DNA from: a virus
Taxonomy: Duplodnaviria > Heunggongvirae > Uroviricota > Caudoviricetes
DNA length: 51,959 nucleotides
Direction: 5' to 3' (one strand)
IMG/VR virus record: IMGVR_UViG_2574179769_000003
Span: 77,748 to 129,706 of that record
Shown: positions 1 to 51,959 of the stretch, in pieces
Layout of the letters: each line of letters opens with the position of its first letter
How positions within the stretch are numbered: position 1 is the stretch's first letter
Translations under genes and position numbers: made by a program
The notes under the pieces: model-generated
What the model saw: the letters and a program-made list of their open reading frames with translations, nothing else
Database searches by the model: none
Told to the model about the DNA's origin: nothing

Positions 1-2
1 GG

Positions 3-968
3 GTTAATTGTAGTCCTGAAGAAATTATATTTACTTCAAGCGGTAGTGAAGCTAATAATTTAGCATTAAGATGCTATACAAACTCAGAAAATAAAGCTCA
101 TTTTATTTTAGCTGATCCTACTTCACATAAATCGGTTATCAAAAACAATTATTATTGGTCACTTGAAGTTGATAGTAATGGGGTTATTAATTTAAAATCA
201 TTAGAAAGCAAGCTTGCGAATACACATAACATACAATCTTACAAAATTGTATCAGTATGTGGAGCTAACAATGAAATTGGAACAATTCAGCCGATTAAAG
301 AAATTTCAAAACTATGCCATAAACACGATATAATATTTCATGTTGATGCAGTTCAACTGATTGCCGATAAGAAGATTGATGTTAAAGAGCTAGGAATAGA
401 TTTAATGAGTGTATCAGGTTCTAAAATCGGATGCCCTTCTGGAATTGGTTTTCTTTATGTTAAAAAAGGTATATCTGTAACCCCTTTAATACAAGGTGAA
501 CAGGAAAAAAGTATGCGTGGTGGCACAGAAAACATACCGTATATACTTGGACTCTCAAAGGCAGTAGAATTGTTAAATTATTCAAAATCTAATCATTTAA
601 AAAGTTTAAGAGATTATTTTATTAATAAACTCCTAATATTGCCTAATACATATCTAATTGGAGCAAATGGTAATGACAGATTATCCAATAATATAAATAT
701 CTGTTTTCATGGCATCGAAGCAGAATCACTGTTATCGTATTTAAATCTATATGAAATCTATGCATCTGGTGGTTCTGCCTGCAACAGTAAAAATTTAGAA
801 GCAAGTCACGTTTTAAAAGCAATAAGACTGCCTGAAGACGACCTTCATAGCTGTATCAGATTTTCGTTAAACGAAGATAGTACAGTTGATGAACTTGAAG
901 AAGCTTTTGAAGTAATTCAAAGATTCGTAATAAGACAAAATTTTTATAATGGTGGTGACGCTTCTTAG
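3..968 (+). CDS. iscS: Cysteine desulfurase, IscS/NifS class (5' end outside window)
   Basis: The frame is open from base 3: EEIIFTSSGSEANNLAL, NNEIGTIQP, FHVDAVQ, PLP-lysine motif SVSGSKIGCP, GGTEN and catalytic Cys in SGGSACNS. Its stop overlaps the GTG of the next gene. Confidence 0.92.
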   Translation, partial: VNCSPEEIIFTSSGSEANNLALRCYTNSENKAHFILADPTSHKSVIKNNYYWSLEVDSNGVINLKSLESKLANTHNIQSYKIVSVCGANNEIGTIQPIKEISKLCHKHDIIFHVDAVQLIADKKIDVKELGIDLMSVSGSKIGCPSGIGFLYVKKGISVTPLIQGEQEKSMRGGTENIPYILGLSKAVELLNYSKSNHLKSLRDYFINKLLILPNTYLIGANGNDRLSNNINICFHGIEAESLLSYLNLYEIYASGGSACNSKNLEASHVLKAIRLPEDDLHSCIRFSLNEDSTVDELEEAFEVIQRFVIRQNFYNGGDAS

Positions 969-3900
969 TGCCATCTATAAAAGATGGGGTATATATCCTT
1001 GGTTTAGATGCGAAGGATATATATCTAGCAAATTACAATAATGGCTGCATAGGATATAACCCAAGAAACAGTGCAGGAAATTTAAACACAGTTAAGTTTT
1101 TAAATAAGCTTGATTATTCACTTGATTTAATCAAATTGGTTGATGTTTATAAAACAACATATCGAAATAACAAGCTAACTTTCGAGGAAAACAATAAATT
1201 ATACTCTCAGAGAGTTATTAATGTAAGATTTAAATACTCAGTTAAAGAATATAATCGCTATTATGGGGATGTTTGGGTTAAATTTGGATATGATTTAAAT
1301 AAGGTTATAAATAAAATAGATGATCATATTTATATTGAAAATGGTGAGATTATTGCTATAGATACCAAAAAAGGTGTCAAAAATCCCCTATCAAAAAAAG
1401 AATTAGGTCGCTGGTTTCATTATAATCCACAAAAAAACAAATATTCAGTCTATGATTACAAACTTCATACAATAAAAAATGTTAGACAGTTAAGAGATGA
1501 ATTATACAGCAAAGGGTTTTACTGTGATGGGATTAAATTCACAAGATTTAAGCGTTCATCTGGCTCAGCCAGAGTTGGAAAATGTTTGTTTATTGATGAA
1601 CAATTGTACCCTAGAATGCATAAATGGGAATTGTGTAAACTTAAAGTTAATCAAGGAGATGAAGTTGATTTAGCAGCTCTAGAAGCCTATATAGCGCTTA
1701 CTTTATCATCTATAATAGATACTATTGAAATAGATCCCAAGAGTATTCTTGTAATAAACGACTATGAAAGTGAATTTGAAGAAGATGTTATTGAAACAAG
1801 GTTAGTTAATGGAGAACTTGTTACAAAGCCAAACAGAATCACATTAAAAAATAGCATTTGGGATGGACAGTCATTGATGGATGTCTCGCTGTTTGGTAAA
1901 TATGAGAACAAAGGAATGTTACTGCTAAGAAACCAGTTCTTTAAATCGTGCTGTTTTAACTGCAATATTCAAAAATGGTTCAAAGATAACGGAATAACAT
2001 CATTAGACCAATTGAATGGCAAGACAATCGCTGATGATATTAGTCAGATCAAGCTAATTACTACGCCAAGCAGTATTAAATATTTAAAGTTTGGAACATT
2101 AAAAAAATGGTTAAGAGCCATCTCGCCTACTTTTGGTGTAGTTAAACATGAAAAGAAAACTCATTATTTAAATGGCAAAGTTGTAAGGTGTCATTATCAA
2201 TTGATAAATTCATTACAAATGACAAAAAAAGAAGTTGAAGAATTGGTTAAACCATCATTGGAGTATCTTGATTTGATAAAAAGTGATCCAGCGGTGTTAA
2301 GACAATATATTAGGTATTCTAACGATATCAATCTCGACAATGAACCACTAATATATCAAAATGATATAACGTACAAGCTATTGGGATTAAATGATAAGTT
2401 TACTGAAACTGAAATGTACGCAATTTTAAAAAAACAAATTGTAGATTCCTATAAAAATAATCTAAGAGAAGGTCATTTATTTGTTAACGGTAACTATTCG
2501 ACTATATGTGGCAATCCGATTGAAATGTTACAACATTCAATTGGAAAATTTAACGGTGAATCTCAAATAGGTGTTGGTAAAATACACACAACTAGATTCA
2601 AATACAATAAAACAATTCTTGGATCAAGAAGCCCCCACATTTGCCAATGTAATATTTGGCTACCTCTCAACTCTTCTAATAAAGAAATTGATAAATATAT
2701 GAATACAACTGATGAAATAGTTTATGTAAACAGCATTAAAGAATCAACACTTGATCGTCTGAGCGGTGCGGATTAACCATAATAAGTCCGCCTTGAGTAG
2801 TAATATTCAAGTAAAAAGATTTGTGAACCTAGAAATCTAGGGTGTTTACTATTAAAATAGTAAGCTAACGAAGAATTTCCATTCATTAAAATGTTTGGAT
2901 AATATCGTGCCAAGCATAAAGAGAAATCTTTATGAAGGTGTAACGACTAGTGGAAACAGCCTTAACTGGTTAGACCACGTACATTTAAGGTGAAATTCCT
3001 TATTTGGAAGCGCAAGTCAGCCCTAACGCATATTTCGAGGGCTAATGAGATAGTCTACTCCCTACTTTCAATGAAAAGTAATTTAAAATATCTGGTAACA
3101 GAGGGTGTTATGGTTTGATTCAGACACAGTAATGATTACTGATAATCCGATATTAATCAAAGCTGGAAGAAAAAATTATTCAAATTTTAAAGTATCAATA
3201 AATAATGTTGAGGCAAAAAAAATCAAAAGATATTATACAGCGAAGCAAAAATCAGATCTTGATTATAAAACTTCTAAAAATCAAATCGGAGTAATAATTA
3301 ATTTATCGCAAGAACTAAATTCAAAAGTTTGGAATAAACTGAACAATGGTGGACTGATAAATGAAATTCAACAAATATATCATGATACATGTCAGTTAAA
3401 TGTAATGTCAAATATAGAAATAGATGCAGCAAAAAAAGAATTTGATGTTGCAATGAGCAAAGAAATTGAGTGTATTCGAAGCAGATACAAGGAGGAAACA
3501 TGGGATAATAAAACGGTTAAACCGTATTTTTTTGGAGTAATAGTAAAAAACAAAAGCTTTTACAATTGTAAAAAAATAGGTAAAAAAATCAAATATAAAA
3601 AAATGGACACTTCAATGGACTATTTGGAATGTGCTATAAACAACTGGAAACCCATAAGAAAAGAATATGGGAAAACATACTGTCATTTTTATGAAATTAT
3701 TGACAAGTCATCATATGACAATAGTAAGGTTAATAGGAAGCAAATAGCTAAAATTATGTCAGAAATTAGGAAATTCGATTCAACAACCAAATATTTATTT
3801 TCAAAAACAAATTTTGATCATAGTATAAAAACAGCTTATTATCTTATACAAAGAGAAAAAGTAATAAGATTTATTGGTCAGCTAAAATTAAATAAAAGTA

Positions 3901-4106
3901 CCATAATTTATATCTTAAAAAAATTTGACACCGATGAATATAGAAAATATTATAAAACATTGTTTAAGGTTCTTTTTGGTTATCCCAATTTAAGTTTTTA
4001 TGAAGCTATAAAAAAAAGCAAGCTTCCTATTGAAGATTTACATGAAAGCGAAGATGGTAAAATAAATATTTTAGGCTATATTTTTTCAAAAAAATGCAAT
4101 TTTTAG
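968..4106 (+). CDS. yonO: YonO-like single-subunit (two-barrel, eukaryotic-RdRP-related) phage RNA polymerase; join(968..2773,3114..4106), 932 aa after splicing
   Basis: Motifs FKRSSGSARVGKCLFI, SIWDGQSL, LLRNQFFKS and RSPH. Splicing restores the catalytic LSGAD|FDSD (DxDxD). Position at the head of a structural operon matches SPbeta yonO. Confidence 0.9.
2774..3113 (+). mobile_element. Group I intron (ORF-less, 340 nt) in RNAP gene
   Basis: P1: exon GCGGAU (2768-2773) pairs with GUCCGC (2786-2791), giving a U.G pair at the splice site. P7: GACUA (gtaacgactag ~2940-2950) with UAGUC (gagatagtc ~3047-3056). Terminal G3113. Removal restores the frame and the DFDSD motif. Confidence 0.92.
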
Positions 4107-4264
4107 AGATATTTTCACAAATCGCAAAAAAAATACGTGCTTAAAACTCGGAATTTTACGAAAAAAACTTAACTTTCAAATTCTGAAGAGGTATGGTAAG
4201 GAGTAAGAAACTCTATCCCAAAAGTGCTTTTTTACGCCCTTTTATGAATAAAAGGAGTAAAATT

Positions 4265-5494
4265 TTGAAAGAATCATTAAGAAAAAAGCCTGATGAGGGC
4301 AAATATCAATACATCTGGCGTATAGGTCAGTATGTTGATAGTGGGGTTTTACCTCACTGGAAACATATATCAGAAGATATTAATCGTGAATTGGGTGTTC
4401 CAGAAGATGAATTTCTTTCGGAATCTGCCTATCGCAAGATGTATCAAAGTGCAAAAAAATTTTATGATGAAGGAATTTTTAGTGACAGAGAAAATGAAAG
4501 CAGTATTAATGAATTAAATATTTTAAAAAGAGAACTGCAAAAAGAAAGAGTAAAGTTACAGACTGAAAAAAATGAATACAACAAATGGCTACGAGAAGAA
4601 GCTAGAGATGAATTGTTATTAGAAAAATTTATTGAATCTGTAAAATCCTTAAAAACATCTTTTGTTCCAGATTATATTGAACCAAAACATAACAGCAAAG
4701 GTTATTTATTATGTTTTGGTGATGAGCATTTTGGTGCAGAATTTGAAATTAGAGGCTTATTCAATGAAATAATCAATTCCTATAGTCCAGAAATATTTGA
4801 AGATAGAATGATTGAATTATTTAACCAAACTTTGGAAATTATTAAAAAAGATAATATAGACACTCTTCATATTTTTTCTATGGGTGATTTTAGTGATGGA
4901 ATTTTAAGAGTATCACAATTAATGAAACTTCGATATGGAATAGTTGACAGTACTATTAAATACAATAATTTTATTTGCACATGGTTGGAAAAATTAACCA
5001 ACTATGTAAGAGTTGAATTTCACACTGTAGTTCAAGCAAATCATACTGAGCTAAGAATGTTATCTCAGCCTAAAGGAACCTTTGTTAATGACAATGTGTC
5101 AAAATTTTTATTAGAATTTATCAAAATTAGATTGGAAAATAACAAAAATTTTAAACTGCATACCAATCCAACAGGATACATCTATGCGACCATAGCAGGA
5201 AGCACTCTTTTTGGAATTCATGGAGAAGTTAAAAATATGGAAAAAGCTATGAAAGACTATTCTAAAATATATAATACTAATATTGATTATTTGATCGGAG
5301 GACATTTACATCACACAAAAGTGGAAGAAGTTGGTAAAAACAGTGAAGTAATTAATATACCTAGTATTATAGGGATTGATTCCTATTCTATGTCATTGCG
5401 AAAATCTTCTGATTCTGCTGCCAAACTAATAGTTTTTGAAGAAAATAAAGGTAAAGTTTGCGAATATACTTTAAAACTTTCCTGTCAATCATAA
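4265..5494 (+). CDS. Calcineurin-like metallophosphoesterase with N-terminal helical/coiled-coil region
   Basis: Motifs GDEHFG, MGDFSDG, QANH, GIHG and GGHLHH. Probable TTG start at 4265 after AAGGAG (the ORF track starts at 4193). Confidence 0.8.
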   Translation: MKESLRKKPDEGKYQYIWRIGQYVDSGVLPHWKHISEDINRELGVPEDEFLSESAYRKMYQSAKKFYDEGIFSDRENESSINELNILKRELQKERVKLQTEKNEYNKWLREEARDELLLEKFIESVKSLKTSFVPDYIEPKHNSKGYLLCFGDEHFGAEFEIRGLFNEIINSYSPEIFEDRMIELFNQTLEIIKKDNIDTLHIFSMGDFSDGILRVSQLMKLRYGIVDSTIKYNNFICTWLEKLTNYVRVEFHTVVQANHTELRMLSQPKGTFVNDNVSKFLLEFIKIRLENNKNFKLHTNPTGYIYATIAGSTLFGIHGEVKNMEKAMKDYSKIYNTNIDYLIGGHLHHTKVEEVGKNSEVINIPSIIGIDSYSMSLRKSSDSAAKLIVFEENKGKVCEYTLKLSCQS

Positions 5495-5562
5495 AAAAGC
5501 ACAAAAAAAATAATATCGGCAAAACGCCAGAAAAAAAAGAATAAAAGGAGAAAAAGTGAATA

Positions 5563-5841
5563 TTGAATAAAGAAATTTTAATTGCAAAAATTTGCAACAA
5601 AGTAGATGGATGCACAAAAGACGAGGTTAAAATTATTTTTGATGCTGTAATTGAAAGCATTAGAGAAACAATCGTTGAATTTGGTAAAATAAAAATTAGA
5701 GGATTTGGAGTTTTTGAAGTTAAAAACTATAAAGAGCGAATTGGAACTCATCCAAAAACTAATCAAAAAATTGTCGTTCCTTCATTTAACACAATAAAAT
5801 TTAAATGTAGCAATATATTTAAGTCAGAGGTAAATCAATAG
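5563..5841 (+). CDS. hup: HU family DNA-binding protein
   Basis: MNKEILIAKI...KIKIRGFGVFEVK...RIGTHPKTNQKIVVP...IKFK is the HU/IHF signature. Confidence 0.92.
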   Translation: MNKEILIAKICNKVDGCTKDEVKIIFDAVIESIRETIVEFGKIKIRGFGVFEVKNYKERIGTHPKTNQKIVVPSFNTIKFKCSNIFKSEVNQ

Positions 5842-6233
5842 TGAATGATGTCTATGATTTTAAAAGCGAAGAATTGACTCAAGAAATATTATTTGAGAAC
5901 AAAGCGGACTTTCTTATATCGTTAAGTAAATTATGTGATAATTTAAGAAAATATGAGTTTGTTGCAATTTATACAACAAATGAATTTACAAAATGGTTAT
6001 TGGAAACATATGATATTGAAGTTGATGAATTATATTCAGAAGATGATTTTTGCATAGTAACAATAGCTTATGATGGAAATATCATTGTTGAACCAACAGT
6101 AAATGACAATATAATTACATTATCATCAGCAACATTAACGATATTTGATGCTACATGCCCTACTCGATTTTTAAAAGCCCTAGAAAACAACGAAGAAAAT
6201 ATATTAATTTATGATTTCGAGAAGGAGCTTTAA
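5841..6233 (+). CDS. Hypothetical acidic protein
   Basis: 130-aa ORF coupled to HU; no recognised motif. Confidence 0.65.
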   Translation: MNDVYDFKSEELTQEILFENKADFLISLSKLCDNLRKYEFVAIYTTNEFTKWLLETYDIEVDELYSEDDFCIVTIAYDGNIIVEPTVNDNIITLSSATLTIFDATCPTRFLKALENNEENILIYDFEKEL

Positions 6234-6257
6234 GCAGTTATAAAACTGCTTTTTATT

Positions 6258-7241
6258 ATGCCTAAAAATAACAAAATTGTATCCAAAAAAGAATATAGAT
6301 GTTGCAAATGTGGTAAAACAACTAAAAAAGCAGACGATTTTTCAAAGGTGCAAAATCCACTATACGAAGGGTTAGATGGACGTTTGCCTATCTGTAAAAG
6401 CTGTTTAAACAAATTATATATAAAATATCTTGAGTCATACAACGATCACTACAAAGCAATTAAGCGCATTTGTCAGTTGTATGATTTTTATTACACAGAA
6501 TCTATTGCTAATAATGTAAAAGATTGTGATCTAAAGACAATGGTTACACGCTATTTGTCTAAAATGAATTTAAATCAGTTTTTTGATAAAACATATGATG
6601 ATACTTTAAAGGACGAAGAAAAAGCACAAAAACTAAAAGAAGAATTGTCAAAAAAAAATATTGATAAAAAAAATGAAGATGTAAAAAAAAATAATTCAGC
6701 TAATGAGTTAACTGAAGATGATACAAATACTATAGCTGAAGTTGCAAACATATTTGGAGTTTTTAATTTAAATTTAGAAGACTCAAAAATTTTAAAATAC
6801 TTATACAATGATTGGATGGTGAAAACTGGAGCATCATCAATCGTTCAAAGAGAAACAATAAAAAATATCTGTTGGGATATTTTTAATATAACTAAAGCTA
6901 GAGAAAAAGGAAATCCTACTAAAACATATGAAGAATCGTTAATAAAAAATATTGAATTTGGTGGCTGGAAACCAGACACTAAAAATGAAAGTCTATCAAA
7001 AGAGACTTTTGGAACATGGATAAAAAAATATGAAATGGATAAGCCAATAGAGGAATATAAAGATAAAAGTTATTTAAAAGAGTTAGTTGAAGTTTATATG
7101 TTAGGTCACTTATCTAAATCTGTTGGAATCAAAAATGTATATGTAAAACAATATGATGAACATATGAAAAAATATACAGTTGAAAATTCAGTTGAAGAAA
7201 ACAAGCTTAAAAAGAATATTCACGACAAATTGTTTGGATAG
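6258..7241 (+). CDS. Zinc-finger protein, putative terminase small subunit
   Basis: CCKCG...PICKSC zinc motif; lies immediately upstream of the terminase large subunit. Function inferred from position. Confidence 0.5.
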   Translation: MPKNNKIVSKKEYRCCKCGKTTKKADDFSKVQNPLYEGLDGRLPICKSCLNKLYIKYLESYNDHYKAIKRICQLYDFYYTESIANNVKDCDLKTMVTRYLSKMNLNQFFDKTYDDTLKDEEKAQKLKEELSKKNIDKKNEDVKKNNSANELTEDDTNTIAEVANIFGVFNLNLEDSKILKYLYNDWMVKTGASSIVQRETIKNICWDIFNITKAREKGNPTKTYEESLIKNIEFGGWKPDTKNESLSKETFGTWIKKYEMDKPIEEYKDKSYLKELVEVYMLGHLSKSVGIKNVYVKQYDEHMKKYTVENSVEENKLKKNIHDKLFG

Positions 7242-7250
7242 TGAATAATT

Positions 7251-9031
7251 ATGATAGTTGACAAGTTTGAAATTAAAACAGATTTAGAGATTCAAATAGA
7301 AAAGAAGAAAAGTTTCTTAAAGTTATAGGCGACTTAACCAGTTATTTTAGAGAATACCCTCATTTATTTGCAAAATATTATTTAAACATTGAATTGAGAC
7401 CTTTTCAAGAAATAGTTTTATATCAAATGTTTCATAACAATCATGTGAACCTCAATGCTTGTAGAGGGTTGGGTAAAAGCTGGTTAATTGCTGTGTATGC
7501 AGTAATTAAATGTATTCTATATCCAGGGTCAAAAGTGTGTGTTACAAGCAGTAAGTTAAAGCAAGCAGTAGAAGTTTTAAAAAAAATTTCAAACGAACTT
7601 TGTCTCAAACAAGGTTTTGGTTCAGAATTGCTTAATGCAGAAATAAAAAAAATACTATTAAATGGAGAAGACCCTCAAATAATTTTTCATAATGGTTCTT
7701 TTATTTATGCTGTTGCTGCAAATAAAAACGCAAGATCAAAACGGTCAACAGATAATATATATGACGAATTTGTTCAAATGGATCCCACAATTATCAATGA
7801 TGTTCTTGAACCGTTTTTAACCTCGAAAAGACAGCCTGGTTTTATTAACAACGCTAAATATGCTAATGATGTAGAGGAAAATAGTGAATTTTATTTAAGT
7901 TCTGCATGGTATCAAAGTGAATGGAGCTTCGGGCGTGTTCAAGACTATATTGAGAACATGTTATTGGGAGATAGTTATTTTAGTTGCTCTCTCCCCTATC
8001 AATTATCAATAGAAAGCGGTCTTTTGTCTCCAAGTAGAATAAAAGCGGTATATAAAAAAAGAAATTTTGATCCAATTAAATTTGCTATGGAGTATGAAGC
8101 TATATGGTTTGGATCAAGTGGCAGCGAGTTCTTCTCTTATGAAGATATAAAACCAAGATGTATTTTAAATGATTCTTTGCCTATACCAGATAATGTTATG
8201 CTAAATAAATCGAAAGTTCCAGAGCCTAAATTTAATGAACGCAGAATTTTATCATTAGATGTAGCGTTAATGGCTTCAAATGGAAATAAAAATAATGATG
8301 CTGCATGTATTATTATCAACGATGCAATAATGGATAATAGTTATACATATAATGCAAATATTAGATTTGTAGAGACTTTTGAAGGATTAAGAACAGAAGA
8401 ACTTGGTTCTATAGCAATGGAATACTACTACAAATACAAATGTACAGATATTGTAGTTGATGCACGAGGCAATGGACAAGGTGTAATAGACCATATAACA
8501 AAAGAGCAACACGATAGACATACTGGAGAAATACTAATTCCTTTTAAAGCAGTAAATGATGTCGAGTGGGCAAACAGATGTAAATCTGATACATACACCA
8601 AGAGTTTATGGATAATTAACGGTTCTCCAAAGCTCAATGATGAAGCGAACAATTATGTTAGAAATGGATTTTTAAACAACAAACTTAGTCTGTTGATAAG
8701 TGAATATGACTGTTATAACTATTTAATTGAAACAGTTCCAGGATTTGAAAACAAAAATGATAAAATTCAATTAAATTATCAAAAACCATATATCGAGACT
8801 GCGTTAATGATCAATGAAATGATAAATCTTGAATGGGAATTAGTTGGCGTATATGTAAAAGTAGAAGAAAAATCAGGTATGCGAAAAGATAGGTATTCCA
8901 GTTTGGCATACAATATATGGGTAATGAAACAACTGGAATTTAGATTAGAACCTGAACTTGAAGAAGATATAGAATTTGATGATTTGCCATTTAGACAGCC
9001 CAATTTGGGTATAAGTGAAGGGTATTGTTAA
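7251..9031 (+). CDS. terL: Terminase large subunit (one-base frameshift at ~7274-7277)
   Basis: Walker A ACRGLGKS, Walker B IYDEF, nuclease LSLDVA and KDRYSSLAY. Adding one A to the run in attaaaaca joins ATG 7251 to the main frame (MIVDKFEIKNRFRDSNRKEEKFLKVIGDLTSYFREYPHLF...). Confidence 0.9.
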
Positions 9032-9047
9032 TAAGAAAGGAGGACAT

Positions 9048-10592
9048 GTGGAAACAAATAATGTAACTGCCGAATTTGACGAAAAAACTCAAAAAATGAT
9101 AGACGATTATATTCAGACCAAATTTGATGAACGTGATCGGATTGAAGCGGACGAGGTTTTGTTTGAAAATGAAATAAAAAAACTTTATACGTCTAAAGTA
9201 ATTTTAAACGAGATAGAAGCTGCTGGATATGAACATATTTTTTTCACTAAGTTTAAGAAAAAAGATATTTTAATGTGGTTGGAAAATCCATCTAGATTTC
9301 AACATCAATTGAGAAGTGTATCAATGTTCCTCTACAATGTATCTAATCATTATAAAAGGTTGATAAAATATTTTAGTAGTACTGCAATGTTTGCAATGGT
9401 TCTAAAACCTAGAGGTCTAGATACAGCTAAAGCAAATGTTATTAGGGTTCGCAGTGATTACAATAAAACAAGTAATATGTTAATCAACATGAATTTAAAA
9501 CATGAGTTTTTAAAACTTATAGATGTAGTATTTAGAGAAGAGATATTTTATGGATATGTATATGAAACCAAAGATTCTTTTTATATAAGAAAATTACCCG
9601 TTAGATATTGTCATGTTAGAGCAGTTGAAGATGGTACACGTGTAGTATCTTTTGACTTTTCATATTTTGACAGATATAAAAACAGGTTAAATATGTATGG
9701 TTCTTTTTTTAAAGATGGATATAAAAAATACCGCTCAAATAGAAAATTGAAATGGCAGGATATTCCAAGCGGTGACGGTATTTGTATAAAATTTGATGAA
9801 TCAATCGATTATAGTATCCCGCCATTTGCTGGCGTATTTAGTTGTTTATATGATTTGGAGGATTATAAAAACTTAAAAAAGAATAAAGAAAAATTAAATA
9901 ATTATAAGTTGATTTCATTAAAAATTCCCGTTGATGACAACGGTAAGTTTAAAATACCAGAAAAAAAAGTTATTCAATACTATAAAATGATTGATGCAAG
10001 GCTTCCAGAAAATATCGGTATTGCATTAACCCCTATGGATTTAATGGAACATACATTTGAGAGAGCTGGACAAGCCAATACAAATGCTGTGGCTGAAGCA
10101 TTAGAACAATATTGGGGCGCATCAGGAGTTAGTTCTCTTTTATTTTCATCTGATAAATCTGGTACAACAGCATTAAAATCTAGTATTTTGGTTGATTCAG
10201 CTTTACTTTTCCCTATATACAGACAACTAGAACGTTGGTTAAATTATAGATTGAAAAAAATGCCAACTGAATATAAGTTTAGGGTTCAAATATTAAATGT
10301 AACTGAGCTTACTTATGACAGTATACTTGAAAGATATATGAAAACTGTTAATTTGGGAATTGGCATATCTGAGTTGATGGCATTACTAGGATACGAGTTT
10401 AATGATGTTGATAATATGCTTTATCTGGAACATGATGTATTGGATTTACACAATAGACTAAAACCTTTACAGAGTTCTTATACTCAAAGTAGTAATAGTA
10501 ATTCTAATAGTGAAGGTCGTCCAAAAAACAAAGATGGAGAACTTGAAATTGAAGGAGAAAACACTCGTGTTAAAAGAGACAGAAACGAATAG
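9048..10592 (+). CDS. Portal protein
   Basis: About 514 aa, directly after terL; GTG start after GGAGG; SPbeta YonE-like position and size. Confidence 0.78.
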   Translation: METNNVTAEFDEKTQKMIDDYIQTKFDERDRIEADEVLFENEIKKLYTSKVILNEIEAAGYEHIFFTKFKKKDILMWLENPSRFQHQLRSVSMFLYNVSNHYKRLIKYFSSTAMFAMVLKPRGLDTAKANVIRVRSDYNKTSNMLINMNLKHEFLKLIDVVFREEIFYGYVYETKDSFYIRKLPVRYCHVRAVEDGTRVVSFDFSYFDRYKNRLNMYGSFFKDGYKKYRSNRKLKWQDIPSGDGICIKFDESIDYSIPPFAGVFSCLYDLEDYKNLKKNKEKLNNYKLISLKIPVDDNGKFKIPEKKVIQYYKMIDARLPENIGIALTPMDLMEHTFERAGQANTNAVAEALEQYWGASGVSSLLFSSDKSGTTALKSSILVDSALLFPIYRQLERWLNYRLKKMPTEYKFRVQILNVTELTYDSILERYMKTVNLGIGISELMALLGYEFNDVDNMLYLEHDVLDLHNRLKPLQSSYTQSSNSNSNSEGRPKNKDGELEIEGENTRVKRDRNE

Positions 10593-10605
10593 GATGATTT
10601 GAAAA

Positions 10606-10791
10606 ATGAGTAAAAAATTTTTATACAGTGATACCCCTCAAACTATTGAATTATTAAAACAATCATATGAAGTTTTTCTTGAAAACGATAATGGTTGTTA
10701 TTTTATTAACAACCCTGGTGAAGTTGAGTTTGATAATTCGTTAGTTTGCGACAATGTGATATACACAAATTCAATTTCATTGGAGTTGTAA
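10606..10791 (+). CDS. Small hypothetical protein between portal and protease
   Basis: 61-aa ORF with AGGA RBS, in the packaging operon. Confidence 0.55.
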   Translation: MSKKFLYSDTPQTIELLKQSYEVFLENDNGCYFINNPGEVEFDNSLVCDNVIYTNSISLEL

Positions 10792-10793
10792 AA

Positions 10794-12200
10794 ATGAATA
10801 ATAATGAAAATATGTTACTTGACGTAGAATTTGAAGTAGATAAGAGTTTTGATTCGAAAAAGTTTTTAAAATTAAAATTAAGGATAATGCATGACGGAAA
10901 AGCAGCTCATAAAATAAGTTTCTTACCAGACTCGTTAAAAGAAGCTGAAAACACCTTATATAACTCCCCTATTTTAGCTAATGTTATTTTTGACGATAAG
11001 AATCAACCTCAGTTTTCTTCTCATGATAAACATATCGAAAAGGATTATGCGGGAAATGTAAGAATAATCTACGACGAAATTCCAATTGGAGTAATTACTG
11101 AAAGTAGTACTTATGAAATAAAAAAGGAATCTGGTCGAAATTATGTTTATGCTGAAGCATATATTTGGAAAAGGTATTCAAATTATGCTTTGGATATTAT
11201 AAATAGAGATAAAAATATTAAACTGTCTGCTGAGATTCAGATATTGGATTTTTACATTGATAAAAAAACTAATTATAAAGTTGTAAAAAAATTTAAATAC
11301 GATGGTATTACACTATTGGGAAATCACAGAAATCCAGGAATGAAAAACGCTCAAGCTACTATAGAATTTGACAATTCTAAAATTGACAAAAAAGAATATA
11401 TGATTGCTATTATGAATGAATTAAAACAATGTCTTCATGATTTTGATAATAAAAATAGCAAAGAAGGAGGAGACAAAATCTTGCAAGTAGAAAAAAATAA
11501 AACGGATGAAAATCAGGAAAATAAAATTACTGATACTATTACTGTTAAAGACAGTATAGAATTCGAACTAACAGCAAACGAAGTTCGTAAAGCCATATGT
11601 GATGCGGTAAGAGGTTTAAGTGTAAATTCTACTAGTTATATTTGGCTAAATGATTATGATAGTAAATATTTGTACTTAAACAAAGAACAAAAAATTAATG
11701 GTGTTTATACAACAAACCATTTAAGACGCAGTTATACTTTGAATGATGGTAAAGTTACTATTGGTGATGATGAAATAGAAACAGTTAATAAGATTTTAAC
11801 TATTGATGAATGGAACACATTGGAAACCGAGCGTAAAAAACAAGATATTGAATTTGATGAATTAAAAGCATTTAAAGTAAACACTGTTAAAGCTCAACGT
11901 AAAGCTCAGTTGGATGTATTGTTTGATAAATTTGATAGTTCACTAAAAGACGTTAAAGAGTATGTTGAGTTAAAAAAAAATAATGTGGATTTTGATTTGA
12001 AAACAATTGAAGAAAAATGTTTTGCGTTATTTGGTAGAACTAAATTAGAATCAAGTGTAAATTTTGATGAAAGCAATAATGGTAAAAACAGCGATGGTAA
12101 CAAAATTGAAGTAGTTGTCACTGGTGCTGATGCCGAATTTGAAGATGATTCTCAAAATGATTACTTGGGCGGATATTTGAATAAATATTACAATAAATAA
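10794..12200 (+). CDS. Prohead protease / scaffold fusion
   Basis: N-terminal protease-like region (IMHDG, FSSHD, EIPIGVI, LSAEI, FDGITLLG-like) and a charged coiled-coil C-terminus; lies between portal and capsid genes. Confidence 0.7.
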   Translation: MNNNENMLLDVEFEVDKSFDSKKFLKLKLRIMHDGKAAHKISFLPDSLKEAENTLYNSPILANVIFDDKNQPQFSSHDKHIEKDYAGNVRIIYDEIPIGVITESSTYEIKKESGRNYVYAEAYIWKRYSNYALDIINRDKNIKLSAEIQILDFYIDKKTNYKVVKKFKYDGITLLGNHRNPGMKNAQATIEFDNSKIDKKEYMIAIMNELKQCLHDFDNKNSKEGGDKILQVEKNKTDENQENKITDTITVKDSIEFELTANEVRKAICDAVRGLSVNSTSYIWLNDYDSKYLYLNKEQKINGVYTTNHLRRSYTLNDGKVTIGDDEIETVNKILTIDEWNTLETERKKQDIEFDELKAFKVNTVKAQRKAQLDVLFDKFDSSLKDVKEYVELKKNNVDFDLKTIEEKCFALFGRTKLESSVNFDESNNGKNSDGNKIEVVVTGADAEFEDDSQNDYLGGYLNKYYNK

Positions 12201-12226
12201 CAATTAAATAAAACAATAATTTTAAT

Positions 12227-12254
12227 GAGCCATGCATACGTGTGGCTCTTTTTT
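12227..12254 (+). terminator. Intrinsic terminator-like hairpin
   Basis: GAGCCAT/GTGGCTC stem followed by a T6 tract. Confidence 0.65.
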
Positions 12255-12282
12255 GATTTTAAAAAAAACAGGAGGAAAAATA

Positions 12283-12765
12283 ATGGCTGAAAAATATGCT
12301 GTTGTAGATAGACAGTTAGTAGCTGCCGAATGGGATGGCTCTAAAAGAATTGCAATTGAAATTGACGAAAATATGCAAAACGGATCTGTCGTATTAATTG
12401 ATAATCGTGTTGAAGGTGAAATGAACTTATTTACTGTAAAAACACCTGCTGCTAATACACCTATTGAAAAGATTGGTTTTGTAGCATCACCAGAAGTATG
12501 GGCAGATGAAAGAAAGCGTAACATGAGTGACTTTATTAATATTAAAGGCACAATTGGAAATGCAGATATTTTAGAAAAAGGAAATGTCGTTGCAATGACT
12601 AAAGAAGGATTTGACGGAGAACCTGTTGTAGGAAAATTCGTTGAATTACAAGCCTCAAGAAAACTAAAAGTTGTTGACACACCAACAAGTGGTTCAACAG
12701 TTTTTGGAAAGATTATTGATCTATACAACGATAAGTATGGAATTGAATTTGGTAAGGAGGATTAA
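12283..12765 (+). CDS. Putative head decoration/cement protein
   Basis: About 160 aa, GGAGG RBS, directly upstream of the major capsid gene; beta-rich. Confidence 0.6.
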   Translation: MAEKYAVVDRQLVAAEWDGSKRIAIEIDENMQNGSVVLIDNRVEGEMNLFTVKTPAANTPIEKIGFVASPEVWADERKRNMSDFINIKGTIGNADILEKGNVVAMTKEGFDGEPVVGKFVELQASRKLKVVDTPTSGSTVFGKIIDLYNDKYGIEFGKED

Positions 12766-12769
12766 TTAA

Positions 12770-13784
12770 GTGAATAACAGAGATAAAATTGTTGAATTAG
12801 CTACTGGTATGATTACTGGAACTTGCCCAGAAGAATTTTCAGATACACGTACTAACTCAAAAGCATTAAGAGACATGTTTATTGAAGCAAATGGTGGATC
12901 AAACAAACTTTCTTATAAGAATTTTTATAAAGGTAGTGCCTGCTTTGATATTATCCAAGAGATTATCCCTATAATTGTTCATGAAGGATTTACTGGTAAT
13001 GAATTTTGGACTAATTTAGTTGAATATAGAAATATTGCCTTGGGTGATGATTTAGAATTTATTACTGAAGACAAAACCGATTTCATTGTATCGGATTTAT
13101 CATACGGCACAGCTGGAATTAGACGTCAAAGATTGGGTAAAAGTGAGTCATATACTATTCAAACACGTTTAAAAGGTATTAAAATTTATGATGAGTTCAA
13201 ACGTTTCTTAGCAGGACGAGTTGATTTCGATAAGTTTGTTCAAAAAGTTGCAAAAGCAATGTTAGATAGATTGAATGAAGATATTTATAATGCGTTTGTT
13301 GGTGTTACTGCAAGTACGAGAGGTTTGTCTTCTAAATATGTAATTACAGGAACAAACGACGAGGAAGAAGTATTAGAATTAGCTGAACACGTTTCTGCTG
13401 CCAATGATGGGGCAAAAGTTGTTATTTTAGGAACTAAGAAAGCATTGAGAGGTTTGTCTTCTGCTAATCTTTCTGATCAAGCCAAAACAGATTTTATACA
13501 ACTTAGGTTATTATGGTAATTTCTTTGGACACGAATGTGTATTCATGCCTCAAAGACATAAGGCTGGAACTGATGAATTTATGTTCGATGATAAGAAATT
13601 GTATATAATTCCAGTTGGAATGGATAAACCTATTAAAGTGGTAAACATGGGTGTAGGTTACATCTTTGATGAAACTGTAGGAAATCCAACTACCGGAGAT
13701 TTTACTAATAATTATACATATGCTCAAGATTATGGAGTAGGTTTGGCATTTAATGCTAAAATGGGATTCTATACTCAAGCGTAA
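12770..13784 (+). CDS. Major capsid protein (one-base frameshift at ~13492-13495)
   Basis: The ORFs 12770-13519 and 13545-13784 join by removing one T from gattttatacaac (TDLYNLGYYGNFFGHECVFMPQRHK), giving about 337 aa. HK97-like size and position. Confidence 0.8.
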
Positions 13785-13790
13785 TGAAAT

Positions 13791-13819
13791 ATATCAGGGT
13801 TATTCATTAGCCCTGATAT
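13791..13819 (+). terminator. Hairpin after capsid gene (terminator or stabiliser)
   Basis: ATATCAGGG/CCCTGATAT 9-bp stem with a weak T tract. Confidence 0.5.
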
Positions 13820-13847
13820 TATAAAATTGGAATAAAAGGAGATAATA

Positions 13848-14480
13848 ATGACAAAAGAAACAAAAAATGACAATACATCTAAGTCTACAAAAAATAAAGA
13901 AAATAAAAAAACAAGTGAAAAAAAAACCGAAGTAATTCAGGAAAATCAAACTGATGAGTTAAAAGAAAACAATACATCTAAAACGAATAAATCTAAGCCA
14001 AAACTTAAATTGATAGATGATATGGTTTTAAATGTAGAATCAACAACTTTTGGAACTCTAATTTTTGCTAATAGTAAGAATGGTGACAAAGTTAAGTGGA
14101 TGCATGAAGGCGATATTCAACAGATCTCAGTTGAGAGTGTTCGTTTTATGAAATCTAATCAAATTAGATTTTTTGAAAAAAATTGGGTTCGTTTAATCAG
14201 TATTGCTGATGATGGTTATGATAAATATACATCTAAGGATATTTACGAAGCTTTAATGCTTCAAAAATATATTAAGAACAGCGAACTAGATATAGAAGAC
14301 TTGATTTTAAATCATCCAGATAAAATCAATTATTATATTGAAAAAATGGGTAACACTTTTAAAACATCAGTAACCGTTAAATGTAATGATATGATTGACT
14401 CTCAAAAGTTAGACAGTTTTTCACTAATTCGAAAACTTGAAGGAATTTTAAACTGTGAATTAAGAAATTTAGAAAACTAG
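13848..14480 (+). CDS. Hypothetical head-associated protein with K/T/N-rich N-terminus
   Basis: 210-aa ORF with AAGGAG RBS, after the capsid gene. Confidence 0.65.
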   Translation: MTKETKNDNTSKSTKNKENKKTSEKKTEVIQENQTDELKENNTSKTNKSKPKLKLIDDMVLNVESTTFGTLIFANSKNGDKVKWMHEGDIQQISVESVRFMKSNQIRFFEKNWVRLISIADDGYDKYTSKDIYEALMLQKYIKNSELDIEDLILNHPDKINYYIEKMGNTFKTSVTVKCNDMIDSQKLDSFSLIRKLEGILNCELRNLEN

Positions 14481-14488
14481 GTGATTTA

Positions 14489-14932
14489 ATGACTGAGTTT
14501 TCGGAAATATACGAGAGGTTTTTAAAAAGAGTTGAAATATACTCTTTTTTAAATTTAAAAATCGAATTAAGAGAACGAATATTAAGATCATATTTGGATG
14601 ATGCGCTAGCACGATTTGATGGCTATTGCAAAGAAGACTTATATGATATTAATGAAGATAAAAAATGTTTTAATTATAAATTAAATAAAAAAGCCATCTA
14701 TTTAATTGCTGAAAATATGGTTGTAGTATGGTTAAAAAGAGAAAGAGATAGAGAAGAAAATACAAAAAACTGTATGAGTGAAAAGGATTATTCTATTTTT
14801 AGTCCAGCAAATCTACTAAATACTTTAAATAATACATATAAGGACGCAAACAGTGAAGTATATGCTGATATGAATGAGTATTCGTTGTCAGAGTTCGATC
14901 CAATGGATTTGATTAAAGGAGAAAATAGATAA
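14489..14932 (+). CDS. Putative head-tail connector (adaptor)
   Basis: 147-aa helical protein at the start of the neck module; function from position. Confidence 0.5.
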   Translation: MTEFSEIYERFLKRVEIYSFLNLKIELRERILRSYLDDALARFDGYCKEDLYDINEDKKCFNYKLNKKAIYLIAENMVVVWLKRERDREENTKNCMSEKDYSIFSPANLLNTLNNTYKDANSEVYADMNEYSLSEFDPMDLIKGENR

Positions 14933-15231
14933 TGAACAAACTCCAAATAGAACATCTCATCTCAAAAATATATAAAATACTGCCATTAAAAGAGTCAGAT
15001 AATGCTAGTTTGTATGAATATTTAGACAGCCTTGTTATTCAGCTTGAGGGTGCAAGAAAAACATGTACAGACTTTACAACTAATAATTTGTACAGTCGCA
15101 AATATATTGAAATCATTAATACTGTAAATTATTTAAAAGATAATACATTTACTACAAAACAGTGCAAACGTGAAGTGTTTAAATGTATTTCATTATTAAA
15201 TAGCATTATGAACGAACTAAAAGATGATTGA
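14932..15231 (+). CDS. Hypothetical protein
   Basis: 99-aa ORF translationally coupled on both sides. Confidence 0.6.
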   Translation: MNKLQIEHLISKIYKILPLKESDNASLYEYLDSLVIQLEGARKTCTDFTTNNLYSRKYIEIINTVNYLKDNTFTTKQCKREVFKCISLLNSIMNELKDD

Positions 15232-16204
15232 TTGGGATAGTTACGATCAGCATCTTAAAGTTCAGGGTGCAAGCCTTAGAGAAAGCAGATTAAATAGAGC
15301 AAAATATCATATCAATAAATATGGAAAAGATAATCCATCTTACAAAAAAGTTAAAGTTAATGGCAAAAACATGATATTAGCAATCAACAGTGGAACAAAA
15401 CCATATTATAAAAAATTTCATACAATGCCTGATGAAACAATATATCCAGGAGATATTGTTTACTGGAAAGATACAGTTTGGTTAGTAACAAATGCTGATT
15501 TTGATGATGAGCTTTATATAGATGGAAATTTACAGCAGTGCAATTTTAAATTGAGATGGCAAAACAAAAGCAGAGAAATCATTGAACGTGACATAGTAGC
15601 TACTGCATATAATAGCGGTGTCGAAGATAAGGCGCTTATTACTATTGGATATGATCAGTTAATGATTTATATCCCTTTTGACAAAGATACAATTGAGCTT
15701 GAAAGAGATCAAAGATTTTTTATTAGCAACAATCAAAAAAAACCTACTCCTTATAAACTAACAAGTATTAACACTACTTCTAATGTTTACAATGGACATG
15801 GTTATTTACAGTTAATAGTATCAGAAGACGTTTATCATGAAGATGATAATTTAATATTAGGAATTTGTGATTATAAAGCTCCCAACAGTTCTGATACACA
15901 TGAAGATGATTTATATGCAAAAATTGTATATAAATCTTTAAAAATTAAATCTGGTTATGATAAAGGAACAACTTTTAGTGCTGAATTTTATAATCAGGAT
16001 TTAAAACAAAACAATATCTCCCCTACCTGGTCAATTAATTCAACATTTAATGAATTATTAACTATTAAAGAAGATGGGGATAAAATAACAATTTTAATTA
16101 ATGATGATTCTTACATCGGTCAAAGAATTAGTCTAAGTTTAAAAGATAAGGAAGGAAACTATCAAGATGACAACATTATACTTGAAGTTACAGGGTTATT
16201 TTAA
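15224..16204 (+). CDS. Putative head closure/neck protein with C-terminal Ig-like region
   Basis: Beta-rich (IYPGDIVYWKDTVWLV, QCNFKLRW) with an Ig-like C-terminus; neck-module position. Confidence 0.5.
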   Translation: MIDWDSYDQHLKVQGASLRESRLNRAKYHINKYGKDNPSYKKVKVNGKNMILAINSGTKPYYKKFHTMPDETIYPGDIVYWKDTVWLVTNADFDDELYIDGNLQQCNFKLRWQNKSREIIERDIVATAYNSGVEDKALITIGYDQLMIYIPFDKDTIELERDQRFFISNNQKKPTPYKLTSINTTSNVYNGHGYLQLIVSEDVYHEDDNLILGICDYKAPNSSDTHEDDLYAKIVYKSLKIKSGYDKGTTFSAEFYNQDLKQNNISPTWSINSTFNELLTIKEDGDKITILINDDSYIGQRISLSLKDKEGNYQDDNIILEVTGLF

Positions 16205-16722
16205 TGGCAAACAGTAAAATAATTAGTGAATTAAAATCAAAGGTTATTAAAGATGTTATAAACAATGACGAGATAGTTAAAGCAATTGATTGTCCAAGTA
16301 TGGATAAAGAAAACTGGGAACCTATATATTTGATAAATTCTAAAGAGACAGTTGATATGGGATTTACGCCTGTTATATTTAGAGAACATCAAAATCAAAA
16401 TATCATTACCGATGCAATAACTTTTATAACAATGGAAGTTAATATACCTCAAACAGATAAATATGGTATATATGCATATCCAGTTTTGGAAATATGGATA
16501 GTTTCTCACAATAAGCATAATCGTATTGATAATATTTTGGGTGTTAAAGATAACAGGAATGATTATATATCAATCTTATTAGATGAAATGTTTAATGGTA
16601 AAAAAGCGGGATATGGGGATATCACACTAAAATCTAACACTGCTGGTGTATATGATGACAATTTTGTTTATAGACGGTTAGTCTTCGAAGGGATTGACAT
16701 TAACGATTCATTATGCAAGTAA
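16204..16722 (+). CDS. Putative tail terminator/completion protein
   Basis: 172-aa ORF in the neck module, upstream of the tail tube gene. Confidence 0.45.
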   Translation: MANSKIISELKSKVIKDVINNDEIVKAIDCPSMDKENWEPIYLINSKETVDMGFTPVIFREHQNQNIITDAITFITMEVNIPQTDKYGIYAYPVLEIWIVSHNKHNRIDNILGVKDNRNDYISILLDEMFNGKKAGYGDITLKSNTAGVYDDNFVYRRLVFEGIDINDSLCK

Positions 16723-17552
16723 TAACTGAAAACAGTCTTTACAGAGGTAAAGATATCAAACTTAACGATCATATAACAATTTATCACCCTACTGTTGGTG
16801 AAGTGTTTGATAATGAGACAAAGTACATGTCAACTGTGTTTACAATATGTGCAACACCAACAGATTTAGCATGGCAGTTAGAAGAATATTTCAATATTGA
16901 TTTTGTCACCGCTGATGAATATGAAATTTTTGTTAAGTTTATCGCACCTTCTCTTGATAATCAAAAAACAAAAATGTTATTTGGAGATAATATTGATTTT
17001 TCAAAAATGAGATTAGAAAAGCTTGGAGGAACTGATGAAATTGTTTTAAAACAGCATGTTATAAAACAAAAAGAAATTACAGATGTCAATCAGTTGCAAA
17101 AATTCAGGTTAAAAAGAACCTCGCCCTATCCAAAAATTCTTACTGAAGAATATGATATTGTTTTTGACCGATATATTTATACAAGAATTACAGATTTTTT
17201 GAGAAAACTGTTCAACATCAAAAAGAACGGAGATAAGCCTGGTAACAAGGGAGCAAGAAAATATCTCATTGATCAGTCAAAAGAAAAATTTGAAAATTCT
17301 AAAACCAATACTAACGATAAATCATATTTACTTAATCTTATATCAACAATGGTTAATTCTGAAGGATTTAAGCATGATGAAGTAACTGTGTTTGATATGA
17401 AATATTACCCTTTTATGGACAGCGTTAAAAGAATTAACAAAATATTTCATACTAAGGTATTATATCAAAGCGGCTACTCTGGATTTGGAATTGATTTGTC
17501 AAAATTAAAAAATAAAGAAACTGAATTAAACATGATGAGCGACTTAGATTAG
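16713..17552 (+). CDS. Hypothetical tail-module protein
   Basis: 279-aa ORF overlapping the previous gene. Confidence 0.6.
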   Translation: MQVITENSLYRGKDIKLNDHITIYHPTVGEVFDNETKYMSTVFTICATPTDLAWQLEEYFNIDFVTADEYEIFVKFIAPSLDNQKTKMLFGDNIDFSKMRLEKLGGTDEIVLKQHVIKQKEITDVNQLQKFRLKRTSPYPKILTEEYDIVFDRYIYTRITDFLRKLFNIKKNGDKPGNKGARKYLIDQSKEKFENSKTNTNDKSYLLNLISTMVNSEGFKHDEVTVFDMKYYPFMDSVKRINKIFHTKVLYQSGYSGFGIDLSKLKNKETELNMMSDLD

Positions 17553-17562
17553 TCGTTTTTTT
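17540..17562 (+). terminator. Intrinsic terminator-like hairpin
   Basis: CGACT/AGTCG stem plus T7 tract. Confidence 0.5.
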
Positions 17563-17586
17563 ATTTATAAGAAAAAGGAGAAATAA

Positions 17587-18357
17587 ATGAATATTAGTGA
17601 ATTAGTGTTAGAAAAAATTGATTCTCTTGTGTTAAATAACATTGAAGACGATTCGTTAGCTGTTCGTTTAACAAATGTTAAAGATGGAAACTTACAAACT
17701 TCATCAGAGGGACAAAGTGTAACTGATAATATCGGTTCTACAATTATGACACTTTATAATGCAAAAACAGGTGTTTTAACAGGAACAAATGCGTTATTCA
17801 ATGCGGATTTAGGCGCTGCTCAATTTGGAGATGAAAAGACAGTTGCTACCGAAGATGCTTTGATAGCAACACCTACATATGAAATTATTGATGCGGTTGA
17901 TGGAAAATTAAACTTAGATAAAAAACCTGCTAGTGATTCTGTTAAATATGTTTATAAATTAGTAAATAATGGAATTGCTGAAAAATTAACTTTGGGTACA
18001 GGACAAGCAGTTGATAAAACATTTACTGTTAATGAAAAAGAAATTACCTTACCTAGTGGCTCAACAGGTTCTTATTTCGTTGAGTATGAATATGAATCAG
18101 CTACTGCAAACAAATTATCAAATAAGTCCGACAAATTCCCTGGGGTATATAAAGCAAGAGTTTATGTTATAATGCGTGACGCTTGCAATAAGAACAAAAT
18201 TTATACAGGTGTTATTGTTTCTAATAGAGCAGAAATTGATCCATCAACAGTTGAAATTGGATTAAATGCTGAAGCAGGACATGCATTTACAATCAACTTT
18301 AATAAAGAGTATTGTTCTAAAAACACAGATTTATTCTCAATTATTATTGATGAATAG
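17587..18357 (+). CDS. Major tail (tube) protein
   Basis: 256 aa, T/G/N-rich beta protein with strong AAGGAG RBS, flanked by terminators as for an abundant structural gene. Confidence 0.65.
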   Translation: MNISELVLEKIDSLVLNNIEDDSLAVRLTNVKDGNLQTSSEGQSVTDNIGSTIMTLYNAKTGVLTGTNALFNADLGAAQFGDEKTVATEDALIATPTYEIIDAVDGKLNLDKKPASDSVKYVYKLVNNGIAEKLTLGTGQAVDKTFTVNEKEITLPSGSTGSYFVEYEYESATANKLSNKSDKFPGVYKARVYVIMRDACNKNKIYTGVIVSNRAEIDPSTVEIGLNAEAGHAFTINFNKEYCSKNTDLFSIIIDE

Positions 18358-18359
18358 GA

Positions 18360-18388
18360 GTTAGAGAAGAATAATCTTCTCTAACTTT
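18360..18388 (+). terminator. Terminator-like hairpin after tail tube gene
   Basis: GTTAGAGAAG/CTTCTCTAAC perfect 10-bp stem. Confidence 0.65.
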
Positions 18389-18391
18389 ATA

Positions 18392-18706
18392 ATGTCAAAA
18401 CAAATAAATCATTGGTGTATAGTATGTGGGAAAGGTTATCATGCATGTAATTCATGTGATGACGTTAAATCATTTACACCTTGGAAAACACTAACTGATA
18501 CATCAAACCATTATTCAATTAGGCTAATTATTGATGATTATACTAATGGAATTATTAATAAAAAGAAAGCAAAAAATATGCTAAATAAATGTGATTTAAC
18601 AGGTTATAAAGATTTTCTTCCACATGTTAGTAAAATCATATCAGATATTTTAGCTTATGATGATTGTAAAAATAAAAAATTGAGAATAAAAAAAGATAAC
18701 TTATAG
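18392..18706 (+). CDS. Small zinc-binding protein
   Basis: CIVCG...ACNSC double CxxC. Confidence 0.65.
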   Translation: MSKQINHWCIVCGKGYHACNSCDDVKSFTPWKTLTDTSNHYSIRLIIDDYTNGIINKKKAKNMLNKCDLTGYKDFLPHVSKIISDILAYDDCKNKKLRIKKDNL

Positions 18707-18779
18707 TTGTCTTAAATAAACAAGTATCTATATAGGAGAAATTTAAGTTCTCCTGTTTTATTTAAGACAACTATTTTTA
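18703..18779. other. Long stem with internal hairpin (structured RNA or terminator)
   Basis: 18-bp perfect inverted repeat ATAGTTGTCTTAAATAAA (18703-18720) / TTTATTTAAGACAACTAT (18757-18774) enclosing AGGAGAA/TTCTCCT, followed by T5. Confidence 0.6.
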
Positions 18780-18833
18780 GAATATAAGGATAATTTAGAA
18801 AAAAAATAAATTAATTGCTATAGAGGTTAAAAC

Positions 18834-19295
18834 TTGAAGTTAAAATTAATCATTGACAATAACGTATTAGATAAATATAACAAATATTATTTCAAAAAAC
18901 ATCCAAGAGCACGCAAAGTCCCTATTGAAAAGCCTATCCACCCTTCTATTAATGTTTGGATGATTTTAATGCGCCCTGCTATGAATCTACTTAAACAGAA
19001 ATGGAAAGATTTTATTATCTGGTATATTAATGATTTAGGTTATCAGGATTTTAAAATTGGTAATTGTATCATCGAATATACATACTTTATGCCAACTAAA
19101 AGACGTGCAGATAATGACAATATGACACCAAAATTCATCAACGATGGATTAGTAGAATCTGGTTTTTTAGTTGATGATGATTATAAGCATCTAAAAAAAA
19201 TAATTTTGGCGTGTGATTATGATAAAAATAATCCACGAACAGAAATAGTTGTCTATATAAATGGACAAATAAATATTGAAGAAGTTATAGAATAA
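18834..19295 (+). CDS. rusA: RusA-like Holliday junction resolvase
   Basis: RRADNDNMTPKFINDGLVESGFLVDDD matches the RusA DxDN..K...D...DD catalytic pattern. Confidence 0.78.
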   Translation: MKLKLIIDNNVLDKYNKYYFKKHPRARKVPIEKPIHPSINVWMILMRPAMNLLKQKWKDFIIWYINDLGYQDFKIGNCIIEYTYFMPTKRRADNDNMTPKFINDGLVESGFLVDDDYKHLKKIILACDYDKNNPRTEIVVYINGQINIEEVIE

Positions 19296-19308
19296 AAGGA
19301 GAATAGAA

Positions 19309-19926
19309 ATGAAAGAAAATAAAGAGTTTAATAAAATTATTTATGGAGTAAAAAAACAATCATTGTCACTTCAAGAATTTTTAGATTTTAGAAATTGGGT
19401 TTGCAGTAGATTAATTGATTTAGATGAACTAACTATTGCTTATGATCTTCAAGATATCATGATGCAGTTTGCTTTTGCAAAATTTTATTTAGATGTTGAG
19501 CTGCCAAATATTGATGACAATGATAATTTTCTAGAAGATTATGAATTAGTATGTGGTATTAATACTTGTGATTATCGTTGTCTAATTAATGATGTTCAAT
19601 ATAGTACATTACAATTGTCAATTGATAGATATTTAGATCAGACGCAAGCTGAATTTTATGAGTCAAAACGATATGATGCAAATGATTTTATGAGAAATAT
19701 TGAAAAATCTATCACTGGATTCATTGATGGTATGAATAATAATTTCAATAATTTAGATGTTGAAAAGGTATTAAACAGTTTAGATAAATTTCAGGATTTA
19801 ACAAACAATAAGATTAGCTTAGATACGTTTATTGAGCACGCTAAGCAGGTTATGGATAACGATAAATTGTCAAAAGATGAATTAATCGAGTCAATTACAG
19901 TTACCAACAAAAAAGAGATTAATTAA
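19309..19926 (+). CDS. Hypothetical protein (possible tail assembly factor)
   Basis: 205-aa acidic ORF with AAGGAG RBS. Confidence 0.6.
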   Translation: MKENKEFNKIIYGVKKQSLSLQEFLDFRNWVCSRLIDLDELTIAYDLQDIMMQFAFAKFYLDVELPNIDDNDNFLEDYELVCGINTCDYRCLINDVQYSTLQLSIDRYLDQTQAEFYESKRYDANDFMRNIEKSITGFIDGMNNNFNNLDVEKVLNSLDKFQDLTNNKISLDTFIEHAKQVMDNDKLSKDELIESITVTNKKEIN

Positions 19927-19927
19927 T

Positions 19928-20365
19928 ATGATAATTAAAAACATGACTGATTTAAACAAAGCATTAAAACAAATTGCAGAGCAAACACTCCTTGAAGCTC
20001 AAGAAGAAGTTCACAGATGTATTGAAAACTTTGTGAAGCAGTATTATTCAGAATACTCCCCTACTGTTTATCAGAGAACTTATCAGTTTATGGAAAGTAT
20101 AACAAAAACTTCTATTAAGACCAGAGGTTCAACTGTTGTATGTGAAGTATATATAGATACCAATCTTGATTACAAAAGTGCCACTGGACAAGAGGTAATT
20201 GAGATGATCAATAGTGGATATCACGCCATGAAAAAGATGGGTTCAGCTAGAGATATACCAGGTACTAAAGTCTGGGATGACAGTGTTGAATTTATTGAAA
20301 AATATAATATCTTTATTGATACTTTTAAGCAAACCCTAATTAAACAAGGCTTAGATGTCATATAG
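19928..20365 (+). CDS. Hypothetical protein, possibly HK97-gp10-like tail completion
   Basis: 145 aa with a YYSEYSPTVYQRT motif typical of this phage group; function inferred. Confidence 0.45.
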   Translation: MIIKNMTDLNKALKQIAEQTLLEAQEEVHRCIENFVKQYYSEYSPTVYQRTYQFMESITKTSIKTRGSTVVCEVYIDTNLDYKSATGQEVIEMINSGYHAMKKMGSARDIPGTKVWDDSVEFIEKYNIFIDTFKQTLIKQGLDVI

Positions 20366-20406
20366 ATATAACAGTCATATAAAAACAAGATTTCATTTAA
20401 TTTTAC

Positions 20407-20428
20407 AGAGAGGCACCCTCTCTTTTTT
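20407..20428 (+). terminator. Intrinsic terminator
   Basis: AGAGAGG-CAC-CCTCTCT plus T tract. Confidence 0.65.
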
Positions 20429-20452
20429 ACTATTTTATAAAGGAGTGATGAA

Positions 20453-21418
20453 ATGGCCATAGGTAAAAAAAGGTCAAGGCGGGTAAAACTGCATGATAAG
20501 GAAAAATTAAAAATGATCAATCCTGAAACACTTAAGTGCTGGAAAAAATACCAGCAGTACATGAATGTAAAGGAATTGTCAGAAAAAACGATTTATAATT
20601 ACAACAGCGATTTAACACAATGGTTTATCTTTATTTTAGACAAACAGTTTAATCAGTCTGTTTTGGATTTAGGTGAAGATGATATTTTAGAGTTTGTAAC
20701 ATTTGCTAAAAGTCAGGGAAACAATACAGAAAGAATTAAACGAAGATTGTCAAGTATTTCGTCATTTTATAAGTTTTTAAAACGTAAGAAAATATTAAAT
20801 TCAGACAGTCCTACTGAATATATTGAAAGACCAAAAAGAGGTTTGCCTGTTGTAACACAAACATATTTGTCAAAAGAACAAATTGAATTGATGAGAAAAA
20901 AACTTGATGAACTTGGAGATTTACAACTAAAAACTTATGCTGAGTTATCACTAAGTACTATGGCTAGAGTTAATGCCATTGCTCATCTTAGATGGGAACA
21001 GATTGATTTAGAAAATCGTGTTTGTAACGATGTGTTAGAAAAAGAACAAAAGTATGTGACTTTATTTTTTTCTGAAAAAGTAAAAAAATTATTAGTACAG
21101 TTAAAAGAATATAGAACACATTATGATATTGATGATTTTGGATGGTTGTGGCGAACTCCATACACCAATCAATACGACTGCGTTTCCAATGGGACGTTAG
21201 CAGGTTGGTGTTCAAAAATTGGACAAATGATTGGTATTTCAACTCTTCACCCACACGACTTTCGCCATTCAGGTAGCAATCAACTTTCTATATCTGGAAT
21301 GCCTTTAGAAGATATTTCCACACTTCTCAATCACATTTCGACTGAAGTTACTAAAAAACATTATTTATTGCCCAACAATAAGAAAATATCAGCTTTAAAA
21401 GATAAATTTGAGGTATAA
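20453..21418 (+). CDS. XerC/D-like tyrosine recombinase (YomM-like position)
   Basis: N-terminal SAM-like core-binding domain; catalytic residues TMARV (R), EKEQK (K), HPHDFRH (HxxR) and LLNH...TKKHY (H, Y). Confidence 0.9.
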   Translation: MAIGKKRSRRVKLHDKEKLKMINPETLKCWKKYQQYMNVKELSEKTIYNYNSDLTQWFIFILDKQFNQSVLDLGEDDILEFVTFAKSQGNNTERIKRRLSSISSFYKFLKRKKILNSDSPTEYIERPKRGLPVVTQTYLSKEQIELMRKKLDELGDLQLKTYAELSLSTMARVNAIAHLRWEQIDLENRVCNDVLEKEQKYVTLFFSEKVKKLLVQLKEYRTHYDIDDFGWLWRTPYTNQYDCVSNGTLAGWCSKIGQMIGISTLHPHDFRHSGSNQLSISGMPLEDISTLLNHISTEVTKKHYLLPNNKKISALKDKFEV

Positions 21419-21421
21419 CAA

Positions 21422-24400
21422 ATGACAAACTTTAAAGTACAGTTAGGCGTTAAATTAGATAAAAATGCTGGTAAAGCACTGAATAACCAGTTAAACAATC
21501 AAAAGATTATTGCAAATATTAGTAAGTTTAATATAACTAAATCTGCAATTAGTGACATTAAAAAACAATTAAACTCATCAAAATTCAGTATCAATATAGA
21601 TGCTAGTGGTGTTAATAAGCAGATCAACAGTGTTGTATCTAATATTAATAAAATGAATAAACTTGCAATAGGCTTAAATAACCTTGGTAAGTTAAACATT
21701 GATGACAGTGGACTTCAACAAAGACTTGCTTCAATAACTAAACAATTTGAAGCTATTAAAAGAATGTCTGATTTAGGAGCACAATCAATTGCGTTAAGTA
21801 AGCTTGATGGTAATTTTAAAATATTATCAAGTGACATCAGTACATATAATAAGGAACTCGCAAATGGTAAAAGCATAAATTTCTTAGCAGACCAGGCCAA
21901 AGCAGTTAATAACGTTAAAAAATATATAAACGAAAATACTAAAGCTGCAAAAGAATATGGTACTGCATTAGAAGAATCTCGAAACAAAATGCAAAATGCA
22001 ACAAATGTCAAAGAATTGACAACTGCAAGAAAACAATTCGCAGCTTTGACAGCAGAAATCCAAGCCTCTGGAAACAGTGGTAGAAGTTTTAGTGATGAAC
22101 TTAAAAACTCTATGAGTAAGTTTGGTCAGTGGATTAGCGCTGGAACTATTGTAATGCAAGTTGTTAGAAGTGCTAAAGACTTATTTAAAAATGTAGTTGC
22201 AATAGATTCAGCAATGACAAATCTATATAAGGTGACTGATGAAACTGATAGAAAATACAATCAGTTTTTAACTAACGCTAGTTCAAAAGCGGTTGAATTA
22301 GGTAGAAGTCTAAGTTCTCTTATTGAGATGACTGCCACATGGGCAAAATTAGGATTTAGTTTAGATGACAGTGCAAAACTTTCTGAAGTTTCGGCTATAT
22401 ATGCAAATGTTGGAGAAGTAGATGATGAGACAGCAGTTAAAGATATCGTAACTGCATTAAAAAGTTTTAATATCGAAGCAAAAAATGCAATTACTGTTGT
22501 TGATAAACTTAACAAACTTGGAAACGAATTTGCAACAGATTCAGCTTCTTTAGGTGATGGATTAAAAAATTCAGCTAGTGCATTAGCTTTTGCTGGAAAT
22601 GATATTAACCAAACATTGGCTATGATTACTGGGGGTTCAGAAATAACTCAAAATGCTTCTGAGCAATCTAATGCAATAAAAGTATTAAGCATGCGTTTGC
22701 GAGGTAAATTTTCATGCCTCCATATAGAGAAATCTATATGCTATGTTTCGTAAAAAACATAGATAACAACTATATCGGTTAAAAAACAATGGGATGCTAA
22801 AGACCGAGGAAAGATTTGTAATATCAATAAAATATAACTATTTAATTTTTCCATAACAAAGTAAAAAAGAAGGAATATGAAATATACATTTGAAAAAATA
22901 CAAGAAGCTTTAAAACTTCATAATTATAAATTGGTTAATAAAAACATGAATATTTCATCTATAATCACTAAATCAAAATTATTGTGCACTGACAATGATG
23001 GGTATTATGTTTATGTTATCTTAGATAAATTGATACATAGAAAATCAAAATTTAGAAGATTTTCAAATTCAAACAAATATACTATCGACAATATCAACTT
23101 TTATTTAAAGTCAAAAATAGGTAACAATTTTACTTGTTTATCTGAAAAATATATTAACAATCAAACAGAGTTGCTATTTAGATGCAATAGATGTGGAGAA
23201 GTTGTAAAAAAGAAATGGATTAATGTTTATAGAAAAGGAATAAATAGAACCCCTATATTATGTCCTAATTGTGATGGTAGAATAGAATCGCTACATGCAT
23301 CAATATTAAAACAAGTTTTTATGTACAACTACCCTGATACTATTTGTGAAGATAATTCTTGTCGAAATCCAATTACAAATAAAATAATGCCAACTGATAT
23401 TGTTAATCATAGACTAAAAATTGCAATAGAAGTACAGAGTGAATATCACGATAATGAATATAGTAAAAAAAAAGATTTAATAAAAAAAGAATTTTGGATT
23501 GCTAGGAATTTTAAATTTTATGCATTAGATATAAGAGATTACACAGTATTAGAAATGTGTAGAATATTTTTTAATATTAGTGAATTGCCAAGTTATATAA
23601 ATTATGATTATAGTAATAAATTAAATATTAAAAACATTCAAAATATGCTAAATAAAGGTAAAAACATTCCAGAGATAGCAAATATTTTAAATATAGATAA
23701 ACACAGAATTTATGATGCTATATATTCAAAAAAATTAATATATCCTAATAATTATCAACGTCCTGATTGTTCCCCAGTTGTGCAGACAGATTTAAGTGGA
23801 AACATTATTAACAAGTATAAAAGTATTTCAGAAGCACAATTAAAGTCGGGAGTTAAAGCATCTAATATCGCTTCTTGTTTACGTAAGAAAAGAAATTATT
23901 CTTCTGGATATTACTGGTATTATTTACATGATTATGATAAATATAAGTTTAGAACCAATAGATTTGAAAAATTTAGGCAACCAATAGATATGTTTGATAA
24001 AAATAATAAATATATAAAATCATTTAATGCAATTATAGAAGCATCAAAAGAATTGAATACAAACAATTACAGTATTTGGAGAGTTGCTGAGGGAATTAGA
24101 AAAAGTTTATTAGGTTACAAGTTTAAATATAAGAAATAACGATATTACAAAAATCCGTAGAGACTGCAGGATGTTTGTGGCAACATAAACATTGAAGTTG
24201 TTCCACTCTCTAATAGATATTAGAAATGGTAATATACAGTCCGATCTCACGCTATAATCCCAAATAAAAAAAATGAAACGTGAGAGTTAGCCAGAAATGA
24301 CTAACCGCTATAAAGTTTATAGTCAGTAGCCAGTCATGGTGAAAGTAACAGAAATGATGAAGGGTGATCTAGAAAAACTAGGCGAAGAATATGAAAATGT

Positions 24401-27400
24401 TGAATCGATAAGTAAAATTCAAACCCAAATACTTAATCTAACTAAGGGAAATGTTAATATTTTTGATGATAGCAGAAATTTTAAAAGTACCTATGAGATT
24501 ATTGAAAAAATAGCAAAAGTTTGGGATCATATATCACAAACTGATCAAGCTGATCTTCTTGAAATTATAGCAGGCAAATGTTTGCCTGATTGTGTAGTAA
24601 TACATAATATGAATACACTTAATTGCAGGTAATCCCTTAGAGCCTTACACTACAATAGTTAGGAAACTAAACTATGATAGTTTTACAACGTAAGGATTGG
24701 GCGTTCGTGCAGCGAAGTACCCTAACGTATTCCATAGAACATATGGTGCTTTAGACGAGGGTAAACGTTCAACGACTAGATTCATGTCGAGACTTAGACT
24801 TGAGAATAAAGGTGGAAATCCTGAATATCTAAGTCAACAATCGTAGGGCGCAATTGTAAATGGCGTGGGTGAAACTCCCTTAAATCGAAAAAGGTACCCC
24901 TTTATTTTTAAAAAGGGTGAAGAAATAGTCTACTCTCACACGAAAGTGTGAGTGTTGTTAGTTAATAAAAATCTTAGCGATTAGGATTCCTTATTATAAA
25001 TTTAACGAAATAGAAAAAATATTAAAAAACAAATTAACAACATGAAATATTTTACGAGTATTTCAAAACATAAACGAAACAAAGAGCGAACCAGGTTGCT
25101 GCGTTAATTCAATCAGCACAATCAGGACAAATGCAAAAAGCACTTCAGGCTTCTATCAACTCCGAAGGCTCAGCATTAAAGGAACAGGAACGTTGGTTAG
25201 ATTCAATTGAGGCTAAAGCTCAGCAATTAGAAGCGTCATGGGAATCTTTATCAACTACAATGTTAGATAGCAGTGCTATCAAAGTCAGTATAGATTTATT
25301 AACAGACCTACTTCAGGTAATTAAGAATCTTGCTGAACTTATAGGTAGTGCTGGCACTATAGGAGCAATAAGTGGAGGACTTCTAGGTGCAAAAGGTCTG
25401 GGTTGGGTAAATGTATGTTTATACATATACAGTTGCCGACATAATCTATGCCCAGATAAAGCTTAAACGTGAGTTTAACGAGCTAATAACAATAATCGTA
25501 TTATTAGCAAGAAGCTTTTGGCAAAAGAGGTTAATTTGGGTAATGGTTAAGATTCCATTATCGTATGTAATAAACACATACTAAGTCGGGAAAACACTAT
25601 ATATTGAAAACCTAAATAGATATATAGTATAATCCGCAGCGATATCTCATATATAACAGTGTATATGAGAACGTTCAGAGAGTATAAACCTCAATGGATA
25701 TGAGAACGATATCTCCCCTATTCATTAATGTGTACTCCAGACTGGTCTTAGAATTAGGTTAGATTGTCTAAGATAAAAATCTAAACAAAATTAATTATTT
25801 TTACTATAATATTACATCAATTTAAAATTATGTGAAATTATGTTATTTTCATACAGATGATTTAAATCATTTTAAAATACATATATAATTAATATGTTAT
25901 AGAAGAAAATGTCCATATTAGTGAGCATATAAGAACAATATTGTCGCTTAACAATTGGAAGGGGAGTAAAATGAGAAAGACAAAAATAGCAGTTGAAAAT
26001 TTAGCTGAATTGACTATTCGGCAAATTAATAATTTGGATTTTGAAGATGAAAAGTTGTTTATTGAAAAAAAAAATAAAAAGCCTCTAGCTTTTTCAACAA
26101 AAATAAGTAATAGAAGTTTTGGGAGAGGAAATCCACTTTTAGCAAGACGAAAAATAACATCAATAGAATCAATTGATAAAAGACTGGATGAATTAATTAA
26201 AAAATGTCAATAAAAGAAAAAGAATCATTGTTGTCTATATCTCAAAACTCAAATGAAACCTTAGAAGAAAATGATGAAAATATGATTAAAACTGATTGTA
26301 AGTTACTTTGTAGTAAAATTTCTGAGCTAAATGGTATTTTTGAAGTCTATGTAAATAAAATAAATCCAATGATATTTACGTATGAAATTTTGGCTGATAA
26401 TTATCCTATAGAGATATTGAATGAAATACGTTCTATTTTTACACATTTAAGCAGATGTACATTTGATACTGATGAAAAAAATGTAAATAATAACTTAACT
26501 AAAGCATATAGCCATGCAAAAAGAGCAATTTTAGATTGTTATAAATATAACAGTTTGGCATATGCTGATAAATACTATGAATTCATGGATCAATATAAAA
26601 ATGTTGATTTATCTTTAATTGATAATGGCGAATTTTTAATAAAAATTACTAACAAACTTTGTTTAGCGAACTCTTTGATGATTCAAGCAAAGAGATCAGA
26701 AGCTGAAAACAAATCATTGGATGAACAATATACTAAGTATGAAAATGCATATTTTGAGTATTCAGAAATATATAAAATTCTTGAAAATACACAAATAAAA
26801 GCTGAAAATCTTAAGCAAAAAGCAATTATAAAAAGCAATAAAGAAAACAGAAAAATTCTTATTAATAATATAATAGGGATTATAGGAGTCATAGCTACTA
26901 TTATAAGTATAGCAACCGTTTTTATATAATTGAAATTTAAATCTAGACAGACAAGTTTCTGTCTTTTATTTTTGTTAAAATGTTACGATTGTAAACGGAT
27001 TGTAAGAAGAGTGTATTAGTTACATTTGCTTTTAAATTTAACAGAGCAATAAAAAGCTAGCAGTTAGTATTGCTTCTCTTATCTAGTTGCTTGACACCCA
27101 TGTGTTTATAAGTTATAATATACTTGTTAAATTGGAATAACTATTTTACTCGATCAAAGTTACAGGTGGTTATTTTTTGTTTGATTATCCTTATCAATAA
27201 TGACAAAAAAAACAATTTAACAATCAAACTTATTAAGGTAAAACAACTTTATTTATCTCACGCACTCCAAAACGTATGAGGGAGTTGTTTTACTTTGGGC
27301 AAAAATAAATTAAATATAGTAATCTCAGTACTATTTTTCTTTAATTGCTTGATATTTAAATATCCATAAGTTATAATATATTTGCCTATGATGGCAAGAA

Positions 27401-30400
27401 GAAATTTGATAACTTGTTAATCAAATTTGTTAATGTAGAATAACTACCTCAGCGTTGTCCAAAACAGAAGTGGTAGTTATTTTTTATTTTAGCAAAAAAG
27501 CTAAAAAATCTAGTAACAATAATACTAGATTTTTTTAGTTGCTTCTCCCCTACCATTTATATTTGCATCTTTTACACATATATTGTTTTCCAATAGAGCT
27601 ACTTGCCAACCCTAAAGTTAGTACCCCTGCCATTCTACTTGTTGCAGTAACACGTTTTGTATTAGTTGAACCACAGTTAGGACATTTGACAACAAACTTC
27701 TCTTGTGTTGGGTTAGGTTCAGGTTTTAGCTTTTGATGACCATATTTTTTGCTAGTTTCTCGTTTAAACTCTTGCCATAACTTATCATCTTCTTCTGTAT
27801 AATCAAATGTTCTTGCCCTACGATATAAAGATTTAAACTTTTCATTAAGTTCTTTACTAAAATCAGGGTTGTTTACACAATATTTTTCAAAAGCTTTATT
27901 TCTAGCAATTTCTGCTTTTTCAAGATTTGTGGTAAAAAAATAAAACTCAGTGTTTATGATATCAGTGTCGCAAACCTCACATTTTCCCTCACTATGCCAG
28001 GTCGTAGACCCACATTTGGGACATATTTCTATAAATATTCTTTTTTGCAAACATTCTTGAATATCGATCCCACAATTTGGACAGATTTTTGCTTTATCTG
28101 ATACGTTATGATTACATTCTGGGCACTCTATTAGCATTATTATTTCCTCCAATACATTTATATTGTAACATATTTTGAAAATAATTAAAATTAAAAACAG
28201 TTAGATAGATTCATTGTTTTCAGAAATATTACAATACAAAAGAGATGCTAGTGATAGTGAATTAAAACTAAATAAAGTACAGAAAATATTTAATTATTTT
28301 AATGATAGCGAAAGTAAATCAATTACCGAATTAGCTAAACAATTTGAAAACTTAGACGATAAAATAATAGGATACCTTAGAACTGTTAAAAGTGGTAAAA
28401 CTGATATAGAAGATTTTAAAAATTACCAAATGTCATGGGGACAAGCAATTAAGGAAAATACAATTGGAATAAATGGATTTATTCCTAAATTAGCTTCTTT
28501 TGGAAAAACCATTCTATCTATAGGTGGAAATATGGTTGCAATGATGGCTATAGCTAAAAGTTTTGAGCTTGCTTTTAAAATAGTCGATTCATTAGTTGTT
28601 TACTCAAGCAGAACTAGATAAAGCAGTTTCTGATGCAGTAAATAGCATTTCTGATTCAGAAAGCAAAATTGAAGATTTAAAGAATCAATTAGATGATGTA
28701 TCAGTGAAGATAGATGAGCTTAATTCTAAAGAACATCTTTCATTTACTGAAACAAGCGAATTAGAAAGATTAAAAGAAACTAGAAAAGAATTAGAGACAC
28801 TGTTATCGCTAGAGGATAACCTATTAGATAATAAGCAAAGAGAATTAGCATTAGCTCAAGCAGATGCATATGGTAAATATCACACATATTCTCATGATAG
28901 AAATAATGATAATGGTACAACTGTTTTAGATGACTACAAACAAACACGTGAATCATACAAGTTTAATAATGTAGACTCAGGATATCTTTTTGATGATGAA
29001 AGCACTGATATTTCTACACTCTTAGTAGGTTATGAGCAGTTGGGTGCAGAGTTATCAAAACTAAAAGAAGGTACAGAAGCATGGGCTAACAAATATAGCG
29101 ACATGGTTTCTGTTAGTTCTAGATTAAAAGAATTATTGGCTGAACAATATACAGTTATTGACAGCATAAGACCAATATATAATGAAATTGCAGAAAAGCA
29201 AAAATCAAACCAACCCCTATCTTCTGATGAAAAAGATATTTTATATGTTTATGAAGACGCTCAGGCATATGCTGATTTAATATTACAAATAACTGATCCT
29301 AATACATATAATCAGATTAAATTTGATGAGATATTCGATATTGAAGGAATCGAATTAACTAAAGAAAAGTTAATTGAATTGTTAAAAGCTGGAGAGTTAG
29401 TTGACTTAGGCAACTACCCTATTTTAGCCAAGGCAATAAAAGACATTGATTTCGCTTCAACTGAAGGAAAAACCAATCTTGAGATATTTAATCAGGAGTT
29501 AAAATCATTAATAACTTCAGAAAATGAAATTGATTTTAGTTTTGACATAGCTGATGGTATGTCTGAAACAGTTGAAATACTTGATGATATGGCTGATCGT
29601 TTAACTCAATTAGCTGATCTAAAAGATGCATTAAATGGTGGATGGACTCTTGGCATTGAAGAAGCAAGAGAATTTGCCAATGTATTCCCTGAAATATTTA
29701 ACAATGCGGTTATTACTAGAGATGGTTTAATTAAATTAGATGAAGATATAGCCAATAATTTTATCACTGCAAAAGAAGCTGAGATAAAAGCCGACGGAAC
29801 AGCAAGAGAACAGGTTTTATTAAATGCAAAATCTGAACTAGAAGGTAAGAAAGCTGAAGCTGAAGCAAAACTTGAATTAGCTAATGCAGTTGCTAATGGT
29901 GAATTAAAGATGTCTAGAGAGCAGATTGAATTAATGGCTCAAGGAAGACAACAGTTAATTGACTATTTGATTGAGTGTGGTGCTACTCAAGTTGAAGCAG
30001 AACAGGCAGCTAACGCAGCAATGCAGGGAGACATGATTCTTTACAACAAACTGGTTGGACAAGTTGCTGATGAAACATCAAACAATTTAGCTAACGCCCT
30101 AGCTGATGCTGCTACTAATTCTAAAACCAATATGGATGGTATGATTGTAAATGCCAACGCTGCCAATAAAGCTTTTGCTGCCCTTGCAAAACAAATAAAG
30201 GCTGCTTCAAGCGGGGAAGTTACTGGCGAATATAATGGTAAGGCAAGTGCTGGTGGAAGTAAAACAAAAACCACTAAATCTACTCTTAGTGTTGTGTCAA
30301 CTCCTTTTAATGCTATAAAAGGTATAATATCTTCTTCATTCAACATGCCTGATTATATTGATAAGATTGAATTAGATTTAAGTGAGTACAATCAGGCTAT

Positions 30401-39550: not shown

Positions 39551-41353
39551 TTGAAAATTGTTCAACATGGAAATAATTTATTTGCAGATTTCAAAAATAT
39601 TCCATCCCAATATAGTGGTAATATTGAAATAGAGTTTGAAAAAGACCCTTCTTTTGATGATTTATATATTATTACTCCAGTAGTTGGATATATAAACAAC
39701 GGACAAGCAATAGCTCATCCAAGAGGACTGAATAATAATATTTTCACAATTCCACCAAATGCATTTGAAAGCAATGGTTATATCAACATTGCTTTTTCTT
39801 TATACAAGGAAAACAAAGTAGTAAATACAAATCAATTAAGTTTTAGAGTTAATAAATCAACTGGTGGAAATATTCTACCAGAAGATGATTTATTATGGCA
39901 AGAAGCAGTAACTTCTATTGTTGAAGAATATATAGACAAATATCTCAGAGATGATTTAAATGAATTAATTGAGCAAGCAAAACAGCATCAGGAAATTGTA
40001 ACAGAACAAAAGAATAAAGTTGATGAACTTTTAAGATTGGTAGAAGAACAAACTGAGACATTATTGCAATTAGAACACGAAGTTTCTCAAAATGAAGCAG
40101 TTAGACAAAACGCTGAATCTAATAGAAATTCTAATGAAAACACTAGAAATTCTAATGAAAGTACAAGAGAACAAAACGAGGATACCCGTGAATCTAATGA
40201 GGAAGAAAGAGTTTCTGGTGAAAATACTAGAAATTCTAATGAAAACACTAGAAAAGCTAACGAAACAAAAAGAATAAGCAATGAGAATACTAGAAAAACC
40301 AATGAAAACGAACGAATAAATAGCGAAAACGAACGTAAAGCTGCTACTACTACTGCAATAAATAACTGCAATAGTATACACTCAACTTTAACTACCAAAT
40401 TGAACAATGGTGAGTTCACTCCAAATTTTACTATTGGTACTGTTAGTCAAGGAAGTGCTGCTGTTTTTTTAGTTGGAGATAAAAATAATCCAGTACTTAA
40501 TTTTGTATTACCAACAGCTTTTGGTTTGGAAGACTATTATGATAAAACTGAAATCAACGGTCTTTTAAATAACAAACTCAATATAAATGGAGGTACATTA
40601 ACTGGTGAGCTTCGGTTAAATAGCGGTTTGCATTTTAATAACGGAAATGTTTATTTAAAAAATAACAGCACTCAATTTTATTGGATTAGCTCAAGTGGTA
40701 CTACATATAGGCTGTTTAACAATTTAAGTAATAAATTTAATCTTGGAAACAATTCTAACCAGATGTGTTTGTATTCAAGTGGTATACCAAAATGTAAAAT
40801 AGGAAATAACTCGAATGAATATGATATTATGACTTCAATGGGAGGAATTTTAAGTGATGGAGCAAAAATAAAAGGAAAAATTTCTAATTTGGAATATGAG
40901 TTAATTGGTGCTGAATCATTTCAGGAAAATAATACAACACAGAACTATCCTTTTGTTGTAATTGGCGATGGTTCTATTAAAGTAGGAATTAAAAGCAGTT
41001 CCGTCCCCTACTGGATTAGTTCAAATAATGGTCTAAGAAGATTAGCTTTAGAAGATGAAGTTCCTAATATTTCAACTGTAGAATTCAATTTTGATGTTAA
41101 TTATGATTATGCATCGTTCTCAAAACCGTTACCTATCGGATTTGATGTAACCAATACAATCATATTGTCTATAAGTGTTCATGATATTTCTATGGGAAGA
41201 ACCAGATTAATCTCACAAGAAGAAGCACGCATCTATATAGAGAGTAATGATGAGCTCAATCTTGATTGGATTGACACAACAGTAAAGTCATCATTTAAGG
41301 TTACTGTTGTATTAATGAACACTGGAGCGCCACCTATTCCTGTTACAGTGTAA
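39551..41353 (+). CDS. Baseplate upper/tail fibre protein with heptad stalk
   Basis: BppU-like N-terminus, coiled coil, 12 heptad repeats, then KLNINGGTLTG fibre motif and beta-rich distal domains. Confidence 0.65.
   Translation: MKIVQHGNNLFADFKNIPSQYSGNIEIEFEKDPSFDDLYIITPVVGYINNGQAIAHPRGLNNNIFTIPPNAFESNGYINIAFSLYKENKVVNTNQLSFRVNKSTGGNILPEDDLLWQEAVTSIVEEYIDKYLRDDLNELIEQAKQHQEIVTEQKNKVDELLRLVEEQTETLLQLEHEVSQNEAVRQNAESNRNSNENTRNSNESTREQNEDTRESNEEERVSGENTRNSNENTRKANETKRISNENTRKTNENERINSENERKAATTTAINNCNSIHSTLTTKLNNGEFTPNFTIGTVSQGSAAVFLVGDKNNPVLNFVLPTAFGLEDYYDKTEINGLLNNKLNINGGTLTGELRLNSGLHFNNGNVYLKNNSTQFYWISSSGTTYRLFNNLSNKFNLGNNSNQMCLYSSGIPKCKIGNNSNEYDIMTSMGGILSDGAKIKGKISNLEYELIGAESFQENNTTQNYPFVVIGDGSIKVGIKSSSVPYWISSNNGLRRLALEDEVPNISTVEFNFDVNYDYASFSKPLPIGFDVTNTIILSISVHDISMGRTRLISQEEARIYIESNDELNLDWIDTTVKSSFKVTVVLMNTGAPPIPVTV
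40091..40342 (+). repeat. 21-nt period tandem repeat, 12 x (N/G/S/A)E-x-x-R-x-x heptads
   Basis: NEAVRQN AESNRNS NENTRNS NESTREQ ... SENERKA; AATTCTAATGAAAACACTAGA occurs twice exactly. Confidence 0.85.
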
Positions 41354-41379
41354 ATAAAACAGTAAGAAAGGAGCAACTG

Positions 41380-42114
41380 ATGGATAATTTTTATGTTGAT
41401 AAAATTCTAACTTTTGGTGAACAAACTAAAATATATGAGTACAAGGTTGGAAACCAGCATGATATTAATTCTAATGTAATAAGATTTACAAACCAGGACT
41501 TATTTGTACCTGGTTTTTATTATTATGTAATTATTAGAAGCGAACATGACGAAAAGGTTAAGCATATCTTAATTGAAAATAATGAGTTTAAAATACCATC
41601 TTTTATGACTAGATATCCAGGCAAATACTTATGTCAAGTTGCTTTTAGAAATAAAAAAATTAAGCCTGGTGAATCAATTAATGAAAACAGCTTTATCAAA
41701 GTATCTAACAAGTTTTATCTAAAAACAATGCGTTCTATTTTTGATGAAGACGATGAGGTAGAGGGATTAGATCCAAATATAAAGTTTTTATATGATGAAT
41801 TATTAGATTTAAAAGATGATCTGATTAACAAAATAGAAAGCGGATGGTTTAATGGCTTCTCCCCTACTATATCAATCTATGAGGATACAGAAGATTCTTT
41901 TAGACTGATTATAAAAAATAAGGACAGTGAAATAATTACTCCAAATCTAAAAATAAATGAAAATCCAACTATAGATTTTGCTACATTTAAAGAAATAGAT
42001 GATATATGCAATGATGTGTTTAATTCAAATAAAAACTGCAATTGTATTATTGATTTTATTAATAATCAAGAGGTAGATAAATTATGTGACGAAGTATTTA
42101 CCCAAAAGAAATAA
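41380..42114 (+). CDS. BppU-like baseplate/fibre adaptor
   Basis: Beta-sandwich-like N-terminus; two C-terminal IDF-x5-D-x-C-x2-VF motifs. Confidence 0.55.
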   Translation: MDNFYVDKILTFGEQTKIYEYKVGNQHDINSNVIRFTNQDLFVPGFYYYVIIRSEHDEKVKHILIENNEFKIPSFMTRYPGKYLCQVAFRNKKIKPGESINENSFIKVSNKFYLKTMRSIFDEDDEVEGLDPNIKFLYDELLDLKDDLINKIESGWFNGFSPTISIYEDTEDSFRLIIKNKDSEIITPNLKINENPTIDFATFKEIDDICNDVFNSNKNCNCIIDFINNQEVDKLCDEVFTQKK

Positions 42115-42220
42115 TTCATCATATCTGGTATATGTAATGATTAAAGTCAATTATCTTAACAATAATTGACTTTTTCTAACAAGAATAAAATTACGATTTT
42201 AAATAAAAGGAGGAAGTAAA

Positions 42221-42928
42221 ATGGTAAAAACAAAATTAAGTGCTAAAGCACTAAACGCTTTAATTGACGAACAAACAGCGGAAAAAGTTGTAGGGACTAA
42301 CGGACTAAAGCATGCATTAGAATATATTAATGCAAATTTCGTTACTCAGGATGAGTTTAATTACAAACCCATAGCTATTAATTCATTCACAAATAACAAA
42401 AACACTCAGGAAATGGTACAACAATCACAGATGTTGTCTTAAACTGGACATTAAACAAAAAGGCTAAAACATTAACTTTAGATGGTACAAATGTTTCTGC
42501 AACTGACACTTCTAAGACCTTGACAGGTCAAAATATTACAACAAATAAAACATTTACATTAAGAGCAGTAGATGAAAAAGATGCAAGCACAACTAAAACT
42601 ACTGCCATCACTTTTTTAAACGGTGTGTATTGGGGCGCCAAAGCAGTGCCTAGTACATACGATAGTACATTTGTATTAACATTAACAAAAGGATTGCAAG
42701 CCAATAAAAACAAAAACATTTACAGCTACTGCTGGAGAAAATGAATATCTATTCTATGCTGTGCCAGCTCGTTATGGTGCTGTCAATTTCAATGTTGGTG
42801 GATTCGATGGAGGATTTACTAAAGTTGCCACTATTGAATTTACAAATGCGTCTGGATATACAGAGAACTATGATATTTACAAGTCCGACAACGCAAATTT
42901 GGGTACACAGACTGTAACTTGTAAATAA
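42221..42928 (+). CDS. Tail/fibre-associated beta protein (two one-base frameshifts at ~42413 and ~42706)
   Basis: Three ORF pieces join to ...NTQEMGTTITDVVLNWTLNKKAKTLTLDG...KTFTATAGENEYLFYAVPARYGAVNFNVGGFDGGFTKVATIEFTNASGYTENYDIYKSDNANLGTQTVTCK*. Confidence 0.7.
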
Positions 42929-42939
42929 GGAGGTTTGAC

Positions 42940-45621
42940 GTGGCAAATATTATAGGATCATTATCCTTTGTTTCCAGCAAACAAAGGATAATAGTAAAAT
43001 TAAAAGGAGTTAATTCAGTTTCTGTCAAATTTGGAACAGAAACTGAAAATTATAATTTAAGTAAAAATGAAATTGTTGTTGAACATGATTTCGGAAATAC
43101 TGATTCTCATTATATTGTTATAAATAATGCTCAAAATATTACTGAAATAGATATTTCGAACAATGGAATTAACAATATTAATTTATATTTATGTACCTTA
43201 TTAAAGAAATTTGTAGCGTACAATAACAATATTAACAAATTAGAATTTACTAACTCTAACGCTTTGCAATATGTACATATTCAAAACAATCCAATGTGTA
43301 CAAATGAAAGTGCTATGACAAATATGATCAATTCCCTTCCAGATAGGAATAACAAGGCGTTTGGTTCCATTATTATGTATGATTTTGTACCTCCTAGAGA
43401 GTTCGAAAATATGACAATGGATCAACTATATGAAAGAGATGTGCGCAAAAAATTAGAAAAAACATCTATTCCTAAAGACTGGTACTTTGGAAGTGCAATT
43501 ATTTACAATGAAGAAGAATATGCAAAATGTATGAACATAAAAGAATCTCATGTTACTGATGTTTGGGAATCTGCTGAATATGGTGAGGGGTTAGTAGTTA
43601 GTTCTAAAGAAAATGGCTATGCACTAAATCATCCAGAAATTGAAAGTAACAGAATACTTGAGCATAAACAATTTAATACTGCAACCAATCCTACTTCTTT
43701 AATTGACAAAACAAACGCTTCTATTGCTCAAGGCGATTTTCAATCTCATGGTACTAAAACTTTATCTGTTATTGGAGCTTCAAATAAAATATATGGAGTA
43801 TTGCCTAGATGTAAGTTTAAATTATTAGACTCAATGAACAATGATAGTTATAAGACTGATGCTTACTTTAATTTGATTCGTGATTTTTATGATGATACTA
43901 TAGATATAATATATCTAGCTCAATCATTCACCAATTTAGAACTTGCCACTAAAATTGCTGCATCATTATCAAATAATAAAAAGAGACTTGTAATTTCCAG
44001 TGTTGGGAATGATGGTGATGGTGCGTTAAACACTGATGATCATACTTTAACCGAATATCCAGGTTCTCATTTGATTGAGGATGGCGGGTTTATGCATTAT
44101 GTTGCTGGACTAGGGAACAACAATACCATATATCAAATATCAACCTGGTGCCAAGGTGTTGATTTAGCAGAAAGGGCATTTGGTTACGCTCCAGAATTTT
44201 CAAACAGTACAAAAAATTTTATATATCGATATTTTAATGGAACATCTTATTCTGTTCCTCTAGTGGCAGGATATGCAGGAATTATACAAGTGTTACTTAC
44301 TAAAAAACATGGTAAAAAGCCAACTAAAGATGAAGTGATAGACGAGATAGTTAGAAGATGTAATCCTTTAAAACAATATCATAGATATAAAATCGGGAAT
44401 GGTAGAATTGATTTTTCTACATATAATACTATGGAAAGTTTTGATATTCTTGCAGAATCAATCCAGGCGGAGGAATCTGTTACTATGGATTTATATTCAA
44501 AATATAAACTCAAATATAAACTTCTACCAGATAATATTTATAATAATAATATTACTATAGAATCCACAGATAACAATATAGTTCAAATAAGTGAAGATAA
44601 CACATTATTTGCATTGAGTGTAGGCTCATGTGAAGTGGTAGTATTTTCCAATGATGGATCAATAAAAAAAAATATACCTATTACAGTTAATAGCATAACT
44701 GAGGCTAAAATTGAAGAAGAAAACACAAGTATGGTTGGTAAATTTGAAAGAGAAAATTTTACACCTAATGGTGAATGGATAAACTCTATTGAAGGAAGTA
44801 ATATAAAATTAAATACCGTTGACATTGATAATAATTTGAATATTACAAGTGTTAATGGATATTTAGAAATACCTCATATCCAAACAGATTTTACAGTATC
44901 GTTTTATGTTGGAAACATTATTGACCTTAAATATAATGGAAGAATTTTTTCTCTTTATAATTATAATGAAGATGAATTTTTCACATTAGATTTTATGGCA
45001 ACAGTAAAAGATAATAATCTTATGCTTGTAGGGTTATTAGAGAGGGATATAAATGGCAAGAGTGATTATACAAAACAGTATTACAATCAGTTTCCTAATA
45101 TCAAAAACGCATTTAATCAAAACAATATAACTTGTGTTTTTAATAAAGGGGTACAACAAATAATTATTTATTTAGATGGAAATAAAATTCTTGAAGAATA
45201 TTTAACAGATAGAATGCCAAACAATTTAAAAATATGTATAGGAAATTCAAAAATGCATAATAAAGCAGTAGTAGGAGCCAATTTTTCAGAAGTGAGAGTA
45301 TTCAGCAAAGCGTTATCAAACGACGAGGTTCTTGATAATGTAGCAAGACAATTAAAAATTAACAACAATATTACAGAAATAGAAGGAGATGAAGGCAAAG
45401 TGGAATACAAAGGAAGTGTAACTCTAATTTCAGGATTGAGACAAGCAAATAATGGAAAATTTCCATTAGTCGATGCTACTGCAGTTCAGTATAAGAATGA
45501 AGAAAATGAAGACGGAACATTTAAATCTGTCGAACAAAAAATTGATGAGATAGCTGGAGATAACAGCAAGTTCGCAACAAGCGAAGATGTAGATAATATA
45601 ATCTCAGATTTATTTGGATAA
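42940..45621 (+). CDS. LRR + S8 subtilase-like + Ig-like + LamG/ConA multidomain protein
   Basis: LRR-like ITEIDISNNGINNINLY...LQYVHIQNNP; subtilase motifs GEGLVVSSKENG, SHGTKT, SVGND and NGTSYSVPLVAG; Big_2-like LLPDNIYNNNITIES...SVGSCEV; LamG-like IIIYLDGNK...FSEVRVFSKALSNDEV. Confidence 0.75.
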   Translation: MANIIGSLSFVSSKQRIIVKLKGVNSVSVKFGTETENYNLSKNEIVVEHDFGNTDSHYIVINNAQNITEIDISNNGINNINLYLCTLLKKFVAYNNNINKLEFTNSNALQYVHIQNNPMCTNESAMTNMINSLPDRNNKAFGSIIMYDFVPPREFENMTMDQLYERDVRKKLEKTSIPKDWYFGSAIIYNEEEYAKCMNIKESHVTDVWESAEYGEGLVVSSKENGYALNHPEIESNRILEHKQFNTATNPTSLIDKTNASIAQGDFQSHGTKTLSVIGASNKIYGVLPRCKFKLLDSMNNDSYKTDAYFNLIRDFYDDTIDIIYLAQSFTNLELATKIAASLSNNKKRLVISSVGNDGDGALNTDDHTLTEYPGSHLIEDGGFMHYVAGLGNNNTIYQISTWCQGVDLAERAFGYAPEFSNSTKNFIYRYFNGTSYSVPLVAGYAGIIQVLLTKKHGKKPTKDEVIDEIVRRCNPLKQYHRYKIGNGRIDFSTYNTMESFDILAESIQAEESVTMDLYSKYKLKYKLLPDNIYNNNITIESTDNNIVQISEDNTLFALSVGSCEVVVFSNDGSIKKNIPITVNSITEAKIEEENTSMVGKFERENFTPNGEWINSIEGSNIKLNTVDIDNNLNITSVNGYLEIPHIQTDFTVSFYVGNIIDLKYNGRIFSLYNYNEDEFFTLDFMATVKDNNLMLVGLLERDINGKSDYTKQYYNQFPNIKNAFNQNNITCVFNKGVQQIIIYLDGNKILEEYLTDRMPNNLKICIGNSKMHNKAVVGANFSEVRVFSKALSNDEVLDNVARQLKINNNITEIEGDEGKVEYKGSVTLISGLRQANNGKFPLVDATAVQYKNEENEDGTFKSVEQKIDEIAGDNSKFATSEDVDNIISDLFG

Positions 45622-45635
45622 GGAGGAATGATCAG

Positions 45636-46481
45636 ATGAATAAAATACATATAACATTAGATTTGCTAAGAAAATTTGCAACTGGTTTCAAAAGACAAAT
45701 TGATGTTTTATTGAATAACAAAGTTGACAAAGTAGACGGAAAACAACTGTCTACTGAAGACTATACAACAGCAGAAAAGAATAAATTAAAAAGTTTAAGC
45801 AATTATACATTGCCAAAAGCTAGTTCAACTATCCTTGGTGGGGTTAAAGTTGGAGCTGGTTTAACAATTGACACTGATGGTAATTTAAGCGCTACAGGTG
45901 GCGGAGAAGCAGATAGCGTAAATTGGGAGAATGTTGTTGGAAAACCTGATAAATTAAGTCAGTTTACAAATGATAGTGATTTCCAAACCGCTGAAAATGT
46001 TGATTCTAAACTTGTCGATTATGCAAAGAAAACAGATATAGCTAGTGTTTATAAATACAAAGGAAGCAAAGCTAATTATGCAGCCTTGCCTACTTCTGGA
46101 AATATTGTAGGTGATGTGTGGAACATTGAAGCAGCTGATAGTACTAACAATATTAAAGCTGGAGACAATGTTGGTTGGACTGGTACTGAATGGGATAATT
46201 TAGGTGGTAATGTAGATTTAAGCTCTTATGCCTTAAAAAGCGAATTGCCAACCAAAACTTCTCTATTGACTAATGATTCTGGATTCCAGACATCTGCTCA
46301 AGTTGAAACTATTGTTAATGGTAAAGTGACAAGCAAAGTAGATAAAGAAGATGGTAAAGGGTTATCTACAAATGATTTCACTAATGAGTATAAAGACAAG
46401 TTAGATAATTTAGAAAACATTACTATTGATTTTGCTACAACAAGTGATATTGATAATATAATTAATGAAGTGTTTGCATAA
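45636..46481 (+). CDS. Fibre protein with KVDK-DGK-LS repeats
   Basis: KVDKVDGKQLSTEDYTTAEKNKL and KVDKEDGKGLSTNDFTNEYKDKL; YTLPKASSTILGGVKVG; ASVYKYKGS. Confidence 0.7.
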   Translation: MNKIHITLDLLRKFATGFKRQIDVLLNNKVDKVDGKQLSTEDYTTAEKNKLKSLSNYTLPKASSTILGGVKVGAGLTIDTDGNLSATGGGEADSVNWENVVGKPDKLSQFTNDSDFQTAENVDSKLVDYAKKTDIASVYKYKGSKANYAALPTSGNIVGDVWNIEAADSTNNIKAGDNVGWTGTEWDNLGGNVDLSSYALKSELPTKTSLLTNDSGFQTSAQVETIVNGKVTSKVDKEDGKGLSTNDFTNEYKDKLDNLENITIDFATTSDIDNIINEVFA

Positions 46482-46968
46482 TGCCAAATTTTATAAAAAA
46501 ATTATTTTCAAGAGAGACAGTTTCAAATAAGTGTGTTGGAACTGTCTCTTTAAGCTATTTATTAATTCGATTAAAATCACTATTTGTAGCTAAAAATGAG
46601 TTGATTGATAAAATTTATCCAATAGGCATAGTAATAGGATTAAAGGATAGTGTTGATCCAAGCATTGTATTGGGTGGTGACTGGTGGGATATTACATCTA
46701 AATACGTAAACATCCCTACTGGTATTAAAAAATGGCAAAGAATTGTTGTTGTAACCAGTAACAAAACAAGTTTACAGAAAACGTACAATCAATATAAAAA
46801 TCTAGAATCAGATAAATATATTGAGAGTTCATGGCTGCCTTTTGCAGTTGCGTTAGAAAAAGCACATGAAATATTGGAATATCCAGGGCAACACAAAAAG
46901 AAGTTGATGAAGCTGATACAGCGTTGACAATGGCTTATATAGGGCTTAGATTAAAACCCACAAATTAA
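46481..46968 (+). CDS. Baseplate-gp10-C-like domain fused to a FIVAR repeat (one-base frameshift at ~46885)
   Basis: LIDKIYPIGIV...DPSIVLGGDW. Adding one G in ccagggcaac gives YPGATQKEVDEADTALTMAYIGLRLKPTN*, which completes a FIVAR helix bundle. Confidence 0.6.
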
Positions 46969-46991
46969 AAAAATATACAGGAGAAATATTT

Positions 46992-47228
46992 ATGGATAAT
47001 ATTAAAAAATTACAAGAATTTGTTAAGAGCAATGAGAGTTTGAAAAAAGAAAATTACAAAGAAGAAACATGGAATATATTTGAAAAACAGCTAAATGAAG
47101 CTAATAAGTTCTTGAAAGATGTTGATTGTGAAGCATCTAGAAAATACACAGAATTAGTAAAAGTATTTGTTAATTTAAGATTAAAACCAAATAAAGATCT
47201 ATTGGCAAATTTAATTAATAAAAAATAG
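46992..47228 (+). CDS. Stand-alone FIVAR-like protein
   Basis: LKKENYKEETWNIFEKQLNEANKFL...TELVKVFVNLRLKPNKDLLANLINK. Confidence 0.6.
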   Translation: MDNIKKLQEFVKSNESLKKENYKEETWNIFEKQLNEANKFLKDVDCEASRKYTELVKVFVNLRLKPNKDLLANLINKK

Positions 47229-47304
47229 AGCAAACATATTTTGTTCTATTGAAATAGTTTATGGATAGAAATATCCATTTTTTAATTTTATAAAGGAGAT
47301 TATT

Positions 47305-47685
47305 ATGAATTTAGAAATTATTTATAGTATTTTAACAACAATCGCTACCTTAATAACAGGAGGTTTAGCTATTTACTTAGAAACTTCTAAAAAAGCACAA
47401 GAAAAGGCTAAAGAAATACAAGAAGTTATCGCCGAACTAACTGCAAAAACAGTAATTTATATCAAGGAAGCAGAGGAAAATTACAAAGATACAACTAAAA
47501 TGGGTGGTAAAAAATTTAACGAAGTTGTAGACAAATTATATGCTTTAGTCCCTACTGCTATTAAAACTATTATCACAAAATCAATGATTGAAGAAATTGT
47601 ACAAAGTACATTTGAAGAAATTGAAGAATATGTTCAACTTCAATTGGATAATGCAATTGATTTTGACAAAATTGAAAATAAATAA
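47305..47685 (+). CDS. Holin (LL-H-like, single N-terminal TM)
   Basis: N-terminal IIYSILTTIATLITGGLAIYL, AEE..K..G..K pattern; lies upstream of the endolysin. Confidence 0.72.
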   Translation: MNLEIIYSILTTIATLITGGLAIYLETSKKAQEKAKEIQEVIAELTAKTVIYIKEAEENYKDTTKMGGKKFNEVVDKLYALVPTAIKTIITKSMIEEIVQSTFEEIEEYVQLQLDNAIDFDKIENK

Positions 47686-47697
47686 ATTTGAAAAACT

Positions 47698-47719
47698 AAG
47701 AGGGCACTCCCCTCTTTTT
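47698..47719 (+). terminator. Terminator-like hairpin
   Basis: AAGAGGG/CCCTCTT plus T tract. Confidence 0.55.
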
Positions 47720-47744
47720 AACTTTTAATACAGGAGGCAACAAA

Positions 47745-48836
47745 ATGAAAATTAATATTCATGCTGGTCATGCACCATACAATATGATTGGAAGTGGTGC
47801 TGTTGGTATTTTAAACGAAAGTGTTATTGACAGACAAATCAAAGATGAAGTTATTTCTAAGCTAAGAGTATTGGGACATGTAGTTTATGACTGTACATGT
47901 GAGTTTGGCGGATCGGCCAAAACGATTTTGAAAGATATTTGTTCAAAAGCTAATACTAATGAAGTAGATTTAGATGTTTCAATTCATTTAAATTGTTATG
48001 ATGGCAATGCTAAAGGCACAGAAGTATTGATTTACAAGTTAGGTAATAAAGCCGAACAATATGCTAATGCTATCGTAAACGAAATTGCGTCATTGGGATA
48101 TGTTAATCGTGGTGTAAAAGCACGTAAAGATTTATATTATTTAAAAAATGCAACAAATTCAGCTTTGCTTATTGAAGCATTCTTTTGTGATAATCAAGAA
48201 GATGTTAACAGATTTAATTTAGATGAAATAGCTAATGCAATTGTTAAAGGAATTACTGGTGAAATACCAAACACAACAATACCTAAAGACGAGTTATCCC
48301 CTACTCCTTCTCAAACTTCTAAGAATTATTTATCTAAAGGCGATAATAACAACGATGTAAAAGATATGCAAACAAAACTAATTGCATGTGGATATACATG
48401 TGGCAAATCGGGAGCTGATGGCAACTTTGGAGAAAATACTTTATCAGCAGTTAAATTATTTCAAAAGGATAATGGTTTAACAGTTGATGGTTTGGCTGGT
48501 CAAAAAACTATTTCCAAATTAAACTCTGTATATGCTAATAGAAATAATTCTAATGATTGGGTAGCTAGATTACAAGCTGAATGCAATACACAAGGGTTTA
48601 GTAAACAAAAAGTAGATGGTATTCCAGGTAAAAATACTTTAAATGGATGTCCAATATTAAAAAAGGGAACTAGAGGTAATCTAACTAAATTACTTCAGGA
48701 AAAACTTGGTATTAAAGCAGATGGTATTTTTGGAGATAATACTAAAAATGCAGTAATCAACTACCAAAAAAAACATAGTCTAACTCCTGATGGTATAGTT
48801 GGAACCAATACATGGAAAAAGTTATTAAATTTGTAA
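47745..48836 (+). CDS. Endolysin: Amidase_3 + peptidoglycan-binding (PG_binding_1) repeats
   Basis: INIHAGH, LNE, VSIHLN and LLIEAFFCD; C-terminal DGNFGENTLSAVKLFQKDNGLTVDGLAG and DGIFGDNTKNAVINYQKKHSLTPDGIVG. Confidence 0.93.
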   Translation: MKINIHAGHAPYNMIGSGAVGILNESVIDRQIKDEVISKLRVLGHVVYDCTCEFGGSAKTILKDICSKANTNEVDLDVSIHLNCYDGNAKGTEVLIYKLGNKAEQYANAIVNEIASLGYVNRGVKARKDLYYLKNATNSALLIEAFFCDNQEDVNRFNLDEIANAIVKGITGEIPNTTIPKDELSPTPSQTSKNYLSKGDNNNDVKDMQTKLIACGYTCGKSGADGNFGENTLSAVKLFQKDNGLTVDGLAGQKTISKLNSVYANRNNSNDWVARLQAECNTQGFSKQKVDGIPGKNTLNGCPILKKGTRGNLTKLLQEKLGIKADGIFGDNTKNAVINYQKKHSLTPDGIVGTNTWKKLLNL

Positions 48837-48837
48837 T

Positions 48838-49047
48838 ATGAGATATTTTACTAAAAATAAGATTATAGGAATGCTGATTATTTTAGTGGCATTCCTATTA
48901 ATTTTATTATCTGATATATTGACTAGAAATAGAAATTTGGAAGCCAAGATTAAAATCCAAGAGGACATTATAGAGATTAAGAATAATAAAATTAATGAAT
49001 TAGAAACTGTCAAACAGAATATGGACGAGCAGTTTGGGATTTATTAA
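48838..49047 (+). CDS. Membrane-anchored coiled-coil protein (lysis accessory?)
   Basis: N-terminal TM (IIGMLIILVAFLLILLS) plus coiled coil, directly after the endolysin. Confidence 0.55.
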   Translation: MRYFTKNKIIGMLIILVAFLLILLSDILTRNRNLEAKIKIQEDIIEIKNNKINELETVKQNMDEQFGIY

Positions 49048-49071
49048 CCAAGTATGTTAAAGGAGAATTAT

Positions 49072-49257
49072 ATGAAAGTAAAAATAGTTCGTGGAGCAAA
49101 AGATATTGACCATGATGCCTTAGAAAAGATAGGAGATTACGATGATGAATTTGAACTAATTGTAGAAGGCAAAGAATTTTCAAGAGTTAGCAATAGGAAA
49201 AGTGAATATTGGTTTAAGAATCAATTTCTTATCAAGCAAGATAATGTAAAAGATTAA
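49072..49257 (+). CDS. Hypothetical protein
   Basis: About 61 aa after AAGGAG RBS. Confidence 0.55.
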   Translation: MKVKIVRGAKDIDHDALEKIGDYDDEFELIVEGKEFSRVSNRKSEYWFKNQFLIKQDNVKD

Positions 49258-49297
49258 ACCATTATACAATTTGTAGTGAAAGGAATTATTTGAATAA

Positions 49298-51959: not shown

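What the first reader, a model, noticed from the sequence alone, without database searches (positions are those of the whole stretch)
25404..28204. A 2.8-kb cargo-carrying group I intron: a splice-out gene cassette hidden in an essential structural gene
Seen: the ribozyme core (25404-25745) ends at P7. About 2.45 kb of unrelated DNA follows before the 3' splice site. The two ends are tied by three independent pairings: P1 (7 bp, U.G at the cleavage site), P10 (7/7 match of AAUCUAU with the first exon-4 bases AUAGAUU) and P9.0 (GACUG/CAGUU just before terminal G28204). The splice restores GAKGLG|IDSLF in frame. The insert has no homing endonuclease or transposase (unlike IStrons). It holds three genes on both strands with their own promoters and terminators, plus ORF-less promoter-hairpin units. 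Inference: the intron is a neutral landing pad for morons or defence genes. Cargo is expressed from host sigmaA promoters in the lysogen and removed from late mRNA by splicing, and it cannot be lost imprecisely without killing the phage. I know of no formal description of this arrangement, but could not search the literature.
Basis: partly seen in the sequence, partly recalled or inferred. Interest (0 to 1): 0.93.

Follow-up and report, generated by a model that had tools for sequence, protein, structure and literature searches.

The report
Gene-carrying self-splicing intron in phage tail gene
A 2.8-kb stretch that splits the tail tape measure gene of an SPbeta-like gut prophage is very probably a real self-splicing (group I) intron, and it carries a changeable set of ordinary genes instead of the usual homing nuclease, an arrangement I did not find described.

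Summary
25404-28204 interrupts the tape measure (TMP) gene. Its 5' ~380 nt form a conserved structured RNA.

Relatives give independent support:
- In a metagenome relative the last exon codon differs (CUG to AAG) and the internal guide changes with it (GCCCAGA to GCCCUUA).
- P2, P2.1, P6 and P9 also covary.
- The 3' motif ACAGU(U/C)AG|AUAGA is kept in five relatives.
- Exon 4 has no start codon or ribosome site for 73-79 codons in two relatives.

Rfam's group I model does not score this RNA, and two hairpins lie between P3 and P4, so the core is atypical.

The cargo varies. The window has a two-gene operon, two promoter-hairpin units and a zinc-ribbon gene. One relative lacks the promoter-hairpin units, and another has unrelated ORFs.

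The antisense zinc-ribbon gene next to the 3' splice site is present in every relative whose 3' end is known. It also occurs in distant Enterocloster prophage introns at the same TMP site. It therefore looks like part of the element, not free cargo.

Splicing, expression in the lysogen and a defence role are not shown. Verdict: real, and a new variant of a known kind. The closest parallel is the IStron.

The parts
25092..25403 (+). TMP exon 3. Its last 7 nt (25397-25403, UCUGGGU) form the exon strand of P1.
   Evidence: Matches phrog_4211 tape measure positions 842-944, colinear with exons 1 and 2. Homologous to uninterrupted TMPs of phages TR-TP1 and PMBT24.
25404..25781 (+). Ribozyme part of the intron: P1 loop hairpin, guide sequence, P2, P2.1, P3, two extra hairpins, P4-P6, P7, P8, P9.0 strand and P9.
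   Evidence: Fold z-score -4.3. Conserved in L007, L062 and L055 with compensatory changes in P1, P2, P2.1, Pa, P6 and P9. L007 tolerates a 149-nt insertion in a hairpin loop.
25443..25456 (+). Internal guide sequence: P10 guide AAUCUAU (25443-25449) and P1 guide GCCCAGA (25450-25456).
   Evidence: L055 has GCCCUUA opposite exon UAAGGGU.
25458..25518 (+). P2 (25458-25464 with 25512-25518), enclosing P2.1 (25482-25489 with 25501-25508).
   Evidence: Three P2 variants are all Watson-Crick: AAAGCUU/AAGCUUU, AAGGCUU/AAGCCUU and AGAGCUU/AAGCUCU.
25527..25532 (+). Proposed P3 5' strand GAGGUU, pairing with AACCUC at 25687-25692.
   Evidence: The 3' strand is invariant, so there is no covariation. 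L055 has one mismatch. The assignment is tentative.
25539..25581 (+). Two hairpins between P3 and J3/4, which is atypical for group I: Pa (25539-25546 with 25555-25562) and Pb (25563-25568 with 25576-25581).
   Evidence: Pa keeps all 8 pairs in L055 with 4 changed pairs. Pb carries the 149-nt loop insertion in L007 and is replaced by a longer hairpin in L055.
25585..25675 (+). P4-P6 domain: P4 G(U)CGGG with UCCGC, the P5 hairpin, and P6/P6a.
   Evidence: AAUCCGCAGC and GUUCAGAGAGUA match the Rfam group I consensus strings AAuC.CGCAGC and GUUCAaAGACUA printed. The P6a stem is entirely different in L062 and L055 but still paired.
25678..25738 (+). P7 (G-A-GAGUA 25678-25684 with UACUC-C 25733-25738), enclosing P3' and the long P8 hairpin (25693-25726).
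   Evidence: There is a bulged A followed by a G-C pair, as in the canonical guanosine site. GAGUA/UACUC is a double change relative to the consensus GACUA/UAGUC. The region is invariant in four relatives.
25740..25773 (+). P9.0 5' strand GACUG (25740-25744) and the P9 hairpin (25746-25752 with 25767-25773).
   Evidence: P9 has 4 pairs changed on both sides in L055. The P9.0 partner is CAGUU in the window and CAGUC in L062 and L075, a G.U to G-C change.
25971..26929 (+). Cargo operon: an 80-aa ORF (25971-26213) overlapping a 241-aa ORF (26204-26929). The 241-aa protein is all-helical with a C-terminal membrane helix.
   Evidence: 177 homologues, none with a Pfam family. AF2 model pLDDT 90. The same pair is present in the L062 intron and outside any intron, next to HepT/MNT genes, in L063.
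26945..26974 (+). Sense-strand intrinsic terminator after the operon.
27091..27490 (+). Two repeated promoter-hairpin units without an ORF (27091-27182 and 27349-27490), with a long hairpin between them (27233-27298).
   Evidence: Promoters score 12/12 and 11/12. Repeats D1, D5 and D6. Fold z-scores -2.2, -4.2 and -4.3. Absent from the L062 intron.
27499..28168 (-). Antisense zinc-ribbon gene (ATG at 28137, stop at 27550), with a terminator hairpin (27499-27540) and an extended -10 box (TGTTACAAT, about 28163-28171 on the minus strand).
   Evidence: Pfam Zn_ribbon_3/DZR. 2432 library hits; the C-terminal 50-aa ribbon is widespread. Invariant Cys pairs. Present next to the 3' splice site in L003, L004, L062, L075, L060 and L061. 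The -10 box is kept in the alignment.
28197..28211 (+). 3' splice site: ACAGUU-A-G28204 | AUAGAUU (P9.0 3' strand, terminal G, P10 exon strand).
   Evidence: Invariant block within diverged flanks in the window, L003, L004, L062 and L075.
28205..32891 (+). TMP exon 4. It is a single 1558-aa frame in near-identical contigs. The window has one extra T at about 28599-28601.
   Evidence: P0001..

Best explanation
25404-28204 is a functional group I-type intron at a recurrent insertion site of the tape measure gene of an SPbeta-like prophage.

It has three modules:
1. A 5' ribozyme of about 380 nt (P1 to P9) that holds the whole catalytic core.
2. A variable middle bay. In the window it holds a two-gene operon of unknown function and two promoter-hairpin units.
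3. A constant 3' module: an antisense zinc-ribbon gene with its own promoter and terminator, followed by ACAGUUAG|.

Inferred mechanism: the late transcript runs through the whole element. The distant 3' end is brought to the core by P9.0 (GACUG/CAGUU) and P10 (AAUCUAU/AUAGAUU). Two transesterifications join GGU|AUA to give ...GAKGLG-IDSLF....

The cargo genes are separate transcription units. They are tolerated in the intron because splicing removes them from the TMP message. The several sense-strand terminators are probably read through by the phage's YonO-like RNA polymerase.

Shown here: the conserved and covarying RNA, the conserved splice motifs, the variable cargo, and the lack of an independent start for exon 4.

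Inferred: splicing itself, read-through of the terminators, the timing of cargo expression, and any benefit of the cargo.
For: - P1 covaries with the exon. The window, L007 and L062 have UCUGGGU/GCCCAGA; L055 has UAAGGGU/GCCCUUA, two compensatory pairs with U.G kept.
- P2 occurs in three Watson-Crick variants. P2.1, Pa, P6 and P9 have pairs changed on both sides.
- P7, P3', P8 and P7' are invariant. P7 has the bulged A and G-C pair of the guanosine site. The Q- and R-like strings match the Rfam consensus shown.
- The P10+P1 guide is 14/14, reached by 9 of 20,000 shuffles. G28204 is the only G in 2.6 kb followed by a 7/7 P10 match.
- The 3' motif is invariant in five relatives whose flanks have diverged. 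CAGUU changes to CAGUC, keeping P9.0 paired.
- Exon 4 coding similarity starts exactly at the splice site in L003, L004 and L075; in L062 the exon-4 frame also opens with ID at the site. L004 and L062 have no in-frame start for 73 and 79 codons, and no SD-like motif was found upstream of any in-frame candidate start codon in any of the four.
- The uninterrupted TMPs of TR-TP1 and PMBT24 cover both sides of the site in one frame.
- Exon 4 is an intact 1558-aa frame in six near-identical contigs.
- Cargo differs between relatives.
- A bona fide Rfam group I intron (65.9 bits) lies 450 nt upstream in the same gene.
- A YonO-like polymerase is encoded in the window. [quoted passage not shown]
Against: - Rfam RF00028 gives no hit for this RNA or its relatives, even at E<=10.
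- The proposed P3 5' strand is separated from J3/4 by two hairpins, which is not the canonical topology. P3 shows no covariation and has a mismatch in L055.
- At least four intrinsic-terminator-like hairpins lie on the sense strand between the core and the 3' splice site. Read-through by the phage polymerase is assumed, not shown.
- P10 is only 6/7 in L062.
- RNAalifold offers a competing pairing, AGUCGGG with CCAGACU.
Confidence: 0.7

Rival explanations
1. The element is at heart a ribozyme plus the antisense zinc-ribbon gene. The zinc-ribbon protein is the intron's own factor for mobility, maintenance or splicing, of a kind not yet recognised. The other genes are later passengers. This overlaps with the best explanation but contradicts 'no homing function, neutral landing pad'.
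For: - The zinc-ribbon gene is the one constant of the 3' half. It is there in the window/L005, L003 (about 91% aa), L004, L062 and L075 (44%).
- L060 and L061 have 98%-identical ribozyme parts and then unrelated 3' parts, yet each of these still ends with a zinc-ribbon homologue.
- In L060 the zinc-ribbon gene is the only ORF I noted in the interruption by reading the sequence; this was not checked with an ORF scan.
Against: - Apart from the start Met, only Cys ligands and a few C-terminal ribbon-motif residues (P, S, G, L, K) are invariant. No nuclease motif or family was found.
- The C-terminal ribbon is a very common domain (2432 hits) with many different N-termini.
- At 36% identity, the homologue in L076 sits beside a gene with no TMP similarity and without the splice motif.
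Confidence: 0.25
2. The intron is spliced in trans or from separate transcripts. Late transcription stops at the terminators inside the cargo. A second transcript carrying the 3' splice site and exon 4 is then joined through P9.0 and P10.
For: - There are several sense-strand terminator hairpins.
- The whole catalytic core lies in the 5' part. The 3' part needs only 12 paired nucleotides and the terminal G.
- Natural trans-spliced group I introns exist in organelles (for example PMC10027690, listed).
Against: - No convincing sense-strand promoter lies between the last terminator and the 3' splice site. That stretch is filled by the antisense gene.
- Transcripts from the two strong sense promoters are followed at once by their own terminators.
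Confidence: 0.07
3. The TMP gene is broken by an inserted island next to a relic ribozyme. The prophage is defective, or it makes a split TMP.
For: - The window itself has a frameshift in exon 4.
- Rfam does not recognise the RNA.
Against: - The frameshift is one of 5 single-base indels, with no substitutions, against L005, which points to assembly error.
- The core, splice motifs and a 1558-aa exon-4 frame are kept across relatives down to 33-35% amino-acid identity in the exons.
- P1 has changed together with the exon.
- Exon 4 has no start codon of its own in L004 and L062.
Confidence: 0.05
4. The 2.8 kb is removed at the DNA level by a recombinase, for example the tyrosine-recombinase-like gene at 20453-21418.
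For: A Phage_integrase-family gene lies directly upstream of TMP exon 1.
Against: - There are no direct repeats at the two junctions.
- The same recombinase-like gene precedes the TMP in L055, where the upstream part of the TMP is uninterrupted. It looks like a fixed feature of these phages.
- A recombinase model does not explain RNA pairings that covary with the exon.
Confidence: 0.02

Closest known systems
IStrons (group I intron fused to IS200/IS605 or IS607 elements, Clostridioides difficile and Clostridium botulinum)
   Same: The ribozyme sits at the 5' end. It is followed by one to two kilobases of protein-coding DNA that lies inside the intron, before the 3' splice site. Splicing restores the host gene (10.1101/2023.11.20.567912). 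The hosts are low-GC Firmicutes.
   Different: Here there is no TnpA, TnpB or any transposase, and no transposon ends. IStron ribozymes are found by the Rfam model; this RNA is not. The cargo here differs between relatives, lies on both strands and has its own promoters. The element sits at one homologous gene site rather than at scattered sites.
Phage group I introns with a homing endonuclease ORF (T4 td/I-TevI, nrdB, sunY; SPO1; Staphylococcus phage K and Twort). Details here are from my own knowledge.
   Same: They are self-splicing introns in conserved phage genes. An ORF sits in a peripheral loop or in the 3' part, in some cases with its own promoter. Intron 2 of this same TMP gene is of this ordinary type and resembles the phage K introns.
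   Different: Those introns carry one sense-strand nuclease gene and are about 0.25-1.1 kb long. This one is 2.8 kb, has three ORFs and two ORF-less units, has an antisense gene, and has no recognisable nuclease.
Nuclear rDNA group I introns with antisense homing endonuclease genes (PMC9548176, listed; title and abstract only)
   Same: A protein gene is encoded on the strand opposite to the intron RNA.
   Different: Those are eukaryotic rDNA introns with His-Cys box nucleases. Here the host is a bacterial virus, and the gene is a zinc-ribbon protein of unknown function with bacterial promoter and terminator signals.
Phage morons (independent promoter-gene-terminator units inserted between phage genes). 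From my own knowledge.
   Same: The cargo units have consensus promoters and terminators. The two-gene operon also occurs in an unrelated genomic context (L063).
   Different: Morons sit between genes. These units sit inside the coding sequence of an essential structural gene, and splicing makes them harmless.

Membership tests
Group I intron | P1 helix between the 5' exon end and an internal guide, with U.G at the cleavage site | tested here: met
   7 pairs with U.G. Two compensatory pairs in L055.
Group I intron | Terminal G at the 3' splice site, with P9.0 and P10 aligning the 3' exon | tested here: met
   The G is invariant in five relatives. P9.0 changes from G.U to G-C in L062 and L075. 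P10 is 7/7 in the window and 6/7 in L062. P10 covariation could not be tested.
Group I intron | P7 guanosine-binding helix (bulged nucleotide, G-C pair) flanked by R- and S-like elements | tested here: met
   G-A-GAGUA with UACUC-C, mapped by eye onto the consensus printed. Invariant in four relatives. The binding function itself was not tested.
Group I intron | P4-P6 domain with conserved P and Q elements | tested here: met
   AAUCCGCAGC matches the consensus. P6a and P5 are kept as helices with different sequences.
Group I intron | P3-P8 pseudoknot, with the P3 5' strand joined to P4 by a short J3/4 | tested here: inconclusive
   GAGGUU/AACCUC can pair, but 51 nt (two hairpins) lie between it and J3/4. 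There is no covariation, and L055 has one mismatch.
Group I intron | Score at or above the gathering threshold of Rfam RF00028 | tested here: not met
   No hit at E<=10 on 25380-25800, nor on L007, L062 or L059. The same model scores intron 2 at 65.9 bits. The model's sensitivity is limited: that hit was itself missed in the whole-window scan.
Group I intron | GTP-dependent self-splicing | not testable with these tools
   Needs in vitro transcription or RNA data. No RNA run was listed.
IStron | IS200/IS605 or IS607 transposase (TnpA) and/or TnpB inside the intron | tested here: not met
   No transposase family in Pfam or PHROGs for any cargo ORF. There is only a weak Zn_ribbon_IS1595 match (E 0.006, below the cut-off).
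Homing-endonuclease intron | Intron ORF of the LAGLIDADG, GIY-YIG, HNH, His-Cys, PD-(D/E)XK or EDxHD families | tested here: not met
   None found in Pfam, PHROGs or PADLOC. No nuclease motif is conserved in the zinc-ribbon protein; apart from the start Met, its invariant residues are Cys ligands plus a few C-terminal ribbon-motif positions.
HEPN-domain defence protein (for the 241-aa ORF) | HEPN four-helix fold with an Rx4-6H motif | tested here: inconclusive
   R76 and H81 are invariant and spaced as Rx4H. No HEPN match was found by Pfam, PDB sequences, Foldseek (HepT only at E 0.9) or VIA-align.
Phage moron | Own promoter and terminator, and expression from the prophage | tested here: inconclusive
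   Consensus promoters and terminators are present. Expression was not testable.

The most novel reading that the evidence does not exclude
A lineage of group I introns at one tape measure site in SPbeta-like phages of gut Firmicutes works as a gene-cargo bay. The stretch between P9 and a fixed 3' module repeatedly gains and loses accessory genes and small-RNA units. These units are expressed on their own and are then spliced out of an essential late mRNA. The cargo is thereby shielded from imprecise deletion and travels with the intron.
Probability: 0.4. Interest if true: 0.82.

Novelty: new variant of a known kind. Interest (0 to 1): 0.66.

Why it matters
Group I introns are taken to carry either nothing, a homing nuclease or, in IStrons, a transposon.

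An intron that carries ordinary accessory genes on both strands, with contents that turn over between relatives, would add a new way for phages to hold 'moron'-type genes. Such genes would sit inside an essential gene, where only precise removal is tolerated.

It would also show that a ribozyme can find a 3' splice site 2.4 kb away, across terminators and an antisense gene. That bears on how late transcription and RNA folding are coordinated.

In practice, gene callers split such genes into 'unrelated' ORFs, so TMP length and cargo genes are misannotated.

Similar interruptions in the sequenced strains [Clostridium] asparagiforme DSM 15981 and Enterocloster lavalensis KCTC 15153 make the idea testable at the bench.

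Tried and rejected
- Rfam. The whole-window gathering scan found nothing. E-value scans of 24000-29500, 25380-25800, L060, L002, L007, L062 and L059 gave no group I hit for this intron family. Only intron 2 scored.
- RNA evidence. No RNA holder was listed for 24300-28700 or 28205-30100.
- Pattern scans. A 19-mer of the core in viral contigs gave 0 matches. A 22-mer in genome contigs gave 0. A 17-mer in metagenomes gave 51 matches, of which only L055 is a true relative.
- Search for an intron-less allele. The junction 14-mer in viral contigs gave 108 matches. All are chance matches, with no TMP similarity.
- The search for related loci with exon 4 found nothing. A five-sequence exon-3 alignment was too diverse to search with.
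- 241-aa ORF as a HEPN or defence protein. PADLOC, Pfam on 26 members, a PDB profile search, Foldseek and VIA-align gave only generic helical bundles.
- L002. It has an intron-like RNA at the same site followed by GmrSD_N/NsnA-like and nuclease genes. I first read this as a larger cargo. However, the exon-4-like TMP part lies upstream in that contig, so its layout is unclear and I did not use it.
- Promoter repeat. The similarity of the cargo promoters to other sites of the genome is confined to the -10 region, so I make no claim of a shared operator.
- My identity percentages are inflated by lenient gap scoring and are not used.
- I did not build a covariance model. It would have needed a long typed structure string, or the RNAalifold consensus, which mispairs P4.

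Full report
**Setting**

The window is the right part of a 129.7-kb IMG/VR provirus record with about 29% G+C. Its tail module resembles SPbeta (YomN domain).

The tape measure protein (TMP) is encoded in pieces that match phrog_4211 colinearly. Residues 402-784 come from 21422-22753, 779-840 from 24336-24632, and 842-944 from the frame ending at 25403. A NUMOD-type endonuclease ORF (22877-24139) lies between the first two pieces.

Between the second and third pieces lies an ordinary group I intron. It resembles the Staphylococcus phage K introns and scores 65.9 bits against Rfam RF00028. That hit appears only when a short stretch is scanned, and the whole-window scan missed it.

The finding concerns the third interruption, 25404-28204.

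**The observation**

All three pairings are in the sequence at the stated places:
- P1: UCUGGGU with GCCCAGA, with U.G at the cleavage site.
- P10: AAUCUAU with AUAGAUU.
- P9.0: GACUG with CAGUU, followed by A and G28204.

The P10 and P1 guides are contiguous, as in group I introns. A 14/14 match was reached by 9 of 20,000 shuffles of the first 120 intron bases. G28204 is the only G in 25800-28400 followed by a perfect P10 match. It lies exactly where the exon-4 frame opens, behind a TAG.

The cargo is as described:
- An 80-aa ORF overlapping a 241-aa ORF.
- A sense-strand terminator.
- Two repeated units made of a consensus promoter and a hairpin with a U-run.
- A zinc-ribbon gene on the other strand.

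No cargo ORF matches a nuclease, transposase or defence family.

**Is it a ribozyme?**

Rfam says no, even with lax filters, so I turned to relatives.

Protein look-ups and one DNA pattern scan gave the following:
- L005: near-identical to the window.
- L007 and L062: exon 3 is 80% and about 77% identical in amino acids.
- L055: about 35% identical, from a metagenome.
- L003, L004 and L075: 3' ends only.

In L055 the last exon codon is AAG instead of CUG, and the guide is GCCCUUA instead of GCCCAGA. That is two compensatory changes, with the U.G pair kept. An RNA strand that changes together with a codon of the host gene is hard to explain except by a working P1.

Other helices behave the same way:
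- P2 occurs in three Watson-Crick versions.
- P2.1 and hairpin Pa keep their pairs through several double changes.
- P6a and P9 have entirely different sequences in L062 or L055 but stay paired. RNAalifold counts 9 pairs changed on both sides.
- L007 carries a 149-nt insertion exactly in a hairpin loop.
- The stretch P7-P3'-P8-P7' is invariant.

Mapped by eye onto the consensus printed:
- AAUCCGCAGC is the Q element.
- GUUCAGAGAGUA is the R element.
- P7 (G-A-GAGUA with UACUC-C) has the bulged A and the G-C pair of the guanosine site.
- The central C-G of the usual GACUA/UAGUC is swapped to G-C on both strands.

Two things are atypical. Two hairpins (25539-25581) lie between the only plausible P3 5' strand and J3/4. 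P3 itself has no covariation to support it. I therefore call it an atypical group I intron, not a textbook one.

A covarying P9 hairpin follows, and conservation stops at about 25781.

**The 3' end and the need for joining**

ACAGU(U/C)AG|AUAGA is invariant in the window, L003, L004, L062 and L075, while the DNA on both sides has diverged. The U-to-C change turns a G.U pair of P9.0 into G-C.

TMP similarity begins at the first exon-4 residue in L003 and L004 and in L075, and the L062 exon-4 frame likewise opens with ID at the splice site. In L004 and L062 there is no in-frame ATG, GTG or TTG for 73 and 79 codons. No SD-like motif precedes any in-frame candidate start codon in the four relatives examined, yet those codons encode conserved protein.

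The TMPs of Thomasclavelia phage TR-TP1 and Enterocloster phage PMBT24 run through the homologous site in one frame.

In six near-identical contigs exon 4 is an intact 1558-aa frame. The window's frameshift is one of five single-base indels, with no substitution, against L005, so it is probably an assembly error.

The downstream half must therefore be joined to the upstream half, and the RNA signals for doing so are under selection.

**The cargo**

- Downstream of P9, L007 and L055 share nothing with the window.
- L062, whose intron is complete (965-3309, 2345 nt), has the two-gene operon and the zinc-ribbon gene but not the promoter-hairpin units.
- L003 has two unrelated small ORFs in front of the zinc-ribbon gene.

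The 241-aa protein belongs to a large family without annotation (177 hits). It is modelled with confidence as a helical bundle ending in a membrane helix. With its small upstream partner it also occurs outside any intron, beside a HepT/MNT pair. An invariant Rx4H spacing is the only hint of a HEPN nuclease, and no sequence or fold search supports it. Its function is open.

**The constant part**

The antisense zinc-ribbon gene is not ordinary cargo. It abuts the 3' splice site in every relative whose 3' end is known, down to 44% identity.

In [Clostridium] asparagiforme and Enterocloster lavalensis prophages the TMP (45% identical in exon 3) is interrupted at the same site. There, an 810-nt RNA is 98% identical between the two strains. 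It is followed by completely different sequences, each of which still ends with a homologue of this gene on the opposite strand.

The protein has three zinc ribbons and no conserved catalytic-looking residues. Its C-terminal ribbon is a very common domain. I cannot say what it does. Its fixed position suggests that it belongs to the element, whether for mobility, maintenance or expression control. So 'no homing endonuclease' is true only of known families.

**Mechanism and open steps**

The simplest reading is cis-splicing of a 2.8-kb intron from the late transcript.

The obstacle is a series of sense-strand terminator hairpins. The window encodes a YonO-like polymerase. In SPbeta, YonO is highly processive and makes the late genes as one transcript (PMC5467207). 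Read-through is therefore plausible but unproven.

Trans-splicing, a dead gene and DNA excision are less likely, for the reasons given under the rival explanations.

No RNA data were available.

**Comparison and novelty**

Introns in phage tail and TMP genes are known (papers listed).

The closest architecture is the IStron: a 5' ribozyme followed by coding DNA up to the 3' splice site. Here there is no transposon, the contents vary, and one gene is antisense with its own signals.

Five full-text searches found no description of a group I intron carrying non-nuclease, multi-gene cargo (one search concerned YonO). Absence from that library is not proof of novelty.

I rate this a new variant of a known kind.

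Noticed in passing
window 28595-28601: One extra T (GTTGTTTACT against GTTGTTACT in P0001/L005) shifts the frame of TMP exon 4. The window and L005 differ by 5 single-base indels and no substitutions over 24.6 kb (at 20416, 28599, 37434, 42415, 42712). These look like assembly errors that break genes.
   Followed up: yes
window 25429-25434 and 28197-28202; L055 about 1168-1176 (minus strand): The motif ACAGUU before the 3' splice site also stands, invariant, in the P1 loop of all four relatives. In L055 the loop reads AACAGUUAG, the same 9-mer as the intron's 3' end in the window. It could pair with GACUG (25740-25744) as a placeholder until the distant 3' end is transcribed. This is unexplained.
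   Followed up: partly
window 24565-25090: Intron 2 of the TMP gene is a standard group I intron (Rfam 65.9 bits; similar to the Staphylococcus phage K lysK intron). The whole-window Rfam scan missed it; it appeared only when a 551-base stretch was scanned.
   Followed up: yes
L055 about 560-690 (minus strand): Just after P9, the L055 intron holds a short ORF resembling a TMP segment (…YAVLKDIAKVWNDLSDVDKEKILKVLADK, like exon 2 of the window). It is a duplicated exon fragment inside the intron and may be a scar of recombination.
   Followed up: no
L003 4591-9060; L004 3428-6530: Relatives carry further interruptions of TMP exon 4 that the window lacks. One, after residue about 1168 (of the joined exon 3 + exon 4 protein used as query), holds a 432-aa DUF4379 ORF. 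Another, after about 1500 (same numbering), holds a GIY-YIG/NUMOD ORF in L003. This TMP gene gains and loses introns freely.
   Followed up: partly
L002 6337-6900; L059 2835-3331: A different conserved intron-like RNA sits at the same TMP site (after ...GIG) in two other phages, with R- and S-like strings CCAGAG(A/G)CUG and A(A/G)AUACAGUCC. Rfam does not score it. In L002's contig the exon-4-like TMP part lies upstream of the exon-1-3-like part, which I could not explain.
   Followed up: partly
window 20453-21418; L055 3093-4157 (minus strand): A tyrosine-recombinase-like gene (Phage_integrase plus SAM-like domain) lies directly upstream of the TMP gene in both the window and a distant relative. 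That is an odd place for an integrase.
   Followed up: no
window 27091-27490: The two promoter-hairpin units would give RNAs of about 55 and 105 nt, with stems of 8 and 11 pairs and U-runs. They share the segments GAATAACTA and GGT(G/A)GTTATTTTTT. There is no Rfam match and no copy elsewhere in the genome apart from the -10 region. L055 has analogous but unrelated units in its intron.
   Followed up: partly
window 25585-25591 and 25737-25743: RNAalifold prefers pairing AGUCGGG (the P4 5' strand) with CCAGACU (the P7/P9.0 region) over P4. L062's U-to-A change breaks this alternative but is neutral for P4 with a bulge. It could still be an alternative fold.
   Followed up: partly
L063 1860-4283: The small-ORF plus 235-aa pair homologous to the intron operon lies beside a HepT-like/nucleotidyltransferase toxin-antitoxin pair in an unrelated contig. 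This hints at a defence-island setting.
   Followed up: no
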